Assembly: GCA_963777495.1 (NCBI GenBank) | Contig: CAVZQM010000004.1 | Span: 362,715-426,714, forward strand | Direction: 5' to 3' | Length of the DNA: 64,000 bases | From: an uncultured Actinomycetes bacterium | GTDB taxonomy: Bacteria > Actinomycetota > UBA4738 > HRBIN12 | Shown here: one piece after another, positions 1 to 64,000 of the stretch | How positions within the stretch are numbered: position 1 is the stretch's first letter | How the letters are laid out: each line of letters starts with the position of its first letter | Program-made: the position numbers and the translations under genes | Notes under the pieces: generated by a model | The model's input: only the letters and a program-made list of their open reading frames with translations | Told to the model about the DNA's origin: nothing | Database searches by the model: none

Positions 1-2
1 CC

Positions 3-854
3 CCTCCCGCGGACACCGGCGCAAGCGCATCGCCACCGCCCGCAGGCTCGACCGCCCCCCCGGCCGCGACGCCCGCGGTCCGGAAGCTGGCGAAGGAACG
101 TGGCATCGACCTCGCGACGATCACGGGGACGGGGCCCGGCGGGCGGATCACCGTCGAGGACTTGAACGCGGGTGGTGGGGGACCCGAGAACACGGATGTG
201 CAGCCCATCTCGGCCGTGCGCCGCGAGATCGCCCGCCGGCTGACCGAGGTGGCGGCCGTGCCGCAGGTCACGACGTTCCGAACGGTGGACTGCACCGAGC
301 TCGAGGTGTTCCGGCGCGAGCTCGACGTGTCGCCGCTCCCGGTGTTCGTCGCAGCGTTGGCGAGAACGTCCGCGGGCCATCCCCTGCTGAACGCCTCGTG
401 GCACGACGACGGCATCCACGTCCCCCGCCACGTGCACGTCGGCATCGCGACCGACACCGAACGCGGCCTCATGGTGCCGGTCCTGCGGAGCGCGCACGAG
501 ATGGGGATCGCGGGGATCGCGGCGGAGATCCGGCGACTGGCTGAAGCCGCCCGCGACGGTCACCTCCAGCCGAACGACCTTCGGGGGGCCACGATCGGCG
601 TGAGCAACACCGGGAGCTACGGATCGGAGGCCGGGACGCCGCTGCTCAACCCGGGGAACGCGGTGACCGTGGCGCTCGGCGTGATCCACCCCCGCGCGCT
701 GGTCGTGGACGGCGAGGTCGTCGCACGGCCCGCCTGCACGTTGTCGCTGACGTTCGACCATCGCGTCCTGGATGGCGCCGCGGTCGGGCGGGCGCTCACC
801 GACCTGGTCGCACTCCTGCAGGACGGCGGGCGCCTGCGAGACTTGCCCGTATGA
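3..854 (+). CDS. 2-oxoacid dehydrogenase E2 component (dihydrolipoamide acyltransferase), 5' end outside window
   Basis: The frame of ORF 162..854 stays open to the window start. Upstream residues read a P/A-rich linker, then AVRKLAKERGIDLATITGTGPGGRITVEDL (E3/E1-binding domain). The C-terminal catalytic domain carries the FDHRVLDG active-site motif. Confidence 0.85.
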   Translation, partial: PPADTGASASPPPAGSTAPPAATPAVRKLAKERGIDLATITGTGPGGRITVEDLNAGGGGPENTDVQPISAVRREIARRLTEVAAVPQVTTFRTVDCTELEVFRRELDVSPLPVFVAALARTSAGHPLLNASWHDDGIHVPRHVHVGIATDTERGLMVPVLRSAHEMGIAGIAAEIRRLAEAARDGHLQPNDLRGATIGVSNTGSYGSEAGTPLLNPGNAVTVALGVIHPRALVVDGEVVARPACTLSLTFDHRVLDGAAVGRALTDLVALLQDGGRLRDLPV

Positions 855-1765
855 AGATCGTGTCCCTGCTGCCGTCCGCGACCGAGATGGTCTACGCCCT
901 CGGGCTGGGCGACGACCTGGTCGGCGTGACCGACGAGTGCGACTTCCCACCCGACGCGGTCACGAAGCCGGTCGTGTCCCGCAGCGCGCTCCCCCAGGGT
1001 CGTCCGCTGACCTCACGGGAGATCGACGAGGCCGTCCGGTTGCGGATGGACGCACACGAGCCCATCTACCTCCTGGATAAAGAGTTCCTCCGCCGAGAGC
1101 AGCCGGACGTGATCCTGACGCAGGATCTCTGCCGGGTCTGTGCGGTGCCGAGCGGGCAGGTGCAGCGGGCGCTGGACGAGCTGGGCGTCCCCGGCGCGAA
1201 GGTCGTCTCGCTCGACCCCCACACGCTCGAGGACGTGATCGGCCAGATCGAGGCCGTCGGGTCCATGCTCGGACGGGCCGAGCGCGGCATCGAGATCGCG
1301 GACCTCCTGCGCTCGCGGGTGGCGCGGGTGAAGGAGATCGCGACGCGGCTCCCCACGATCAGGGTCTTCTCGCTCGATTGGTCGGACCCGCCGTTCGTCG
1401 CCGGGCACTGGGTGCCGGAGATGGTGGAGGCGGTCGGCGGCGTGAACCTGCTCAACGTGAAGGGCGAACCCTCGAAGGTCGTCACGTGGCGCCAGATCCG
1501 CGACGAGAACCCCGAGGTCATCGTGTTCATGCCGTGCGGCTACTACCTGGAGGAAGCCGAGGAAGAGGGCGCCGCACTCTTCGACCATCCGGACTTCGAC
1601 GATACTCCGGCAGCACGGAACAACAACGTGTTCGCGGTCGACGCCACGTCGTTCTTCTCGCGCCCGGGCCCGCGACTGGTGGACGGCTTGGAGATCATGG
1701 CCTGGGCGGTGCACCCCGAGGCCTATCCGGAACCGCCGGCCGCGTCCATCAGCCGGCTGAAGTGA
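851..1765 (+). CDS. Periplasmic-binding-protein type 2 family protein (BtuF/FhuD-like cobalamin or siderophore binding fold)
   Basis: 304-aa ORF. The N-terminus KIVSLLPSATEMVYALGLGDDLVGVTDECDFP and the later FMPCGY region are typical of BtuF-like ABC substrate-binding proteins. No obvious signal peptide. The ATG overlaps the E2 stop (ATGA). Confidence 0.65.
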   Translation: MKIVSLLPSATEMVYALGLGDDLVGVTDECDFPPDAVTKPVVSRSALPQGRPLTSREIDEAVRLRMDAHEPIYLLDKEFLRREQPDVILTQDLCRVCAVPSGQVQRALDELGVPGAKVVSLDPHTLEDVIGQIEAVGSMLGRAERGIEIADLLRSRVARVKEIATRLPTIRVFSLDWSDPPFVAGHWVPEMVEAVGGVNLLNVKGEPSKVVTWRQIRDENPEVIVFMPCGYYLEEAEEEGAALFDHPDFDDTPAARNNNVFAVDATSFFSRPGPRLVDGLEIMAWAVHPEAYPEPPAASISRLK

Positions 1766-2706
1766 GCGAGCTGATCGAACCATCTGAACCCGATCTCGCG
1801 GGCCGGCGTCGCAGCGTGATGTCGACCACGTCGGGAACGCACCTCGGCGCGTTCACCCCCCTCGACTGGCTGTTGTTCTGGTCGATCGGCCTCATCTGGG
1901 GCTCGTCGTTCCTGTTGATCGCGATCGGCCTGGACGCGTTCGAGCCCGGGCTGGTCACGTGGCTTCGGGTCATCTTCGGAGCGGCAGCGCTCTGGATGGT
2001 TCCGGCCGCTCGGCAGCGCACGGAGCGCGAGGACCTGCCCCGACTGGTCGCGGTGTCCGTCCTGTGGATCGCGATCCCGTTCACGCTCTTCCCGCTGGCA
2101 GAGCAGCACATCTCATCCGGGATCACCGGCCTGATCAACGGGTCGCTGCCGATCTTCGCGGTCGCGTTCGGCTCGATCATGCTGCGCCGCGTTCCCGGGC
2201 GGTCGCAGGCGCTCGGGCTCGCCCTCGGGTTCCTGGGCATCGTGGCGATCGCCCTGCCGTCGTTCGGCGAAGGGTCCAGCGAGACGATCGGTGTCCTGCT
2301 GGCGTTGGGCGCCGTCGTCTGTTACGGGGTGGCGATCAACCTGGTGACCCCGCTCACGCAGCGGTACGGATCGCTCCCCGTCATGGCCCGGGTCATCGGG
2401 ATGGCCGCGATCCTGACCCTGCCGTTCGGCGTCGCGAGCATCCCCGGCTCGACGTTCGAGTGGCCGTCGTTCCTCGCCGTCGTGGTCCTCGGCGTCATGG
2501 GAACGGGGGTCGCCTTCGTCCTGATGGGGCGCCTCGTCGCCAGGGTCGGCGCCCGCGCATCCTTCGCCACGTACCTGATCCCCGTCGTCGCGCTGATCCT
2601 GGGCGTGATCTTCCGTGACGAGTCGGTGCACGTGCTCTCGATCGTCGGCGTCGCGCTGGTGTTGGCCGGCGCGCTGCTCGCCTCGCGGAAGGAGCGCGAC
2701 GCGTGA
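1762..2706 (+). CDS. EamA/DMT-family transporter (10-TM permease)
   Basis: The hydrophobic, helix-rich part of ORF 1378..2706 shows duplicated EamA-like halves. GTG 1762 overlaps the upstream stop (GTGA). ATG 1819 (MSTTSG...) is an alternative start. Confidence 0.8.
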   Translation: MSELIEPSEPDLAGRRRSVMSTTSGTHLGAFTPLDWLLFWSIGLIWGSSFLLIAIGLDAFEPGLVTWLRVIFGAAALWMVPAARQRTEREDLPRLVAVSVLWIAIPFTLFPLAEQHISSGITGLINGSLPIFAVAFGSIMLRRVPGRSQALGLALGFLGIVAIALPSFGEGSSETIGVLLALGAVVCYGVAINLVTPLTQRYGSLPVMARVIGMAAILTLPFGVASIPGSTFEWPSFLAVVVLGVMGTGVAFVLMGRLVARVGARASFATYLIPVVALILGVIFRDESVHVLSIVGVALVLAGALLASRKERDA

Positions 2707-3491
2707 GCACCGATCCCGATCTCGGCCACGCCCCCATCCTGGAGTTCGACCCCTCGCCGACGGCCGTGATCGAACCGTCCGACCACATCGACGCCATCGA
2801 CATCCCTCCGCACGCGGTCCTGTGCTTCTTCCAGGACGTCATCGAGAAGGTGGTGGCCGAGCACGGCGGAAGGGTCATCGACCACGTGGTCTCCGAGATC
2901 GGGCAGAACCCGGTCTACGAGCTGGAGATCGACGGCCGACGCCTGGCGCTCCTGCACCCCGGCGTCGGCGCACCGCTCGCGGGCGGATTCCTGGAGGAGC
3001 TGATCGCGCGCGGCTGCCGGACGTTCATCGCCTGCGGAGGGGCGGGCGTCCTGGTTCCCGACGTCGCGCTCGGTCACGTGATCGTCCCGACGGCGGCGAT
3101 CCGGGACGAGGGCACCTCCTACCACTACCTGCCCGCTGCCCGCGAGGTGGAGCCGTCGGCAGCGGCGGTCCGCTCGATCGTGGCAACCCTCGAACGGCAT
3201 CACGTTCCCCACGTGACCGGCAAGACCTGGACGACCGACGGCCTCTATCGCGAGACCCGCGGGAAGATCGACCGTCGCGTCGCTGAAGGGTGCCTCACGG
3301 TCGAGATGGAGGCCGCGGCGTTCTTCGCGGTCGCCGCGTTCCGCGGCGTGACGTTCGGACAGCTGCTCTACGCGGGTGACGACCTGTCCGGGGACGCCTG
3401 GGACAACCGCGGCTGGAACGAGCATGCCACCGGCAGGGAGCTGCTGTTCCGTTTGGCGGCCGAGGCGTGCCTGGACCTTCCCGCCGGATAG
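2703..3491 (+). CDS. Nucleoside phosphorylase family protein (PNP_UDP_1 / uridine phosphorylase-like)
   Basis: 262 aa. The motifs GVGAPLAGGFLEELIARGCRTFIACGGAG and TVEMEAAAFFAVA are typical of the PNP/UDP phosphorylase fold. The GTG start overlaps the EamA stop. Confidence 0.7.
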   Translation: MSTDPDLGHAPILEFDPSPTAVIEPSDHIDAIDIPPHAVLCFFQDVIEKVVAEHGGRVIDHVVSEIGQNPVYELEIDGRRLALLHPGVGAPLAGGFLEELIARGCRTFIACGGAGVLVPDVALGHVIVPTAAIRDEGTSYHYLPAAREVEPSAAAVRSIVATLERHHVPHVTGKTWTTDGLYRETRGKIDRRVAEGCLTVEMEAAAFFAVAAFRGVTFGQLLYAGDDLSGDAWDNRGWNEHATGRELLFRLAAEACLDLPAG

Positions 3492-3522
3492 CGGCATCCC
3501 GGCGTTGGGTATCCTCCGGCGC

Positions 3523-3756
3523 ATGGAAGCCGTGAACCTGGTCACGCCGGGCGACATCGGTAAGCGCGTGACGTTCCAGTTCGAGCTCCCGAACGGCTTC
3601 CTGTCCGAGGTGGTGGGCGTGCTTGAACGCTACGACGAGGGCGCTGAAACCTACTTCGTACGGCGGAAGACCGGTGAGGTCGTGCGGGTGCCGGAGCGCG
3701 GCATCCGGTTCGGCAAGCTGGTCGCCCCCCCGAAGCCGCGAGGGCCACTGTCGTGA
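3523..3756 (+). CDS. Small hypothetical protein (77 aa)
   Basis: Internal ATG of ORF 3376..3756. The composition from MEAVNLVTPGDIGKRVTF onward looks protein-like, and the stop overlaps the next start (GTGA). No recognised family. Confidence 0.4.
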   Translation: MEAVNLVTPGDIGKRVTFQFELPNGFLSEVVGVLERYDEGAETYFVRRKTGEVVRVPERGIRFGKLVAPPKPRGPLS

Positions 3757-4166
3757 GCGAGCTCCCATCCGCGTTCATCCGCCGGCGCCTCGGGAGCGAG
3801 GACGCGCACTACGGCGGCGGCTTGGTAGCGGGTGCGAAGCAACTGGAGATCGTCGGAGACCTCATCACCGAGCTGGCGATGCGGTACGACGGGGACGAAG
3901 GGTTGTTCCGGGCCTACGAGTCCGTCGAGTTCCTGGCGCCGTTGTACGCGGGCGATTGGATCGAGGCGAAGGGCCGGATCGTCCGCGTGGGGACCACGTC
4001 GCGCACGTGCGAGTTCGAGGTATGGAAGGTCGGCGGGGCGCGGAGCGACGTGAGCGAGTCGGCGGCGGAGTTCCTGGACGATCCGATCCTGGTGTGCCGC
4101 GCGGTGGGGACGACGGTCGTGACGAAGGATCACCAGCGGGTCGCGCACGGATCCGGCGACGCCTAG
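3753..4166 (+). CDS. Hotdog-fold protein (thioesterase/dehydratase-like; resembles 3-aminobutyryl-CoA ammonia-lyase type)
   Basis: 137 aa. SEDAHYGGGLVAGAKQLEIVGDLITEL ... GDWIEAKGRIVRVG is a hotdog-like pattern recognised from memory. The exact subfamily is unverified. Confidence 0.55.
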   Translation: MSELPSAFIRRRLGSEDAHYGGGLVAGAKQLEIVGDLITELAMRYDGDEGLFRAYESVEFLAPLYAGDWIEAKGRIVRVGTTSRTCEFEVWKVGGARSDVSESAAEFLDDPILVCRAVGTTVVTKDHQRVAHGSGDA

Positions 4167-4173
4167 CGGTCGC

Positions 4174-4563
4174 TCAGGAGGCCTTCTCCAGACCCTGGAG
4201 CACCGCCAACAGGTCGTCGACGTTGAACGGTTTGGGCATGAACGCGTCGGCCCCCATCTCGGCGGCCTTGGCCCGATCCCGCAGGTTCGCCATGGCCGAG
4301 ACCACGACCACTCGGGGACGGTCCTGATGCGGGAGCTGCATCATCTGTTCGAGGACGGCCCACCCGTCCATCGTGGGCATCATGATGTCGAGCAGCATGA
4401 GCTGCGGATGATGCTCGGCGATCGCGAGCAGCGCCTGGGCGCCGTCCCGTGCCGCGAACGTGGTGTAGCCCTCCGCCTCGAGGCTGAACTGGAGCACCCA
4501 CACGACTTGGGGCTCGTCGTCGACGACGAGCACGCTGGTGCCGAGAGCCGCTGGGTCCGTCAT
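4174..4563 (-). CDS. Single-domain response regulator (CheY-like receiver)
   Basis: 129 aa with VLVVDDEP...LLDIMMPTMDGW...KPF receiver motifs and no output domain. Confidence 0.85.
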   Translation of the reverse strand: MTDPAALGTSVLVVDDEPQVVWVLQFSLEAEGYTTFAARDGAQALLAIAEHHPQLMLLDIMMPTMDGWAVLEQMMQLPHQDRPRVVVVSAMANLRDRAKAAEMGADAFMPKPFNVDDLLAVLQGLEKAS

Positions 4564-4715
4564 AGCCCGCAGAGCGTACGTGCGGAACGCCGGTGGCGGA
4601 ATCGGCCGCCCGGGCGGTTTCTCGCATGGCCCGCCGGGCTATGCGAACCGGCCGAGGGTCCATCCGTCCGGGGGAGCCCGAACTAGTCAGCCCCGGGGCA
4701 TCCCGGTGACCGAGA

Positions 4716-5150
4716 TCAGCTCGCGGTGTAGTCGGACAGGCCGGTCAGCGCGTCCAGGTCGTCGAGATCCTCGAGGTCGTGAACGACTCCGATCAGATCT
4801 TCGACGTTGAAGGGCTTCGGGCAGAACGCGTCAGCTCCGAGCTCCGCGGCCCGCGCACGATCGCGCAGGCTGGAGAGCGCCGAAACGACAACGACCCGGG
4901 GACGCTTGGCGTCGGGGAGCTTGCCGATCTGCTCGAGCACGCTCCACCCGTCCAACGTCGGCATCATGATGTCGAGCAGCATGAGCCGGGGATGGAACAG
5001 GTCGACCGCCTCGAGAGCCGCAGCTCCGTCGCGCGCCGACAGCGTCGTGTACCCCTCGGCCTCCAGGCTGTACTGGAGGACCCAGACGACCTGCGGCTCG
5101 TCATCGACGACGAGGACGCTGTGATCGAGAGTGTCGGTAGTGGTTTCCAT
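4716..5150 (-). CDS. Single-domain response regulator (paralogue of 4174..4563) with acidic C-terminal tail
   Basis: Internal ATG (METTTDTLDHSVLVVDDEP...) of ORF 4716..5285. The receiver domain is roughly 70% identical by eye to the neighbouring regulator. Confidence 0.85.
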   Translation of the reverse strand: METTTDTLDHSVLVVDDEPQVVWVLQYSLEAEGYTTLSARDGAAALEAVDLFHPRLMLLDIMMPTLDGWSVLEQIGKLPDAKRPRVVVVSALSSLRDRARAAELGADAFCPKPFNVEDLIGVVHDLEDLDDLDALTGLSDYTAS

Positions 5151-5308
5151 ACCTGAAGGAAGGTACGGCTTCCCGAGGCCCCGGCTGTATCGGCCAGACT
5201 GCCCTTTCTGTTGGCATGCGCACGACCTAGGTCTTCGTGGCGTTCGCTCTGGACGGGTGATGGCGGCGTAGCCAGTCGTGACCATCTGGGGTAGTCACGC
5301 AGACAGCC

Positions 5309-6307
5309 TCAGACGAGCTCGACACCCGCACCCGGTCTCACGTCGCCGATGGCGAACGCTCCGTCCGCGTTGCGGCCCAGGACCTCCTCAGCGCTCTCCG
5401 GGGCAACGACCAGCACCATCCCGAGCCCCATGTTGAAGGTCGAGAACAGGTCGCTCTCGGTGGCACCTGACGAGCTGCGCAAGAGCTCGAAGATCGCCGG
5501 CTCCGGCCAGGAGCCGCGTCGGATCTGCGCGCCGAGTCCCGGCGGAAGGGCACGGGGGACGTTCTCGATGATCCCGCCACCGGTGATGTGAGCGGCCGCG
5601 TTGAGCAGCCCCGCCTCGGCCAGCTCCCGGACCTGCGGCGCATAGATGATGCAGGGCTCCAGCAACTCCTCGGCCAGCGTCCGTCCGAGCCCGGGCGGCG
5701 TCGCGTCGAGCGCGTACCGGTCGAGCAGCACCGTCCGCACCAGCGAGTACCCGTTCGCGTGCAGTCCGCTCGATGGCCATCCGATCAGCACGTCGCCATC
5801 ACGCACGCGGTGCGGCCCCAGGAGCGCCGCCTCGTCGGCGACGCCGACGCAGAAGCCGGCCAGGTCGAACTGGTCGTCCGGCATCACCCCGGGGTGTTCC
5901 GCCGTCTCGCCGCCCAGGAGCGCACATCCCGCGCGCCGGCATCCCTCCGCCACCCCCTCGACGATCGCCGCGACGCGTTCGGGGATCACGCGACCAACCG
6001 CGAGGTAGTCCAGGAAGAACAGCGGCTCCGCCCCCGTGCAGACGACGTCGTCGGCGCACATGGCCACCAGATCGATACCGACGGTGTCCATCCGTCCGGT
6101 CAGCCGGGCGATCTCGAGCTTGGTGCCGACGCCATCGGTCGCCGCGGCGAGGACCCGTCCCTCCCCGATCCGGAACAACCCGGCGAAGCCGCCGACCTCG
6201 TCGGCTACCTCCGGACGCCTCGCGCGTGCGGCCAGATCGGCGATCAGCGTGACGGCTTTCGCCGCCGCCTCGGTGTCGACACCGGCTCGGCGATACGCGT
6301 CGCTCAC
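5309..6307 (-). CDS. purM: Phosphoribosylformylglycinamidine cyclo-ligase (AIR synthetase)
   Basis: 332 aa. SDAYRRAGVD...GGFAGLF...DGVGTK and the C-terminal AIRS_C pattern are typical of PurM. Confidence 0.95.
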   Translation of the reverse strand: MSDAYRRAGVDTEAAAKAVTLIADLAARARRPEVADEVGGFAGLFRIGEGRVLAAATDGVGTKLEIARLTGRMDTVGIDLVAMCADDVVCTGAEPLFFLDYLAVGRVIPERVAAIVEGVAEGCRRAGCALLGGETAEHPGVMPDDQFDLAGFCVGVADEAALLGPHRVRDGDVLIGWPSSGLHANGYSLVRTVLLDRYALDATPPGLGRTLAEELLEPCIIYAPQVRELAEAGLLNAAAHITGGGIIENVPRALPPGLGAQIRRGSWPEPAIFELLRSSSGATESDLFSTFNMGLGMVLVVAPESAEEVLGRNADGAFAIGDVRPGAGVELV

Positions 6308-6314
6308 GGCATGC

Positions 6315-7727
6315 TCAGGCTGTCGGGAGCGTGAGCTGTTCTTCCAGCACGTACTTGCCGGCGCGCTCGGGGATGGGGATCGGGTACTCCCCGTCGAAGC
6401 ACGCCCGGCAGAAGTCGTCCTTCGGGGAGCCGGCGGCCTCGACCAGGCCGTCGAGCGAGACGTAGCCGAGGGAGTCGGCTCCCAGGAACGCGCAGATCTC
6501 CTCGACCGTGAGGTCCGAGGCGACGAGCTCCTGACGTGTCGACATGTCGATCCCGTAGAAGCACGGCCACTTGATGGGCGGTGAGGTGATGCGGATGTGC
6601 ACCTCGGACGCCCCCGCCTCCCGGAGCGCCTGCACGATCTGGCGGGTGGTGGTACCGCGGACGATGGAGTCGTCGACGACCACCAGGCGTTTCCCGCGGA
6701 TCGAATCGGGAAGCGGGTTGAGCTTCAGCTTGACGCCTCGGTCCCGGAGCGACTGCGACGGCTGGATGAACGTGCGCCCGACGTAGTTGTTCTTGATCAG
6801 GCCGTCGCCGTACGGGATGCCCGAGAACTCCGCATACCCTTGCGCCGCCGGATGGGCGGTCTGTGGCACGGCGATGACCATGTCCGCCTCGGTCGGATGT
6901 TCCTGTGCGAGCCGTCGCCCCATCTCGCGGCGCGCCTCGTGCACGGAGGTCCCCAACAGCCGGGAGTCCGGCCGGGCCAGGTAGACGAACTCGAAGATGC
7001 AGAGGGCGGCGCGCGGTGTCTCGGCGAACCGCGCCGAGTGAAGACCCCGGTCGTCGATCCGGACCAGTTCCCCCGGCTCCACCTCTCGCACCAGGGTGGC
7101 GCCCACGATGTCCAGGGCACACGTCTCCGAGGCGAAGCAGAAGCCGTTGGGGAGGCGGCCGATCGACAGCGGTCGGATCCCGAGCGGGTCCCGTGCGGCG
7201 TAGACGCTCCGTTCGTCCATGAAGACGAAGCTGAACGCGCCGGCCAGGGTGGGCAGGAGTCCGAGCGCGGCATCCTCGAGCCCATTCGTCGCCATCTGTT
7301 CGGCGAGCATGGCCGTCACCACGTCGGTGTCCGTGGTGGCGCTCCCCCGTCGCCCGGCGAGCTCCGCGAGGTCGCGAGTGTTGACCAGGTTGCCGTTGTG
7401 ACCGAGAGCGATCGAACGGACGCCGTCGGTCTTGAAGACCGGCTGGGCGTTGTCCCACGTGCTCGAACCGGTCGTGGAATAGCGGGTGTGGCCGATCGCC
7501 AGATCGCCGTGGAGCGTGGTCAGCGTGGCTTCGTTGAAGACCTGGCTGACGAGGCCGAGGTCCTTGTAGACGAGGATGTTGTCGCCATCGCTGACCGCGA
7601 TGCCGGCGGATTCCTGGCCGCGATGCTGCTGGGCGAAGAGGCCGAAGTAGGTGAGCCGAGCGACGTCTTCGCCGGGAGCCCAGACGCCGAAGAGTCCACA
7701 TTCGTCTTTCGGTGACTCCGCCCCCAC
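6315..7727 (-). CDS. purF: Amidophosphoribosyltransferase
   Basis: 470 aa. It has the N-terminal nucleophile CGLFGVW, the QHRGQESAGIA motif and the PRTase motif LVVVDDSIVRGTT. Confidence 0.95.
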   Translation of the reverse strand: MGAESPKDECGLFGVWAPGEDVARLTYFGLFAQQHRGQESAGIAVSDGDNILVYKDLGLVSQVFNEATLTTLHGDLAIGHTRYSTTGSSTWDNAQPVFKTDGVRSIALGHNGNLVNTRDLAELAGRRGSATTDTDVVTAMLAEQMATNGLEDAALGLLPTLAGAFSFVFMDERSVYAARDPLGIRPLSIGRLPNGFCFASETCALDIVGATLVREVEPGELVRIDDRGLHSARFAETPRAALCIFEFVYLARPDSRLLGTSVHEARREMGRRLAQEHPTEADMVIAVPQTAHPAAQGYAEFSGIPYGDGLIKNNYVGRTFIQPSQSLRDRGVKLKLNPLPDSIRGKRLVVVDDSIVRGTTTRQIVQALREAGASEVHIRITSPPIKWPCFYGIDMSTRQELVASDLTVEEICAFLGADSLGYVSLDGLVEAAGSPKDDFCRACFDGEYPIPIPERAGKYVLEEQLTLPTA

Positions 7728-7783
7728 GAGGCGTTCAGCCTATCAGGCGGTCGTGAGCCGAACGCCACGGCGACTCCGCGATC

Positions 7784-8401
7784 TCAGCCCGGTGCGAGCA
7801 CGCCCTCGAGCTCGAGCAGGCGCACCTTCCGGTCGAGGCCACCGGCGTAACCCGTGAGTTTGCCGTTCGCGCCGATCACCCGGTGGCAGGGGATCACGAT
7901 GGGGATCGGGTTGGAGCCCAGAGCCCTTCCCACGGCGCGCGCGGCGCTGGGGTGGCCGATCTTCTTCGCGACCTCTCCGTACGTGTTCGTCTCCCCGAAA
8001 CCGATCTTGCCGGTCTGCACCAATACGTCCCGGGCGATGCCGTGGATCAGCCGGCGATCCACGCGAAGATCGAACGTCGTCCGCTCCGCGGCGAAGTACT
8101 CGTCCAGCTCCCGCCGCCACTCGTCCGTGGCTTTCGCCGACGGCATGATCCGCGGCGAGATCTCACGGGCGATCCGACCCAGGAGCTCGTCGCGATACCG
8201 CTGGCCCTCGAAGGCCACACAAGCGAGACCACGGGACGATACCGCCACCATCAGGTTCCCGATCGGGGAGTCCATCTCCGCGACGGCGACATCGAGCAGA
8301 CCCGCCGCTGAGGCCAGGTCGGGCAACGCCGCTGACGCGACGCGCGAACGCCGGTCGGCCTCCGTCCGGTCCGCCAACTCCTTCAGCTCCTCGAGCTTCA
8401 T
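7784..8401 (-). CDS. ogt: Methylated-DNA--protein-cysteine methyltransferase (Ogt/Ada C-domain type)
   Basis: It carries the active-site IPCHRVIGANGKLTGYAGG motif. The internal ATG (MKLEELKE...) overlaps the stop of the upstream sigma gene (ATGA at 8398-8401). Confidence 0.85.
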   Translation of the reverse strand: MKLEELKELADRTEADRRSRVASAALPDLASAAGLLDVAVAEMDSPIGNLMVAVSSRGLACVAFEGQRYRDELLGRIAREISPRIMPSAKATDEWRRELDEYFAAERTTFDLRVDRRLIHGIARDVLVQTGKIGFGETNTYGEVAKKIGHPSAARAVGRALGSNPIPIVIPCHRVIGANGKLTGYAGGLDRKVRLLELEGVLAPG

Positions 8402-8874
8402 CTCATCATCTCCCGCAGCTTCTTTGTGCCCTGGTAGACGTTCGCCCGGGCGTTCTCCTCGGTGGTTCCCATCAGGTCCGCGATCTCGGCATACGGTCGG
8501 TCCAGCACGTGCCGGTGAACGACCGCCACTCGCTGACGCGGTGGCAACGCACGGATCGCGTCCCACACCTCGTCGTCGGGGGTCGGGTCGGCCGCCGGCA
8601 CCGCCCCCACGGGCGGGTCGGCCGTCGGCACCGCGTGCCGCGCCCCCGCTCGATGATGGTCGATCGCCTTCCGCGACGCGATGCGCATGACCCAGCGGTC
8701 CAGCCGCTCGCCGCGGGTCACGCGCGGATATGCGCGCAGCGCCGAGAGGAACGTGTCCTGGAAACAGTCGTCGGCGTCGTTCGGACCGACCGCGACGGTC
8801 AGGAACCGGTAGACCGCGGCGCGGTTCGCCTCCAGGAAGTCCTGGAACGGTGGCACGGTGGAGCTCACGACCAC
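8398..8874 (-). CDS. ECF-type sigma-70 family RNA polymerase sigma factor
   Basis: Region 2 (DCFQDTFLSALRAY, RWVMRIASRKAIDHHR) and region 4 (LPPRQRVAVVHRHVLDRPYAEIADLMGTTEENARANVYQGTKKLR) are both present. The start is uncertain: GTG 8874 is used here, and ATG 9015/9006 or 9063 are possible. Confidence 0.75.
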   Translation of the reverse strand: MVVSSTVPPFQDFLEANRAAVYRFLTVAVGPNDADDCFQDTFLSALRAYPRVTRGERLDRWVMRIASRKAIDHHRAGARHAVPTADPPVGAVPAADPTPDDEVWDAIRALPPRQRVAVVHRHVLDRPYAEIADLMGTTEENARANVYQGTKKLREMMR

Positions 8875-9103
8875 CGCCAGCGCCGGAACAGCGAGCGCAC
8901 CGGGTCGTCTGCCGCCGCGCTCTCGTTGCGCCGGAGCGGCGAGCAGCCCGGACGGATCCGCTTCGACGTCCTCACGTACTCCGCATCCGGCTCCGTCACT
9001 CGCCATCGTGACCATCGATCGCTCATCATCATCTCCTCCCGCTCCGTCCGTCACCCGGAACAACGCACCGGGAGGCTCGTTCGTGAAAGACCGGAGGGGA
9101 CGT

Positions 9104-9848
9104 TCAGGAGATCCCGAGCGCCGGAGCGAGCTTCGCGTGATCGTCCAGCACGTGATGCGCCTCTGGCCCGGTGTGTGCGGGGGCGTCCACGAAGTACGTG
9201 TATCGCACCGCGGTCATCCCCATGGCTTGCGCACCGGCCACGTCGGTCCGCCGGCTGTCGCCGACGTGCGCGACACTGCTCGCGTCGTCGATGCCCAGGC
9301 CCTCGAGCGCGTGCTCGAACACCGCCGGCCACGGCTTGAAGCATCCGACCTCGTCGGAGAACGACCAGTGATCGAAGAAGCGCAGCACGCCCGAACGAGT
9401 CGAGCCGTTCGCGGAGCGTCGGGGACGCCGTCATCCCCACGTCGCAGACGATGCCGATCCGCACGCCGGCATCCTTCAATCGCCGGATGCAGTCCTCGAC
9501 GCCCGGAGCCAATCGGAGCGGTGCGGTCCGGCCGACCTCATCGAAGGATGCGAGGAGGTCGGCACGCACCGCCGGCGAGGGGTTCACGCCGAGGAGGTCG
9601 CAGATCAGCGGCGTGGCGTCGGCCGGCCCGTGCTGGATGTTGGTCTGCCAGCTCTCGTGGAAGACCTCCCAGTTGCGGTCGAACGCGGCGTCGATCGCGG
9701 CGTCGCTCACCGGCGCTCCCGCCGTCGATAAGATCTCCGACCACCGCCGGAGTTGTCGCGCGCGCATCGTGCCGTCCTCTTCCGCATCGATGCCGGCGCC
9801 TTCGGAGACGAGGGTCTCCCAGAAGTCGAACGTGACCGCCTGGATCAC
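9104..9848 (-). CDS. HAD-superfamily hydrolase, interrupted by a +1 frameshift as assembled
   Basis: The N-terminal part (frame of 9051..9848) has the FDFWETL motif I. The C-terminal part (frame of 9104..9388) has FDHWSFSDEVGCFKP and AHVGDSRRTDVAGA (motifs III/IV). The junction reads ttc ggg c gtg at about 9389-9392. Confidence 0.7.
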
Positions 9849-12049
9849 GCGTCGCCCAGGAGCCGAGGGATGGCGCCCTCATAGACGTCGCGGAGCTCGT
9901 TGACCGTCGTTTCGAACAGCCCGTCGAAGACCACGCGGGGGCCTCCCGTTTCCCCGACGACGGCGATCGGCACGCCGCGGGCCGACGCCAGATCGGCGAG
10001 CTCCTCGACCCGCTCGGGTGCCGCCGCCACCACGGCCCGCGACGCGGATTCCGAGAAGAGCGCGACGTGCGGCGGCAGGTCGCCGGGCACGGAGACGATG
10101 AAGCCGTGCCCGCCGAGGATCGCCTGCTCGGCGAGCGTGACCGCCAGACCCCCGTCGCCGCAGTCGTGCCCAGCGGTCAACAGGTCGCTGCCCGCGGCCT
10201 CGTGCAGCAGATCGTGCAGCGCGCGTTCGCGTTCCAGGTCGAGCGACGGCGGGCTCCCGGCCACCACGCCCAGGACGACGTCGGCGAACTCCGATCCTCC
10301 GAGCTCCGCGAACGTCTCGCCCAGCACGCAGATCGTCGACCCGGCACGCACGAACCCCGTCGGGACGCGCAGCCGGTAGTCCTCCAGGAGACCCAGCATC
10401 CCGATGACGGGTGTCGGCCAGACCGCCGAATCGCCCGACTCGTTGTAGAAGCTGACGTTGCCGCCGGTCACCGGCGTGTCGAACGCCAGGCACGCATCAC
10501 GCATCCCACGGATCGCCTCGGCGAACTGCCACATCACGACCGGTCGCTCGGGGTTGCCGAAGTTCATGCAGTTCGTGATGGCGAGCGGCTTGCCTCCCGT
10601 GACCGCCACGTTCCGAGCGGCCTCGGCAACGGCGTGCGCGGCCCCGAGGTACGGATCCAGGTGGCCGAACCGGCCCTTGCCGTCGCTCGACAGCGCCAGG
10701 CCCTTCAACGTTCCGGGTACGCGGACCACGGCGGCGTCCGAGCCGGATGACGCCACGGTCTGGCCCTGCACCAACGAGTCGTACTGCTCGAAGATCCACC
10801 GCTTGCTCGCGATGTTCGGAGACGAGAGCACCGTCACGAGCGCCGCGCCCAGGTCGCCTTCGAACGGCATGAACGCCGGATCCTCGTGGGTCTCGGCCAC
10901 GTCGTCGGGCGCCAGTGGCCGGTCGTACTCCGGACCGTCGTCGGCGAGCGATGCGGCGGGGACCTGTGCGACCACGTCGCCCTCGTGACGGACCGTGAGC
11001 ATGCCGTCCGGGACGAGCGTCGCGATCACCGCGGACGCCAGGCCCCACTTGTCGCACACCGCGCGCACCTCGGGCAGCCGTGCCGGAGCGACGACCGCCA
11101 GCATCCGCTCCTGGGATTCCGACGTCAGGATCTCGAACGCCTCCAACCCGCGCTCCCGCAGCGGGACCAGGTCCAGGTCGAGGTCGGCGCCCATCTTCGC
11201 GCGCGCCGCCGACTCGCTGACGGCGCACGTGATCCCCGACGCCCCGAGGTCCTGGAGTCCTTCGAGCAACCCGGCCTCGATCAACTCGAGTGACGCCTCG
11301 ATCAGGAGCTTGCCCGCGAACGGGTCGCCGATCTGCACCGACGGTCGGGAAGCCTGCGCGTCGTCTTCGAGCGTGGCGCTGGCGAGCACCGAGGCCCCGC
11401 CGATCCCATCGCGGCCCGTGGATGCGCCGTAGAGGACCAGCAGCGACCCGGCGTGCGCTTCGTGCGATGTCGACGTCATCAGGCCGTCGGCCGCCGCCAG
11501 GCCCACGCACATCACGTTCACGCTGGGATTGGCCGAATGCGGCTCGGCGAAATGGATCTCGCCCCCCACGGTCGGGACGCCGATGCAGTTGCCGTAGCCG
11601 CCGATCCCGGCCACGACCCCGCCGAGCAGCCAGCGGTTCCGCTCGTCGGAAAGCGGCCCGAACATCAACGGGTCGAGGAGCGCCACCGGGCGGGCGCCCA
11701 TCGAGATGATGTCGCGGACGATGCCGCCCACCCCCGTGGCGGCGCCCTGATACGGCTCGATCGCGCTCGGATGCGAATGCGATTCCATCTTGAAGACCAC
11801 GGCCACCCCGTCGCCGACGTCGACCGCTCCCGCGTCCTGGCCGGGCCCGACCAGCACCGCCGAGCCTTCCGTCGGGAGCGTGCGGAGGTGGACCTTCGAG
11901 GACTTGTACGAGCAGTGCTCCGACCACATGGCGCCGTACATCGCCAACTCGTTGCGGTTCGGTTCGCGTCCGAGCGTCTGGACGATCCGCTCGAGCTCGT
12001 CGTCGGTCAGGCCGAGGGCCCGGTGCAACGGTTGCTCCACGACCGCCAC
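9845..12049 (-). CDS. purL: Phosphoribosylformylglycinamidine synthase subunit PurL
   Basis: 734 aa with the typical small-PurL pattern (EHCSYKSSK, duplicated AIRS/AIRS_C domains). Confidence 0.95.
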   Translation of the reverse strand: MAVVEQPLHRALGLTDDELERIVQTLGREPNRNELAMYGAMWSEHCSYKSSKVHLRTLPTEGSAVLVGPGQDAGAVDVGDGVAVVFKMESHSHPSAIEPYQGAATGVGGIVRDIISMGARPVALLDPLMFGPLSDERNRWLLGGVVAGIGGYGNCIGVPTVGGEIHFAEPHSANPSVNVMCVGLAAADGLMTSTSHEAHAGSLLVLYGASTGRDGIGGASVLASATLEDDAQASRPSVQIGDPFAGKLLIEASLELIEAGLLEGLQDLGASGITCAVSESAARAKMGADLDLDLVPLRERGLEAFEILTSESQERMLAVVAPARLPEVRAVCDKWGLASAVIATLVPDGMLTVRHEGDVVAQVPAASLADDGPEYDRPLAPDDVAETHEDPAFMPFEGDLGAALVTVLSSPNIASKRWIFEQYDSLVQGQTVASSGSDAAVVRVPGTLKGLALSSDGKGRFGHLDPYLGAAHAVAEAARNVAVTGGKPLAITNCMNFGNPERPVVMWQFAEAIRGMRDACLAFDTPVTGGNVSFYNESGDSAVWPTPVIGMLGLLEDYRLRVPTGFVRAGSTICVLGETFAELGGSEFADVVLGVVAGSPPSLDLERERALHDLLHEAAGSDLLTAGHDCGDGGLAVTLAEQAILGGHGFIVSVPGDLPPHVALFSESASRAVVAAAPERVEELADLASARGVPIAVVGETGGPRVVFDGLFETTVNELRDVYEGAIPRLLGDA

Positions 12050-12055
12050 GTTCCC

Positions 12056-12766
12056 CTAGACCCTCGCGAGCGCCTGCGTCAGGAGCGATGCGAACAACGG
12101 TTGGCCGCCGGTCGGGCCAACGTCCGGATCCACGGCGTGCTCGGGGTGGGGCATCAACCCGACGACGTTGCCGGCATCGTTGCGGACGCCGGCGATGCCG
12201 TTGGCGCTGCCGTTCGGGTTGTGCGCCTCGTCGAGCGTGCCGTCCGGCGCGCAGTAGCGGAACACGACCAGCCCCTCGCCCTCGACACGGGCAAGTTCCT
12301 GATCGTCGGACACGTACTGGCCCTCACCGTGCTTGATCGGGATGTCGAGGACCTCTCCGGGGGTCATGTCCATCGTCACGGGCGACTGGGAGGTCTCGAC
12401 GCGCAGGTGCACCTCGCGGCAGACGAATCGGAGCGATCGATTGCGGATCAGGGCGCCGGGGAGCAGTCCGCTCTCGCAGAGCACCTGGAAGCCGTTGCAG
12501 ATCCCGAGCACGGGACCGCCCCGGTCGGCGAACTCCCGCACGCCGTCCATCACGCGCGCGAACCGGGCGATCGCGCCGGTCCGTAGGTAGTCGCCGTAGC
12601 TGAACCCGCCGGGGAGGACGACCGCGTCCACGCCGTGCAGGTCGGGATCCGCGTGCCAGAGGCCGACGGGCTCGCCGCCCATCGTCTCGACGGCGCGGAG
12701 CGCATCCCGGTCGTCCAGCGAACCGGGGAACGTGATCACGCCGACCCGCGGGATGCCCGACGTCAC
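12056..12766 (-). CDS. purQ: Phosphoribosylformylglycinamidine synthase subunit PurQ (glutaminase)
   Basis: 236 aa with GFSYGDYLR, the nucleophile context GICNGFQ, and the PHPE catalytic His region. Confidence 0.95.
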   Translation of the reverse strand: MTSGIPRVGVITFPGSLDDRDALRAVETMGGEPVGLWHADPDLHGVDAVVLPGGFSYGDYLRTGAIARFARVMDGVREFADRGGPVLGICNGFQVLCESGLLPGALIRNRSLRFVCREVHLRVETSQSPVTMDMTPGEVLDIPIKHGEGQYVSDDQELARVEGEGLVVFRYCAPDGTLDEAHNPNGSANGIAGVRNDAGNVVGLMPHPEHAVDPDVGPTGGQPLFASLLTQALARV

Positions 12767-13026
12767 GGCCTCATGACCTCCTCGGTCTCCAGGATCCGGT
12801 ACTCCTCGATGACGGGGTTGGACAGCAGCCGGGTCGCCATCTCCTCGACCTGGGCCCGCGCCGCGGCTTCATCGTCGGTGTCGATCGTCAGGCGGATGTG
12901 TTTGCCGACGTGCACGTCGCGGACGTTGGACCACCCGAGCGTCGGGAGCGCGCCCTCGACGGCCTTGCCTTGCGGGTCGGACAATCCGGGCTTCAGCGTG
13001 ACCAGCACCTCGAAGACGAACGTCAC
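12763..13026 (-). CDS. purS: Phosphoribosylformylglycinamidine synthase subunit PurS
   Basis: 87 aa. The VLVTLKPGLSDPQGKAVEGAL pattern and the position between purC and purQ support the call. Confidence 0.9.
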   Translation of the reverse strand: MTFVFEVLVTLKPGLSDPQGKAVEGALPTLGWSNVRDVHVGKHIRLTIDTDDEAAARAQVEEMATRLLSNPVIEEYRILETEEVMRP

Positions 13027-13934
13027 TCCTGCTCCTGTCGATCGTCGGGCTGAACACCCATGCTTCGGCGATAGTGCGCGAACGGCTCGCCGGTCAATCG
13101 CTCATACGCCTCACGGTAACGTTCGGCGGTCTGCTCGACGACGTCGTCCGGCAGCTCCGGGGCCGGTGGCTCACGGTCCCATCCGGAGGCGTCCAGCCAG
13201 TCGCGGACGTATTGCTTGTCGAACGACGGCTGCGGGCCTCCCGGGGCGTACCCGTCGGCGGGCCAGAACCGCGAGGAGTCCGGCGTGCACACCTCGTCGA
13301 CCAGGATCAGCTCGCCGTCACAGAATCCGAACTCGAACTTCGTGTCTGCCAGGATGATGCCGCGCTCCGAGGCGATCGTGGCGGCGCGTTCGTACAGCGT
13401 GAGCGTCAGCTCCTTGAGCCGCTCCGCGAGCCCGACGCCCACGAGGTCACGCGTTTCGTCGAGCGTGAGCGGCAGGTCGTGACCGGCGGAGGCCTTCGTG
13501 GTCGGCGTGAAGATCGGTTCGGGCAGGTGGTCGGATTCGACGAGTCCCACCGGGAGGGCGACGCCGCAGACGGCCTGCTCCGCCGCGTACTGCTTCCATC
13601 CCGACCCCGAGAGGTAGCCACGGGCGACGCATTCGACGGGGACGACGTCGGCGCGCTTGACGAGCATGGCCCGGCCGGCCAGATCGTCCTCGGGACGGTC
13701 CGGGAGGTCGTGTGGGTCGGCGCTCACGAGATGGTGGCCGACGAGGTCACTCGTCCGGTCGAACCAGAACAGCGAGAGCCCGGTGAGGACGCGCCCCTTG
13801 TCGGGGATGGGCGTCGGCAGGACGGCGTCGAACGCGCTGATGCGGTCGGTCGCGACGATCAGCAGCCGGTCGCCGTCCGCTTCGTACACGTCGCGTACCT
13901 TGCCCCGCGCGTGGAGGACGGCGTCGGCGCTCAC
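13023..13934 (-). CDS. purC: Phosphoribosylaminoimidazole-succinocarboxamide synthase (SAICAR synthase)
   Basis: GKVRDVY...ATDRISAFD...LADTKFEFG motifs are present. GTG 13934 overlaps the purB stop (GTGA). The longer ORF up to 14063 is R/G-rich upstream of this start. Confidence 0.9.
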   Translation of the reverse strand: MSADAVLHARGKVRDVYEADGDRLLIVATDRISAFDAVLPTPIPDKGRVLTGLSLFWFDRTSDLVGHHLVSADPHDLPDRPEDDLAGRAMLVKRADVVPVECVARGYLSGSGWKQYAAEQAVCGVALPVGLVESDHLPEPIFTPTTKASAGHDLPLTLDETRDLVGVGLAERLKELTLTLYERAATIASERGIILADTKFEFGFCDGELILVDEVCTPDSSRFWPADGYAPGGPQPSFDKQYVRDWLDASGWDREPPAPELPDDVVEQTAERYREAYERLTGEPFAHYRRSMGVQPDDRQEQE

Positions 13935-15241
13935 GGCGCCTCCACTGGGAGCTTCTCGAGCCGTTCGAAGACGCCACCCAGGTTCGCCAGGTACGGCTCC
14001 ACCTGGAACACCGCCTCGAACCCGTCCTCGGAGAGCGTGCCGGTGCCGGCGATCTCGTCCCACATCCGGTCGCGGAACCCGATCCCGCGGTCCCAGGCGT
14101 CGGTGGCGGCACGCTGGACGGCCGCGTACGCCTGGTCACGAGCCATCCCGCGGTCCACGAGCGCCGTCAGCACCTTCTGGCTGAAGAACAGCCCGCCGTC
14201 GGCCTCGAGGTTCACGCGCATGCGCGCGGTATCGACGTGGAGCCCGTCCATCACCCAGGCCATGTCGGTCAGCATGAAGTGGAGCAAGCCCGTCGCGTCG
14301 GGCAAGATCACCCGCTCAGCGGAGGAGTGCGAGATGTCGCGTTCGTGCCACAGCGGCATGTCCTCGAGCGCCACCTGCGCGTAACCCCGGAGGACGCGCG
14401 CCAGGCCGCTCACCCGCTCGGAGACCACCGGGTTCCGCTTGTGCGGCATAGCGCTCGAGCCCTTCTGCCCTTCGGCGAACGGCTCTTGCACCTCTCGCAC
14501 CTCCGTCCGCGCCAGATGCCGGATCTCGGTCGCGATCCGGTCGAGGGTCGAGGCCGTGATGGCCAGGGCCGTCACGAACTCGGCGTGCCGGTCCCGCTGG
14601 ATCACCTGGGTGCTCGCCTCTTCCGGGCGCAACCCGAGCCGGGCGCAGACCAGTTGCTCGACGCGCGGATCGACGGCCGCGTACGTGCCGACGACGCCGC
14701 TGATGGCGCCGACGCTCACGGCCTCCCGCGCGCGGCGCACGCGTTCTCGGTCGCGGTCCAGTTCGAACGCCATGACGGCGAGCTTGTGGCCGAAGCTGGT
14801 CGGCTCGGCATGGATGCCGTGCGAGCGCCCGATCATCACCGTGTCACGATGCTGCAGGGCCAGCCGTTTCACGACACCGAGCAGGATCTCGAGTCGGTCG
14901 AGGAGCAGATCGGCGGACGCGCGAAGCTGCAATGCCAATCCGGAGTCCAAGACGTCCGACGACGTCATGCCGAAGTGGACCCAGCGGCCCTCCGCTCCGA
15001 TCGAGTCGGCCACGACCTGGACGAAGGCGGCGACGTCGTGGCGGGTGACGACCTCGACGCGGAGGACCTCGTCGACCGTGAACGCCGCGCGTTCGCGAAC
15101 CGCGCGCGCGTCCTCCGGCGGGATCCTGCCGAGCTCGGACCACGCCTCGACCGCCAGCACCTCGATCTCCAGCCAGTTCGCGAGACGCGCCTCGTCCGAC
15201 CAGACGGCGGCCATCTCGGGGAGGCTGTATCGAGGGATCAA
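13931..15241 (-). CDS. purB: Adenylosuccinate lyase
   Basis: 436 aa. The fumarate-lyase signature GSSAMPHKRNP and an MIPRYS N-terminus are typical of PurB. Confidence 0.95.
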   Translation of the reverse strand: MIPRYSLPEMAAVWSDEARLANWLEIEVLAVEAWSELGRIPPEDARAVRERAAFTVDEVLRVEVVTRHDVAAFVQVVADSIGAEGRWVHFGMTSSDVLDSGLALQLRASADLLLDRLEILLGVVKRLALQHRDTVMIGRSHGIHAEPTSFGHKLAVMAFELDRDRERVRRAREAVSVGAISGVVGTYAAVDPRVEQLVCARLGLRPEEASTQVIQRDRHAEFVTALAITASTLDRIATEIRHLARTEVREVQEPFAEGQKGSSAMPHKRNPVVSERVSGLARVLRGYAQVALEDMPLWHERDISHSSAERVILPDATGLLHFMLTDMAWVMDGLHVDTARMRVNLEADGGLFFSQKVLTALVDRGMARDQAYAAVQRAATDAWDRGIGFRDRMWDEIAGTGTLSEDGFEAVFQVEPYLANLGGVFERLEKLPVEAP

Positions 15242-15714
15242 AGCTTGAGGCCCTCCCCCAGGTCGTCCTTGAACTTCCAGAGCGTGGCCTGCACCTCGGG
15301 ATCGCCGATCGCGACGATCTCGGCGGCCAGCACCGCCGCATTCACGGCCGCGTCGACGCCCACCGTCGCGACGGGGACGCCGGTGGGCATCTGCGCCGTG
15401 ATCGCGAGCGCCTCGTTCCCCACCATCTGGGGTGACGACGCGATCGGCACACCGATCACCGGGAGGATCGTCCGAGCGGCGACGGCCGCCGCCAGGTGCC
15501 CCGACATCCCGGTGGAGCAGATCACCACGTTGAGGCCGCGTTCCGACGCGGTGCGCGCGTACTCGTCGACCAGGTCGGGGTTCCGCGACGACGACATGAT
15601 CCGGATCTCGTGGGGGACGCCGAACTTCTCGAGGATGAGCCCCGCCTGCCGCATGATCGGCAGCTCAGACGGGGATGCGGCCAGCACCCCCACCTTCGGT
15701 GCTTCGTCGCTCAC
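15238..15714 (-). CDS. purE: 5-(carboxyamino)imidazole ribonucleotide mutase / AIR carboxylase catalytic subunit
   Basis: VGVLAASPSELPIM...SSSRNPD...GMSGHLAAAVAA...PVIGVP pattern. GTG 15714 overlaps the purD stop (GTGA). Confidence 0.9.
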   Translation of the reverse strand: MSDEAPKVGVLAASPSELPIMRQAGLILEKFGVPHEIRIMSSSRNPDLVDEYARTASERGLNVVICSTGMSGHLAAAVAARTILPVIGVPIASSPQMVGNEALAITAQMPTGVPVATVGVDAAVNAAVLAAEIVAIGDPEVQATLWKFKDDLGEGLKL

Positions 15715-16988
15715 CTCGATGCTCCTCCTGCCGCTGCTTCGGCGATGTCCCGTCGGTACTGCATCCCGTCGAACGAGAGCAGAGCGCACGCCCGGTACGC
15801 GCGATCGCGGGCGTCACCGAGCGTCGGGCCGAGCGCGCTCACCGCCAGCACACGTCCTCCGGCCGTGACCACTCTATCGTCCTGCTCTGTTGTCCCTGCG
15901 TGGAACACGGAAACGGATTCCAGCGCAGCGGCTTCCGGTAGCCCATGGATCTCGGTCCCCGTTCTGTATGAGCCCGGATATCCACCCGACGCCAGGACGA
16001 CCGTGACCGCCGCCTCGTCCAGCAGTTGGACCTTCACATCGGCCAGCCGTCCTTCGGCGCACGCGAGGAGCAGTTCCGCCACATCTGTCTGCAGTCGCGG
16101 GATGACGGCCTCGGTCTCGGGGTCGCCGAACCGGCAGTTGAACTCGATCACCTTCGGCCCGGCGGTGGTCAACATGAGTCCGGCGTAGAGCAGCCCGTGG
16201 TACGCCACGCCCTCGCGCGCCATCGCGTCCACCGACCGGCGCACGACGTCCCAGATCGCGTCTTCGGTCAGCGGGTCGACCCACGGCAGCGGCGAGTACG
16301 CGCCCATCCCTCCGGTGTTGGGTCCCGTGTCCCCGTCGCCGACGCGCTTGGCATCCTGCGACAGCGCCAGCGGCACCACGGTCTTCCCGTCACACAGTGC
16401 GAACGCCGAGACCTCCGGGCCGACGAGCACCTCCTCGATCACGATCGTGGCACCCGCCGCCCCGAACGATCCTTCGCGAAGCGCCCCCAGGACCGCTGCG
16501 ATCGCCTCCGCCCGGTCGGCGGCCACCGTCACGCCTTTGCCTCCCGCCAACCCGTCGGCCTTCACGACCGCCCGACCGCCCAGGCGGTCGACGAAGTCCG
16601 CGGCGGGTCCGACGTCGGTGAACGTGCCCGCGTGCGCCGTCGGGATCCCGTGCCGGACCATCAGCTGCTTGGCCCACGACTTCGAGCCCTCGATACGGGC
16701 GGCGTCCGCCCCGGGACCGAACACCAGCCGACCGCGCGCCGTCAGCTGGTCGGCCAGCCCGGCGACCAACGGAGCCTCCGGTCCCACGACCGTCAGGTCG
16801 ATGCGTTCGCGTTCGACGAGCGCCACGATCCCCGGGAGGTCGTCCGCCATCACCGGCTCGCAGCGGGCCACCGACGCGATCCCCGCGTTCCCGGGCGCCA
16901 CCAGCAGCGCTTCCACCAGCGGGCTCTGGGCCAACCGCCATGCGAGGGCGTGCTCACGGCCGCCTCCGCCGACGACCAGGACCCTCAT
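15711..16988 (-). CDS. purD: Phosphoribosylamine--glycine ligase
   Basis: MRVLVVGGGGREHALAWRL N-terminus with an ATP-grasp core. ATG 16988 overlaps the purA stop (ATGA). Confidence 0.95.
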   Translation of the reverse strand: MRVLVVGGGGREHALAWRLAQSPLVEALLVAPGNAGIASVARCEPVMADDLPGIVALVERERIDLTVVGPEAPLVAGLADQLTARGRLVFGPGADAARIEGSKSWAKQLMVRHGIPTAHAGTFTDVGPAADFVDRLGGRAVVKADGLAGGKGVTVAADRAEAIAAVLGALREGSFGAAGATIVIEEVLVGPEVSAFALCDGKTVVPLALSQDAKRVGDGDTGPNTGGMGAYSPLPWVDPLTEDAIWDVVRRSVDAMAREGVAYHGLLYAGLMLTTAGPKVIEFNCRFGDPETEAVIPRLQTDVAELLLACAEGRLADVKVQLLDEAAVTVVLASGGYPGSYRTGTEIHGLPEAAALESVSVFHAGTTEQDDRVVTAGGRVLAVSALGPTLGDARDRAYRACALLSFDGMQYRRDIAEAAAGGASR

Positions 16989-18259
16989 CCGACCGGCAGG
17001 CTCTGCTCGCGGGCGGGACCGATCGAAACGACGGACACCGGCACACCGACCAGCTCTCGGAGCCGCTGGACGTACGCGCGCGCCTCCTTCGGCAGGTCCT
17101 CGAACGACGTGGCCTCGTCGATCTCCTCCATCCATCCGTCGAGCTCCTCGTAGATCGGCTCGGCCCTGTGGAAGAGCGACTGGTGCGGAGGGAAGTCCTC
17201 GAACACCTGTCCGTCGGCGCCGTACCCGGTGCAGATCTTGACCGTGTCGAACCCCGAAAGGACGTCGAGCTTCGTGACGAACAGCTCGCTCAGGCCGTTC
17301 AACCGGGCGGCGTACCGGCCGAGCACGGCGTCGAACCAGCCGCAGCGGCGCTTGCGTCCGGTCACCGTCCCGAACTCGTTGCCGCGCACTCCCAGGCGGT
17401 CACCGTCCGCGCCGAGATCCTCCGTCGGGAACGGCCCGGCACCGACCCGCGTGACGTAGGCCTTGACGATGCCGATCACGCGGTCGACCTCCTTGGGACC
17501 GATGCCCGCCGACGCCAGCGCGTAGCCGGCGACCGGGTTCGACGAGGTGACGAACGGATACGTCCCGTGGTCGAGGTCGAGCAGCGTGCCCTGGGCTCCT
17601 TCGAGCATCACGTGCTTGCCGTCCTGCAAGCCTCGGTGGAGCAGCGCGCCGGTGTCCGCGACATGCGGCTCCAGCTGCGAGGCCAGCTCCATGTACTCCT
17701 CAACGATCAGCTCGGCATCGAGCGGCAGGCGGTTGTAGATCTTCGTGAGGATCAGGTTCTTCTCGCGCAGGACCACGTCGAGCTTCTCGCGGAAGATCTT
17801 GGCGTCGAACAGATCCTGCACACGCAAGCCGATGCGCGCGGCCTTGTCCCCATACGCCGGTCCGATACCCCGCTTCGTCGTGCCGAGCGCGTTCTTGCCC
17901 AGGAATCGCTCGGTCACCTTCTCGAGCTCCAGGTGGTACGGCATGATCAGGTGGGCGTTGCCGGATACGACGAGCCGCGACACGTCGACCCCCAGCGCGC
18001 GGAGCTCGGTCATCTCCTTGATCAGATGACGAGGATCCACGACCACGCCGCCGGCGATCACGGATGTGATGTGGTCGTAGAGGATCCCCGAGGGGATGAG
18101 CTGGAGCTTCAGCAGGCGCCCCTCGGCGATCACCGTGTGGCCCGCGTTGTTCCCGCCCTGATAGCGGACGACGAAGTCCATCCGGTCGGCCAGGTAGTCG
18201 ACCGCCTTGCCCTTGCCCTCGTCTCCCCATTGGGTCCCGAGCACGATCGAGGCAGGCAT
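16985..18259 (-). CDS. purA: Adenylosuccinate synthetase
   Basis: This is the 3' 1275 nt of the 966-aa ORF. It starts at MPASIVLGTQWGDEGKGKAVDYL and contains QGGNNAGHTV. Confidence 0.95.
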   Translation of the reverse strand: MPASIVLGTQWGDEGKGKAVDYLADRMDFVVRYQGGNNAGHTVIAEGRLLKLQLIPSGILYDHITSVIAGGVVVDPRHLIKEMTELRALGVDVSRLVVSGNAHLIMPYHLELEKVTERFLGKNALGTTKRGIGPAYGDKAARIGLRVQDLFDAKIFREKLDVVLREKNLILTKIYNRLPLDAELIVEEYMELASQLEPHVADTGALLHRGLQDGKHVMLEGAQGTLLDLDHGTYPFVTSSNPVAGYALASAGIGPKEVDRVIGIVKAYVTRVGAGPFPTEDLGADGDRLGVRGNEFGTVTGRKRRCGWFDAVLGRYAARLNGLSELFVTKLDVLSGFDTVKICTGYGADGQVFEDFPPHQSLFHRAEPIYEELDGWMEEIDEATSFEDLPKEARAYVQRLRELVGVPVSVVSIGPAREQSLPVG

Positions 18260-18407
18260 GGCGTGCCTCAGTCTAGAGGACGCGGGGAACGGCCCTCTCC
18301 CACCGTGGCGCATCCGACCAAAGGCGTACCCATCCGGGTCCTTCGGACGGTTGCCCGGCTCATTCGTGCTTGGTACGTTCACCGGGCAGCTGACCAGACG
18401 ACTGGAG
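18260..18407 (+). promoter_or_regulatory. Structured 5' leader (candidate riboswitch/attenuator aptamer region) of the downstream transporter operon
   Basis: Non-coding gap between divergent purA and the membrane gene. It has mutually exclusive pairings: CCGGG 18334-18338 or CCGGGCA 18382-18388 can each pair with TGCCCGG 18352-18358. It also has a CCAG-ACGA-CTGG hairpin at 18395-18406. Confidence 0.35.
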
Positions 18408-18441
18408 GCCGCGACGCGTGTTTCGCGTTGCGGCTTTTTTT
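18408..18441 (+). terminator. Intrinsic terminator within the leader (11-bp GC stem, 5-nt loop, T7 tract)
   Basis: GCCGCGACGCG (18408-18418) pairs with CGCGTTGCGGC (18424-18434) with one G-T wobble, followed by TTTTTTT (18435-18441). It sits 24 nt upstream of the GGGAGAA-N4-ATG at 18465. Confidence 0.6.
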
Positions 18442-18646
18442 CGCCTTCGATACGGGAGAACCTCATGCAGGAGTTCCGCGGGCTCGCCGAGCCGGATACG
18501 GACGTCGTCGTCATCCCGGCACCGGTGAACACCACCTCGTCGACGCTCAGTCGATCGAGACGCTCGGACACCGCGCCTGGTACATCGCCAAGAAGCTGGC
18601 GCTCTTCCTGCCTGCGATCTTCCTGTTCATCCTCGCCATCCAGCTG

Positions 18647-19645
18647 ATGAAGGCCGGGGCGAGCGCCGTCGGGCCGCAGATCCAAGGGGAGTTCCCGTTC
18701 GCGAACGGCGTGTCGACGCTGGGGACCGGATGGCTCGGTGCCTACTTCGTCCTTTCGGGCTCGCCGGTTGCCGCGACGGCGATCAGCCTGTTCGGCTCCG
18801 GGACGATCACCGAGCTCCAGACGTTCACGATGTTGTCGGGGAGCCGTCTCGGCGCGTCGTTCATCGTGCTGCTCACGGGATTCCTCTACGCGATGCGGAA
18901 CCCGAACCGCTCCCGCGGGGAATCCGTCGGGATCGGCATCCAAGCGTTGACGATGACGGCCATCGTGTACCTGCCGGGGATGCTGATCGGGTACGCGATC
19001 ATCCGCGGAGGGCTGCTCGATGGGATGCAGTGGCACGCCTCGGCCAAGATGGAGGCGACGCTCGGCAAGCTCTGGGGGCCGATCGTGGACTTCGTCTCGG
19101 TGCGGGTTCCGGGGTGGGCGCTGTTCCTCGTCGGGCTCGGCGTGATCCTCGTCTCGTTCAGCCTGCTGGATCGCGTGTTGCCCAACCTGAGGAACCAGAC
19201 GGCGATCTCGAAGCATGCGCGCTGGCTGAAGCACCCCTGGATGATGTTCGGATTGGGGTGCTTGGTCGCCTTGCTCACGCTCTCCGTGTCGGTCGCGCTC
19301 ACCATCCTGGTCCCGCTGGCCGCCAAGGGATACGTGAAGCGAGAGGACGCACTCCCCTACATCATGGGAGCGAACATCACGACGCTGGCGGACACCCTGG
19401 TGGTCGCCATGATGCAGAACACGCCCGCCGCGTCGCAGATCGTCCTGGCCGAAGCCATCGGCGTCACGATCGTGTCCATCGGCATCCTCGCGTTCTTCTA
19501 CACGCCGGTGAAACGGTCGGTGCTCGGCTTGGACGACTGGCTCGTCGCGTCGAACCGCCGGCTGGCCGTGTTCGTCGGCATCCTGTTCCTGTTGCCGGTG
19601 AGCTTCTTGCTCTCGGGTCTCCTGGCCGGCACGCCGGGCGCCTAG
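18647..19645 (+). CDS. Na/Pi-cotransporter-like (PF02690-type) membrane protein; true start probably upstream and frameshifted
   Basis: Two repeats resemble the Na/Pi cotransporter signature (SGSPVAATAISLFGSG; IMGANITTLADTLVVAM). TM-helix-like coding (WYIAKKLALFLPAIFLFILAIQL) continues upstream of ATG 18647 in the same frame without any ATG/GTG/TTG. Confidence 0.7.
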   Translation: MKAGASAVGPQIQGEFPFANGVSTLGTGWLGAYFVLSGSPVAATAISLFGSGTITELQTFTMLSGSRLGASFIVLLTGFLYAMRNPNRSRGESVGIGIQALTMTAIVYLPGMLIGYAIIRGGLLDGMQWHASAKMEATLGKLWGPIVDFVSVRVPGWALFLVGLGVILVSFSLLDRVLPNLRNQTAISKHARWLKHPWMMFGLGCLVALLTLSVSVALTILVPLAAKGYVKREDALPYIMGANITTLADTLVVAMMQNTPAASQIVLAEAIGVTIVSIGILAFFYTPVKRSVLGLDDWLVASNRRLAVFVGILFLLPVSFLLSGLLAGTPGA

Positions 19646-19654
19646 TATCCGAGC

Positions 19655-19843
19655 GTGGCCGACGAGCGCGAACCCGAACAGAGCGTCCAAGAGCGGATCG
19701 CCGAGCTGACCGACGACGAGCGCCTGGTCCTGGCGAAGGTCGCCGACATCGTCCGCAAGATCCAGTACGGAACCGTGGTGCTGGTGATCCAGGACGGCAA
19801 GGTCGTGCAGATCGAGATGGCCGAGAAGTTCCGGTTGCGCTGA
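19655..19843 (+). CDS. yezD: YezD-family small protein (DUF2292)
   Basis: 62 aa. The IQYGTVVLVIQDGKVVQIEMAEKFRL motif is characteristic of YezD. It starts with GTG, and its stop overlaps the next ATG (TGATG). Confidence 0.75.
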   Translation: MADEREPEQSVQERIAELTDDERLVLAKVADIVRKIQYGTVVLVIQDGKVVQIEMAEKFRLR

Positions 19844-20673
19844 TGGCCGATCGATCGGAGGGCGCCGTGGCGGTGGTGGGGGCAAGGGACCAGCCCCGTC
19901 CGAAGCTGGCGGTCGGCCGCCTGGTCAAGACGCGCCGCTCCGCGTCGGGTGTGGACGTCACCGCCGTGGACGACGTCAGCTTCGACGTGCACAGCGGGGA
20001 GTTCGTCTGCCTGCTCGGCCCGTCGGGCTGCGGCAAGACCACCATCCTGAACATCCTGGCCGGGTTGGACCAGCCGACCTCGGGAACGGTCCTCCTGGAC
20101 GGCGAGCCGATCCCCGGGCCCGGACCGGACCGCGCCGTCCTGTTCCAGGAGCCGGCGTTGTTCCCGTGGCTCTCGGTCGTCGCGAACGTGGAGTTCGCCT
20201 TGAAGCACGTGGGCGTCGCCGAGAGCGAACGCCGCGTGCGCGCGATGTCGTGGCTGGAGAACGTCCATCTGACGGGCTCCGCGGACGCCCAGCCGCACGA
20301 ACTGTCGGCCGGGATGCGGCAGCGGGCGGCGTTGGCCCGGGCGTTGGCCTGCGAGCCGGACGTGTTGCTCGGCGACGAGCCGTTCGGCGCCCTGGACGCG
20401 CAGGCGCGCGAGCTGCTCCAGAACGAGGTCCAGCGTGTCTGGGTCGAGAGCGACGGCCGGAAGACGTTCGTGTTCGTCACCCACAACGTGCGGGAGGCCG
20501 CGCTCCTGGCTGATCGCGTGCTGGTGATGACCGCCGCGCCCGGCCGGCTGCTCGAGGAGGTGCGGATCCACGCGCCGCGCCCGCGGAACCTGGACGACGC
20601 CCTGGTCGCGCGCGTGGTATCGGAGATCCACGAGGTGCTCATGGGCGAGGTCAGCAAGGGGAACTCCCCGTGA
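19843..20673 (+). CDS. ABC transporter ATP-binding protein (NitT/TauT nitrate/sulfonate/taurine-type)
   Basis: Walker A GPSGCGKTT, Q-loop, signature LSAGMRQR and Walker B LLGDEPFGALD are present. The LFQEPALFPWLSV motif is typical of SsuB/TauB-like ATPases. Confidence 0.9.
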   Translation: MADRSEGAVAVVGARDQPRPKLAVGRLVKTRRSASGVDVTAVDDVSFDVHSGEFVCLLGPSGCGKTTILNILAGLDQPTSGTVLLDGEPIPGPGPDRAVLFQEPALFPWLSVVANVEFALKHVGVAESERRVRAMSWLENVHLTGSADAQPHELSAGMRQRAALARALACEPDVLLGDEPFGALDAQARELLQNEVQRVWVESDGRKTFVFVTHNVREAALLADRVLVMTAAPGRLLEEVRIHAPRPRNLDDALVARVVSEIHEVLMGEVSKGNSP

Positions 20674-21440
20674 GGCGCCTGGCGAAGGAGTTGGGGCCGC
20701 CGCTCGCCGGCGTCGCGGGCCTGGTGCTGGTCTGGGCGATCGTGGCGTCGTTCGTCTCGTCGGAGACCGTGCCGTCGCCGAGCGAGGTGTGGAGCGCGTT
20801 CACGCGCGGCGTCTCCGACGGCACGATCCCCGAAGCGGCGGCCAAGACGATGATCCGACTGGCGTTCTCGTTCGTCGTGTCGATCGTGATCGGTACGGCA
20901 CTCGGCTTCGGGCTTTCGCTGAACGAGTTCGCGCGCCGGTCGGTGCGGCCGCTCGTCGTGGCCTTGCAGATCACGCCGTTCATCGCGTGGCTGCCGCTCG
21001 CCGTGGTGTGGTTCGGGTTCACGGAGCGAGCGGTGGTGTTCGTGACGATCGTCGGCGCGTTCCCGTCGGTGACCCTGGCCACGATCTCCAGCTTCGGACA
21101 GGTGCCGCCGCTCCTCACGCGAGCCGGGCGGACGCTCGGCGCGAACGGCTGGACGCTCTACCGCGAGGTCATCTTCCCGGCGGCGCTCCCCGGCTACGTC
21201 GCCGGGCTCGACCAGGCGTGGGGGTTCGCGTGGAAGGCGCTCATGGCCGGTGAGCTCATCACGGCCGGCCTCCGCGCCACCGGACTGGGTCAGCTGCTAC
21301 AGCGTTCGCAGGACGACGTGCCCATGCTGGTCGCGACCGTCGCGGTGATCGTGGTGATCGGGGTCGCGGTCGAGTACCTGGTGTTCGGGACCGTCGACCG
21401 CCGGATCCGCCGCAAGCGCGGACTGCTCGTCGACGCCTGA
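20670..21440 (+). CDS. ABC transporter permease (NitT/TauT family, SsuC/TauC-like)
   Basis: 256 aa with 6 predicted TM segments and a BPD_transp_1-like EAA region (RAGRTLGANGWTLYREVIFPAALP). The start overlaps the ATPase stop. Confidence 0.9.
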   Translation: MRRLAKELGPPLAGVAGLVLVWAIVASFVSSETVPSPSEVWSAFTRGVSDGTIPEAAAKTMIRLAFSFVVSIVIGTALGFGLSLNEFARRSVRPLVVALQITPFIAWLPLAVVWFGFTERAVVFVTIVGAFPSVTLATISSFGQVPPLLTRAGRTLGANGWTLYREVIFPAALPGYVAGLDQAWGFAWKALMAGELITAGLRATGLGQLLQRSQDDVPMLVATVAVIVVIGVAVEYLVFGTVDRRIRRKRGLLVDA

Positions 21441-21460
21441 TCGATCGTCGGCGGTCCCGC

Positions 21461-21664
21461 CTACCGTTCGATGCGGAAGCGGATGCTCACGTGGGTGTGG
21501 TACTCGGTGATCTGGCCATCCACGACCTTCGCCGTGGTCTCCAGGATCTCCATGCTCTCGATCCCTCGGATCGTCTTGGCCGCCTCGGCCAACGCCTGCT
21601 GCGCGGCATCGCGCCACGAGGAGTCCGATACCCCCACGAGATCGATCGTCTTGATGACAGACAT
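21461..21664 (-). CDS. Dodecin-family flavin-binding protein
   Basis: 67 aa. The IKTIDLVGVSDSSWRDAAQQALAEAAKTIRGI...V...F pattern matches dodecins. Confidence 0.8.
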   Translation of the reverse strand: MSVIKTIDLVGVSDSSWRDAAQQALAEAAKTIRGIESMEILETTAKVVDGQITEYHTHVSIRFRIER

Positions 21665-21676
21665 CGCGTACCTCCC

Positions 21677-22591
21677 TCAGCTCGTCTGCGACTGATACAC
21701 CTGGATGAAGCGGGCGTAGTTCGCCCCGATCTCTCGCGCGGCCGCGTCTCTGGCCAGCGCACCGTCCACGAACGCTTTCAGCGGGTTCCACCAGATCGAG
21801 CGTCCGATCGCGAAGCCCTGGTAGCCGGGAACGCCGCTCGCGGTGGAGAGCCAATGGTCGACCGCGGCCGTGTCCGCTCCGCGGCCGAGCACCACGCACG
21901 CGACGTGATCGCGTCCCGCCATCCGGCATTGCTCGACCATCGCTTCACAGTCCTCGCGCAGGTCGAGGCCCTCGATCTTCCACACGTCCGGTTCGATGCC
22001 GGTCTCCTGCAGCTGTGCGATCGCCAGACGCATCAGGTGCGGCCGCAGCTCGGTGTCGAACCGTTCGACGTCGCCGCCGACAGACTCGAGCTGCTGGGGC
22101 TCCGCGGGAACCAACAGCTCGAACAGGAACTTGCGGTCGTGGTGATGCAGCCACTCGGACAGCTCCTTCAGCCTGCCGGCCTGACGCGCGTTCAGCGTGC
22201 CGTCGCCCTCCGGGTTGAACCGGACCAGCACCTTGCTGAACGTCGGTTCGAAGCGCTCGATGTGCTCGGAGAACGCATCGCCGTACTCGAAGTCGAACTC
22301 GTCCTGACCGGACTTCTCGACCGGCATCGACAGGGTGAGATGTTCCGCCGACGCGCGTTTCGCGATCTCGGCACCGAACTGCTCGTCCACCAGGATGCCC
22401 GCGGAGATCCGGTCGACCCCACCTCCGAGGGCCCCTTGGAAGCCTTCGTAGATCACCATCTTGGCATCGGCGATCCGTTGCGCGTCTTCGGGCGATGGCG
22501 CGCCTTCGATCCCGAAGAACTTCTTCACGAACGATCCGCGGTGGTCGAACGCCAAGATGAACAGGTCGCCTTCGTACCCGAGCCCGATCAT
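21677..22591 (-). CDS. DUF2090-type TIM-barrel aldolase-like protein (IolC C-terminal-domain-like)
   Basis: 304 aa. LFILAFDHRGSF ... KVLVRFNP ... DVWKIEG are recognised from memory as the 2-deoxy-5-keto-gluconate-6-P aldolase-like DUF2090 family. Unverified. Confidence 0.5.
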   Translation of the reverse strand: MIGLGYEGDLFILAFDHRGSFVKKFFGIEGAPSPEDAQRIADAKMVIYEGFQGALGGGVDRISAGILVDEQFGAEIAKRASAEHLTLSMPVEKSGQDEFDFEYGDAFSEHIERFEPTFSKVLVRFNPEGDGTLNARQAGRLKELSEWLHHHDRKFLFELLVPAEPQQLESVGGDVERFDTELRPHLMRLAIAQLQETGIEPDVWKIEGLDLREDCEAMVEQCRMAGRDHVACVVLGRGADTAAVDHWLSTASGVPGYQGFAIGRSIWWNPLKAFVDGALARDAAAREIGANYARFIQVYQSQTS

Positions 22592-22605
22592 CCCTTCGCC
22601 TCCCC

Positions 22606-22935
22606 TCAGTCGTCGCGATCGATGCTAGCCGGTGCCGCCCAGCGCTCGCTGGACGCGGTCCGGCGATCCTCGTCCATGGACTCGGCCGTGCGCCGGAGAC
22701 CGGCCGATGTGAGATCCATCACGACGACCGCCGCCCCGGCCAGCGCGCCGACGCGGACCGCCAGGCTCCCCACGAGGTTCCGACAGCTGGACGCGACGCG
22801 GAGCACGTCGTGATCGGGGCACGATCCGGCCCCGAACGCTCGGGCGGCCAGCCACACCCCCACCCCCACCACGAGCGCCGCGGCGCACAACGAGCCCAGA
22901 TGCAGGGATCGGCGCGATGGTCCGTTCGCGAACAT
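22606..22935 (-). CDS. Hypothetical small membrane protein (109 aa)
   Basis: Internal ATG of ORF 22606..23568. There are two hydrophobic segments (LCAAALVVGVGVWLAA; VGALAGAAVVVM). It sits directly downstream of the MBL gene. Weak evidence. Confidence 0.3.
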   Translation of the reverse strand: MFANGPSRRSLHLGSLCAAALVVGVGVWLAARAFGAGSCPDHDVLRVASSCRNLVGSLAVRVGALAGAAVVVMDLTSAGLRRTAESMDEDRRTASSERWAAPASIDRDD

Positions 22936-22940
22936 GGCGA

Positions 22941-23585
22941 TCACTCCCGCTCGAACGGGTTCTCGGGCGTCAGGATCTGGACGGTGACCGGCGCGGCGAG
23001 CTCGCGGAAGCGCTCGGCGTCCGCCGGCGAGCCCACCACGAAGCCGTAGTGCATCGGCACCGCGATCCGCGGGGCGATCGACCGAGTCAGACCGGCGGCC
23101 TCCGCCGCGTCCATGGTGTACGTCCCCCCGATCGGCAGCAGGGCGACATCCGTCTTGATCTCGTCGAGCTCCGGGACGTGGTCGGTGTCGCCGGCGTGGT
23201 AGTACGAGCCGCCCGGAAGCTCCAGGACGTAGCCCACCCAGCGGTTCGCCCTCGGATGCTTGTACAGCCGCTCCTCCACCGTGTTGTACGCAGGGACGGT
23301 GGTGAACCGCACGCCGGCGACCTCGTGAGACTCGCCGGGTGCGACCGGGACCACGTCGCCGGTGAGCCCGGCCGCAACGTCGTGCGGGGCCACGATCGTC
23401 GAGCCCGCGGCCGACAGCTTCGCGATCTCGTCCGGCCGAAGGTGATCGTCGTGCGCGTGCGTGATGAGGATCAGGTCGGCCGGCGGCGAGGTGTCGTCGG
23501 TTCCCCACGGGTCGATGTAGATCGAGCGTTCCCCGTCGGCGAACCGGAACGCGGCCTGGCGGTACCACGTGACGCCATCAAGCAC
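22941..23585 (-). CDS. MBL-fold metallo-hydrolase
   Basis: It has the HxHxDH motif (ITHAHDDHL) and a later HAGDTD motif. GTG 23585 is preceded by GAGGAGG 7 nt upstream. Confidence 0.8.
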   Translation of the reverse strand: MLDGVTWYRQAAFRFADGERSIYIDPWGTDDTSPPADLILITHAHDDHLRPDEIAKLSAAGSTIVAPHDVAAGLTGDVVPVAPGESHEVAGVRFTTVPAYNTVEERLYKHPRANRWVGYVLELPGGSYYHAGDTDHVPELDEIKTDVALLPIGGTYTMDAAEAAGLTRSIAPRIAVPMHYGFVVGSPADAERFRELAAPVTVQILTPENPFERE

Positions 23586-23628
23586 AGATCGACCTCCTCG
23601 GACGTCCTCGACGGTAGTCTGGCAAATC

Positions 23629-24951
23629 GTGGCCGAACCTGGATCCCAACGGAACCCCGACGGCGGGGTCAAAGCGAGCTTTTCGCTCTTGCGTCGCAAC
23701 CGCGACTTCCGCCTGGCCTACGTGTCCTCGGCCATCTCGCTCGGTGGAGACTGGTTCCTGCTGGTCGCGTTGTTCGGGCTGGTGCTCGACCTCACCGACT
23801 CGGCGCTCGCCGTGGCGTTCCTCCTCGCCGCGCAGGACCTGACGTACTTCGCGGTGTCGCCGTTCACGGGCGTGCTGGCGGACCGGATGGATCGGAAACG
23901 ACTGATGGTGATCTCGGACGTCGCCCGCGCCGTGCTGTGCCTCGGCTTCCTGGCGATCCAGACCGAGGCGCTGATCTGGATCGCGTATCCGTTGCTCGCC
24001 GTCATGGCGTGCTTCATGGCGCTGTTCGAGCCGGCGTCGGCTGCGGCGCTTCCCAACCTGGTCGATCGGGACGATCTGCGGACGGCGAGCGCGCTCTCCG
24101 GATCGCTGTGGGGAACGATGCTGGTGGTGGGAGCGGCCGTCGGCGGCGTGATCACCGCCGTCCTCGGTCGCGACTTCGCCATCGTGTTCGACTCCCTCTC
24201 GTTCGCCGGGTCGGCGTTGCTGATCCTGCGTATCACGCGGTCGTTCCAGGAATCGCGAGGCGCCCAGAAGCCCGAGCCACTCGGCCGGGCGGCGAAGGAG
24301 ACCCTCGCCTACGCCCGCAAGGATCACCGGGTCCTGGCGCTCCTCGCCGTGAAGTTCGGCTGGGGCCTTGCCGGGGGCGTCCTCGTCCTCATCCCTCTGC
24401 TCGCACGAGGACGGTTCCACGCGGGTGAGATCGGCATCGGGCTGCTGCTCGCCGCCCGGGGGCTCGGCGCACTGATCGGACCGTTCGTGGGCCGAGCCAC
24501 GTTGGGAGAGAAGGACCGCCGGCTGTTCCTCACGATCGGCGTGGCACTCGGGATCTTCGGGGCGGGGTACGCGCTGCTCGGCCTCGTCCCCAGCATGCTC
24601 CTCGCACTTCCCGCCGTCGCGCTCGCGCACACCGGCGGAGGCGCGCAGTGGATGCTCTCCTCCTACGGGCTGCAGCGGATCGTCCCCGACCACATCCTCG
24701 GGCGCATCTTCGCGTTCGACGGCATGTTGGTCACACTTACGTTCGGCACGTCAAGCGTGCTGACCGGGTGGCTCGCCGAGACGATCGGCCCCAGCGAGAC
24801 GTCGGTCGTCATGGGCGGCGTCGCCGTCGTCTGGTCCGTCGTCTGGATGTGGCTCACGACGGATGTCCGGCGGGCCACCATGATGGACGGCTGTGGCGGA
24901 CCTCCACCCGACGCGTACGAGCTTCCCGGGGCGACGGCGCCCGCTGGCTGA
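23629..24951 (+). CDS. MFS transporter
   Basis: 12-TM-like hydrophobic profile, LADRMDRKRLMV motif A, and RNRDFRLAYVSSAIS typical of the enterobactin-exporter-like MFS_3 group. Start is GTG 23629; GTG 23569 would overlap the divergent MBL start. Confidence 0.8.
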   Translation: MAEPGSQRNPDGGVKASFSLLRRNRDFRLAYVSSAISLGGDWFLLVALFGLVLDLTDSALAVAFLLAAQDLTYFAVSPFTGVLADRMDRKRLMVISDVARAVLCLGFLAIQTEALIWIAYPLLAVMACFMALFEPASAAALPNLVDRDDLRTASALSGSLWGTMLVVGAAVGGVITAVLGRDFAIVFDSLSFAGSALLILRITRSFQESRGAQKPEPLGRAAKETLAYARKDHRVLALLAVKFGWGLAGGVLVLIPLLARGRFHAGEIGIGLLLAARGLGALIGPFVGRATLGEKDRRLFLTIGVALGIFGAGYALLGLVPSMLLALPAVALAHTGGGAQWMLSSYGLQRIVPDHILGRIFAFDGMLVTLTFGTSSVLTGWLAETIGPSETSVVMGGVAVVWSVVWMWLTTDVRRATMMDGCGGPPPDAYELPGATAPAG

Positions 24952-24954
24952 CCG

Positions 24955-25605
24955 TCAGCTGGTCGGAGGCGGAGGCGCCGGCGGCGTATCGGGCGCCGAA
25001 GGTGCGGCCGGGGGCGCGGGCGGCGCCGGATCGGACGGCGGCGTCGCGAAGTCGACCTGCGGCGGTCCCGCGTCGCGGATCGTGTCCGGGATCTCGAAGA
25101 ACTCCGCGGGCTCGAAGTGGAACATGCCGGCGATGATCGAGGACGGGAAGGCCTCGAGGCGCGTGTTGTACGTGCGGACGTTCGCGTTGTAGAAGCGCCG
25201 CGCGGTCTGCAGGCGGTCCTCCGTGTTCGACAGCTCGGTCTGCAGCGCCAGGAAGTTCTGGTTCGCCTTCAGGTCCGGGTACGCCTCGGCGACGGCGAAC
25301 AGCTTGCCCAGGGCCGCCATGAAGGGTCCCTCGGCCGCGGCCTGGGCCGCGGGCGAACCGGTGGCGCCGGCGGCCGACGCGCGCGCGCGAGTGACCTCCT
25401 CGAACACCTCGCGCTCGTGGGTGGCATAGCCCTTCACGGTCTCGACCAGGTTCGGGATCAGGTCGTAGCGACGGCGGAGCTCGGTGTCGATGTTGGCCCA
25501 TGCGTCCTTGATGAGGTTCTTCTGGGTGACGAACCGGTTGTACGAGATGACGCCGGCGATCGCGACGAGCACGATCACGCCGAGCACGATCCAGACGGCG
25601 GTCAT
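24955..25605 (-). CDS. lemA: LemA-family membrane protein with Pro-rich C-terminal tail
   Basis: N-terminal TM segment, then YNRFVTQKNLIKDAWANIDTELRRRYDLIPNLVETVKGYA and RFYNANVRTYNTRLEAFP (LemA signatures). This is the internal ATG of ORF 24955..26091. Confidence 0.85.
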   Translation of the reverse strand: MTAVWIVLGVIVLVAIAGVISYNRFVTQKNLIKDAWANIDTELRRRYDLIPNLVETVKGYATHEREVFEEVTRARASAAGATGSPAAQAAAEGPFMAALGKLFAVAEAYPDLKANQNFLALQTELSNTEDRLQTARRFYNANVRTYNTRLEAFPSSIIAGMFHFEPAEFFEIPDTIRDAGPPQVDFATPPSDPAPPAPPAAPSAPDTPPAPPPPTS

Positions 25606-25634
25606 GGCGTTCCTTTCGACGAGGTCAGGGCAGC

Positions 25635-26444
25635 TTATCCCGTGGTTCCGGGAGTGGTCGGCGCTTCGTCTCCGGGGTTGTCCGGCGTCCAATGACCGGC
25701 GAGCCACCGCGCCTCGTTCTCGGCGTGCAGATCCGGTCGGGATCCGGGCGGCAGGGGCGTCGCGCGCGCGTACAGCGAGTAGACCACCCGTGGCACCCGG
25801 TCGAGGAACGCATTCGACACGCCGAGGAGCGTGACGATCTCCATGGGTCGGACCTTGCGGCGGTAACACAACAGACGGTCGCCCATGACCTCGAACGCCA
25901 CACCCTTGCCGTTCTGCAGGAGCCACTGCATCATCCGCGCGTCCACGAAGTCGCTCGCGAACTTCTTGTCTGACGACTTCACGTTGAACGCGCGGTTGAA
26001 GTCCTCCGACTCGAACTCGATGTCGCGGAACGTGAGCGCGTCCGCCAGGCGAGTGAGCACGTTCTCGTTCTCGATCGACAGCGGTGAACACGCGGCGTCG
26101 ATCGGCAGGATCACGCCGTTGAACCGGTAGTAGGTCTTGGATGTGTGGCCCTTGGAGTCGGTCGACTCGTCGTAGTACCAGTAGTCGAACGCCTTCACGT
26201 CGATCGACTGGTACTCGCCGGCCAGGACGTTCTCGATCCCGCGCCCGTCACCCTTCTTGAACAACGCGAAGGGCTCCGCCAACAGATCGAACGCATCCTC
26301 CGGCCAGTACTCCATCCCGAGTTGCACGGCGACCAGCGCGAACGCTTCGCGACGCTTCTGCTTGGCCAGGTACGACAGGATCAACGCCCCGATCACCAGG
26401 GCGATGATCCCCACGAAGATGAGCGGGAACGCGATGTCCATCAC
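25635..26444 (-). CDS. Membrane-anchored hypothetical protein (DUF3137-like lemA partner)
   Basis: 269 aa with an N-terminal TM segment and composition and length like the uncharacterised partners commonly encoded next to lemA. Family assignment is from memory only. Confidence 0.5.
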   Translation of the reverse strand: MMDIAFPLIFVGIIALVIGALILSYLAKQKRREAFALVAVQLGMEYWPEDAFDLLAEPFALFKKGDGRGIENVLAGEYQSIDVKAFDYWYYDESTDSKGHTSKTYYRFNGVILPIDAACSPLSIENENVLTRLADALTFRDIEFESEDFNRAFNVKSSDKKFASDFVDARMMQWLLQNGKGVAFEVMGDRLLCYRRKVRPMEIVTLLGVSNAFLDRVPRVVYSLYARATPLPPGSRPDLHAENEARWLAGHWTPDNPGDEAPTTPGTTG

Positions 26445-26482
26445 GACCAGTATCGACCGCTCGCGTCTCGGGTGGAGGCCGG

Positions 26483-29071
26483 CTAGCTCGGTCCGCCGAA
26501 CACCAGGCCGCCGCCGCCCACGTCGATCTCGACGTGGGCGCCGTCATGGATCTCGCCCGAGAGGAGCATCATGGCCAGCGGGTCCTGGATCTCGCGTTGG
26601 ATCAGGCGCTTCAACGGCCGGGCCCCGAAGGCCGGGTCGTAGCCCGTGTTCGCCAGGTAGTCGCGAGCACCATCGGTCAGCGTGACGGTCAGGTTCCGCC
26701 CTTCGAGCCGCCGCTGCAGACCTCGCAGCTGGATGTCCACGATCTGCCGGATCTCGTCACGGCCCAACGGATCGAACACCACGATCTCGTCGATCCGATT
26801 CACGAACTCGGGTCGGAACGCCAGCCGCACGTCTTCCAGGACCGCCGCCTTCTGCTTCTCCCGGTCGATCGACGGCTCGGCGAACACCGCGGAGCCCAGG
26901 TTCGAGGTCATGATCACGATGCTGTTGCGGAAATCCACGGTTCGGCCCTGTCCGTCGGTGAGCCTTCCGTCGTCCAGCAGCTGCAGCAGCACGTTGAAGA
27001 CGTCGCTGTGCGCCTTCTCCAGCTCGTCGAGCAGGACCACGCTGTACGGCCGTCGACGCACCGCCTCCGTGAGCTGCCCGCCTTCGTCGTAGCCGACGTA
27101 GCCGGGCGGAGCCCCGACCAGCCGCGACACGGTGTGCCGCTCCTGGTACTCGCTCATGTCCACACGGACGATCGCTCGCTCGTCGTCGAACAGGTAGTCG
27201 GCGAGCGCTCGCGCGAGCTCCGTCTTTCCGACGCCCGTTGGCCCCAGGAACAGGAACGACCCGATCGGACGATCCGGGTCGGAGAGACCCGCGCGCGAGC
27301 GCCGGATCGCGTTGGCGACGGCTTCCACCGCCTCGACCTGGTCGACGACGCGCGCGTGCAGCGCCTCCTCGAGGTGGACGAGCTTCTGCATCTCGCCCTC
27401 CATCAACCGCGACACCGGGACGCCGGTCCATGTGCTGACGACCTCGGCGACGTCTTCCTCGGTGACCTCTTCCTTCAGCATCTTCCGCTCGGACTGGAGC
27501 TCCTCGAGCAACCGGTTCTCCTCCTCGAGCTGCTTCTCTAGCTCCACCAGCCGGCCGAACCGCAGCTCGGCGGCGCGCTCGAGGTCGCCCTCGCGCTCTG
27601 CGCGCTCGAATTCGTTGCGTACGTCTTCGATCTGCGCTTTGCGCTCGCGGATCTTGGCGATCCGCTCCTTCTCGAGCGTCCAATGCGCGATCATGCCCTC
27701 GCTCTGCTCACGCAGATCCGAGAGTTCCCGCTCCAGGCGTTCCGATCGCTGCTTCGACGCGTCGTCGGTCTCCTTCTGGAGCGCGACACGCTCGATCTCG
27801 AGTTGCTGGACACGTCGCAACACCTCGTCGATCTCGATCGGCATGGAGTCGATCTCGATGCGCAGCCGTGATGCCGACTCGTCGACCAGGTCGATGGCCT
27901 TGTCGGGCAGGAACCGCCCCGTCACGTACCGGTCGGACAGCACGGCGGCCGCCACCAACGCCGGGTCCTGGATCCGGACGCCGTGGTGCACCTCGTACCG
28001 CTCCTTCAATCCGCGCAGGATCGCGATCGTGTCCTCGACGCTCGGCTCCTCGACCAGGACGGGCTGGAAGCGGCGTTCGAGCGCGGGATCCTTCTCGATG
28101 TTCGATCGATACTCGTCGAGCGTGGTGGCGCCGATCGCGCGCAACTCACCGCGCGCGAGCATCGGCTTCAGCATGTTGCCTGCGTCCATGGCCCCTTCGG
28201 CCGCGCCGGCTCCCACGATCGTGTGGAGCTCGTCGATGAACGTGATGACCTCGCCCTCGCTGTCGACGATCTCCTTCAAGACGGCTTTCAGCCGCTCCTC
28301 GAACTCGCCGCGGTACTTGGAACCCGCGATCAAGGAACCGAGGTCCAGCGCGATCACCCGCTTGTTCTTGAGCGACTCGGGGACGTCGCCGGCAACGATC
28401 CGCTGCGCCAGCCCCTCGACGATGGCCGTCTTGCCGACACCGGGCTCGCCGATCAGGACCGGGTTGTTCTTCGTCCGACGGGACAGGACCTGGATCACGC
28501 GGCGCACCTCTTCGTCCCGGCCGATCACCGGATCGAGCTTGCCCTTGCGGGCTTGCTCGGTCAGGTCGCGGCCGTAGCGCTCGAGTGCCTGGTACTTCTC
28601 CTCGGGGTTCTGGTCGGTGACACGCTGGCGTCCCCGAACTTCGGCCAGCGCCGACAGCACGCCGTCGCGCGTCAGCCCGGCCTCCGACAGGATGCGCGAG
28701 GCACCGGACTCCACCTCGAGCAGGGCGAGGAACAGGTGCTCGGTCGAGATGTATTCGTCGGTCAGCGCCTCCGCCTCGCGTCCGGCCGCATCGAGCACCC
28801 GGCCGGTCGTCGCGGAGATGCGCGCATCGGGGGTCTGTCCCTGGGTGTACGTCTTCGGGATCCGGTCGAGCGCCTCATCCACCAGGTCGCGAATCGACTT
28901 CGGCGACACGCCGATCTGATGCAGCAGCGGATACACGACGCCTTCGGGATCCGAGAGCAACGCGAACAAGACGTGCTCGGGCTCGATGGTCTGGTGATTC
29001 CTCGCGACGGCCTGTTGATGAGCCCCCTCCAAGGCGGCCTGCGACTTGATCGTCAATCTGTTGAGATCCAT
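26483..29071 (-). CDS. clpB: ATP-dependent chaperone ClpB
   Basis: 862 aa with a Clp_N domain, two AAA+ modules ([16 protein letters not shown]) and a long coiled-coil middle domain. Confidence 0.97.
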
Positions 29072-29601
29072 GTTCCTCTCGCTTCGTCGAAATCGTCCTT
29101 GGTCATCGCATAGATCGCGTAGTCGCGTGGAGCGCTCGCCGACGGCATGAAGCTCCGCATCACGCCTTCGAACCGGAACCCGAGTCGCTCCGAGAGGCCT
29201 CGCATCGCCGTGTTGTCGACGTCGGTCGTGAGCTGGACACGATGCGCACCTTCTTGGTCGAACAGGCGCGGCAACAGCTGGGTCAGCGCCGCCCGGCCGA
29301 GACCTCGCCCGCGGTCGGCCTCGTCGAACAGATCGATGCCCAGCTCGAAGACGCCCGGCGGCAGCCCCATCCGCGGCTGACGCGCCTGCACCTCTCCGGC
29401 CAGGCGTCCGTCGACCTGGATGCCGAGCAGCAACTCGGTGCCGTCGAACTCTCCGGACCGCTCGATCCGCTCACCGAGCTCGGCGCGCTCGGCGGGTCCG
29501 AACGAATCCGGATAACCCATCGCCGTGGCCTCGTCCTTGCGAACACGGGCCATCCGGTCCAGATCCCCGGCGTGGAGGCGCACCAGCCGGACGCCGGTCA
29601 T
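29053..29601 (-). CDS. GNAT-family N-acetyltransferase (RimJ/RimL-like)
   Basis: It carries an acetyl-CoA motif ([14 protein letters not shown]). ATG 29601 overlaps the hspR stop (ATGA), and the 3' end overlaps the clpB start by 19 nt. Confidence 0.75.
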
Positions 29602-30011
29602 CGAAGCCCTCCCCCGTGCCACGGCATCCGGATCACGGTCCGCGCCGGCACGATCTCCGAGCTCGTCCGGCGCCCCGGCATGGCGATCGCGCGCCGGTGC
29701 GCGAGCTGTTCCTGCAGTTCGTCCACCCGCCGCCGAAGCTCGTCCATCTGCGCGCGCATCTCCATGATCCGCTTCACCCCGGCGAGGTTGATGCCCTCGT
29801 CCTGGGTCAGCGTTTGGATGGACCGGAGGAGCTCGACGTCGGCGTCGGAGTACCGCCGGGTGTTGCCTTCCGTCCGCTGCGGGCGCAACAAACCCTTCCG
29901 CTCGTAGATCCGCAGGGTCTGCGGATGGACGCCGGCCAGCTCCGCCGCCACGCTGATCATGTACACCGCTCGCTGCTCACCGGCGCTCCGTTCCTGCCGC
30001 TCCGCCTTCAC
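29598..30011 (-). CDS. hspR: Heat-shock transcriptional repressor HspR (MerR family)
   Basis: [52 protein letters not shown] is the HspR-type MerR HTH. GTG 30011 overlaps the dnaJ stop (GTGA). It lies downstream of dnaK-grpE-dnaJ. Confidence 0.85.
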
Positions 30012-31159
30012 GCGACCCCCAATCGTTTCCGAGGGGAATCCTTCTGGGCATCCTGTAGCTGCTGAAGCAGCTGCTTCTCCTCCCGCGAGAGCTTGCCGGG
30101 CACGTCGACGTTGACGGTCACCAGCAGGTCGCCGGTCCCGCCCTTCTTCGGCGCGCCCTTGCCGCGCACGCGGAACGTCTTGCCGTTCGGCGTGCCGGCG
30201 GGCACCTTCAACGTCACCGGCCCGTTGAGCGTGGGCACCTCCACGTTGGCGCCCAACGCGGCCTCCGGGTACGACACCGGGAGCTCCACGGTCAGGTTGT
30301 CGCCCTTGCGGCCGAAGACGTCGTGTGGCTTCACGCGGACCTGCACGTAGAGCTCGCCCGGTTGACCGCCGGCCGGCCCGGGCTCGCCGCGACCGGCCAG
30401 TTTGATCCGGGCTCCGTCCTTGACGCCCGCGGGGATCTTGACCTGGAACTTCCGCGTGCGCCGCTCGGCACCCGATCCGTGACACGCCTGGCATGGGTGC
30501 TCGATGATGCGTCCGCTCCCACGGCACTCGGGGCACGGCCGCTCCATCGAGAACAATCCCTGGTTCACGCTGACGGAGCCCGATCCCCCGCACGTCGGAC
30601 ACGTGATGGGGTTCGTGCCCGGCTGGGCACCGTTGCCGTGACACGTGCGGCAGACGGCCGGACCCGAGATGCGCACCGGCACCGTCGTGCCCGCCATGGC
30701 CTCCTCGAACGAGATCTCGGCGTCGGTCTCGAGGTCGGCGCCACGCCGAGCGCGGGACTGGCGCGGCCGGCCGCGGCCGGCCGCGCCGCCGAACCCGCGG
30801 AGCAGGTCGCCGATGTCGAAGTCGGCGGTCTCGTACCGCACCCCGCCCGGCCCGCCGAAGCCGCCCGGCCATCCGCCGGCGGGTCCGCCCGCGCCGGCCC
30901 GTCCGTACCCGGACGCGGCCATCTCACGGACCTGGTCGTAGCTCGCGCGCTTCTCCTCATCGCCCACGACGTCGTACGCGCTGGAGATCTCTTTGAATCG
31001 CTCCTCCGCGTCCCTGTTGCCGGGGTTCGCGTCGGGGTGGAACTGCTGTGCGAGCTTGCGGTAGGCCTTCTTGATGTCGGCGGCGCTCGCGTTCTTGGGC
31101 ACGCCGAGGACCTGGTAGTAGTCCTTGTCGAACCACTCCCGGCGGACCTCGTCTGCCAC
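30008..31159 (-). CDS. dnaJ: Molecular chaperone DnaJ
   Basis: 383 aa with a J-domain (HPD motif), a G-rich linker, and four CxxCxGxG zinc-finger repeats. Confidence 0.95.
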
Positions 31160-31166
31160 GCCTACC

Positions 31167-31760
31167 TCACTCCCTGTTCACTCGAACGCCGGCCGGACGG
31201 ATCACCCGTCCACGAAGCGTGTATCCCGGCCGCAGCACGTCGGCGACGACCAGGTGATCGCCGTCACCCGTCTGCATCAGGGCCTCGTGCTGCTCGGGGT
31301 CGAACGGCTTGCCTTGGGCGTCCATCCGCTCGAGTCCCTCGGCCTTGAGCGTGTCGGCGAGCTTCGCGTACACCAACTCGACGCCGTGCAGGAACCGGTC
31401 GAAGTCGGGCTTGTCGTTCGCCGACATCAAGGCGAGCTCGAAGTCGTCGAGCACCTCGAGCAACCGCTGGATCGCCGGCACCGAGGCGCGCTCGACCGCG
31501 TCGGTCTGCTCCTTCAGCACACGCTTGCGGTAGTTGTCGAACTCCGCTTGCAGCCGGCGGAGGTGGTCCAGGTACTCGGCCGCCTCCGCGCGAGCGGCGT
31601 CGACGTCCTTCGCGAGGTCGACGCCTTCCTGCTCGAACGGTCCTTCGTCGGGACTACCGGCCTGTTCGGCCGGGGCCGCCTCCGTGTCGTCATCGCGGAT
31701 CCGGCGCTTGTCCGTGATCTTGATCGGCGGACGCTGTTCGTCTTCGTGTTCGGGAGCCAC
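31167..31760 (-). CDS. grpE: Nucleotide exchange factor GrpE
   Basis: 197 aa. [14 protein letters not shown] is the GrpE signature, and it sits between dnaK and dnaJ. Confidence 0.95.
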
Positions 31761-33644
31761 TTACGAGGCACCCCCTTCGTCGACGATCTCGCCCTCGACG
31801 ACGTCGTCCTCGGACTCGGCGTGCGCCGGCCCGGCGTCGCCCGCGTCACCGGACGTCCCCGCGTCGGAACCGTCCGGCTGCGCCGCCTGCTGACGCTCGT
31901 ACATCGCCTGGCCGATGCGCTGGAAGATCTGCATCGTGGCCTCGGTGGCCGCGGTCAGCGCTGCCGCCTCGGCCGCCTCGTCCTTCAGCGCTTCCTTCAG
32001 CGCATCGTTGCTTTGCACGAGCTCGGTCTTGTCCGACTCGGGGACCTTGTCGCCGTTCTCTTCCACGAACTTCTCGACCTGGTAGGTCAGCTGGTCCGCC
32101 TGGTTGCGAGCCTCGGCGATCTCCCGGCGAGCGTGGTCCTCTGCCGCGAACTTCTCCGCGTCCTGGACCATCCGCTCGACCTCGTCCTTCGACAGGGCCG
32201 TGCCGCCGGTGATCGTCATGGCTTGCTCCTTGCCGGTGGCCAGGTCCTTGGCACTGACGTTCACGATGCCGTTCGCATCGATGTCGAACGCCACCTCGAC
32301 CTGCGGCACGCCGCGCGGAGCCGGTGCGATCCCCATCAGGTGGAACCTGCCGAGCGACTTCACCGCGGGCGACATGACCGTCTCGGCCTCGCCCTGGAGC
32401 ACGTTGATCTCCACCGTGTTCTGGTTGTCGTCGGCGGTCGTGAAGATCTCCGACTTCCGCGTGGGGATCGTGGTGTTGCGCTCGATCAGCTTGGTGAAGA
32501 TGCCGCCCTTCGTCTCCACGCCGAGCGACAGCGGCGTGACGTCCAGGAGCAGGATGTCCTTCACGTCGCCCTTCAGCACGCCGGCCTGGACCGCGGCGCC
32601 GACCGCGACGACCTCGTCGGGGTTCACGCCCTTGTGCGGCTCCTTGCCTCCCGTGAGCTTCTTCACGAGGTCCTGGATCATGGGCATCCGCGTGGAGCCT
32701 CCGACCAGGATCACGTTGTCGATCACCGCCGCGTCCTTGCCCCAGTCCTTGACCGCCTGCTCGAACGGGGACGTGCAGCGCTCGACCAGGTCCTCGGTCA
32801 TCCGCTCGAACTCGGCGCGGGTGAGCTTCATCTCCAGGTGCAGCGGACCATCGGCCGTCGCCGTGATGAAGGGCAGGTTGATCGTCGTCTCGGCGACCTG
32901 CGACAGCTCGATCTTGGCTTTCTCGGCGGCCTCTTTCAGCCGCTGCATGGCCATGCGGTCGTTGGACAGGTCGACGCCGTGATTGTCCTTGAACGTCTTC
33001 ACGAGCCAGTCCATGATCCGCTGGTCCCAGTCGTCGCCGCCGAGGTTGGTGTCACCATGCGTGGCCTTCACCTCGAACACACCGTCACCGATCTCGAGCA
33101 ACGACACGTCGAACGTGCCGCCGCCCAGGTCGAACACCAAGATGGTGTGGTCGGCGCTGGCCTGCTTGTCCAGACCGTAGGCGAGGGCGGCGGCGGTCGG
33201 CTCGTTGATGATCCGCAGGACCTCGAGCCCGGCGATCTGCCCGGCCTCCTGCGTCGCCTGCCGCTGCGCGTCGTCGAAGTAGGCCGGAACGGTGATGACG
33301 GCCTGACTCACGGAGTCGCCCAGGTAGGCCTCGGCGTCGCGCTTCAGCTTCCCCAGGATCTGCGCGCTGATCTCCTGCGCGGTCCAGGCCTTGCCGTCGA
33401 CGTCGACGGACCAGGCCTTGTCGCCCATGTGGCGCTTGACCGAACGGATCGTTCGATCCGGATTGGTGATGGCCTGCCGCTTGGCGACCTCACCGACCAG
33501 GATCTCGCCGTTCTTCGCGAACCCGACCACCGAGGGCGTGGTTCGCGCCCCTTCGGCGTTCGGCACCACCGCCGGCTCACCGGCCTCCAGGACCGCGACC
33601 ACCGAGTTCGTCGTTCCCAGGTCGATCCCCACTGCTCGTGCCAT
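31761..33644 (-). CDS. dnaK: Molecular chaperone DnaK (Hsp70)
   Basis: 627 aa with the canonical Hsp70 signatures [17 protein letters not shown] and [11 protein letters not shown]. Confidence 0.98.
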
Positions 33645-33715
33645 GCGATGTCCTCCTTCGAGATGGCCCCGGAAGGCCCCTTTCGGCCGTGAGACCGATA
33701 TCTAAGTCTTACTGC

Positions 33716-33744
33716 AGGATAGAACCTGCTGACATGACTAACAA
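33716..33744 (-). promoter_or_regulatory. Candidate sigma-70-type promoter of the dnaK operon
   Basis: On the minus strand, TTGTTA (33744-33739), a 17-nt spacer, then TATCCT (33721-16). The imperfect inverted repeat CTGCAGG-ATAGAA-CCTGCTG (33712-33731) overlaps the -10. By-eye call only. Confidence 0.25.
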
Positions 33745-33746
33745 CT

Positions 33747-35798
33747 TTGGACGCTCAGCAGGCATTCCCGACGGGAGTAAACTCCGGGCCGGTGGTCGCT
33801 CGAACCGGCATCCTCGTGCTCGCACTGGCGATCGCCGCCGGTCTGTTCGCCCGCAGAGCCCGGCTCCTGGCCGGCCTCGTCCGGCTGGGGCGTCCGGTCG
33901 ACCGAAGCGGCGACGTCGCCCGCCGGGTCACGCGCGAAACCGGCCAGGTGCTCGGCCAGCGGAAGCTCTTCCAGCGCGCCCTTCCCGGCCTGATGCACGC
34001 CTGCATCTTCTGGGGGTTCCTGGTCTTGCTGACCACGATCGTGGAAGCCGTCGGCCAGGTCGTCGATCCGGACTTCGCGCTCCCGTGGATCGGACGAGCC
34101 GGCTGGCTCGGCCTGGCGCAGGACGTGTTCGCGGGGCTCGTGCTGGTGGGGGTCGCCATCGCCATCTGGATCCGGGTGGTGCAACGTCCGGAACGGTTCG
34201 TGGGCTCACATCGCCGAGACGCGTTCCGGATCCTGGGGCTGATCACGTGGATCATCCTCACGCTCTTCCTGTTGCGCGGCGCCCGGATCGCGCTGGGCAT
34301 CAGCTCATTCCCGATCGAGTGGACACCGCTCTCACGGGCGTTCTCGGAGCTGTTCACGTGGATGAGCGACGACTGGCAACGCTTCTTCAGCTGGACGTTC
34401 CTCTGGGCGCACCTGCTCCTGGTGCTGGGTTTCCTGGTCTACCTCCCGTACTCGAAGCACCTGCACATCGTCACGAGCGCGATCAACGTGTGGTTCGCGA
34501 GCACCCGGCCGTCGGGCGCGCTGGAGCCGCTGCGCATCGACATGGAGCAGTTGGAATCGGGCGAGCAATCGTTAGGCGCCCAGGCGTTGACCGACCTGAC
34601 GCGGAAGGAGCTCCTCGACCTGTATGCCTGCACGGAGTGCGGCCGCTGCCAGAGCGTCTGCCCTGCATGGAATACCGGCAAGCCTTTGTCGCCGAAGCTC
34701 CTCATCATGGACCTCCGCGATCACCTGCTCGAGGACGGTCCCGACGTGCTGCAGGTGTTGGCGTCGGGGCAGACGCCGGAGCAGGTCGCCCTGGTGCCGG
34801 GGATCGTGGACGACGACGTGGTGTGGTCGTGCACGACGTGCGGCGCCTGCGTGCAGGAGTGTCCCGTCGACATCGAGCACGTCGACACGATCGTCGACCT
34901 TCGCCGCGCGCTCGTGATGGGCGAGTCGCGGTTCCCCCCGGAGGCCGGCGCCATGCTGCGCAACCTGGAGGGCCGATCGAACCCGTGGGGCGTGGCGCAG
35001 TCGGAACGAGGGGACTGGGCGGAGGGGCTCGACGTGCCGGTCGTGAACGGCACCGCGCCCGAATACCTGTACTGGGTCGGGTGCGCCGGATCGTTCGACG
35101 AGCGAGCGCGCGGCATCTCTCGTGCCGTGGCGGAGCTGCTGCAAAAGGCGGGGGTCTCTTTCGCGATCCTGGGTCCGCGGGAGCTGTGCACGGGAGATCC
35201 GGCGCGCCGGATGGGCAACGAATTCCTGTTCCAGACGCTCGCCGAGCAGAACGTCGAGACCATGAACGCGGTAGGCGTCACCAAGGTCATCGCGAACTGC
35301 CCCCATTGCTTCAACACGCTCCGCAACGAGTACCCGCAGTACGGCGGGCACTATGAGGTCATCCACCACACCGAGCTGCTCGGGCGGTTGGTGGCCGATG
35401 GCCGGCTCCATCCCACGGAGCCGGTCGACACCCTCCTCGCGTACCACGACCCGTGCTACCTGGGGCGCCATAACCAGATCTACGACGCACCCCGGGACGT
35501 CCTGGCCAGCGTGCCCGGGCTCCGGACGGCCGAGATGCCCCGTCACCGGGAACGCGGGATGTGCTGCGGGGCAGGCGGTGCCCGGATGTGGATGGAAGAG
35601 GGCATCGGCAAACGGATCAACGCCGAGCGGATGGACGAGGCGGCGGCCACGAACGCGGAAACCGTCGGCGTCGCCTGTCCGTACTGCCTCATCATGCTCG
35701 ATGACGGGGCGAAGGGCCGGGGTGATACGACCGAGGTCCTGGATATCGCCCAAGTGGTCCGACGGTCGCTCTCCGACGAACCACCCTCGGCCGACTGA
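33747..35798 (+). CDS. Membrane-anchored (Fe-S)-binding oxidoreductase (HdrD/GlpC-like, two 4Fe-4S and two CCG domains)
   Basis: N-terminal multi-TM domain, ferredoxin motifs CTECGRCQSVCP and CTTCGACVQECP, and cysteine-rich CCG motifs (CPHCFNTL, DPCYLGRHN, CCGAGG, CPYCLIM). The start is uncertain: TTG 33747 or GTG 33792. Confidence 0.8.
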   Translation: MDAQQAFPTGVNSGPVVARTGILVLALAIAAGLFARRARLLAGLVRLGRPVDRSGDVARRVTRETGQVLGQRKLFQRALPGLMHACIFWGFLVLLTTIVEAVGQVVDPDFALPWIGRAGWLGLAQDVFAGLVLVGVAIAIWIRVVQRPERFVGSHRRDAFRILGLITWIILTLFLLRGARIALGISSFPIEWTPLSRAFSELFTWMSDDWQRFFSWTFLWAHLLLVLGFLVYLPYSKHLHIVTSAINVWFASTRPSGALEPLRIDMEQLESGEQSLGAQALTDLTRKELLDLYACTECGRCQSVCPAWNTGKPLSPKLLIMDLRDHLLEDGPDVLQVLASGQTPEQVALVPGIVDDDVVWSCTTCGACVQECPVDIEHVDTIVDLRRALVMGESRFPPEAGAMLRNLEGRSNPWGVAQSERGDWAEGLDVPVVNGTAPEYLYWVGCAGSFDERARGISRAVAELLQKAGVSFAILGPRELCTGDPARRMGNEFLFQTLAEQNVETMNAVGVTKVIANCPHCFNTLRNEYPQYGGHYEVIHHTELLGRLVADGRLHPTEPVDTLLAYHDPCYLGRHNQIYDAPRDVLASVPGLRTAEMPRHRERGMCCGAGGARMWMEEGIGKRINAERMDEAAATNAETVGVACPYCLIMLDDGAKGRGDTTEVLDIAQVVRRSLSDEPPSAD

Positions 35799-35909
35799 GC
35801 CCTGCACGATCACGAGGATTCTCGTCCCGCAAACGGGTCAAGACGTGGGGCTCGGCAGCCGATGAAGGGACTAGAACCAACGGCCCCGACCGAAGGGATG
35901 TAACCAGGC

Positions 35910-36596
35910 ATGAGCGCGCCGAGCGCCCCCGTGCGTGCCGCGCACGCGCCAGACGCCGTCGACCAGACGGTGGAGGCCCGCGTGCTCGAAGAGCGCGCCC
36001 GATGGGCGATGCGCATCCATGACGGGTTGACCCAGACGGTAACGAGCGCCGTGCTCGAGCTCCAGCAACTTCGGACCCGCATCCTGGCCGACCCGGCCGG
36101 CGCGGTGGCGTCGTTGTCGGGGGTCGAGGCCGCCATCCGCGCCGACCTCCGTGAGGTCCGCCAGATGCTGTTCGAGCTCTACGAGGATCAGCGCCCGCAG
36201 GAACCGCCGCTCGCCACGTTCATCGACGAACTTCTCGCTCGCTGGGGACTCCCGGCGCGCGTGACGATCGAGGGCAACGCGGACGCCGTACCGCGATCGG
36301 TCCTCGAGACCGCGCACGCCGTGCTCGCGGAATCGCTCGCGAACGCCGCGAAGCACGCGGGAACCTTCGACGTCACCGTTCGGGTCGCGGCCGACGCCAC
36401 ACATCTACGGATCGAGGTCGATGACCGCGGCCGTGGGATCGGGGACGCCGAGGACGGCGACCCGCATTTCGGACTCAGCATGATGCGTATCCGCGCCGAG
36501 GATATCGGTGGAACCCTGGAGATCGGATCGACGCCCGGGAGCGGGACCCGCGTGGTCGCGCTCCTTCCCGTCGGAGGGCGAGGAGAGGAACGATGA
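35910..36596 (+). CDS. Soluble sensor histidine kinase (HisKA_3 + HATPase_c, no TM or sensor domain)
   Basis: 228 aa with H-box RIHDGLTQ, N-box ESLANAAKHA, and G-boxes DDRGRGIG / GGTLEIGSTPGSGTRV. Confidence 0.8.
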   Translation: MSAPSAPVRAAHAPDAVDQTVEARVLEERARWAMRIHDGLTQTVTSAVLELQQLRTRILADPAGAVASLSGVEAAIRADLREVRQMLFELYEDQRPQEPPLATFIDELLARWGLPARVTIEGNADAVPRSVLETAHAVLAESLANAAKHAGTFDVTVRVAADATHLRIEVDDRGRGIGDAEDGDPHFGLSMMRIRAEDIGGTLEIGSTPGSGTRVVALLPVGGRGEER

Positions 36597-37279
36597 GGAT
36601 CTTGATCGTGGATGACCACGCGCTCGTGCGTCGTGGCATGGCCTATGTGGTGAAGGAAGGGTTCCCCGACGCGGACGTCGTGGAAGCCGAGGGCGCCTCT
36701 GCGGCGCTCGACGTGATGCGAGCCAAGGCCGCCGACCTGGCGCTCGTCGACGTCCGGATGCCGGACCTCGACGGGTTGGAGTTGCTGCGCGCGATGAAGC
36801 TCGAATGGCCGGACGTGCCGGTGATCATGCTCTCGACCTACGAGAACGCCCCGTACGTGAAGCGCGCGTTGTCGGACGGCGCGGCCGGCTACCTGCTGAA
36901 GGACGCGACACCCGAAGACCTGGGACAGGCCATCAACGTGGCCATCTCCGGCGGGGGGAACGTCCTGTCACCGCGCGTGATCCAGAACCTGTTCGAGGAC
37001 GTGGAGTCCTCGGGAGGCCAGACCACCAACGGGCATTCGAAGTCGCGACGCACCGAATACAACCTGACCCAGCGGGAGCACGACATCCTGGCCCTGCTGT
37101 CCGAGGGACGGAGCAACCGCTCGATCGCCCAGAACCTCTACCTCTCGGAGAAGACGGTGAAGGCGCACCTGGCCGCGATCTTCCGAAAGCTCGGTGTCAC
37201 GAACCGCACGCAGGCCGCGATGATGGCCGTGCAGCTGGGCGTGGGTCCGGTGCCGGGAGCGGTGACGGGGACGGAGTAG
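36593..37279 (+). CDS. NarL/LuxR-family response regulator
   Basis: Receiver domain (MRILIVDDHALVRRG, DVRMPDLDG) plus a LuxR HTH (LTQREHDILALLSEGRSNRSIAQNLYLSEKTVKAHL). The start overlaps the kinase stop. Confidence 0.9.
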   Translation: MRILIVDDHALVRRGMAYVVKEGFPDADVVEAEGASAALDVMRAKAADLALVDVRMPDLDGLELLRAMKLEWPDVPVIMLSTYENAPYVKRALSDGAAGYLLKDATPEDLGQAINVAISGGGNVLSPRVIQNLFEDVESSGGQTTNGHSKSRRTEYNLTQREHDILALLSEGRSNRSIAQNLYLSEKTVKAHLAAIFRKLGVTNRTQAAMMAVQLGVGPVPGAVTGTE

Positions 37280-37302
37280 CGGCACGCGCGGCACCTCCCG
37301 GG

Positions 37303-37881
37303 TTACGACTCGGGCTTCGCCGCGAATTCTTCGAAGAACCGGCTCGCCGTGGGTCCGCGCTGACCCTGGTACTTGCTCTTCGTCGCCTTCGATCCGTAGG
37401 GCATGTCCGCCGGCGTGGACAGGCGGAAGAACGAGATCTGCCCGATCTTCATACCGGGGTAGATCGTGATCGGCAGGTTCGCGACGTTCGAGAGCTCGAG
37501 CGTCAGGTAGCCGTCCCAGCCGGGATCGACGTAGCCGGCCGTCGAGTGGATCAAGAGCCCGAGGCGACCCAGTGAGGACTTGCCCTCCAGGCGTGCGACC
37601 AGGTCATCGGGAAGCCCGACACGCTCGAGTGTCGAGCCCAGCACGAACTCCCCCGGATGCAGGATGAACGGCTCGCCGCCGGGGACCTCGACCAGTTCGG
37701 TCAGATCGGGCTGTTCGTTCCGCACGTCGATGAACGGGTAGCGGTTGTTGCGGAAGACGCGGAACTGCCCGTCCACGTGCAGGTCGATCGACGACGGCTG
37801 CACGCAGCTCTCGTCGAGCGGCTCGATCACGATGCGACCTGCGGCCAGCTCCTCACGGATCGTACGGTCGGACAGGATCAT
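37303..37881 (-). CDS. dcd: dCTP deaminase
   Basis: 192 aa with [10 protein letters not shown]...QPSSIDLHV...[13 protein letters not shown] motifs. Confidence 0.95.
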
Positions 37882-37912
37882 CGGCCGGTGATGCTACCGG
37901 GTCGGCGGGCGG

Positions 37913-38938
37913 TCAGGCGTTCGAGACGACGAGCCACCGCTCGAGGGTCTCGGCGGCCGCGCCGGAGTCGATGGCCTCCCCCGCGATGCGGATCCCGTCA
38001 TCGAGGCTCGGCGCCTTCCCGGCGACCTCGAGCGCGGCCCCGGCGTTGAGCAGGACGACGTCCCGGCGTGGACCGGACTCACCCGCGAGCAACGAGCGGG
38101 CGATCGCCGCGCCGTCGGTCGCATCCCCGCCCCGAAGGTCGTCGAGCGTCGCGTGCGCAAGCCCGAACCTGGTCGGGTCGAGGTGGCCTTCCCGGACGTC
38201 GCCGTCGCGGACGTCGAACACGGTGGAGATGCCGGTCGTGGTCAGCTCGTCCAACCCATCCTCGCCACGGAACACCTTCGCGCGCACGCCGCGCCGGGCA
38301 AGCACCTCGGCCATGAGCGGGAGCATCCGCTCGTCGGACACGCCGACCACCTGTGCGAACGGCCTGGCCGGGTTCGTGAGCGGCCCCAGGAAGTTGAACA
38401 CGGTCGGCACGCGGAGCTCGCCCCGCACCGGTCCCGCATGTCTCGCCGCGGGATGGAACACCGGCGCGAACATGAACCCGATCCCGGCCTCGGCGAGGCA
38501 TCGTTGCACCCCGCCGGCGTCCAGGTCGATCTTGACGCCGAGCGCCTCGAGGAGGTCGGCCGACCCGCAGTGCGACGAAGCGGCGCGGTTGCCGTGCTTC
38601 GCGACCGGCACGCCGGCCCCCGCCACGACGATGGCCGCGATGGTCGAGATGTTGAAGGTGTGGCTGCGGTCCCCGCCGGTTCCGCACGTGTCCACGACCG
38701 GCGTACCAGCCACCACGGGGTTCGCGAAACCGAGGGCCGTCTGCGCGAGACCCTCCAGCTCGTCAACCGTCTCGCCCTTGGTTCGCAACGCCATCAGGAA
38801 CCCGCCGATCTGCCCCGAGGACGCCTCGCCGCTCATGATCACGCGCATGGCCTCTGCGGCATCCTCGGTCGTGAGGGCCTGGTGGGCGATGACGCGCGAG
38901 AGGGTGTGCGGCCAGAAGTCGGGGTCCAGCTCAGCCAT
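37913..38938 (-). CDS. trpD: Anthranilate phosphoribosyltransferase
   Basis: 341 aa with VDTCGTGGDRSHTFNIST and KHGNRAASSHCGSADLLEALG signatures. Confidence 0.95.
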   Translation of the reverse strand: MAELDPDFWPHTLSRVIAHQALTTEDAAEAMRVIMSGEASSGQIGGFLMALRTKGETVDELEGLAQTALGFANPVVAGTPVVDTCGTGGDRSHTFNISTIAAIVVAGAGVPVAKHGNRAASSHCGSADLLEALGVKIDLDAGGVQRCLAEAGIGFMFAPVFHPAARHAGPVRGELRVPTVFNFLGPLTNPARPFAQVVGVSDERMLPLMAEVLARRGVRAKVFRGEDGLDELTTTGISTVFDVRDGDVREGHLDPTRFGLAHATLDDLRGGDATDGAAIARSLLAGESGPRRDVVLLNAGAALEVAGKAPSLDDGIRIAGEAIDSGAAAETLERWLVVSNA

Positions 38939-39020
38939 GGGAGCCGAAACGTAGCAGGTCGCACCGAGGGCTCGAGGCTCGCTACACTTGTGGTCCTTCC
39001 GGTACGTCCGGAGGGGCCAC

Positions 39021-39091
39021 GCGGGTGTGGTTCAATGGCAGAACGTAAGCTTCCCAAGCTTGAGACGGGGGTTCGATTCCCCTCACCCGTC
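39021..39091 (+). tRNA. tRNA-Gly (anticodon CCC)
   Basis: Manual cloverleaf. Acceptor GCGGGTG/CACCCGT (one G-T). D arm GTTC-AATGGCA-GAAC. Anticodon arm TAAGC-TTCCCAA-GCTTG with CCC at 39053-39055. T arm GGGGG-TTCGATT-CCCCT. CCA is not encoded. Confidence 0.85.
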
Positions 39092-39094
39092 ACG

Positions 39095-39590
39095 GGCGGG
39101 AAGATCGGCTCGATCATCGGTCGCAAGCGGGCGTTCCTGCTCGGGCTCTTCATCTACTGCTCGGGCTCGCTGACCACGGCGCTCTCGCCGAACCTCACCG
39201 TGTTGATCATCGGCTGGTCGTTCCTGGAAGGGGTCGGGGCCGCGCTCATCATGCCGGCGATCGTCGCGCTGGTGGCCGGGAACTTCCCCCGGGGGGGCCG
39301 GCCGCGCGCCTACGGCCTGGTGGGCGCGGCCGGGGCGATCGCGATCGCGGTGGGGCCGCTGATCGGCGGACTGGCCACGACGTATGCGTCGTGGAGATGG
39401 GTGTTCGCAGGCGAGGTGCTGATCGGGGTGGGCATCGTCCTGTTCGCTCGGCGCATGTCCGACGCACCGGTGACGGATCGCCCACGCCTGGACGTGCTCG
39501 GTTCGGTGCTCTGGGCCACGGGGATGGGGCTCGCGATCATGGGCGTGCTGCAGTCCGGCGAGTGGGGCTGGTTCCTCCCGGGGGAGGAGC
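39095..39590 (+). pseudogene. Remnant of a DHA2/EmrB-type MFS transporter gene (about 165 codons, no start, lacks both ends)
   Basis: Translation begins immediately after the tRNA with GGKIGSIIGRKRAFLLGL (MFS motif A region) and runs through about 4 TM helices to VLQSGEWGW. It then degenerates and collides with the 3' end of nth. There is no upstream TM1-2 or start codon. Confidence 0.7.
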
Positions 39591-39608
39591 TCCAGACAGA
39601 TCGCCCCC

Positions 39609-40289
39609 TCAGAGGTACCGCGGAGCGGTCGGACACAGATCCTTGAGCGGACACTGGCGGCATCGCGGTGTCGGCGCCTTGCAGATCTCGCGGCCGAGAC
39701 GGATCAGCGCGACGTGCATCGGGGTGCGGAGTCCGTCGGGCACCAGGTCGTGGAGCAACCGATCCGCGCGTTCGGCCGACACGTTCGGTGGTACCAAGCC
39801 GAGGCGTTTCGAGACCCGATGCACGTGCGTGTCCACCGGGATGGCGTCACGGCCCAGCGCGAACGACAGCACGACCGCGGCCGTCTTCGGCCCGACACCC
39901 GGGAGCGACGTGAGATAGGCCCGGGCATCGGCGTCCGACGTTGCCTGCAGGCTCGAGAGGTCGAACCCTCCCTCGCGGTCGCGGACCTCGAGGAGGATCG
40001 CCTGGATCCGCGGTGCCTTCGAGTCGGCCAGCCCCCCGCTGCGGATCGCGTCGGCCACATCGGACGTCGTGGCCTCGGCGACCTGCTCCCACGCCGGGAA
40101 CGCCGCGCGCAGCTGTGCGAACGCGCGCTCCGCGTTGAGGTCGCTGGTGTGCTGCGACAGCACGGTGAGGATCAGTTCGTCTAGCGGGTCGGCACGCCGC
40201 GGAGGCTCGAGCTCACCGAACCGCTTGCGGAGCCGGTTCACGATGGTGCGGACGCGGCGCGGCGTGGCGGTGGCCGACGGGTCGGTCAC
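39609..40289 (-). CDS. nth: Endonuclease III (DNA glycosylase/AP lyase)
   Basis: HhH-GPD motif (LPGVGPKTAAVVL...VDTHVHRV) and a C-terminal 4Fe-4S cluster loop (CKAPTPRCRQCPLKDLC). The GTG start overlaps the dnaB stop. Confidence 0.9.
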   Translation of the reverse strand: MTDPSATATPRRVRTIVNRLRKRFGELEPPRRADPLDELILTVLSQHTSDLNAERAFAQLRAAFPAWEQVAEATTSDVADAIRSGGLADSKAPRIQAILLEVRDREGGFDLSSLQATSDADARAYLTSLPGVGPKTAAVVLSFALGRDAIPVDTHVHRVSKRLGLVPPNVSAERADRLLHDLVPDGLRTPMHVALIRLGREICKAPTPRCRQCPLKDLCPTAPRYL

Positions 40290-41656
40290 GGCGCGTCGCG
40301 TGCGGCGTTACGGAACTGCGTCAGGGAGGGCTCGAAGTCCAACCGGATGTTGCCGGTGGGCCCGTTGCGGTGCTTCGCGATGATGAGCTCGGTCTGACGC
40401 TTCTTCTCGGGGTCGGCGTCGTCGCGATGGATGAACATGACGACGTCGGAGTCCTGCTCGATGGCGCCCGATTCGCGGAGGTCGGACAGCTGCGGCCGTT
40501 TGTCGGCTCGCGCCTCCGGGTTGCGGTTGAGCTGGGACAGCGCGATCACCGGAACATGGAGCTCCTTCGCGAGCAGCTTCAGGGAACGACTGATCTCGGC
40601 GACTTCCTGCTGGCGGTTGTCGGGCCGGCGCGTGAGTGGGCTGGTCATGAGCTGCAAGTAGTCGACGATGATCAGCTCCAGCCCCTGCCGGCCGGTCCGC
40701 ATCCGGCGGGCCTTCGCGCGGATGTCGACGATGTTGACGTTGCCCGAGTCGACGATGTGCAGCGGCACGTCGTGCAGGACCTCGGCGGCTTGCACGACAC
40801 GGGACCAGTCGTCGGGCCCGACACGCTTGTTCCGGATGCGATCCCACGCGACCTTCGCCTCCGAGCACAACAGGCGCATGCCGATCTCCTGGCGCGACAT
40901 CTCGAGTGAGAAGAGCGCCACCGGATGGCGGCCGAGCGCGACGTTGCGGGCGATGTTGGTGGCGAGGGACGACTTGCCGACGCCCGGTCGAGCGGCGATC
41001 ACGATGAGGTTGCCCGGCTGCAGACCCGACGTCAGGTCGTCGAGGTCGCGGAACCCCGACGGCAGGCCGGTGTAGGCCGTATCCCGGTTCTGGATGTTCT
41101 CCAGGTCGATCATGGCCTGATCGACCAGGTCACGGAGGATGGCGACCTCGTCGGCGTCCTCACGACGGGCGACGTCGTAGATCCGCTGCTCGGCGTCGTC
41201 GGCGACCCCTTCCGGATCGGCGGGCGCCGCGTACGCCATGTCCATGATGTCGGCCGCGGCGCCGATCAACCGCCGGAGCAGGGCGGTCTGCGACACGATC
41301 CGCGCGTAGTGCTGGGCGGAGGCGGGGGTCGGCACCTGCTCGACGAGGTCGCGCATGTAGAGCGGACCGCCGATGTCCTCGAGGAGCGCGGCGCGCTTCA
41401 GCGCCTCGATGCCCGTCACGATGTCGACCGGCTCGCCCCTGGCGTACAGGCCTCGGAGCACCTCGTAGATCTTGCCGTTGGCCGATCGATAGAAGTCGTC
41501 GGCCTGCAGTACCTCGACGACGTCGGCGATGGCCTCGGACGAGAGCATCATGGCGCCGAGGACGGACTCCTCGGCCTCGACGTTCTGTGGAGGGATCCGG
41601 GGGTCGCTCTTGGCGATACGCCGCACGTCTTCAACCGTGCGCGCCAAGACCTTCAC
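40286..41656 (-). CDS. dnaB: Replicative DNA helicase DnaB
   Basis: 456 aa with N-terminal PPQNVEAEESVLGAMM and Walker A ARPGVGKSS. It has RecA-like C-terminal domain motifs and no intein. Confidence 0.95.
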   Translation of the reverse strand: MKVLARTVEDVRRIAKSDPRIPPQNVEAEESVLGAMMLSSEAIADVVEVLQADDFYRSANGKIYEVLRGLYARGEPVDIVTGIEALKRAALLEDIGGPLYMRDLVEQVPTPASAQHYARIVSQTALLRRLIGAAADIMDMAYAAPADPEGVADDAEQRIYDVARREDADEVAILRDLVDQAMIDLENIQNRDTAYTGLPSGFRDLDDLTSGLQPGNLIVIAARPGVGKSSLATNIARNVALGRHPVALFSLEMSRQEIGMRLLCSEAKVAWDRIRNKRVGPDDWSRVVQAAEVLHDVPLHIVDSGNVNIVDIRAKARRMRTGRQGLELIIVDYLQLMTSPLTRRPDNRQQEVAEISRSLKLLAKELHVPVIALSQLNRNPEARADKRPQLSDLRESGAIEQDSDVVMFIHRDDADPEKKRQTELIIAKHRNGPTGNIRLDFEPSLTQFRNAARDAP

Positions 41657-41738
41657 CCCTCCCCGTTCCTTCGCCCCGAGCAGCGGACCCGCGAAGCGGG
41701 CCCATCAACGGAGGCTACGCTTCGCGCTGGGAAGTTCC

Positions 41739-41853
41739 ATTGGATAACCGGTGTGGATTGCTGCACCGCAGGTCGCGGGGAAAGATTCCTTGTCACTCCG
41801 GCGCTGACCTGCGCTTTCCCCATGTGGATAAGCATGGGGACAAGTGTGAATCA
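41739..41853. promoter_or_regulatory. Cluster of five DnaA-box-like 9-mers in the dnaB/arsR intergenic region
   Basis: All are in the same orientation on the plus strand: ATTGGATAA 41739, TGTGGATTG 41752, TGTGGATAA 41823 (exact reverse complement of TTATCCACA), TGGGGACAA 41835 and TGTGAATCA 41845. The perfect box lies in the loop of the hairpin CCCCATG/CATGGGG (41818-41839). Confidence 0.4.
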
Positions 41854-41943
41854 CACCTCTGACATTCGCTGGTGGCCTGCGCCCGGCGAGCGTGAGTCGG
41901 CCGACGACCTCATAAGCTACAAGAATCGTTGTATCTTTGAGCG

Positions 41944-42525
41944 ATGTCGAAGACCGAGCCGTCCACACCTTCGAGTCTCAGCGGCGTCGCGGCGATGCGC
42001 GCTCTCGCTCACCCCACACGTCTCCGCATGGTGGAGCTCCTCCGCCAGGAGCCCCTGTCTGCCTCCGAGCTCGCCCGGCGGCTCGAGATCCGGTTCGGGA
42101 GTGCCCGGTTCCACCTCCAGCAGCTGGTGCGAGGCGGGATGGCACATCCCGCCGGCGAACGACGGGTGCGGGGTGGTGTGGAGCTCCTGTTCTCGTCCCC
42201 GGATGACGTGTGGATCGACAGCGATCCAGACGACCCCGCCACCACGGCTGCGATGCATCGCGCGCTGACCGTCGAGCTCGGTCGCCGGCTCAGGGCGGCC
42301 ACGGCCGATCAACGACCGGGCGATTCGGCGCTCGACGTCGTCTCCCTCCGACAGGTCCGACTGACACCCGAGGACCGGGCCCGTGCGGAACGCATCGCGG
42401 ACGACGCGATCCGCCGGATCCGTGCGTTGGATTCCGGGGACGGGGGAACGGAGCCCGTGACGCTCGGCCTGTTCCTCTTCCGCATGCCCTCGCCGTCGGC
42501 GGACGGGTCGGCCCACCACGGATGA
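41944..42525 (+). CDS. ArsR-family winged-helix transcriptional regulator
   Basis: 193 aa. ALAHPTRLRMVELLRQEPLSASELARRLEIRFGSARFHLQQLV is an ArsR-type HTH. The stop overlaps the following MFS start (ATGA). Confidence 0.75.
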   Translation: MSKTEPSTPSSLSGVAAMRALAHPTRLRMVELLRQEPLSASELARRLEIRFGSARFHLQQLVRGGMAHPAGERRVRGGVELLFSSPDDVWIDSDPDDPATTAAMHRALTVELGRRLRAATADQRPGDSALDVVSLRQVRLTPEDRARAERIADDAIRRIRALDSGDGGTEPVTLGLFLFRMPSPSADGSAHHG

Positions 42526-43720
42526 GCGCCGGCCCACGGCCACGGAACCTCCTGTTCCGCAACCGCATGTTCCGGCGGATGTGGACGGCGCGGGCGATCT
42601 CGTTCATCGGCGACGGCATCGCGATCACCGCGCTCGTGCTGCATGTGGGTTCGGCCAGCGGCACCGGCACCGCCGTCGGCGCCCTGCTGCTTGCGCAAGC
42701 GCTCCCCCACCTGCTGGGCCCGATGGCCGGCGTGATCGCAGACCGGACGGATCAACGCCGCCTGATGGTGGCGTGCAACGTGGGCAACGCCGTGGTGTTC
42801 GGCGTCGCCGCCTGGATCCTGCCCGGACTTCCGGGTCTCCTCTTCCTCGTCGCCACGTCGGCGACCCTCGACACGATCTTCGGCCCGGCGGGCCGCAGCG
42901 CGATCCCCGCCCTGGTCGACGAAGCGGACCTCCTCTCGGCGAACGCATGGCTGGGGACGGCGCTCAATATGCAGGTGGCCGTCGGTCCGTTGCTCGGCGG
43001 GCTCCTCGTCGCGACGCTCGGCACCCGCGGCGCATTGGCCGCGGACGCGGCGTCGTTCCTGCTGTCGGCGGCGCTGCTCCTCCGCGTGCGGCGGCTGCCG
43101 CCGGATCGTTCGCGCGCGGACGATCCACCGAGCTTCCTGGCGGATACCCGAGAGGGCCTGGCCTACGTCCGGCGGCAGCCCATCGCGAGGGCCGTGGTCA
43201 TCACGCTCTTCCTCGGCGTGGCGTTCGCGGGGATCGACAACGTGGCGTTGGTGTTCTTGTCGAGGGACGTCCTGGGTGCCGGGCCGTTGGGGTTCGGAGT
43301 GGTCGCCGCCGCGTTCGGCGTGGGCATGCTCGTGGCGTCGGTCGCGCTCTCGGGGGGCCGCAGCCGTTCGCCGCGCTCGCTCTTCATCGGCGGATGGCTC
43401 CTCACGGCGGCGGGCACGCTGCTCACCGGGCTGGCCCCGGCGATCTGGTTCGCGACGGTCGCCCAAGCGGTGGGCGGGGCGGGCAACGGCGCGGACAACG
43501 TGGCGTCCGACACCTTGATCCAACGCAGCGTGCCCAGGGAGATGCTCGGCCGCGTCTTCGGCGTGACCTCCACGGCCGCGTTCGTGGTGGGGGCATCGCG
43601 TACGCGGCCGGCGGCCCGCTGCTCGATGCCACATCACCGCGGTTCGTGTTCTTGGTGGCCGCGGCAGGCGTGATCGCCGTGGTCGGGCTGGCGCACCACA
43701 TGCTCCCGAGGGACGCCTGA
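42522..43720 (+). CDS. MFS transporter, interrupted by a -1 frameshift near its 3' end as assembled
   Basis: Frame A (42522..43673) gives 11 TM-like helices. After the G5 run at 43589-43593 the plausible last helix (GGIAYAAGGPLLDATSPRFVFLVAAAGVIAVVGLA) continues in the frame of ORF 42581..43720. Confidence 0.75.
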
Positions 43721-43726
43721 CACGTC

Positions 43727-43754
43727 GAAGGCCGGGCCGCTCGGCCCGGCCTTC
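43727..43754. terminator. Hairpin between convergent MFS and rplI genes (12-bp stem, GCTC loop)
   Basis: GAAGGCCGGGCC (43727-43738) pairs perfectly with GGCCCGGCCTTC (43743-43754). Confidence 0.55.
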
Positions 43755-43781
43755 GTGGCCGTTCGTCGACCGTGGCCCCGG

Positions 43782-44231
43782 CTAGTCCTCGGACGCGACC
43801 TCGATCGTCAGTACCGGTTCCACCTCCGGGAAGAGGTGGATGCGAACCTCGTGCGTCCCGAGGGACCGGATGGGCTCGTCGAGGTGCACGTCCTTGCGAT
43901 CCACCTGGATCCCGGTCTGGGCCGCGATCGCCGACGCGACGTCGGCGGCCGTGACGGAGCCGAAGAGCTTGCCCTCCTCCCCCGCCCGCGCAGGGATGGA
44001 GACCCTGGACGCGATCAGCGTGGAGGCGACGGCCTCGAACTCGACCTTCTCCTTCGACTGGCGTGATGCGTGCGCCCGCTTCAGGTTCTCGGCGTGCTTC
44101 AGGGCGCCCTTCTCGGCCCGGACGGCCAAGCCGTGGGGGACGAGAAAGTTCCGCGCGTAGCCCGCGGCCACGTCGACGACGTCGCCGGGGTCGCCCAGCT
44201 TCTCGACGGGCTTCTGGAGGATGACCTTCAT
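43782..44231 (-). CDS. rplI: 50S ribosomal protein L9
   Basis: 149 aa starting [32 protein letters not shown]. The ATG overlaps the rpsR stop. Confidence 0.95.
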
Positions 44232-44509
44232 CGCGCCGCGTACGGCAGGAGCGCCATCTGACGAGCGTTCTTGACGGCGGTGGCCACGTCTCGCTGGTGC
44301 TGCACGCAGTTGCCCGTCACCCGGCGCGCGCGGATCTTGCCGCGCTCGGAGACGAACTTCCGCAGCGAGACCACGTCCTTGTAGTCGACGTAGTCGATCT
44401 TCTCTTTGCAGTAGACGCACGCCTTGCGCTTGGTTTTCTTCCAAGGCTTGTCGTCCTTCTCGCGCTTGGGGCGCCTGGCCCCATCGCGTGGTTTCCCTTT
44501 ACCCGCCAT
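44228..44509 (-). CDS. rpsR: 30S ribosomal protein S18
   Basis: 93 aa with the [29 protein letters not shown] signature. Confidence 0.95.
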
Positions 44510-44957
44510 CCAGTGGTGTCTCCTCTTGACTCGAGCCGCCGACCGGTGCAGCCACCTTCTCGCCCCAGTCCCCGGAACTCGATCCGGAGGAGGAACGCGG
44601 GTTCCGCTCGATGCGAGCGGTGGCCCACCGCAAGCTCGGACCGATCTCGTCGGCCTCGATCTCGACGGCGCTTCGCTTCTCGCCGTCCTGGCTCTCCCAG
44701 GCTCGGTACTGCAGCCGGCCGGACACGACCACGCGCGTCCCGCGCGTGAGCGTCTCGGCCACGTTCTCCGCGAGAGAACGCCAGCAGTTCACGGAGAAGT
44801 ACGACGCCTCTCCGTCCTTCCACCCACCGGCGCCGTCGGGGGTCCGGCGGTTCACGGCGATCCGGAACTTGCACACCGCCGCCCCGTTCGGCGTGTAGCG
44901 CAGCTCGGGGTCGTCGGTCAGGTTGCCGATCACGGTCACCTGGTTGTCGTTCGCCAT
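44499..44957 (-). CDS. ssb: Single-stranded DNA-binding protein
   Basis: 152 aa with an OB-fold N-terminus ([30 protein letters not shown]) and a G/S-rich tail. Confidence 0.95.
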
Positions 44958-45003
44958 GTCAACTCACCACCTCAACTGTTGTCCGCACCGCGACGCGTAT
45001 GGC

Positions 45004-45339
45004 TCACGCCGGGGTGGGGGAAGGTGCCTTGTGCTTCTGCGGTTTGTCCTTCTTCTCGGGCACCACCAGCACCTTGTGCCGGACGATCTCGTCGGCCAGG
45101 TTCAGCGTGCGCTCGAGCTCGGCCGCGGTCGTCGGCTCCGCCGTGAATCGCACGACGACGTAGTACCCCTCCGTCTGATGTGCGATCTCGTACGCGAAGC
45201 GCCGGCGTCCCCACCGATCGATCTTCCCGACCTCGCCACCGGCGGTCGACACCACCTTGGTGATCCGGTCGACCGCCGTTCCGACCAGCGCTTCGTCGGC
45301 CTCGGCGGGCAGGATGAACATGATCTCGTACTCCCTCAA
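45004..45339 (-). CDS. rpsF: 30S ribosomal protein S6
   Basis: REYEIMFIL...RRFAYEI pattern. TTG 45339 is preceded by AGGAGG with a 5-nt spacer. The longer ORF up to 45435 is not protein-like upstream of this start. Confidence 0.9.
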   Translation of the reverse strand: MREYEIMFILPAEADEALVGTAVDRITKVVSTAGGEVGKIDRWGRRRFAYEIAHQTEGYYVVVRFTAEPTTAAELERTLNLADEIVRHKVLVVPEKKDKPQKHKAPSPTPA

Positions 45340-45405
45340 CTCCACCTCCTCTGGTCTGGACGGCCCCCTCGGAGAGGGAGCAGGGGGTCTTACGAGGGCG
45401 TCCAG
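45340..45405 (-). promoter_or_regulatory. Candidate rpsF leader hairpin (possible S6:S18 autoregulatory structure)
   Basis: Immediately 5' of the SD on the minus strand. CTGGACG/CGTCCAG (45356-45362 / 45399-45405) encloses CCCTCG/CGAGGG with a 3-nt bulge and a C-rich loop. The assignment to the known leader class is an inference. Confidence 0.3.
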
Positions 45406-45544
45406 AGTGTACGGGACATGGCGCGACCCTAGCATCGGGTGCCGACATCCTGGGCTCAGGTCCTCGCCGCCACGGCGACGCGTCGGCCCGCGCTACACTG
45501 AGGTCGACTGCCGTGCACTCGATACCCGCAAGGAGGCGCGAGCG

Positions 45545-46330
45545 ATGAGCGTTTCGATCCACGACCTACGCGCGTGGAAGGCCGAAGGCAAGCGGTTCGT
45601 CATGCTGACGGCATACGACTTCCCCACGGCCCAGATCCTCGACCGAGCAGGCGTTCCGGTCCTGCTCGTGGGAGATTCCGTGGGACGCAACGTCCTCGGT
45701 TATCCCAATGAGCTCCCGGTCACGATGGAGGACATGCTCCATCACGTGAAGGCCGTCGCCCGGGGAGCGGAGCACGCGATGGTGGTCGGCGACATGCCGT
45801 TCATGTCCTTCCAGGCCTCGGTCGAGGAGGGCGTTCGCAACGCCGGACGTCTCATCAAGGAAGGCGGCGCCCATGCCGTGAAGATCGAGGGGGTCCAGCT
45901 GGACCTGGTGCAGCGGCTGGTCGACATCGGGATACCGGTCATGGGCCACATCGGTCTGACCCCACAATCCGTCTACGGGCTGGGCGGCTTCAAGGTGCAG
46001 GGTCGCGGCGAGGCCGCCACCAAGGTCATGGAGCAGGCCACGCAGCTCGAGAAGGCCGGCGCGTTCGCGGTCGTGCTCGAAGCCATGCCCGCCGAGCTGG
46101 GTGAGGAGATCTCGCGCTCCGTGCAGATCCCGACGATCGGGATCGGGGCGGGGGCCGGCTGCGATGCCCAGGTGTTGGTGATCCACGACCTCCTGGGCAT
46201 CACCGAGAGGCCACCGAAGCTGGCGAAGGCCTATACGGATCTCCGCACGTCGATGACGCAGGCGGTCGAGGCGTTCGTGGCCGACGTGGAGCGGGGCGAT
46301 TTCCCCGACCCGGATCACAGCTACTCCTGA
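45545..46330 (+). CDS. panB: 3-methyl-2-oxobutanoate hydroxymethyltransferase
   Basis: 261 aa from the internal ATG, with FVMLTAYDFPTAQILD, LLVGDSVG and VKIEGV motifs. Confidence 0.95.
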   Translation: MSVSIHDLRAWKAEGKRFVMLTAYDFPTAQILDRAGVPVLLVGDSVGRNVLGYPNELPVTMEDMLHHVKAVARGAEHAMVVGDMPFMSFQASVEEGVRNAGRLIKEGGAHAVKIEGVQLDLVQRLVDIGIPVMGHIGLTPQSVYGLGGFKVQGRGEAATKVMEQATQLEKAGAFAVVLEAMPAELGEEISRSVQIPTIGIGAGAGCDAQVLVIHDLLGITERPPKLAKAYTDLRTSMTQAVEAFVADVERGDFPDPDHSYS

Positions 46331-46347
46331 GCTGACCCCCGCGGAAG

Positions 46348-47907
46348 ATGCCCGGCGGGGCCGGGGAGCGGCCCTACACTCAGCCCATGGTGAGCGAACG
46401 GGGGCGCGTGTCGTTCCTGCTCATGGTGGCCGCGTTGGTCGCCGTCGCGGGGGTGGCGACGATCGGCATCCATCCGCACTGGTCGCCCGACGGGCGGGCC
46501 ACGAACGATGCCCTGCTCGTCGGGTTCGGGTTGGCCGGCGCCATGGTGGCGCTCACTCGGTATCGGAGCACCGGCGATACGCACCCGTTGTTCGTGGGGG
46601 CGGCGCTGCTGGTCGTGGTCGTCCAGACCGTCATCTTCGACCAGCTGTGGATCCTGTCCGACGCCGCATCCCCGTGGGAAGGGCTGTCGTTCCCCTCGCT
46701 CGGCTGGCTCATCGGCTGGATGATCGCCGCCGCGGGGTTGGTCCTGGCTCGTCCGTGGTGGGACCGGCGAGGACGCAAGCCCCTCCGGGCGCCGCTGGTG
46801 CTCGGGTCGGCCGCGGGAGCGCTGCTGATCATGGACGTGATCCTGAGCGTGCCACGGCACTCCCTCCCGCGGGTGAAGAACGCGGAGCTCACCGGGGGAG
46901 GGGCGTTCGCCCACACATCCGGCTTCCACTGGGTCATGGGCGGGATCGTGATCGTCCTCCTGGCGATCGCGGCGTGGCGCGAGATGAAGGCCGGGGGGGA
47001 TGTGCGCTCGACGCACCCCTGGCTGGCGGCCGCCTGGACCCTGGCGGCGGCCGGACAGATCGTCCTGCTGGCGCATCCGGTTTCGTACCGCCCGATCGTG
47101 GTGCCGGCGGAGACGCTCGTCGTGGCAGCGGTCTTCCTGGCTCTGGTGGCATTCCTTGCACCGCAACGATCGGAGGCGTCGCGGGCGAGGAGGGCGTCCG
47201 ACCGGGCCCAGGAGGTCATGGGCGGTCGCGCGGAGATCGCCGCGATGATCTCGCACGAGGTCCGGGGCCCCGTGAGCACCATCCGCGGCCTGGCGGGGAC
47301 GGCTATCTCGCACTACGACCGTCTGGACGACGATGAACGTCGGGAGCTCCTCGGGCTCATCGAGCAGGAGTCCCGCCGGCTGTTGGCCACCGTGACCCAA
47401 GCCTCGACCGCGCTCAAGGTCGACGCCGCCACGGTCAACTACGAGATCCGCGCCCAGCCCCTGGATGCGGCGGTCCGCGAAGGGATCGCGGCGGCCGACG
47501 TCGGGACCCACCCCGTCGTCGAGGATCTCGCCGACGGAGAGGTGGCGATGGACCGGCGATGGATCATCGAGGCGGTCCGTCAATTGGTCGACAACGCCGC
47601 CAAGTTCTCCCCGCCGGACTCGCCGATCCACGTGGCCGCGCGGATCGACGACGGCGTCGCGACGATCGAGGTGGTGGATCGGGGTCCCGGGATCCCGTTC
47701 GAGCGCCGTGACGACGTCTTCGACAAGTATCCGAACTGGCGCCCCGACGGCTACGAGCAAGAGGCGGGCTCGGGGCTGGGGCTCTTCCTCGTCCGCGGCA
47801 TCGTCGCGGGCCATCAGGGCGAGGTTGGCATCGTCGACGTCCCCGGTGGGGGTACGATGCTCCGCGTCCGGATCCCCCGGATCCCCCGGATCCCGATGGA
47901 GGACTAG
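46348..47907 (+). CDS. Membrane sensor histidine kinase (multi-TM N-terminal domain, HisKA + HATPase_c)
   Basis: About 260 aa of TM helices, then H-box ISHEVRGP, N-box DNAAKFSP, and G-boxes DRGPGIP / GSGLGLFLVRGIV. ATG 46387 is an alternative start. Confidence 0.85.
   Translation: MPGGAGERPYTQPMVSERGRVSFLLMVAALVAVAGVATIGIHPHWSPDGRATNDALLVGFGLAGAMVALTRYRSTGDTHPLFVGAALLVVVVQTVIFDQLWILSDAASPWEGLSFPSLGWLIGWMIAAAGLVLARPWWDRRGRKPLRAPLVLGSAAGALLIMDVILSVPRHSLPRVKNAELTGGGAFAHTSGFHWVMGGIVIVLLAIAAWREMKAGGDVRSTHPWLAAAWTLAAAGQIVLLAHPVSYRPIVVPAETLVVAAVFLALVAFLAPQRSEASRARRASDRAQEVMGGRAEIAAMISHEVRGPVSTIRGLAGTAISHYDRLDDDERRELLGLIEQESRRLLATVTQASTALKVDAATVNYEIRAQPLDAAVREGIAAADVGTHPVVEDLADGEVAMDRRWIIEAVRQLVDNAAKFSPPDSPIHVAARIDDGVATIEVVDRGPGIPFERRDDVFDKYPNWRPDGYEQEAGSGLGLFLVRGIVAGHQGEVGIVDVPGGGTMLRVRIPRIPRIPMED
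47869..47895 (+). repeat. 9-bp tandem repeat (CGGATCCCC x3, last copy imperfect) encoding RIPRIPRIP at the kinase C-terminus
   Basis: Direct reading of 47869-47895. Confidence 0.8.
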
Positions 47908-48582
47908 GTGGCCGACGGATCGCGACCCGTGACGCTTCTCATCTGCGACGACCACCGGGTCTTGACCGACGCGTTGGCGATCGTGGTCGGGCTCGACGAC
48001 GGGCTCGAGCTGGTGGCTCCGCCCACCCAGGATCCGCAGTCGGCGATCGATCTCTGCTCGGAGTTCCTCCCCGACGTCGTGCTGATGGACGTGGACCTGA
48101 AAGCCCAGATGTCCGGGATCGACGCGACGCGGGCCATCAAGGAGAACTCCCCCGCCACGAAGGTCATCATCATGACGGCGCACGACGACGACCGGCTGCT
48201 CGTCGATGCGGTCGAAGCCGGCGCATCGGGCTTCTTGAGCAAGGATGACGCGGCGCAGGAGGTGCTCGCGGCGGTGAAGGCCGCGGCCGACGGCGAGGTG
48301 CTGATCGATCCGAGCACGCTTGCCCGGCTCCTGCCGCAGGTCGCCCGAGAGCGCGAGATCCAGCGCGACGCGCTCAACCTGCTGAACGATCTGACGGAAC
48401 GCGAACGCGAGATCTTGTCGCTGCTGGCGCAGGGCAAGCGGAACGACGACATCGCCACGCAGCTGTACATCAGCCCGCAGACCGTGCAGACGCACGTCCG
48501 CAATATCCTGGGCAAGCTCCGCGTCCACTCGAAGCTCGAGGCGGTCGCGTTCGCCGTGCGTCACGGCACCATCGCCGTGTAG
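47908..48582 (+). CDS. NarL/LuxR-family response regulator
   Basis: Receiver domain (LLICDDHRVL, MDVDLK) plus a LuxR HTH (LTEREREILSLLAQGKRNDDIATQLYISPQTVQTHVRNILGKL). The GTG start lies directly after the kinase stop. Confidence 0.9.
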   Translation: MADGSRPVTLLICDDHRVLTDALAIVVGLDDGLELVAPPTQDPQSAIDLCSEFLPDVVLMDVDLKAQMSGIDATRAIKENSPATKVIIMTAHDDDRLLVDAVEAGASGFLSKDDAAQEVLAAVKAAADGEVLIDPSTLARLLPQVAREREIQRDALNLLNDLTEREREILSLLAQGKRNDDIATQLYISPQTVQTHVRNILGKLRVHSKLEAVAFAVRHGTIAV

Positions 48583-48713
48583 CGTTTCCGCCCCTCTCCG
48601 CGCTCTTTTTTCCTACGACGTTCGGCTCCCGTCCGTTGCGATGTCGGCGCAACCGAGCGGTCGCTCCTTCGCGGAACGCTCTCCACGACACGCCTACGTA
48701 GTCAGGGTGACAT

Positions 48714-48803
48714 ACGTTGCTCCTTGAGTGCATCCGACTCTTTACGTACGTTGCTGTAGGGAGCACGTTGCGGTCCGCCGATATCCCTTGCAGCGCACTC
48801 AAG
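48714..48803 (+). promoter_or_regulatory. Candidate operator/promoter region of the TasA-like operon: phased ACGTTGC direct repeats plus a 9-bp inverted repeat
   Basis: ACGTTGC occurs at 48714, 48748 and 48765 (spacings of 34 and 17 nt). TACGTA occurs at 48695 and 48743. CTTGAGTGC (48723-48731) is the exact reverse complement of GCACTCAAG (48795-48803). The 300-nt non-coding gap is visibly less GC-rich than the flanking sequence. Confidence 0.4.
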
Positions 48804-48884
48804 CACGTCGGCCAGACCACCGAAATCATCCCAGGCCCATCGTGGGCGACGGCCGAGGGCCGGGAAGGTTCGAGGAGGTCTGGC

Positions 48885-49472
48885 ATGGACAGGATCCATC
48901 GTATGAGCCGGGGGCGGAAGGCGCTCCTGTCGCTGCTCCTGGTCGGCGCGGTCGGGACCGTCGCCGGTATCGGGACGTTCTCTGCGTTCTCGGCGACGAC
49001 CGTGAACGCCGGCAACGTGTTCGACGCCGGTTCGGTCTCCATCTCCGACAACGACGCGAACAGCGCGATGTACAACATCACGGACGCGGCGCCTGGTGAA
49101 GGCGTCACGGCGTGCATCCAGGTGACGTACACCGGATCGCTCGATTCGACGGTCTCGCTGTACGGCTCGGCCGTCGGGGCCATCGGGACGTACGTGGACC
49201 TCACCGTCGAGAAGGGCACCGGCATGGCCGGCTTCCCGGACTGCACAGGCTTCGTCTCCGAGGCCACCGTGTTCACCGGTGAGCTCGGCGGCTTCGCGTC
49301 GACGCACACGAACTTCGCGAACGGCGTCGTCACGAACCCCGGCGCCCAGACCGAGTGGACCCAGGGCGACGTGCTCGTCTACCGGTTCACATTGACGCTG
49401 CAGGACGACGACGCGGCCATCGGGCTGCAGTCGGGCACCCACAGCTTCACCTGGGAGGCGCAGAACGTCTAA
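48885..49472 (+). CDS. TasA/camelysin-like secreted protein, paralogue A (SipW-cognate-type signal peptide)
   Basis: 195 aa. The signal is RKALLSLLLVGAVGTVAGIGTFSAFSATT, followed by FDAGSVSISDND. The C-terminal HSFTWEAQNV resembles B. subtilis TasA (WAAFND...FASGTLDLS ... FSFEATQ, recalled from memory). SD GAGGAGG lies 6 nt upstream of the ATG. Confidence 0.75.
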   Translation: MDRIHRMSRGRKALLSLLLVGAVGTVAGIGTFSAFSATTVNAGNVFDAGSVSISDNDANSAMYNITDAAPGEGVTACIQVTYTGSLDSTVSLYGSAVGAIGTYVDLTVEKGTGMAGFPDCTGFVSEATVFTGELGGFASTHTNFANGVVTNPGAQTEWTQGDVLVYRFTLTLQDDDAAIGLQSGTHSFTWEAQNV

Positions 49473-49483
49473 GCACCGCTGAT

Positions 49484-49512
49484 CCGGGCGGGTCGCTTCG
49501 CGACCCGCCCGG
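49484..49512 (+). terminator. 13-bp perfect GC hairpin after paralogue A (attenuating terminator or RNA-stabilising element; no T tract)
   Basis: CCGGGCGGGTCGC-TTC-GCGACCCGCCCGG. Confidence 0.45.
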
Positions 49513-49617
49513 GGCCTCCTCGGGAGGTTCGGGCCCAACTCCTTCCTGGACCCGGACCTCCCGATCGAAGCCGGAAGCGCACACCGAGCACCGAGGAAGG
49601 ACGAGGAGGGGTCTGGC

Positions 49618-50223
49618 ATGAGAAGCACCATCGATCGCATGAGCAGGGGTCGCAAGACGCTCCTGTCGCTCCTACTGGTCGGCGTGGTCGGGACGGTCGC
49701 GAGCATCGGGACGTACTCCGCGTTCTCCGCGACCACCGTGAACGCCGGCGACAGCTTCGCCGCAGGAACCGTCGTGATCTCCGACAACGACGCCGGGGTC
49801 GCGATGTATACGGTCACGAACGCGCGACCGCTCGACGTCGTCACCCGGTGCATCCGTGTGACCTACACGGGTTCGCTCCCGGCGCTGGTCCGCCTCTACA
49901 CGACGACGCCCATCAACGCCTTCGGGCAGTACGTCACGCTTTCGATCGACAAGGGGACGATGCCGGTCGGCACCGTGTTCCCGAACTGCACCGGCTTCAC
50001 GCCGGACGCGGCACCGAACGTGTTCACGGGAACCCTGTCGAGCTTCGGCACCGGAAGGACGAACTTCGCCACCGGTGTGCCCGCCAACCCCGGCGTCGCG
50101 GTCCAGTGGGTGAACAACGACTCGCTGGTCTACCGGTTCACGCTGACCATGCAGGACAACCCGCTCGCGACGGGTGGGACGTCCGGCACGCACAGCTTCA
50201 CGTGGGAGGCGCAGAACGTCTAG
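49618..50223 (+). CDS. TasA/camelysin-like secreted protein, paralogue B
   Basis: 201 aa with RKTLLSLLLVGVVGTVASIGTYSAFSATT, FAAGTVVISDND, CIRVTYTGSLPA and a C-terminal HSFTWEAQNV. Confidence 0.75.
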   Translation: MRSTIDRMSRGRKTLLSLLLVGVVGTVASIGTYSAFSATTVNAGDSFAAGTVVISDNDAGVAMYTVTNARPLDVVTRCIRVTYTGSLPALVRLYTTTPINAFGQYVTLSIDKGTMPVGTVFPNCTGFTPDAAPNVFTGTLSSFGTGRTNFATGVPANPGVAVQWVNNDSLVYRFTLTMQDNPLATGGTSGTHSFTWEAQNV

Positions 50224-50240
50224 CAGGGCCGACGATCGCG

Positions 50241-50270
50241 CCGGGCGGGTCGCGTTCGCGACCCGCCCGG
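50241..50270 (+). terminator. 13-bp perfect GC hairpin after paralogue B (same sequence as 49484..49512)
   Basis: CCGGGCGGGTCGC-GTTC-GCGACCCGCCCGG. Confidence 0.45.
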
Positions 50271-50318
50271 GCACCAACCAACGGACGTCGGGCGGCACAC
50301 ATCGGGAGGGACGACGAA

Positions 50319-50888
50319 GTGGAGCGACGGAAGAACGGGCATCGGGCCGACTCCCGCGTGCGGGTGATCGGCTTCCTCCTCGGCATCGGCGTGGCCGCGA
50401 GCATCGTCGCGGCCCAGCGCATCCCCGCGGGGGCCGGCACCCTGGGCGCGGACATCCATGTCGTGGTCGTCCCCACGGGTGAGCTCGCCGTCAAGCCGTC
50501 GGGCAGGGTGCTCCAAGGGACGGGGCTCACACCCGCGTCCGACCCCGCGAAGGGGACCGTCGAGGTGTTGAACCAGACGGGGAGCGTGCTGCGGGTCTAC
50601 GTGCGAGGCATCCCCGATACGCCCGGCCTGGATCGAACCCTGTGGATCTCGGTCAGGGGCGCCGACGATGAGGAGATCTACCGAGGTGCCCTGGGTGGGT
50701 TCCGCCATTGGTCAGCGGTCGGCGTCACGATCCAACCCGGCGAGTGGCACACGTTCGCCTTCGAAGCGTGGGTGCCTGGCGACGTCGGACCGGGGTACGC
50801 GGGGAAGATCTCCCAGGTCGATCTGGGGTTCCTCACGCGGGTGAAGTCCGGTGCACGAGCCGGAGCACCGGCCGGAGAACGAGCATGA
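50319..50888 (+). CDS. Hypothetical membrane-anchored protein (N-terminal TM, beta-rich ectodomain) of the TasA-like locus
   Basis: GTG 50319 is preceded by GGGAGGG with an 8-nt spacer. The TM segment is VIGFLLGIGVAASIVAA. The stop overlaps the ATG of paralogue C (ATGA). No recognisable family. Confidence 0.55.
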   Translation: MERRKNGHRADSRVRVIGFLLGIGVAASIVAAQRIPAGAGTLGADIHVVVVPTGELAVKPSGRVLQGTGLTPASDPAKGTVEVLNQTGSVLRVYVRGIPDTPGLDRTLWISVRGADDEEIYRGALGGFRHWSAVGVTIQPGEWHTFAFEAWVPGDVGPGYAGKISQVDLGFLTRVKSGARAGAPAGERA

Positions 50889-51466
50889 ATCGGTCGACCC
50901 GGATCCTCGCGGCGTGCATCGCGACCGGGCTGATCGCGGTCGCATCCGGCCGCGCGACGTTCGCGGCGTTCACGCTCACCACGCAGAACACCAACGATTC
51001 GTACTCCGCCGGAACGGTGACGCTGGCCGACAACGACGCCGGGACGGTGATGTGGGACGTCGCGAACCAACTTCCGACATCGACCGCGATCGTGCGCTGT
51101 ATCCGTGTCACGTACACCGGATCGCTTCCCGCCGCGGTTCGCCTGTACACGACGACGGCGGCCTCACCGCTCGATCCCCACCTGAACGTCACCGTCGAGA
51201 AGGGCTCGATGCCCGTCGGCACGGTCTTCCCGAACTGCACCGGCTTCGTCGCGGAGGCCACCATCTCCGCGGCCGGTTCGTTGCAGGCGTTCAAGACCTC
51301 TCGGACGGGGTGGGCCAACGGCGCGGCGGCGTTCCCCGGGACGCAGACCACGTGGAACGCGGGCAACTCCTTGGTCTACCGGTTCACCGTCCAGCTGCAG
51401 AACGTGTTCGCCGCCCAGGGCCTCACGGGGCTCGTCGGATTCACCTGGGAGGCGCAGAACCAATGA
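50885..51466 (+). CDS. TasA/camelysin-like secreted protein, paralogue C (divergent signal)
   Basis: 193 aa with ILAACIATGLIAVASGRATFAAFTLTT, YSAGTVTLADND, CIRVTYTGSLPAAVRLYTTT and a C-terminal GFTWEAQNQ. Confidence 0.75.
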   Translation: MNRSTRILAACIATGLIAVASGRATFAAFTLTTQNTNDSYSAGTVTLADNDAGTVMWDVANQLPTSTAIVRCIRVTYTGSLPAAVRLYTTTAASPLDPHLNVTVEKGSMPVGTVFPNCTGFVAEATISAAGSLQAFKTSRTGWANGAAAFPGTQTTWNAGNSLVYRFTVQLQNVFAAQGLTGLVGFTWEAQNQ

Positions 51467-52071
51467 GGGGCGTGCTGCGACGCCTGCTGTTGTTCCTGGC
51501 GTGGGTCGTCCTCGGGACGTTGGGGGGACTCGTGCTGGCCATCGGCCTCCCGAACGCGTTCCATGCGAAGAGCCTGACGGTGATGTCGGGCAGCATGGAG
51601 CCGGTGATCGGCACCGGCGACATCGTGGTCGCTCGCCAGACCGCTCCTATGGACGTCCGTGTCGGGGACATCGTGACGTTCCGCGATCCGCTCAACCACG
51701 AGCGGTTGATCACCCACCGCGTGCGCGAGATGCACGTGTCGGCGACGACGTCGTGTTCGTCACGCGTGGCGACGCGAACACCGGCGAGGAGCAGTGGGCG
51801 CTGCCGAAGGACGGCACGATCGGTCGGGTGGCGTACCACCATCCCGAAGCTCGGCTACTTCATGGTCTGGTTCCACTCGACGTTCGGCCTGTTGCTCTTG
51901 ATCGTGCTCCCGACGCTCTTGCTGGGCGCTTCGGAGCTCTGGCGTCTGTGGCGGCCGCGCGGAGCCCACGAGCCGGGTGCGGCGAAGCGGTCGCCCGCGC
52001 CAGCAGGAGACGGAACCCGAGGGACGGGATGCGGCCCGACGGGGACGACGCGGGCGGAGGCTCCCCGATGA
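51463..52071 (+). CDS. sipW: SipW-like (archaeal/ER-type, S26B) signal peptidase I, carrying two compensating frameshifts as assembled
   Basis: It has an N-terminal TM segment, the catalytic Ser in MSGSMEPVIGTGDIVV and the His in LITHRV. The conserved FVTRGDANTGEE...GTIGRVAYH block is readable only in the frame of ORF 51501..53033, between about 51741 and 51840. It then returns to IPKLGYFMVWF plus a C-terminal TM segment. Confidence 0.75.
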   Translation: MRGVLRRLLLFLAWVVLGTLGGLVLAIGLPNAFHAKSLTVMSGSMEPVIGTGDIVVARQTAPMDVRVGDIVTFRDPLNHERLITHRVREMHVSATTSCSSRVATRTPARSSGRCRRTARSVGWRTTIPKLGYFMVWFHSTFGLLLLIVLPTLLLGASELWRLWRPRGAHEPGAAKRSPAPAGDGTRGTGCGPTGTTRAEAPR

Positions 52072-53033
52072 AGCGGTGGCGTAGTCGTCGCTTCCTGGTG
52101 CCGATGACGATCGGGTTGGTGCTCGGCCTGAGTGGCGGGGCGTTCGCGGCGTTCTCGGGCACGACGACGAACGGAGCCAACCGCTTCATCGCCGCCGCCG
52201 ACTGGGAGGCACCACACGTCACCCGTACGACGGTCGCGAAGACCGTGGGGTACCTGGCGGGCTCCATCCGTCAGGGCGGGCAGTTCTACGTCTACGCGCA
52301 GATCGACGACGGCGGCAATCCCCCCGCGGGCGTCGGAACGGTCACGGCGAACGTCTCCGCGTTCTCGACCGGAGGCACGGCCGTCGCGATGGTCGCGGGA
52401 GCCTTCTCCGAACAGGGCGTCCCCTACAACTACCGGAGCGCCGCGCGGACCGCGATCAACCCGATGGCGAACGGCACGCGGACGTACTCGTTCACCATGT
52501 CCGACACCGCGGTGCCGGTGCACACGCAGACCGAGACCGGGTTCACGGTCATCATCGACAACACGGCGCCCGCACCGGTCAACCTGACGACGGCGAACCG
52601 TGCCGGTGGCGTGGTCGGACGACCCGAGACAGGGGACAGCGTCACGTTCACGTGGAACTCCCCGATCGATCCCGAGTCACTCCTGCCCGGCTGGAACGGC
52701 GGGTCACCGGCGACCGTGACCGTGCGCATCAGGAACGTGGGGAACAACGATCGCATCCGTATCCGCGGGACGGCCAACAACAACCTCAACTTCGGACAGG
52801 TGTTCCTGCAGCAGAACTACGTTCCCGCTACGCGCACGTTCACGGGATCCGCGATCACGATGCTCGGCAACACCGTCACCATCGTGCTGGGCACGCCGAG
52901 CGGCACGGTGAACACCGTCACCGTCGCGTCAACGACAACGTGGCAGGCCTCGAACGGTGCCTACGACGTGGCCGGCAACCCCTGCTCCACGGCCACGATC
53001 ACCGGCTCGGGCTCGCCCAGGATCAACTTCTAG
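52068..53033 (+). CDS. Secreted 321-aa protein with SipW-cognate-like signal peptide (candidate accessory, anchor or tip subunit)
   Basis: MKRWRSRRFLVPMTIGLVLGLSGGAFAAFSGTTTNGANRF. The remainder is T/N/G/V-rich and beta-like. The ATG overlaps the sipW stop (ATGA). Confidence 0.65.
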   Translation: MKRWRSRRFLVPMTIGLVLGLSGGAFAAFSGTTTNGANRFIAAADWEAPHVTRTTVAKTVGYLAGSIRQGGQFYVYAQIDDGGNPPAGVGTVTANVSAFSTGGTAVAMVAGAFSEQGVPYNYRSAARTAINPMANGTRTYSFTMSDTAVPVHTQTETGFTVIIDNTAPAPVNLTTANRAGGVVGRPETGDSVTFTWNSPIDPESLLPGWNGGSPATVTVRIRNVGNNDRIRIRGTANNNLNFGQVFLQQNYVPATRTFTGSAITMLGNTVTIVLGTPSGTVNTVTVASTTTWQASNGAYDVAGNPCSTATITGSGSPRINF

Positions 53034-53181
53034 GAGACGGATGGACACGAGACTTTCGGCCATTACCCGTTCAGAGGTATCAACCGCAACGGGTGCACGA
53101 GCCGAAGATTCCCTTGCGGACGCCTTGGCAGCGGAGTTCGCATCGGGATCGCCTACCCCTTTCGGCGATCCCACCAAGATC

Positions 53182-53218
53182 GAAGGCCCGAGCCCACCCC
53201 TCCCGGGCTCGGGCCTTC
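53182..53218. terminator. Bidirectional hairpin between the convergent TasA-like operon and menE (14-bp stem)
   Basis: GAAGGCCCGAGCCC (53182-53195) pairs perfectly with GGGCTCGGGCCTTC (53205-53218) across a 9-nt loop. Confidence 0.6.
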
Positions 53219-53240
53219 GTTATCCCCCGGCGGCCGGGGC

Positions 53241-54485
53241 TCAGCCCGGAAGCTCGCCACGCCGGATCTTGCCGGAGGCGGTGCGCGGGATCTCGGACAC
53301 CAGCACCAGCGCCTTCGGTGCCTTGAAGCGCGCGATCCGATCCGCCGTGTGCGCGCGCAACTCGGAGAGGCTGGGAGGATCGTCGAACCGGCCCGGCACC
53401 ACGAACGCCACCACCTGCCGTCCCCACTCCGCGTGCGGCCGGCCGGCCACGGCGACATCCGCGACCTTCGGATGGTCTCGCAGGACGCGCTCGACCTCCT
53501 TGGGCCATACCGTCTCGGCCCCGGTGCGGATCGCCTCGTCCAAGCGTCCTTCGACGCGCAGCCGTCCGTCATCCTCGAGCGCTCCCGCGTCGCCCGTTCG
53601 GAGCCAGCCGTCGAGCGTGAACGCGGCCGCCGTGGACGCGGGAGCGTGTCGGTAGCCCTCCATCAGGGTGGGACCGCTCACCTCGATCTCACCGTCGCTC
53701 GCGAAACGCACACGAACACCCTCGAACGGCCGGCCGTCGTACGCGATGCCACCACAGGTCTCCGTGAGGCCGTACGTCGTCACGATATGGCCACCCAACG
53801 CCGCGGCCCGCTCGGCCAGACCGGTGTCGACGCTCGAGCCGCCCACCAGGACCACCCCGAACCGCGAGAGGTCGACCTCTGCGTCCACGAGGCGGCGCAG
53901 CATGGTAGGGACGAGCGCGATCCGCGCTCCGGCCGGGACGACGTCGGCCTGATCGAGCCCCAGCCGATCGAGGACGGTGACGGGCGCGCCGGACAGCACG
54001 TGGCGGAGCAGCACGAGCATGCCTCCGATATGCGCCGGAGACAGGCAGCACACCCAGCGCTCCGACGACGGCGGGATGGCGGGCCGCTCGGCGGGCTCCT
54101 CGGACGCAAGGGCAGCTGACGACAGCCCCACCGCGGCGGCGATAGCGTCGCGGGAGAGCTCCACCAGCTTGGGACCACCGCGTGTGCCCGAGGTCGCGAT
54201 GACCATCGCCACGCGCTCGGGGTCGGCTACGGCGGGATCCGCGAACATCACCTCGTCGTCCGCGGTGACGACCGATGCCGGGCGGGCCAGGTCGACGATC
54301 GCCCCCCGCTCGCGGTCGGTCAGGCGCGCGTCCAACGGCAAGATCGCCGCGCCCACATCCCAGAGATCCGCCACGACGTCCACCCACGCCGGGCCCGGCG
54401 CGAGGTCGACCGCGACCAGGAAGCCCGGTGCGGCGCCCAGGTACCGGCTCACGTCCGGTAGGCTAGCCGAAACGTTCGAGTGCAC
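53241..54485 (-). CDS. menE: o-Succinylbenzoate--CoA ligase (AMP-dependent synthetase family)
   Basis: AMP-binding motif [10 protein letters not shown], a short MenE-like length, and a position next to menB/menA/menD. Start is GTG 54485, with GTG 54452 as an alternative. Confidence 0.8.
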
Positions 54486-54506
54486 GCTCTAGGAGTGATC
54501 GGTCCC

Positions 54507-55331
54507 ATGGACGAGTCCGTTGCGTGGCAGCCCTCCGGCGCCTACACCGACATCCGCTACGAGACGGCGGACGGCATCGCGAAGATCACGATCGACCGGC
54601 CGGAGGTGCGCAACGCGTTCCGCCCGCTCACGGTGCGCGAGCTGATCGCGGCGTTCGACGTGGCCCGCGACGACCCCGCGATCGGCGTGATCGTGCTGAC
54701 GGGTGAGGGTCCCGACGCGTTCTGCAGCGGCGGTGATCAGAAGATCCGCGGCGACGACGGCTACGTCGACGAGCACGGCATCGGCCGGTTGAACGTACTC
54801 GACCTCCAGATCCAGATCCGGCGCATGCCGAAGCCGGTCGTGGCGATGGTCGCCGGCTACGCGATCGGTGGTGGCCACGTGCTGCACGTGTGTTGCGACC
54901 TGACGATCGCCGCCGACAACGCGCGTTTCGGCCAGACCGGCCCGCGGGTCGGGTCGTTCGACGGCGGATACGGGATCAGCCTGCTCGCGCGCCAGATCGG
55001 CGAGAAGCGCGCGAAGGAGATCTGGTTCCTGTGTCGCCAGTACGACGCACCGACCGCGCTCGCTTGGGGGCTGGTGAACGCCGTCGTTCCCCTCGACGAA
55101 CTGGAGGCGACCACCGTCGCGTGGTGTCGCGAGATGCTCGCGCTCTCGCCGCTGGCGCTCCGGCTGCTCAAGGCCGGCGCGAACGCCGGGGTGGACGGCT
55201 TGGCCGGCGTGCAGCAACTGGCCGGGGACGCGACGCTCCTCTATTACATGAGCGAGGAGGCGCAGGAGGGACGCGACGCGTTCACGGAGAAGCGCCCCCC
55301 AGACTTCTCACGATTCCCGAAGCGCCCGTGA
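54507..55331 (+). CDS. menB: 1,4-dihydroxy-2-naphthoyl-CoA synthase
   Basis: Crotonase fold with [28 protein letters not shown] and GGDQKIRG...[22 protein letters not shown] 54480 is an alternative start. Confidence 0.93.
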
Positions 55332-56254
55332 GCTCCGCTTCCGTGTGGTGGCGCGGCACCCGGCCGCGAACGCTTGGCCTCGGCGCGGTGCCGGTACTCG
55401 TCGGGGCCGCCGCCGCCGGGCACGTCGTGGTGTGGCGTCTGGTCGCGGCGTTGGTGGTGGCAGCCGGACTGCAGATCGGCGTGAACCTGGCGAACGACTA
55501 CTTCGACGGCGTCCGCGGCGTGGATACGCACGAGCGGATGGGGCCCCCGAGATTGGTGGCGAGCGGCGCGGCCTCGCCCCGCGCGGTCCTCGCCGCCGCA
55601 CTCGTGGCGCTCGGACTCGCCGCGGTCTGCGGGTTGGCATTGGCGCTCGCGACGACGCCAGTGCTGATCCTGATCGTGGGCGCACTCGCGCTGGCGGCCG
55701 CGCTGCTGTATTCGGGCGGACCGCGCCCGTACGCAGGGCTCGGCCTGGGTGAGCTCGCGGTGTTCGTGTTCTTCGGCTTGATGGCGACGTGCGGCTCGGC
55801 CTACGTCATGGTCGAGACCGTGCCGGCTCCCGCGTGGTGGGGCGGCGTCGTGATGGGCCTGCTCGCGGTCGCGGTCCTGGTCGCGAACAACCTCCGCGAC
55901 ATCCCCACGGACGAAGCCGGTGGCAAGCGGACGCTCGCGGTCCGGCTCGGCGACCGACGCACGCGGAGGCTCTACCGGGTATGCGTCGTCGGCGCGTTCG
56001 CGACGATCGTCATCGGCGTCGTCGTGTTCATCGCCGACGAGTCGATCGGCCTGCCGCAGTGGGGGCTGTTCGGGCTGATCGCGTGGCCGCTCGCGATCCG
56101 TCCCTTCGAGCGGATCCGCACCGCGACGGGAGCCGATCTGATCCCCGTCCTCACGGGAACGGCCCTGCTGCACGCCGCGTGCGGGGTGACGCTCGCGCTC
56201 GGTTTGGCGCTCTCGCACACCGAGTTCGTGGTCCACACCGTTCAGGTGACGTGA
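55328..56254 (+). CDS. menA: 1,4-dihydroxy-2-naphthoate polyprenyltransferase
   Basis: UbiA-family membrane protein with [14 protein letters not shown] and [22 protein letters not shown] motifs. The GTG start overlaps the menB stop. Confidence 0.9.
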
Positions 56255-57954
56255 TGCAGACCGGCGACCTCTCACTCGCGTGCGCCGGCGCGCTGATCGA
56301 CGAACTGGTCGAACACGGGATGCGGCACGCGTGCGTGTCCCCGGCTCCCGTTCGACGCCGCTCGCGCTGGCGTTGGAACGGCACGGCGGCGTCACGGTGC
56401 ACGTCCACCTGGACGAGCGGTCCAGCGCGTTCTTCGCGCTCGGCCTCGCGAAGGCGCTGCGCCGCCCCGTCGCGGTCGCGTGCACCAGCGGCACCGCCGC
56501 TGCGGAGCTCTTCCCGGCCGTCGTGGAAGCGGCGCAGGCACGGGTGCCCCTGTACCTGCTGACGGCCGATCGGCCGCCGCGCCTGCGGGGAACCGGCGGC
56601 GAACCAGACGATCGACCAGGTGCGGTTGTTCGGTGTCTACCCGAGGAAGTACCTGGCTCCTCCCACGCCCGCGACGGCGGAAGACGCGCGCGACTGGCGG
56701 CGGACCGGACGCGAGGCGGTCGCCGCCTGCGGCGGACCGCAGCCGGGTCCGGTGCACATCAACTGCTCGTTCGACGAGCCGCTGGTACCGACCGGTGAAG
56801 TCGTGGACGTGCCGGCGCGCGACCCCGCGCGGGTCGAGCTGCCCGATCGTCACCCGGAGCCCCTCGCGGCCGACGTCGAGCGCATGGCGCACGAGTTGTC
56901 GGGCGCGCGCGGTGTCGTGGTCGCGGGATCCAGCTGGTGGATGCCGCCCGACCAGATGTCGCTGCTCGCGGAGCGACTCGGGTGGCCGCTGCTTGCGGAG
57001 CCGACATCGGGCCTCCGTCGGCCCGGCCGAGCGCTCGCGACCGGTCAGGCGTTGATCCGGTCGGCCGGGTTCGCGGAGCGTCACCGCCCGGAGGTGGTGC
57101 TGCAGATCGGCGCCGCGCCGACCACGCGCGCGACCCAGACGCTCGTGGCGGCGGCCGAACGGCTCCTGGTGGTCGACCGGTTCCATCCGGAACCCGACCC
57201 AGAGCGGGAAGCGAGCTGGCGCCTCGACGCCGATCCGCGTCACGTCGCCGCAGCGGTGATGGCGCACGAGATCGAGCCCGCCCCCGTCGGTTGGTCGGCC
57301 GGCTGGAGCGATCACGACGAGCGCGCGCGCCGGGCGATGGATGATGTCCTGGACACCACAGACGAACCGACCGAGCTTCGCTTGGCGAGAGACCTCGCCG
57401 CGGCGGTCCCCGACGGCGGCACGCTGTTCGTCGGGAACTCGACGCCGATCCGCGACGTGGATATCGCCATGGCACCACGGGACGGACTTCAGGTGCTCGC
57501 GAACCGCGGCGCCAGCGGCATCGACGGCCTGGTATCGACCGCGCTCGGGATGGCGACCGCCGACCGGGGTGCGACGTTCGCGCTGATCGGGGACCTCTCG
57601 CTGCTGCACGACGTCGGCGCACTGCTTTGGAACGGCCGCCGGTCCGCCGATCTCGTCCTCGTCGTGCCGAACAACGGGGGCGGCGCCATCTTCGGGTCGC
57701 TCGGCCAGCGAACGCTCCCGGAGCGCGACCGCCTGTTCGTGACGCCGCACGACCTCGACCTCGCGCTGATCGCCGCTGCGGGAGGCGTCGAGCATCGCCG
57801 TGTGGAGCAGATGTCCCGGCTCGATGCGGCGTTCCTCGACGCGCGGGCCGCCGGCGGGATCCAACTGATCGAGGTCTCGGTCCCGGCCGAGCGCAGTCGT
57901 GAACAGCGGGCCGACGTCCAGGCGGCCGTGGACCTCGCGCTCGCGGTGCGCTGA
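56254..57954 (+). CDS. menD: SEPHCHC synthase (2-succinyl-5-enolpyruvyl-6-hydroxy-3-cyclohexene-1-carboxylate synthase), with two compensating frameshifts as assembled
   Basis: The N-terminus [22 protein letters not shown] is in frame 1. [16 protein letters not shown]...[16 protein letters not shown]...LLTADRPP is in the frame of ORF 56280..56798. [12 protein letters not shown] onward is back in frame 1 (ORF 56620..57954). The TPP motif is GDLSLLHD...NNGGG. Confidence 0.85.
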
Positions 57955-57994
57955 CCTCGCGGCTACCCTTGGCGTCCTCACGAGAGGAGACCGG

Positions 57995-58354
57995 ATGGAG
58001 CTCGAGATCAAGCGCTTCGACGCACCCGACGAGACGCGTGCGTTCGAGAAGGGCTCGTTCGAGGTCGTCGAGATCGCCGGCATGACGGTCGGTCGGGCAC
58101 GGTACGAGCCCGGATGGAAGTGGTCGGAGCACGTCGGCGCGCTCACGGGCACCCCGGCGTGTGAGGTCGAGCACCTGGGACTGGTCGTCTCGGGACGCGC
58201 CGCGGTCGCCATGGATGACGGCCGGGAGTTCGTGATGGAACCGGGAGACCTGTTCGCGATCCCGCCGGGGCACGACAGCTGGGTGGTCGGCGACGAGCCG
58301 TACGTCTCGCTCCACTTCCTGGGCGCGACCGACTACGCGGCGACCCACGAGTAG
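57995..58354 (+). CDS. Cupin-domain protein
   Basis: 119 aa from the internal ATG, preceded by GAGAGGAG. The pattern is beta-rich, with the G-x5-H-x-H-like segment replaced by EHLGLVVSGRA and with FAIPPGHDSWV. Confidence 0.6.
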   Translation: MELEIKRFDAPDETRAFEKGSFEVVEIAGMTVGRARYEPGWKWSEHVGALTGTPACEVEHLGLVVSGRAAVAMDDGREFVMEPGDLFAIPPGHDSWVVGDEPYVSLHFLGATDYAATHE

Positions 58355-58364
58355 TGATGCGGCC

Positions 58365-58838
58365 ATGAACGTCGTCATCCGCGCCGCGACCGACGCCGAC
58401 GTCGCAGAGCTGGCGCGCCTCCGCTGGCAGCTCTACACCGAGCGCGAGTCCCACGAAGAACCGTTCCCCGCGTATGCCGAACGGTTCACCGTCTTCGCGC
58501 ACGACGCGTTGGCCCGCGACGATTGGTGGGCGTGGGTCGGTGACGACGGGAACAGGCTGGTCGCCGCGGTCTGGCTCCACGCCGTGCCGCGCGTCCCGGC
58601 GCCGGGACACGGCGATCCTCGACCGATGGGGTACCTGACGAACATGTACGTCGAACCTGACCTCCGCGCGCGCGGTGTCGGCTCACAGCTGGTGCGCGAG
58701 TTGATCGGCCACTGCGAGACGGCCGGCTTCGAGCTGATCCTCACGTTCCCGGCCGACGACGCCTTCGGCTTCTACGAGGTCCACGGGTTCGAGCGCCGGC
58801 CGGACCCGGTCGTGCTCCGGTTGGGTCGGATCGCATGA
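58365..58838 (+). CDS. GNAT-family N-acetyltransferase
   Basis: 157 aa with the acetyl-CoA binding motif RARGVGSQLVRELI. Confidence 0.8.
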   Translation: MNVVIRAATDADVAELARLRWQLYTERESHEEPFPAYAERFTVFAHDALARDDWWAWVGDDGNRLVAAVWLHAVPRVPAPGHGDPRPMGYLTNMYVEPDLRARGVGSQLVRELIGHCETAGFELILTFPADDAFGFYEVHGFERRPDPVVLRLGRIA

Positions 58839-59866
58839 CCGACGCGCCGATCCGACCGATGCTCGCGAAGTCCGAGGAGGACCTCCCGCTCGGCGACGGC
58901 TGGCGTTACGAGCCGAAATGGGACGGGTTCCGCGCGATCGTCACCCGCGATGCCGACGGCGTGCGGCTGGACTCGCGAGGCGATCGCCCGCTCGGCCGGT
59001 ACTTCCCGGAGCTCGTGGAGCTGCTCGGGACGCAACCGCCCACGACGTACGTGATGGACGGGGAGATCCTGATGGTCGTCGACGGCGCCATGGATTTCGA
59101 GACGCTCCAGATGCGTCTCCACCCGGCCGCGTCGCGTGTGAACAAGCTGGCGGCCGAGATCCCTTCGACGTTCGTGGCGTTCGACCTCCTGGAGCGCGAC
59201 GGCCGCGATATCCGGCCGCTCACGACGGACGAGCGCCGGGCGGAACTCGAGTCGTTGATCGACCATCTGGGCGCCGAGCTCGCGCCCGATTCCCCCGCCG
59301 GGCTGCACCCGGGCCCCGCCCTGATCCTCACGCCGAGGACGGACGACCCGGGCGTGGCGCGGCGATGGTTCGAAGACGTCGACGGCGTCGGGCAGGACGG
59401 CATCGTGGCGAAGCGCGCCGAGCAACGTTACGTCGAGGGCGAACGCGTCATGGTCAAGGTGAAGCACCATCGGACCGCCGATTGCGTGGTCGGGGGCTAC
59501 CGGGTCGAACGCAAGGGCGACGGCGTCGGCAGCCTCCTGCTCGGCCTGTACGACGGCGAGGGCACGCTGCAGTACGTGGGCCACACGTCGGCGTTCAAGG
59601 CGAAGGAACGGCGCGAGCTCAGGGAGACGCTCGAGCCGCTCGTCGGAGGGTCGAGCTTCGGCGAGGGCCGGAGTCCGGGCGGACCGAGCCGTTGGAGCGG
59701 GGGGCGCGACACCGAATGGGTCCCGCTCGAACCGAAACTGGTGTGCGAGGTCCGCTACGAACGCCTTCAGGGTGGCCGGTTCCGCCACTCGGCCTCGATC
59801 GTCCGCTGGCGTCCGGATCGCGACCCCACCAGTTGCACGTTCGAACAGCTCGAGCCGGGCGCGTGA
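58835..59866 (+). CDS. ligC: ATP-dependent DNA ligase (LigC-like: adenylation + OB domains only)
   Basis: 343 aa with the motif I lysine in YEPKWDGFRA, then FDLL, DGIVAKR and VKVKH motifs. Confidence 0.85.
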   Translation: MTDAPIRPMLAKSEEDLPLGDGWRYEPKWDGFRAIVTRDADGVRLDSRGDRPLGRYFPELVELLGTQPPTTYVMDGEILMVVDGAMDFETLQMRLHPAASRVNKLAAEIPSTFVAFDLLERDGRDIRPLTTDERRAELESLIDHLGAELAPDSPAGLHPGPALILTPRTDDPGVARRWFEDVDGVGQDGIVAKRAEQRYVEGERVMVKVKHHRTADCVVGGYRVERKGDGVGSLLLGLYDGEGTLQYVGHTSAFKAKERRELRETLEPLVGGSSFGEGRSPGGPSRWSGGRDTEWVPLEPKLVCEVRYERLQGGRFRHSASIVRWRPDRDPTSCTFEQLEPGA

Positions 59867-59870
59867 TGGG

Positions 59871-60341
59871 TCAGCCGGCGAGCGGCTCCATGAACATCCA
59901 GCGGTGGCCTTCGGGATCGGCCGCGTTATAGAGCCGTCCGTACGGCTCATCCTTCGGTTCACGCAGGATCACGGCACCTTCGGCTCGGGCGCGTTCGCAG
60001 TGCTCGTCGACATCGTCCACGTAGATCAGGACTCCGTCCACGATGTACGGGACCGACGACCAGCGCTGCGCGTCCTCGCATCCCCGCGCGTGTCGTGCCG
60101 GCCCCTGATACTCGGGGCCGGGCCATCCGAGCATCACCTGCGCGCCGTCGAGGTCCAGTTCGGCATGTGTCACCCGCCCGTCCGGCTCGGTGTAGCGCTC
60201 GCCACGCTCTCGGAACCCGAACGCCCGGCTCAACCATTCGACGGCCGTGCCCACGTCCTCGTAGGAGAGCATCGGCACCGCCCGCTGCGGGATCTCCAGG
60301 GTGGTCTCACCCATGGTGGCCTCCTTGCACTCGCGGTCCAT
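59871..60341 (-). CDS. VOC/glyoxalase-bleomycin resistance family protein
   Basis: 156-aa ORF. VPMLSYEDVGTAVEWLSRAFGF...THAEL...DPEGHRWMF is typical of VOC proteins. The start may be ATG 60314. Confidence 0.75.
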   Translation of the reverse strand: MDRECKEATMGETTLEIPQRAVPMLSYEDVGTAVEWLSRAFGFRERGERYTEPDGRVTHAELDLDGAQVMLGWPGPEYQGPARHARGCEDAQRWSSVPYIVDGVLIYVDDVDEHCERARAEGAVILREPKDEPYGRLYNAADPEGHRWMFMEPLAG

Positions 60342-60368
60342 GCATCCTGACAGCTCGCCCCGGAACCG

Positions 60369-61379
60369 TCATGACGGCCGACGGCGTTTGGACGGCTGGA
60401 CCCGGGGCGGTTCCTTGTCGGCCTTCGGGAAGTGCGGCGGCCATGGCGCGTCACCCAGCCCACCCGCCTCGTCCCGAGCGGCGAGCTCCAACAATCCGTC
60501 CAGGCTCGACGGCTCGATCGTATCCGCGTCCCCCCCGGGGTCGCCGAGCGACGCCAGCCGGTCCGGGACCGTGCGGATCGTGAAGACGGATGGGTCGACG
60601 TCCGGCACCTCGTCCCACGACAGCGGCGTCGCGACGCGCGCATCGGGAACCGGCCGAACCGAGTACACCGACGCGACCGTACGATCCCGTGCGTTCTGGT
60701 TGTAGTCGACGAAGACACCCTGCCGCTCTTCCTTCCACCAGGCGGCGGTCGCGACGCCGCCGGTCCGACGCGTGACCTCACGCGCGAGCGCGAGTGCCGC
60801 ACGGCGCACCGTCGTGAAACCGTGCTCACGGACGATCGGCACCACGAGGTGCATCCCGCGCTTGCCCGACGTCGCGGGGAAGCCGACCGCCCCGTGATCT
60901 TCCAGCACCTGGCGCACGACGAGCGTGACCTTCCGCACGTCGTCCCACGGCACGCCCGGTGTGGGATCCAGGTCCACCCGCAGCTCGTCGGGATGATCCA
61001 CGTCGTCACACCGCACGGGCCAAGGGTTGAGGTCGAGGCACGCGAGGTTGGCCATCCACACCAGGTGCGCCGCGTCGGCCGGAGCGATCATCACCGCGTG
61101 GCGCCCACTGGGGAACGTGATCGTCGCGGTCTGCACCCACGGCGGGCGCTGGCTCGGAACGCGCTTCTGATAGAAGGGTTCGCCTTCCACGCCGTTCGGG
61201 AACCGGTGCATGATCGTAGGACGGTCGCGACACCCGATCAGCGCCGCGTCCGCGACCGTCAGGTAGTACTCGACCAACTCCATCTTGGTCACGCCGACCG
61301 CGGGGAACAGCACCTTGTCGGGATTGGTCAGCCGCACCTCGAACCCGTCGACATCGATCGTGGTGGCCGGTGTCGGCAT
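60369..61379 (-). CDS. Stand-alone primase-polymerase (LigD polymerase-domain / Prim-Pol family)
   Basis: 336 aa. LTNPDKVLFP, DLNPW, LRVDLDP, SGKRGMHLVVP and VFVDYNQNARDRT are archaeo-eukaryotic primase-like LigD-Pol motifs. Confidence 0.85.
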   Translation of the reverse strand: MPTPATTIDVDGFEVRLTNPDKVLFPAVGVTKMELVEYYLTVADAALIGCRDRPTIMHRFPNGVEGEPFYQKRVPSQRPPWVQTATITFPSGRHAVMIAPADAAHLVWMANLACLDLNPWPVRCDDVDHPDELRVDLDPTPGVPWDDVRKVTLVVRQVLEDHGAVGFPATSGKRGMHLVVPIVREHGFTTVRRAALALAREVTRRTGGVATAAWWKEERQGVFVDYNQNARDRTVASVYSVRPVPDARVATPLSWDEVPDVDPSVFTIRTVPDRLASLGDPGGDADTIEPSSLDGLLELAARDEAGGLGDAPWPPHFPKADKEPPRVQPSKRRRPS

Positions 61380-61384
61380 CGTGG

Positions 61385-62626
61385 CTACCCCCAGCGCAAC
61401 GAGTCCAGGAACGCGCGGAACTTGCGTTCGGTCTCGTCCAGCTCGCGCGCCGGCGCGGAATCCGCGACGATCCCCGCACCCGCGAACAGCGTCGCGCGAT
61501 CACCCACCAGCTCTGCACAGCGGAGCGCGATCGCCCACTCGCCGTCGCCGTCTGCGTCGACCCACCCGATCGGGCCCGCGTAGCCGCCGCGGTCGAACGG
61601 CTCAAGCTCCCCGATCAGCGCGAGCGCGTCCTCCGTCGGCGTCCCACCGACCGCCGGCGTCGGGTGCAGCGCCGCCGCGAGCTCGAGCGCGCTGGGCAGG
61701 GGTTCTTTGAGTCGGCCGCGGAACCGCGTCAACAGATGCCAGACGTTCGCCGTAGCCATCAGCACCGGCTCGGGGTCATGGCGGAGATCGACGCAGAGGG
61801 GATGCAGAGCGGCGAATACTCCCTCGACCACGATCGCGTGCTCGTGGCGGTCCTTGGCCGAGGACCCGAGCGCCTCGGCGTTGGCGCGATCCTCCGCCGG
61901 GTCGCCCGAGCGCGGCGCCGAGCCCGCAAGTGGATCTGCGCGGACCTGGGACCCCTGCCGCGACACGAGGAGTTCCGGCGACGCCCCCACCAAAACCCCG
62001 GCCGGGGTCGGGGCCGCGAACGCATAGCAGTCGGGGTCGACGGACCGGAGACGCTGGACCAGCCGCCGCGGATCCAGCTCACGTCCCGCGTCGACCTCCA
62101 TCGTCCGCGCGAGCACGACCTTGCGGAGCGAACCCTCGCGAAGATGCTCAAGCGCCGCGTCCACCGCACGCATGTAGGACTCGGGTGAGGGCACCGATCG
62201 CACCTGGATCTCGTCGAACGCATCGTGCGGCGCGGCACCGCCGGCTGATCGATCGAACGGCGCCGGATCAACGGCGCCCGTACCCACGAACGTCTCCTTC
62301 ATCACCCCGTCCGCGCCCCGACGCACGATATGGATGGGAACGGTCAGCAGTGCCTCCCGGGCGGTGCCGAACGGGAGGGCTCCGACCGCGACCGGCGGCG
62401 CGTCCCCCTCGTACGCGGCGGCGGCCAGTGCCGCTCGCACGGCGGCGTCGGCGTGAGCGACCTGCCCGTCCCCCGCCGGAATCACGACGCGGGCGGACGC
62501 GCCGCTCCCCGCGATGCCCCGTCCGGAACGTTCGAAGAAGAAGCCGTCCGGCGCGCGGTAGGCGGCGAGCAGATCGAACGCCGGACCGAGTGTCCGGCGA
62601 CGCGGGAGCTCGACCGCGTCGCTCAC
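61385..62626 (-). CDS. menF: Isochorismate synthase
   Basis: 413 aa with the chorismate-binding C-terminal domain (LHPTPAVGGTP, RGGYAGPIGWVD, AGAGIV). Confidence 0.88.
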   Translation of the reverse strand: MSDAVELPRRRTLGPAFDLLAAYRAPDGFFFERSGRGIAGSGASARVVIPAGDGQVAHADAAVRAALAAAAYEGDAPPVAVGALPFGTAREALLTVPIHIVRRGADGVMKETFVGTGAVDPAPFDRSAGGAAPHDAFDEIQVRSVPSPESYMRAVDAALEHLREGSLRKVVLARTMEVDAGRELDPRRLVQRLRSVDPDCYAFAAPTPAGVLVGASPELLVSRQGSQVRADPLAGSAPRSGDPAEDRANAEALGSSAKDRHEHAIVVEGVFAALHPLCVDLRHDPEPVLMATANVWHLLTRFRGRLKEPLPSALELAAALHPTPAVGGTPTEDALALIGELEPFDRGGYAGPIGWVDADGDGEWAIALRCAELVGDRATLFAGAGIVADSAPARELDETERKFRAFLDSLRWG

Positions 62627-63321
62627 GAGCGCGTCCCCACGAAGAGTTGCGTGATGCCGCCGGAGAGCTGATGACGCTCGGCATCGGGGAACCCGGCTGC
62701 GCCGAGCATCTCGACCATCTCGGCGGGAGCGGGTAGGTACGCCATGGATCGCGGCAGGTACGCATACGCCGCGCCGTCCGACAGCAGCCCCCCGATCTTG
62801 GGGACGACGTGGCGGAAGTACAGACCGTGGCCGGCTCGCAAGGCGCGATTGTCGGGCTCACTCGCGTCAAGGAGGGAGACGCGGCCACTTGTCCGAACGA
62901 CCCGTCCGAGCTCCGCGAAGAACGCGGCCAGATCCACGACGTTGCGGAGCGCGAAGCCGCACGTCGCGCCGTCGGCGGACCCGTCGCGGAGCGGCAGGTG
63001 CAGCACGTCCGCCTCGACGAGCGGAGCCGACGTCGTCGCGGCCGTAAGCATGCCGTGCGAGAAGTCGAACCCTACTGCTCGATAACCATTGCGCTGCAAG
63101 TCACGGCAGAGATCCCCCGTCCCGCAGGCGAGGTCGACCACCCGCGCGCCGCCGGGCAGCCGGAGCTGGCCAACAGCGCGGCGGCGCCACCCCGCGTCCA
63201 TCCCGAACGTCATGACGCGGTTCACCATGTCGTAGCGACCCGAGATCGTGTCGAAGAGCGAACGAACGGCTCGGTGCTTCTCGTCCCCTTCCGGCAGGCC
63301 GAGCTCGCGGGCGCTCGTCAC
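62623..63321 (-). CDS. menG: Demethylmenaquinone methyltransferase (class I SAM-dependent)
   Basis: 232 aa with FDTISGRYDMVNRVMTFG and the SAM motif VVDLACGTGD. It overlaps the menF start. Confidence 0.88.
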   Translation of the reverse strand: MTSARELGLPEGDEKHRAVRSLFDTISGRYDMVNRVMTFGMDAGWRRRAVGQLRLPGGARVVDLACGTGDLCRDLQRNGYRAVGFDFSHGMLTAATTSAPLVEADVLHLPLRDGSADGATCGFALRNVVDLAAFFAELGRVVRTSGRVSLLDASEPDNRALRAGHGLYFRHVVPKIGGLLSDGAAYAYLPRSMAYLPAPAEMVEMLGAAGFPDAERHQLSGGITQLFVGTRS

Positions 63322-64000
63322 GCCCCACGCTCCATACCGGCCCGCGCCGCCCGGACGTCGCTGTCGCCGCCGACCCGCTCGATGTGCGATTCGGCGGTCT
63401 CCAGCAGGACGCGCCGGAAATGGTGCGACACCAGCTGGGTGACCGCAGGCAGGAGCTCCGCGAACGCCACCACCATCTGATCGGCCGCCTCGGCGTCGGT
63501 GCCGGCGGTATCGCGGATCGGCTTACGGACATGCTCGTCGAACAGCTCGACGGCGCGTTCGGCCAGCCCGTGCATCGCCATGTCGGCGTCCCGCGCGAGC
63601 GTCAGCAGATCGCCGATCGGCAGTCCGAATTCCAGCAGCCGGAGCGCGGTCCGTACGAGCTGGATGTCCGAGGCCGTGTACCGATCCACCCCGTCCACGA
63701 TGTGGCCCAATCGGATGCCCTCGCGCTCGACGGCTTGGATCAACGATGCGGGCACGCCGCTGCGATCCGCGAACTGCTCGAGCGTCAGCAGCTCCCCGTC
63801 CCCGCCCGTGCCTCGTGCGGCCGCCACCGCCGCGGCGAGGTCCGCATCGGCCGAGCCGAGCTCGCCGAGGACGACCCGCTTGATGGCGGCGAGGGTCAGC
63901 CCCTTCGACTGGAGCGTTCGGATCTCGCGGATCCGCTCCGCATGGTCCGCGCCGTACCAGGCGACGCGTCCCTCCCGGACCGGCGCGGGGAGCAGCCCGA
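63318..64000 (-). CDS. MerR-family transcriptional regulator with two MerR-like HTH segments, 5' end outside window
   Basis: The frame of ORF 63318..63827 remains open to the window end. The upstream part reads RVAWYGADHAERIREIRTLQSKGLTLAAIKRVV, and the downstream part reads LTLEQFADRSGVPASLIQAVEREG...YTASDIQLVRTALRLLEFGLPIGDL. Confidence 0.7.
   Translation of the reverse strand, partial: GLLPAPVREGRVAWYGADHAERIREIRTLQSKGLTLAAIKRVVLGELGSADADLAAAVAAARGTGGDGELLTLEQFADRSGVPASLIQAVEREGIRLGHIVDGVDRYTASDIQLVRTALRLLEFGLPIGDLLTLARDADMAMHGLAERAVELFDEHVRKPIRDTAGTDAEAADQMVVAFAELLPAVTQLVSHHFRRVLLETAESHIERVGGDSDVRAARAGMERGA

Follow-up and report, generated by a model that had tools for sequence, protein, structure and literature searches.

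The question raised by this locus is what an intrinsic terminator is doing in front of an operon when no gene precedes it on the same strand. In the window, as we call the 64,000-nucleotide stretch of DNA from an uncultured Actinomycetes bacterium that was analysed, purA lies on the minus strand with its start at 18259 (Pfam Adenylsucc_synt, E 2.9e-174), the next plus-strand start is the ATG at 18465, and the intervening gap (18260-18464) comprises 205 nt that fold as a whole with a free energy of -99.4 kcal/mol (z = -3.5 compared with shuffled sequence). An initial annotation had described a structured leader of about 200 nt that occupies this gap beside the divergent purA gene, ends in a terminator with no plus-strand gene 5' of it, and may represent a cis-regulatory leader or attenuator; the sequence and the Pfam matches bear out the gap, its divergent neighbor, and the lack of an upstream plus-strand gene between 18260 and 18464. 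The adjacency of purA is confined to the closest relatives. The element appears to be a compact attenuator of a sulfur regulon and not a 200-nt riboswitch; our main reading, for which we estimate a probability of roughly 0.55, is that it switches a sulfur-scavenging operon on during sulfur limitation by means of a hairpin stabilized by a trans-acting factor, most likely YezD.

The promoter lies inside the gap, and this sets the length of the functional RNA. Two boxes on the plus strand, TTGCCC at 18351-18356 and TACGTT at 18374-18379, are spaced by 17 nt and correspond to the -35 and -10 elements of the promoter pattern of homologous units; this pattern, TTGACn-N17/18-TAnnnT, ends 9 to 15 nt 5' of the conserved motif in 53 of 70 such units, compared with 0.5% of random positions. 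The boxes place the predicted transcription start near 18385-18387, 2 to 4 nt before the motif, so the leader should measure only about 80 nt and not the 200 nt first supposed, and the predicted short transcript, at about 55 nt, is likewise far from the 150 to 180 nt that had been expected. The terminator (18407-18441, plus strand) had been recognized from its GC stem and T7 tract, and the ViennaRNA fold agrees, with a stem of 12 bp in which GGCCGCGACGCG (18407-18418) pairs with CGCGUUGCGGCU (18424-18435) across the loop UGUUU, followed by a U7 tract at 18435-18441; a scan of positions 17500-19500 with a simple terminator consensus reported none, though hairpin and U7 tract are present. The Shine-Dalgarno sequence and start codon claimed to follow it are also there, with GGGAGAA at 18454-18460 and the ATG at 18465 (18454-18467 in all), and the start is conserved in relatives, whose first-gene proteins begin MQEFR... 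or MEEIR... in agreement with the ATG at 18465. Upstream, alternative pairings among TGCCCGG (18352), CCGGG (18334), and CCGGGCA (18382) had been put forward; the three strings exist, but the pairings are not conserved in relatives and fall on or before the promoter. Given that TGCCCGG overlaps the -35 box and CCGGG lies upstream of it, their pairings are outside the predicted transcript, and we rejected them as the switch.

On the plus strand, just 3' of the promoter, the conserved unit precedes a gene for a NaPi-cotransporter-like membrane protein (18465-19645; Pfam Na_Pi_cotrans, translations, and DNA alignment), yezD (19655-19846; DUF2292, OscA-like, 62 amino acids, Pfam PF10055, E 1.5e-15), and, from profile matches, an ABC ATPase of the SsuB/TauB/SaoA type (19843-20673) and an ABC permease (20670-21440). 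The operon composition given in the initial annotation, Na/Pi-like, yezD, and ABC genes, agrees with this set, which includes no binding-protein gene, none lying 3' of the permease that ends at 21440.

When related genomes were searched with the gap (211-nt query), only its last third proved to be kept beyond the closest relatives, and a 31-nt core (18386-18416) was found again, 90 to 100% identical, in other genera and families, in some cases as two copies within 1.3 kb. Nineteen instances were aligned under a two-helix model, with pairing in 98.9% of cells and with compensatory changes, and a covariance model was built from this alignment. The window copy scores 69.9 bits (E 7.6e-14) and a second good copy resides in the same genome (contig C4:100402-100462); matches were obtained in 37 of 61 genomes and 22 of 33 genera of the family and in 45 of 121 genomes and seven of eight families of the order, while the rest of the phylum (about 139 genomes) yielded nothing convincing with this model, the one marginal match having an E value of about 1e-4. 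Conservation and covariation in the leaders of relatives had been named by the initial annotation as the test of its proposal, and both are evident from the alignments and the covariance model.

As an RNA, the element folds into a hairpin made up of a basal helix (P1a), an internal loop, and an upper helix (P1b). Its consensus is GCY-GA-CCRG-(4-5 nt loop)-CYGG-A-GGC, and positions 18389-18409 on the plus strand of the window are an exact fit to the form GCY-GA-(4 bp)-loop-(4 bp)-A-GGC: P1a is formed by GCU (18389-18391) and GGC (18407-18409), the internal loop by GA (18392-18393) opposite A (18406), P1b by CCAG (18394-18397) and CUGG (18402-18405), and the terminal loop by ACGA (18398-18401). 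The CCAG-ACGA-CUGG hairpin that had been picked out by eye, at 18394-18405, is therefore the conserved core. With the outer three bases left free, all three P1a pairs form in 110 of 140 distinct units, whereas only 1 of 140 controls in which either side was slid by 3 nt shows such pairing; there are 13 complementary triplet types, G-U pairs among them, and these include GCU/GGC, GUU/GAC, GUC/GAC, CGU/GCG, AUC/GAU, ACC/GGU, and GAU/GUC. An AAC/GUU pair was seen only in one unit with a 6-nt loop, which falls outside the 140-unit count. P1b covaries also, as CCAG/CUGG, CCGG/CCGG, UUGG/CCAA, and UCGG/CCGA with occasional G-U pairs, and between these two covarying helices the GA/A bases of the internal loop are invariant. 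The terminal loop varies in sequence and length (ACCA, ACAA, AGAA, UCAA, and 5-nt loops).

The bases GGC at 18407-18409 are common to the 3' strand of P1a and to the first three positions of the terminator stem, and it is this sharing that would make the hairpin an antiterminator; the true alternative pairing is predicted to be that of the basal helix (18389-18391 with 18407-18409) against the bottom of the terminator. In ViennaRNA predictions, nascent transcripts of up to 46 nt adopt the hairpin including P1a as their most stable structure, and a 5' GC extends P1a by two more pairs; for the full-length RNA, the nearest-neighbor model, on which these values solely depend, gives -27.9 kcal/mol for the terminator state and -24.6 kcal/mol for the antiterminated state, a gap of 3.3 kcal/mol. 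We suggest that a strong housekeeping-type promoter starts the RNA 2 to 4 nt before the motif and that the first 25 nt or so fold into the hairpin with its conserved GA/A internal loop, the basal helix of which (GCU:GGC, extendable by the 5' GC) would use bases from the bottom of the terminator that follows. Left to itself, the hairpin would give way to the more stable terminator and transcription would stop at the U7 tract, some 55 nt into the RNA, whereas a trans-acting factor that reports sulfur limitation would hold the hairpin closed, deprive the terminator of its bottom pairs next to the U tract, and allow RNA polymerase to read on into the operon; a few extra kcal/mol conferred on the hairpin by the factor would suffice. 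Such a layout is that of a classical antiterminator and terminator pair. The factor would most probably be the 62-residue YezD/OscA protein, encoded in or beside these operons. We infer which way the switch works (with the bound state as ON), which factor acts on it, and that sulfur is the signal; the conservation, the covarying helices, the shared bases, the promoter position, the sulfur genes, and the co-occurrence with yezD follow directly from the sequences. Tandem units that have no terminator and lie close to the Shine-Dalgarno sequence are found before cysP and after yezD, and these may represent a form of the switch that acts on translation.

The genes that follow the hairpin across the order point to sulfur acquisition. 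Downstream genes were assigned by GC3-based calls and peptide signatures, representatives being checked against NCBIfam and Pfam, and for 84 distinct units the first recognized gene within 1.5 kb was recorded. In 60 of them it belonged to one of six types: an NaPi-like transporter (17 units), TauE/SafE (17 units), an SsuA-like binding protein (12 units), a sulfate-binding CysP/Sbp protein (7 units), YezD (6 units), or an SsuB-like ATPase (1 unit). Other units precede genes for rhodanese, for a SorA-like sulfite dehydrogenase with a persulfide-dioxygenase-like protein, or a few unknown genes.

The same architecture can be discerned well beyond the actinobacteria. The supplement of Naville and Gautheret 2010 (Genome Biol 11:R97, PMC2965389) contains a candidate attenuator of the Bacillus cereus group named ssuB-ABC-leader, in which we find GCUGA-UUGG-AGAAA-CCAA-A-GGC followed by a terminator, and for the ssuB leader of B. 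licheniformis it holds GCUGA-UCGG-UCAA-CCGA-A-GGC, again with a terminator. These Bacillus leaders belong to the same family as the element in the window, with P1b fully covaried, and they differ in the extent of overlap: the window, with its CCAG/CUGG stem, shares three (up to six) terminator bases, whereas the Bacillus ssuB leader shares the whole 3' half of the hairpin. In that supplementary listing the ssuB-ABC-leader figures only as a common premature terminator upstream of a sulfonate ABC operon in bacilli, its consensus structure omits the small hairpin, and the entry offers no partner, mechanism, or wider distribution; no Rfam family followed from it. An exact-pattern scan for the actinobacterial version, with one genome per species, located the motif together with a terminator in Geobacter, Geomonas, and Pelobacter, in Candidatus Methylomirabilis (three copies in 8 kb), in Dehalococcoidales and Ktedonobacterales of the Chloroflexota, and in Moorella. 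Downstream genes in these other phyla include those for sulfite reductase, PAPS reductase (cysH), a cysteine-synthase-type PALP enzyme (cysK), NMT1/SsuA-type binding proteins, and NifB-like proteins. Many exact-pattern matches in coding regions, for example in Streptomyces, were set aside as chance, as they have loops other than the A...A type and are not followed by a terminator.

YezD emerged as the candidate partner from its distribution. The protein encoded in the window resembles the NCBIfam entry "sulfur starvation response protein OscA", below the cut-off of that entry, and its genome has two DUF2292 copies, one at 19655-19846 of the window and one at C4:169668-169769. In the family sample, DUF2292 is present in all 29 genomes with a strong motif and in 11 of the 32 others; at least eight of these 11 also carry hairpin units, as terminator-less tandem units just 3' of yezD in seven and divergent from yezD in the eighth, and the covariance model had found four of these eight weakly and the rest not at all. 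In the order sample, 42 of 45 motif-bearing genomes encode DUF2292, and the three exceptions comprise two weak motif matches and a genome that is 68% complete; counts per family are equal for motif and protein, and in one family both features occur in an identical set of 7 of 27 genomes. Of about 139 genomes from the phylum outside the order, just two possess DUF2292, and in both, GUC-GA-CCGG-loop-CCGG-A-GAC occurs about 70 nt 3' of yezD. The protein was found in 8 of 10 motif-bearing genomes of other phyla, two motif-bearing metagenome-assembled genomes being without it, and four further loci from other phyla hold yezD beside the motif; Bacillus subtilis is the only carrier of DUF2292 among 14 control genomes. 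At SsuA-type loci, 10 nt separate the end of yezD from the -35 box of the operon under control.

Co-occurrence of this kind would be the pattern expected of a regulator and its RNA target, but it is no proof of binding, because yezD is itself a regulated gene, as in the window, and related genomes are not independent. A common island that carries both, in place of a regulator-target pair, could also give rise to it. The AlphaFold model of YezD (pLDDT 72) consists of two helices and a beta hairpin; the protein has no solved relative, and the model has no significant match to a PDB fold, solved RNA-binding folds included. The window protein contains neither cysteine nor histidine and has no obvious way to sense sulfur. 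According to a brief description in a paper citing Viti et al. 2009, OscA is a small protein that is co-transcribed with a sulfate-binding protein gene and takes part in the sulfur-starvation response. We advance tentatively, at somewhat less than even odds, the broader proposal that YezD/OscA (DUF2292) proteins constitute a new family of RNA-binding antiterminators and translation activators, with the GCUGA-stem-AGGC hairpin as their cognate RNA, and that together they may form an unrecognized RNA-level sulfur-starvation system in at least five phyla, Bacillus included.

No family in Rfam 15 accounts for the element, in accord with the failure to match one by eye. At gathering thresholds, Rfam 15 returned nothing in the window except one tRNA elsewhere, the curated families (SAM-I/II/IV/VI, SAM-SAH, the ykkC classes, ZTP, T-box, HMP-PP, and the rest) not reaching threshold, and 18 homologous loci gave no Rfam match at E<=1. 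At relaxed E values only weak matches to small-RNA models appeared, scoring 23.9 and 21.9 bits where 40 is required; the best of these was BcKCsr2, at 23.9 bits against its gathering cut-off of 40, and both it and P31 were rejected as fits to a terminator plus a GC-rich hairpin. The earlier suggestion of a cis-regulatory leader or attenuator outside the known families is supported. ANTAR, T-box, K-turn, and PyrR-like readings were discarded on account of misfitting loop sizes and conserved bases and of a leader too small to accommodate a Stem I. Guanidine-II (mini-ykkC) RNAs resemble the element in being small hairpins that are sometimes in tandem, and the ACGA loop of the window fits their ACGR, but the conserved bases of the element lie in the internal loop and basal helix and not in the terminal loop, and its units are mostly single hairpins. 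We rejected this reading of ACGA since the loop varies in sequence and length across homologues; the window moreover has a single hairpin, the genes are sulfur genes, and there is no Rfam match. The HMP-PP riboswitch (thiS motif; PMC6478431) offers another parallel: there too a tiny, conserved hairpin is joined to an intrinsic terminator, the left shoulder of the terminator carries conserved bases, and the whole is easily dismissed as a plain terminator. It differs from the element, which has no Rfam match, belongs to a sulfur-uptake and not a thiamin context, and shows a phyletic link to a protein that points away from a metabolite sensor.

This parallel bears on the possibility that the element is a true riboswitch, in which a small metabolite indicative of sulfur status is bound directly by the hairpin and its GA/A internal loop, with O-acetylserine as an ON ligand or sulfide, sulfite, thiosulfate, cysteine, APS, or PAPS as OFF ligands. 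No protein would then be needed, and yezD would be no more than the gene most constantly found in the regulon. The likeness of a small hairpin fused to a terminator to the HMP-PP aptamer (PMC6478431), the invariance of unpaired bases between two covarying helices, the existence of tandem units such as are seen in some cooperative riboswitches, and the location of yezD downstream of the switch in the window are all consistent with this idea. We nevertheless consider it unlikely, albeit deserving of serious attention: a unit of 21 to 25 nt with only some three unpaired invariant bases offers scant space for a selective pocket, the terminal loop is free to vary in sequence and length, and a tie to a single small protein family that is almost one-to-one across phyla is not expected of a metabolite sensor. 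The other regulated genes are common in genomes without the motif. The very small size of the conserved unit and the tight link with yezD favor a protein partner. A factor, whether protein or ligand, could also act on the same RNA with opposite logic, so that its binding reports ample sulfur and favors termination, as might happen if P1b were held stacked on the complete terminator; the single A between the two would permit coaxial stacking, and OFF switches are the commoner kind for uptake genes. But P1a is retained by the units without a terminator, before cysP and after yezD, and because this covarying helix is mutually exclusive with the base of the terminator, the structure that has been conserved is the antiterminated one. 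In addition, the Pseudomonas oscA mutant studied by Viti and colleagues in 2009 reportedly loses the use of organosulfur sources, a phenotype that fits an activator, and we regard repression by the bound factor as distinctly improbable.

Two further explanations dispense with a switch in the RNA. The palindrome CCAG-N4-CTGG might be a DNA operator for a sulfur-responsive repressor, with the terminator unrelated to it, and a partly palindromic site at about +5 to +25 from the predicted start would be suitably placed; G-U wobbles and compensatory changes in two helices, the asymmetry of the invariant bases, the strict strand orientation, and a distance to the promoter that varies from 9 to 36 nt while the motif always abuts the terminator (0 nt) together led us to reject this explanation, and the Bacillus stem, wholly different in sequence with its structure kept, makes it harder still to credit. 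It is only slightly more plausible that there is no regulation at all and that the locus encodes a plain small RNA, or a terminator that insulates the region of the divergent purA promoter, conserved by ancestry alone. A promoter followed by a terminator could indeed yield an RNA of about 55 nt, and a weak resemblance to BcKCsr2 (23.9 bits) might be cited in favor of a small RNA, but that score is far under the cut-off of 40, purA is adjacent only in the closest relatives, and the element always lies directly 5' of a Shine-Dalgarno sequence and start codon, on the same strand and before sulfur genes, in unrelated neighborhoods and phyla; we therefore hold this to be very improbable.

The protein-stabilized antiterminator that we favor is of a known mechanistic kind. 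In the hut operon of B. subtilis, which has counterparts in similar protein-dependent antiterminators, a small regulator gene comes first or adjacent and is followed by a leader terminator, and the protein HutP, which recognizes UAG repeats and needs histidine, acts on the nascent RNA to bring about read-through. The order found here, yezD, promoter, hairpin/terminator, and ssuA, matches this layout, but YezD has no relation to HutP in sequence or fold and is a candidate RNA binder from linkage and co-occurrence. Another related system is the ssuBACD operon of B. subtilis, which according to work published by van der Ploeg, Barone, and Leisinger in 2001 is said to be controlled at its leader terminator by the sulfur source; this would be an experimental precedent for the control of a sulfonate-uptake operon at a leader terminator. 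To our knowledge, that work identified no trans-acting factor or RNA motif. The literature that we searched contained no paper that treats the motif as a family or DUF2292 as RNA binding, and thus the RNA family and its probable partner appear to be new relative to Rfam 15 and the searchable literature, apart from the 2010 listing and the reported termination control of the B. subtilis ssu leader in 2001.

Much is known of how sulfur scavenging is regulated, both on DNA, through CysB/Cbl, CymR, and CysR/SsuR, and by SAM riboswitches. A conserved hairpin of 21 to 25 nt that competes with a terminator, accompanies sulfur regulons in several phyla, and tracks yezD almost one-to-one would provide a single, testable answer both to the leader-terminator control of the Bacillus ssu operon and to the role of OscA/YezD, and if the proposal is true, the YezD-hairpin system is directly testable in Bacillus. 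The element also supplies an RNA family that is missing from current genome annotation and, for uncultured lineages, could offer a simple way to predict sulfur regulons, including such unusual members as the NaPi-like transporter, ABC pairs that lack a binding protein, and nitrogenase-like genes. The NaPi-like gene of the window is itself apparently out of frame after codon 20, one base being missing between 18524 and 18525 compared with its relatives.

Further copies of the conserved leader hairpin are present in the window's own genome, at sites on contig C4 that lie outside the window. At L059 (C4:165512-165590), two hairpin units, AAC-GA-CCGG-GAGCGC-CCGG-A-GUU and GUU-GA-CCGG-ACCA-CCGG-A-GGC, both devoid of a terminator, lie in the leader of a sulfate ABC operon that comprises cysP, cysTW, and cysA, after which comes a second yezD, at C4:169668. 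The conserved box CGGUCGAUCGAAAGGAG is situated at the SD of this locus, and the terminator-less leader may represent a translational version of the proposed switch between hairpin and terminator. The third copy of the hairpin-terminator (L057; C4:100402-100462; 42.3 bits with covariance model R1), in which the P1a helix reads ACC/GGC, is more divergent and was located approximately 120 nt 5' of an uncharacterized 74-codon ORF; the next genes, on the other strand, appear from their translated sequences to be of the tsaD/tsaB type.

One genome, G108, carries seven copies of the motif, and at one of its loci (L113; G108:C8:267316-269018), two complete hairpin-terminator units stand in tandem 5' of a lipoprotein gene, with another unit 5' of a gene for a PstC-like permease that scored below the phosphate equivalog cut-off; this context hints at an oxyanion ABC system that has been drawn into the sulfur regulon. 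Tandem hairpins also precede a small membrane ORF at L114 (G108:C11) and L116 (G146:C4), and because the next genes resemble, in translation, those for a UDP-sulfoquinovose-synthase-type epimerase and a glycosyltransferase, sulfolipid synthesis may form part of the regulon. In the Desulfuromonadia, the motif was found 5' of genes encoding NifB-like radical SAM and Nitro_FeMo-Co proteins (L152, L187, and L190, from Pelobacter, Geobacter, and Geobacteraceae).

Within the window, the NaPi-like transporter gene (18465-19645) has one base fewer at 18524/18525 than its counterparts in three relatives, and as a result the frame that opens at ATG 18465 extends for only 60 codons and the membrane-protein frame is left with no start codon of its own. 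The missing base stems from an indel in the assembly or, alternatively, marks a pseudogene of recent origin. The assembly, in 15 contigs with 78% completeness, may be prone to indel errors of this kind; one relative (L003) is likewise out of frame. The half of the gap that adjoins purA (18260-18350; ACCAAAG.CGUA.CCA...) shows conservation in the closest relatives only and is probably part of the promoter or 5' UTR of purA itself, on the minus strand.

At the 3' end of the operon, the ABC ATPase and permease genes (19843-21440) are unaccompanied by a gene for a substrate-binding protein. A 440-aa plus-strand ORF at 21491-22813 was without a Pfam match and was rejected as an antisense artefact, GC3 placing the real genes on the minus strand: a putative dodecin-like gene (21464-21676) and a putative DUF2090-like gene (21680-22624), both named from their translated sequences.

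Follow-up and report, generated by a model that had tools for sequence, protein, structure and literature searches.

Six plus-strand genes at positions 48885–53033 of the window, the 64,000-nucleotide stretch of DNA analyzed here from an uncultured soil actinobacterium, probably encode an extracellular fibre of the TasA superfamily, either a bundling pilus or a biofilm-matrix fibre. The first-pass annotation had proposed a candidate fibre or pilus-like system composed of TasA/camelysin-like subunits and a SipW-type peptidase, a proposal supported by the best fold match (8AUR), by PF12389 matches in 34 of 36 family members, by TIGR02228 and by conserved synteny. The positions and strand that it gave for all six genes were confirmed. 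The TasA-like subunit paralogues are g1 (48885–49472, 195 aa), which has its own ribosome-binding site, g2 (49618–50223, 201 aa) and g4 (50885–51466, 193 aa). The g3 gene (50319–50888, 189 aa, GTG start) encodes a beta-sandwich preceded by an N-terminal hydrophobic helix, g5 (51463–52071) is sipW, an archaeal/ER-type signal peptidase I that is disrupted as written, and g6 (52068–53033, 321 aa) encodes an accessory protein with a SipW-type signal like that of the subunits.

The motifs described earlier for the three paralogues of about 195 residues were found in each of them. The N-terminal signal motifs are GTFSAFSA (g1), GTYSAFSA (g2) and ATFAAFTL (g4), the following strand reads AGSVSISDNDA, AGTVVISDNDA and AGTVTLADNDA, respectively, and the C-terminal FTWEAQN is common to all. 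The g2 protein shares 63% identity with g1 and 47% with g4, a similarity far beyond chance since it is detectable in the DNA itself as direct-repeat families. Family profiles were also employed. PF12389 is matched by 34 of the 36 family members, with a best E of 3.1e-10, while the window's three subunits score 21.7, 21.5 and, for g4, 16.3 bits over the N-terminal third only, below the gathering score of 22.5. The TIGR04088 signal model gave a sub-threshold 13.3 bits on g1 (threshold 19).

The AF2 model of g2 had a pLDDT of 77.6, and residues 22–43, the mature N-terminus, were disordered in the monomer, as expected of a donor strand. When the model was compared with the PDB by Foldseek, the best match was the TasA fibre 8AUR (E 1.1e-5, probability 1.0, TM 0.51), followed by AbpA (7UEG), an archaeal TasA homologue; the TM-scores are modest at 0.4–0.5. 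No PDB sequence was matched in a profile search. The 1619 homologue clusters of g2 include many with PF12389 or the name 'TasA family protein', and 'SipW-like signal peptide' is also among the names. The subunits contain an invariant Cys pair. The signal of g4 is divergent, and relatives keep a separate orthologue group at its position; g4 is probably a minor or adapter subunit, and g2 probably the major one.

The AF2 model of g3 (pLDDT 82.7) has a helix at residues 9–32 and strands at 44–175. Its Foldseek matches were self-complemented FimA (6r74, 5lp9, 2m5g and 6erj; E ~1e-5), AbpA 7UEG (4.8e-5) and the Sulfolobus 0406 thread 7PNB. Pfam gave no match for g3 among 33 members, and hhalign detected no sequence relationship to the subunits (probability 7.5%). 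At 17 residues, its hydrophobic stretch does not exceed the length of the subunits' cleaved signals; after it comes a P-A-G-A-G motif conserved almost without exception (P36 invariant, the others at least 90%). The beta-rich character described earlier for g3 agrees with the model, but membrane anchoring is unproven. By analogy with TafF, g3 is a candidate base, anchor or terminator of the fibre; if the helix is cleaved, it may instead be a further secreted subunit.

The g6 protein carries GGAFAAFSGTTTNGANRF, and the claim that it has the same unusual signal as the subunits was verified by hhalign, which aligned residues 1–42 with the subunit N-terminus (probability 95%, E 4.6e-8), while the remainder was unrelated. 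A few g6 homologues have the JGI name 'SipW-like signal peptide', and four of 35 gave weak Big_13 matches. The region beyond the N-terminus probably consists of Ig-like domains. Although no sequence similarity to TapA or TafC was detectable, g6 is a candidate nucleator or tip, the analogue of these proteins.

The order tasA, g3, tasA, sipW, g6 recurs in dozens of Actinomycetota MAGs. The co-occurrence in relatives expected for such a system was observed in 61 related loci, all Actinomycetota MAGs or so labelled, with sipW present in 60, g3 in 47 and g6 in 39. The novelty of the locus had been overstated, as TasA homologues in Actinobacteriota have been noted already (PMC9245690; bioRxiv 10.64898/2026.01.04.697558) and NCBI names for homologues include 'TasA family protein'. 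However, no experimentally tested actinobacterial example was found in the literature searched.

A single transcription unit, as previously assumed, is not established; perfect G+C hairpins follow g1 and g2. The first (13 bp, plus strand, 49484–49512) lies within a 61-nt window, 49470–49530, that folds at -40.8 kcal/mol (z -4.3) and also contains a second hairpin; equivalent hairpins follow stand-alone tasA genes in relatives. It is a candidate terminator, attenuator or mRNA stabilizer. The hairpin after g2 (14 bp, plus strand, 50241–50270, inverted repeat I23) is nearly identical in sequence and folds at -36.2 kcal/mol. A third perfect hairpin, of 15 bp, separates g6 from the convergent menE (53181–53219, inverted repeat I22; -48.2 kcal/mol, z -4.5) and is probably a bidirectional terminator that closes the locus. 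T tracts are absent from the hairpins, and a search for the sigma-70 consensus found no promoter. The last four genes were said to be chained by ATGA overlaps; these are present at g3/g4, g4/g5 and g5/g6, but the last is created by an extra G at 52003. The overlaps of the g4 start with g3 and of its stop with sipW suggest translational coupling.

Upstream on the plus strand are a sensor histidine kinase (46348–47907; HisKA and HATPase_c, seen on a near-identical contig) and its paired LuxR/NarL-type response regulator (47908–48582; Response_reg and GerE domains). Among close relatives (L002–L005, L007–L011, L013 and L036), a same-strand pair directly precedes the tasA-like gene that comes first, and some distant loci (L012, L015–L017, L019, L024, L061, L067, L071 and L072) have it directly upstream as well. 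By a strict count, only 12 of 61 loci have a response regulator upstream. The pair is a candidate regulator of the locus.

The possibility was considered that the three subunits are instead secreted enzymes of the camelysin type (Peptidase M73), or non-polymerizing surface or spore-associated proteins that share only the SipW export route. The Pfam family is named for a metallo-endopeptidase, and JGI labels some homologues 'camelysin-like metallo-endopeptidase'. However, the alignment gives no sign of a conserved HExxH-type metal site: the 36 aligned sequences have no invariant histidine column, and H192 is the sole nearly invariant histidine. The top structural matches are fibres rather than enzymes, the accessory genes, which are conserved and have features resembling pilins and donor strands, fit assembly rather than catalysis, and conservation peaks at the N-terminal strand and the C-terminal motif of the subunits. 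Conservation at the protomer interface has been reported for Bacillaceae camelysins (PMC10151520). An enzymatic or non-polymerizing role is considered unlikely. Many homologues are also named 'predicted ribosomally synthesized peptide with SipW-like signal peptide' by JGI, but that name is a mere label of the TIGR04088 signal-peptide model. The proteins are folded beta-sandwich domains of about 160 residues with confident models and modification enzymes are absent from the locus, so that precursors of ribosomally synthesized peptides are highly improbable.

The assignment of g5 to the archaeal/ER (SipW) kind of peptidase was upheld: SGSMEP and THRV are in frame, and the score against TIGR02228 (archaeal-type signal peptidase I) is 65.3 bits as written and 100.4 when repaired, above the cut-off of 51.85. 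However, relative to the 98.8%-identical contig L001, a 1-nt deletion and a 1-nt insertion place a 97-nt segment (51740–51836, plus strand) out of frame, and the conserved GDAN box is missing from the gene as written. Three-frame translation recovered the conserved GDDVVFVTRGDANTGEEQW...GRVAYH box in the +2 frame; the extra G at 52003 is a third indel. The first-pass annotation had overlooked these frameshifts. There is close to an even chance that they are assembly or polishing errors and that sipW is intact, and the system functional, in the organism. The window is apparently metagenome-assembled, L001 (ENA sample ERZ25039494) is in frame at both sites, as are all 59 aligned relatives through the GDAN box, the shifted segment keeps a GC3 typical of coding sequence when read in the conserved frame (0.94, compared with 0.91 in the flanks and 0.72 in the annotated frame), and g1–g4 and g6 show no decay. 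Nevertheless, three indels in a single gene of 609 nt, with two of them offsetting each other 97 nt apart, are a striking cluster for random error, because across about 10 kb of coding sequence on either side (the kinase, the response regulator, g1–g4, g6, menE and menB) the window shows no other frameshift, while some 37 spurious insertions occur in the other contig. Moreover, none of the three sites lies in a homopolymer run. It is plausible, with somewhat less than an even chance, that the lesions are real, the third catalytic box having been lost through a compensated frameshift. The indels cluster in one gene of an otherwise clean sequence, the pair restores the frame and keeps the C-terminal transmembrane segment and the g6 stop/start overlap, and at 51836 the sister contig has ACC where the relatives have CAC, which fits insertion of a C followed by loss of the neighbouring C. 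This explanation rests on one unvalidated sequence, the same allele occurs in no independent contig, and the remaining five genes show no damage at all, so that a loss would have to be very recent. If the frameshift is real, the fibre system would be non-functional, having been recently inactivated, or would rely on another peptidase.

Gene content, family and fold assignments, synteny and the N-terminal module common to g6 and the subunits are observed, whereas polymerization, the cleavage site, subunit order, the parts played by g3 and g6, regulation and the function of the hairpins are inferred. In the proposed fibre, the major subunits g1 and g2 and the minor or adapter subunit g4 would be jelly-roll proteins exported by Sec. 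SipW would trim their unusual signals at T-[YF]-[SA]/A-F (the slash marks the cut), by analogy with TasA (TWA/AFND), exposing the N-terminal strand AFSATTVNAGxSF..., which would insert into the beta-sheet of the next subunit by donor-strand complementation. The first donor strand may be given by g6 at the distal end (compare TapA or TafC) and the last accepted by g3, which may anchor the fibre in the membrane or end it there (compare TafF). The hairpins after g1 and g2 could set a high ratio of major subunits to accessory proteins, and the upstream histidine kinase and LuxR regulator could control expression.

The locus resembles the Bacillus subtilis tapA-sipW-tasA operon in its jelly-roll subunit, whose best fold match is the TasA fibre, in the T-aromatic-small/A-F sequence around the predicted point of cleavage, behind which lies a segment resembling a donor strand, and in a dedicated ER/archaeal-type SipW. 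The N-terminus of TapA, which nucleates the fibre, resembles the TasA donor strand (PMC9674648, PMC10151520), and the N-terminus of g6 likewise mimics that of the subunits. As the first-pass annotation had noted, the gene content is unlike that of the Bacillus operon: there are three subunit paralogues rather than one, an additional pilin-like protein, g3, that begins with a hydrophobic helix, and a g6 with no detectable sequence similarity to TapA. The subunits here also have the invariant Cys pair, a histidine kinase and LuxR-type regulator lie upstream whereas the Bacillus operon is under SinR control, and scores against the Bacillus TasA and SipW equivalog models are far below (15 vs. 450 bits and 56–82 vs. 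190 bits). The Bacillus cereus sipW-tasA-calY locus is similar in having more than one TasA/camelysin paralogue adjoining sipW without a TapA orthologue; it is not known to contain g3-like or g6-like genes.

Among archaeal systems, the Pyrobaculum calidifontis bundling pili AbpA/AbpB are related by fold, AbpA (7UEG) being the second-best match of g2 and a top match of g3, and a larger TapA-like protein is encoded beside AbpA (PMC9245690). However, the ABP operon has no dedicated peptidase and its sequences are very divergent. The haloarchaeal Tat-fimbriae (Tafi) have a described tip-adapter-core-anchor-peptidase architecture, with TafA/TafE pilins, TafC tip, TafF anchor and TafD peptidase (PMC11821415, PMC12337348). 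The locus has the same components: pilins in several paralogous copies, a signal peptidase of its own, a larger protein of several domains as the proposed tip and initiator, and a protein combining a membrane helix with a jelly roll as the proposed anchor and terminator. The top fold matches of g3 are the FimA entries reported for TafE (5NKT, 2M5G, 6R74 and 6R7E). The likeness lies in parts and fold. The present locus belongs to a bacterium and its signals are of the Sec type, not Tat, the DUF5305 (TafG) accessory gene is absent, and the hydrophobic helix of g3 is N-terminal whereas the membrane span of Haloarcula hispanica TafF is C-terminal. The subunits are nearer to bacterial TasA than to the Tafi pilins, with 8AUR ranking first.

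The six plus-strand genes of the TasA-like fibre locus, g1 to g6, were all recovered in an ORF listing and in the raw sequence, and every motif quoted for them in the first-pass annotation was found in the window. The subunit paralogues are g1 (48885-49472, 195 aa), g2 (49618-50223, 201 aa) and g4 (50885-51466, 193 aa). The 189-aa protein g3 (50319-50888) has a GTG start with GGGAGG 5' of it, g5 (51463-52071) is the signal peptidase gene sipW and g6 (52068-53033) encodes a 321-aa accessory protein. The last four genes are chained by ATGA overlaps, seen at g3/g4, g4/g5 and g5/g6. The locus is flanked on one side by a histidine kinase and LuxR-type response regulator pair (46348-48582) and on the other by convergent menE, with a perfect 15-bp hairpin in the g6-menE gap. 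Menaquinone biosynthesis genes adjoin the locus within 53241-56254: menE is on the minus strand, and the plus strand has menB and a gene of the UbiA family that is probably menA. The convergence of menE with g6 is found in many relatives and is probably due to lineage synteny, not to a functional connection. Long ORFs also lie antisense to real genes, for example one of 747 aa opposite the kinase and regulator (46321-48564, minus strand); these are the usual artefact of DNA of about 70% G+C and are not genes.

The three proteins of about 195 aa had been described as TasA/camelysin-like paralogues. Sequence identity to g2 is 63% for g1 and 47% for g4, and the relationship is visible also at the DNA level. 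In the Pfam family PF12389 (Peptidase_M73, TasA/camelysin), g1, g2 and g4 scored 21.7, 21.5 and 16.3 bits, just below the gathering threshold of 22.5 bits, and the match covers only the N-terminal third, that is, the signal and the first strand. Among 36 aligned family members, which are 55-89% identical to g2, 34 matched PF12389 at E<=0.01 (best 3.1e-10), so the family as a whole belongs to PF12389. Many of the 1619 homologue clusters of the subunit carry a precomputed PF12389 assignment; names among them include 'TasA family protein' at NCBI and, at JGI, names taken from the SipW-type signal model TIGR04088. The equivalog model for B. subtilis TasA, NF046066 (cut-off 450 bits), gave 15.4 bits for g1 and no match for the remaining subunits, indicating that they are family members at most and not orthologues of B. 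subtilis TasA.

A search of the subunit family profile against PDB sequences returned no match, and the link between the subunits and TasA comes from fold comparison only. The AlphaFold2 model of g2 has a pLDDT of 77.6, with residues 22-43 disordered. When this model was submitted to Foldseek, the sole strong fold match was the TasA fibre 8AUR (E 1.1e-5, probability 1.00, TM 0.51), followed by the archaeal TasA homologue AbpA, 7UEG (E 4.3e-3, probability 0.96). The predicted jelly-roll or beta-sandwich thus places the subunits in the TasA superfamily by fold, in agreement with the original assignment. No histidine is among the invariant subunit columns and only H192 is nearly invariant, so that a conserved metal site of the HExxH type is not apparent. 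The alignment also has two invariant cysteines (36/36 subunits), C78 (about 49849-49851) and C124 (about 49987-49989) in g2, with equivalents in g1 and g4; their conservation suggests a structural disulfide.

The donor strand with which one TasA molecule completes its neighbour is made up of residues 28-38 of the mature protein (PMC9674648), and the SipW cleavage site of TasA has a Phe at P2' (PMC10269814). The subunit motif T-[YF]-[SA]-A-F parallels TWA|AF of TasA, and the longer window motif T-[YF]-[SA]-A-F-S-A-T-T-x-N-x-x-x-x-F is the positional equivalent of the TasA site and donor strand. Donor-strand polymerisation of the subunits would fit the disordered N-terminus of the model and the strong conservation of both the N-terminal strand and the C-terminal motif. 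The SipW-cognate signal model did not bear out the expected signal. TIGR04088, which has a cut-off of 19 bits on the N-terminus, gave 13.3 bits for g1 (E 0.071) and no match for g2, g4 or g6. The JGI product name derived from TIGR04088 is present on homologues of the subunits and of g6.

The relationship of g6 to the subunits is confined to its first 42 or so residues (hhalign probability 95%, E 4.6e-8), which supports the earlier statement that the 321-aa protein has the same unusual signal. The shared module consists of the signal plus A-A-F-S-x-T-T-x-N-x-x-N-x-F-x-A. By hhalign, the body of g6 was unrelated to the subunits and to g3, and no similarity was seen between its two halves. There was no Pfam or NCBIfam match to g6 itself, including the TapA/YqxM models, and the family profile found nothing meaningful among PDB sequences. 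Weak matches to the Ig-like domain Big_13 were obtained in 4/35 homologues, and g6 has DNT-x-P and D-x-AGN motifs. The N-terminus of TapA resembles the TasA donor strand, and the role of TapA as nucleator rests on that resemblance (PMC9674648, PMC10151520). The N-terminal relationship between g6 and the subunits is the one reported for TapA and TasA, which may be read as a functional analogy only.

The beta-rich nature ascribed to g3 was borne out by its model (pLDDT 82.7), in which a helix at residues 9-32 is followed by a beta-sandwich. Pfam had no match in any of 33 g3 homologues. The best fold matches were self-complemented FimA structures (6r74, 6r7e, 5lp9, 2m5g, 6erj and 5nkt; E ~1e-5), and further matches were AbpA (4.8e-5), the Sulfolobus 0406 thread, CfaB and PapA. 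All of these are donor-strand pilins, at TM-scores of only 0.35-0.50. The FimA-like fold is a predicted structural resemblance only, and alignment of the g3 and subunit families with hhalign was not significant (probability 7.5%). Chaperone-usher pili were considered and rejected, the locus having no gene for a PapD-type chaperone or an outer-membrane usher. The hydrophobic stretch of g3 is 17 residues long, not longer than the cleaved signals of the subunits. Just past the hydrophobic helix, residues 36-40 (about 50424-50438) read P-A-G-A-G, with P36 invariant and the others at least 90% conserved. This could be a signal-peptidase site, in which case g3 may be secreted rather than membrane-anchored.

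The identity of g5 as a SipW-type peptidase was upheld by TIGR02228 (archaeal/ER-type signal peptidase I; MEROPS S26B; cut-off 51.85 bits), with 65.3 bits as written and 100.4 after splicing of the frames. The Ser box SGSMEP and the His box THRV are in frame in the translation, and SGSMEP and THR[VI] are conserved across all aligned sipW relatives. In the equivalog model for B. subtilis SipW, NF046067 (cut-off 190 bits), g5 reached 56.2 bits as written and 82.3 when repaired, and is not assigned as an orthologue of that protein. After THRVREMHV, the annotated frame continues as an Arg/Ser-rich stretch without similarity to relatives, while the +2 frame reads GDDVVFVTRGDANTGEEQWALPKDGTIGRVAYH, the conserved third box. 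This GDxN...D box, GDAN in the window, holds an Asp with an important part in the activity of SipW/Sec11. It is out of frame in the window, in the +2 frame between 51740 and 51836, and in frame in the sister contig and in 59/59 aligned SipW homologues. Compared with the sister contig, a base is missing from the window at 51740 and an additional one is present at 51836, 97 nt apart. Since a 120-nt frame plot is too coarse for a 97-nt shift, GC3 was counted directly. For the shifted segment it was 0.94 when read in the +2 frame and 0.72 when read as annotated, vs. 0.91 in the flanks. A further extra base, a G at 52003, is the third indel. It changes the non-conserved tail and gives rise to the ATGA overlap with g6; the SipW of relatives ends ...PDEAVA, 19 nt into g6. 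As written, SipW is probably inactive.

These indels may be errors of assembly, or the gene may truly carry a lesion. The sister contig, found by exact-protein look-ups, is a 300-kb ENA metagenome contig (ERZ25039494 contig_12182) that is 98.8% identical to the window and therefore represents a sister strain, not the same sequence. It is error-prone and clearly the noisier assembly, with about 37 spurious single-base insertions where it aligns to 39617-60192 of the window; these break menE, menB, menA, panB and g1 in its gene calls, and the contig is unreliable as a reference on its own. In the window the kinase, the regulator, g1-g4, g6, menE and menB are all intact. Against this background, three indels in one gene of 609 nt stand out. 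Look-ups with the g2 and g3 proteins returned only the sister contig, and those with g1, g6 and the 202-aa SipW returned no record. A degenerate DNA pattern accepting either sipW allele found nothing in JGI metagenomes, and no independent copy of either allele was thus obtained by these two routes. Programmed frameshifting was considered and dropped, because the relatives are in frame without exception and the two indels of the 97-nt shift are not in homopolymer runs or obvious slippery sequences. The frameshifts concern any user of the window sequence, and sipW first needs verification or repair.

A scan of species-representative genomes with the subunit profile identified 78 loci, nearly all in Actinomycetota MAGs and none in cultured organisms, in keeping with the actinobacterial type of genome originally proposed. 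They span uncultured Actinomycetes, Solirubrobacterales, Thermoleophilaceae, Acidimicrobiia, Frankiaceae and Mycobacteriales. Of the 61 related loci whose flanks were long enough, 60 have sipW together with the subunit gene, 47 have g3, 39 have g6 and 31 have all three, so that the gene neighbourhood is conserved in relatives. The commonest order is tasA, g3, tasA, sipW, g6. The kinase and regulator pair, directly upstream of g1 on the same strand, keeps its position in the closest relatives and some distant loci (12/61 by a strict count), which suggests dedicated regulation of the locus. The proposal of a single transcription unit fared less well. Perfect, near-identical G+C hairpins of 13-14 bp, GGGCGGGTCGC...GCGACCCGCCC, lie 3' of g1 (49484-49512) and g2 (50241-50270) and argue against one simple operon. 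Equivalent hairpins are found in relatives 3' of stand-alone subunit genes and not of the subunit gene that overlaps sipW, a pattern that points to graded expression, or to the major subunits having transcripts of their own. A scan for sigma-70 promoters and T-tract terminators gave nothing useful in this sequence of 68% G+C.

These features can be assembled into a mechanism in which the subunits would be exported by Sec and their signals trimmed by SipW at T-[YF]-[SA]|A-F. The g1 and g2 proteins would then polymerise by donor strand, and g4 would join as a minor subunit. The initial donor strand, at the distal end, would come from g6, the final one would be taken up by g3 at the membrane, and the locus would be controlled by the kinase and LuxR pair. 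Of this, the family, the fold, the synteny and the N-terminal module common to g6 and the subunits are established from the data, and polymerisation, the order of subunits, anchoring and regulation are inferred. The tentative reading, which we regard as possible rather than probable, is that uncultured soil Actinomycetota (the window's lineage, Solirubrobacterales, Thermoleophilia, Acidimicrobiia and others) make a cell-attached, donor-strand-exchanged pilus of TasA type, with g6 as tip or nucleator, g4 as adapter, g1 and g2 as shaft and g3 as membrane-tethered, pilin-like terminator. It would be a bacterial counterpart of the haloarchaeal Tat-fimbriae (Tafi) and the bundling pili (ABP) of Pyrobaculum calidifontis, not a free matrix fibre as in Bacillus, and g3 and g6 would be two new machinery families. 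If so, TasA-type donor-strand fibres with tip, shaft and anchor extend to high-G+C Gram-positives that are abundant in soil and uncultured, the Bacillus matrix fibre is tied to the Tafi and ABP pili through a common parts list, and two families without annotation, g3 and g6, acquire roles. In practical terms, its six genes form a compact cassette that could be expressed heterologously and studied by cryo-EM.

The claim of novelty held in one respect, as full-text literature searches found no experimental study of an actinobacterial TasA-type system. However, the proteins are not new as a family: databases already name them, a survey of PF12389 recorded TasA homologues in Actinobacteriota (PMC9245690), and in a 2026 preprint Actinomycetota sequences fall within the central TasA cluster (bioRxiv 10.64898/2026.01.04.697558). 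The gene content does differ from that of the Bacillus operon, as had been noted. Unlike the latter, the locus has several subunit paralogues, a two-component regulator, a tip-like protein unrelated to TapA (g6) and, in g3, a pilin-like protein whose N-terminal helix is hydrophobic. Its layout resembles that of the archaeal Tafi loci. The Tafi anchor TafF, whose gene lies in the pilin locus, has a single membrane helix and a pilin-like jelly-roll, and g3, likened to it by the description of TafF only, has in its predicted model a helix (residues 9-32), possibly cleaved, and a pilin-like beta-sandwich.
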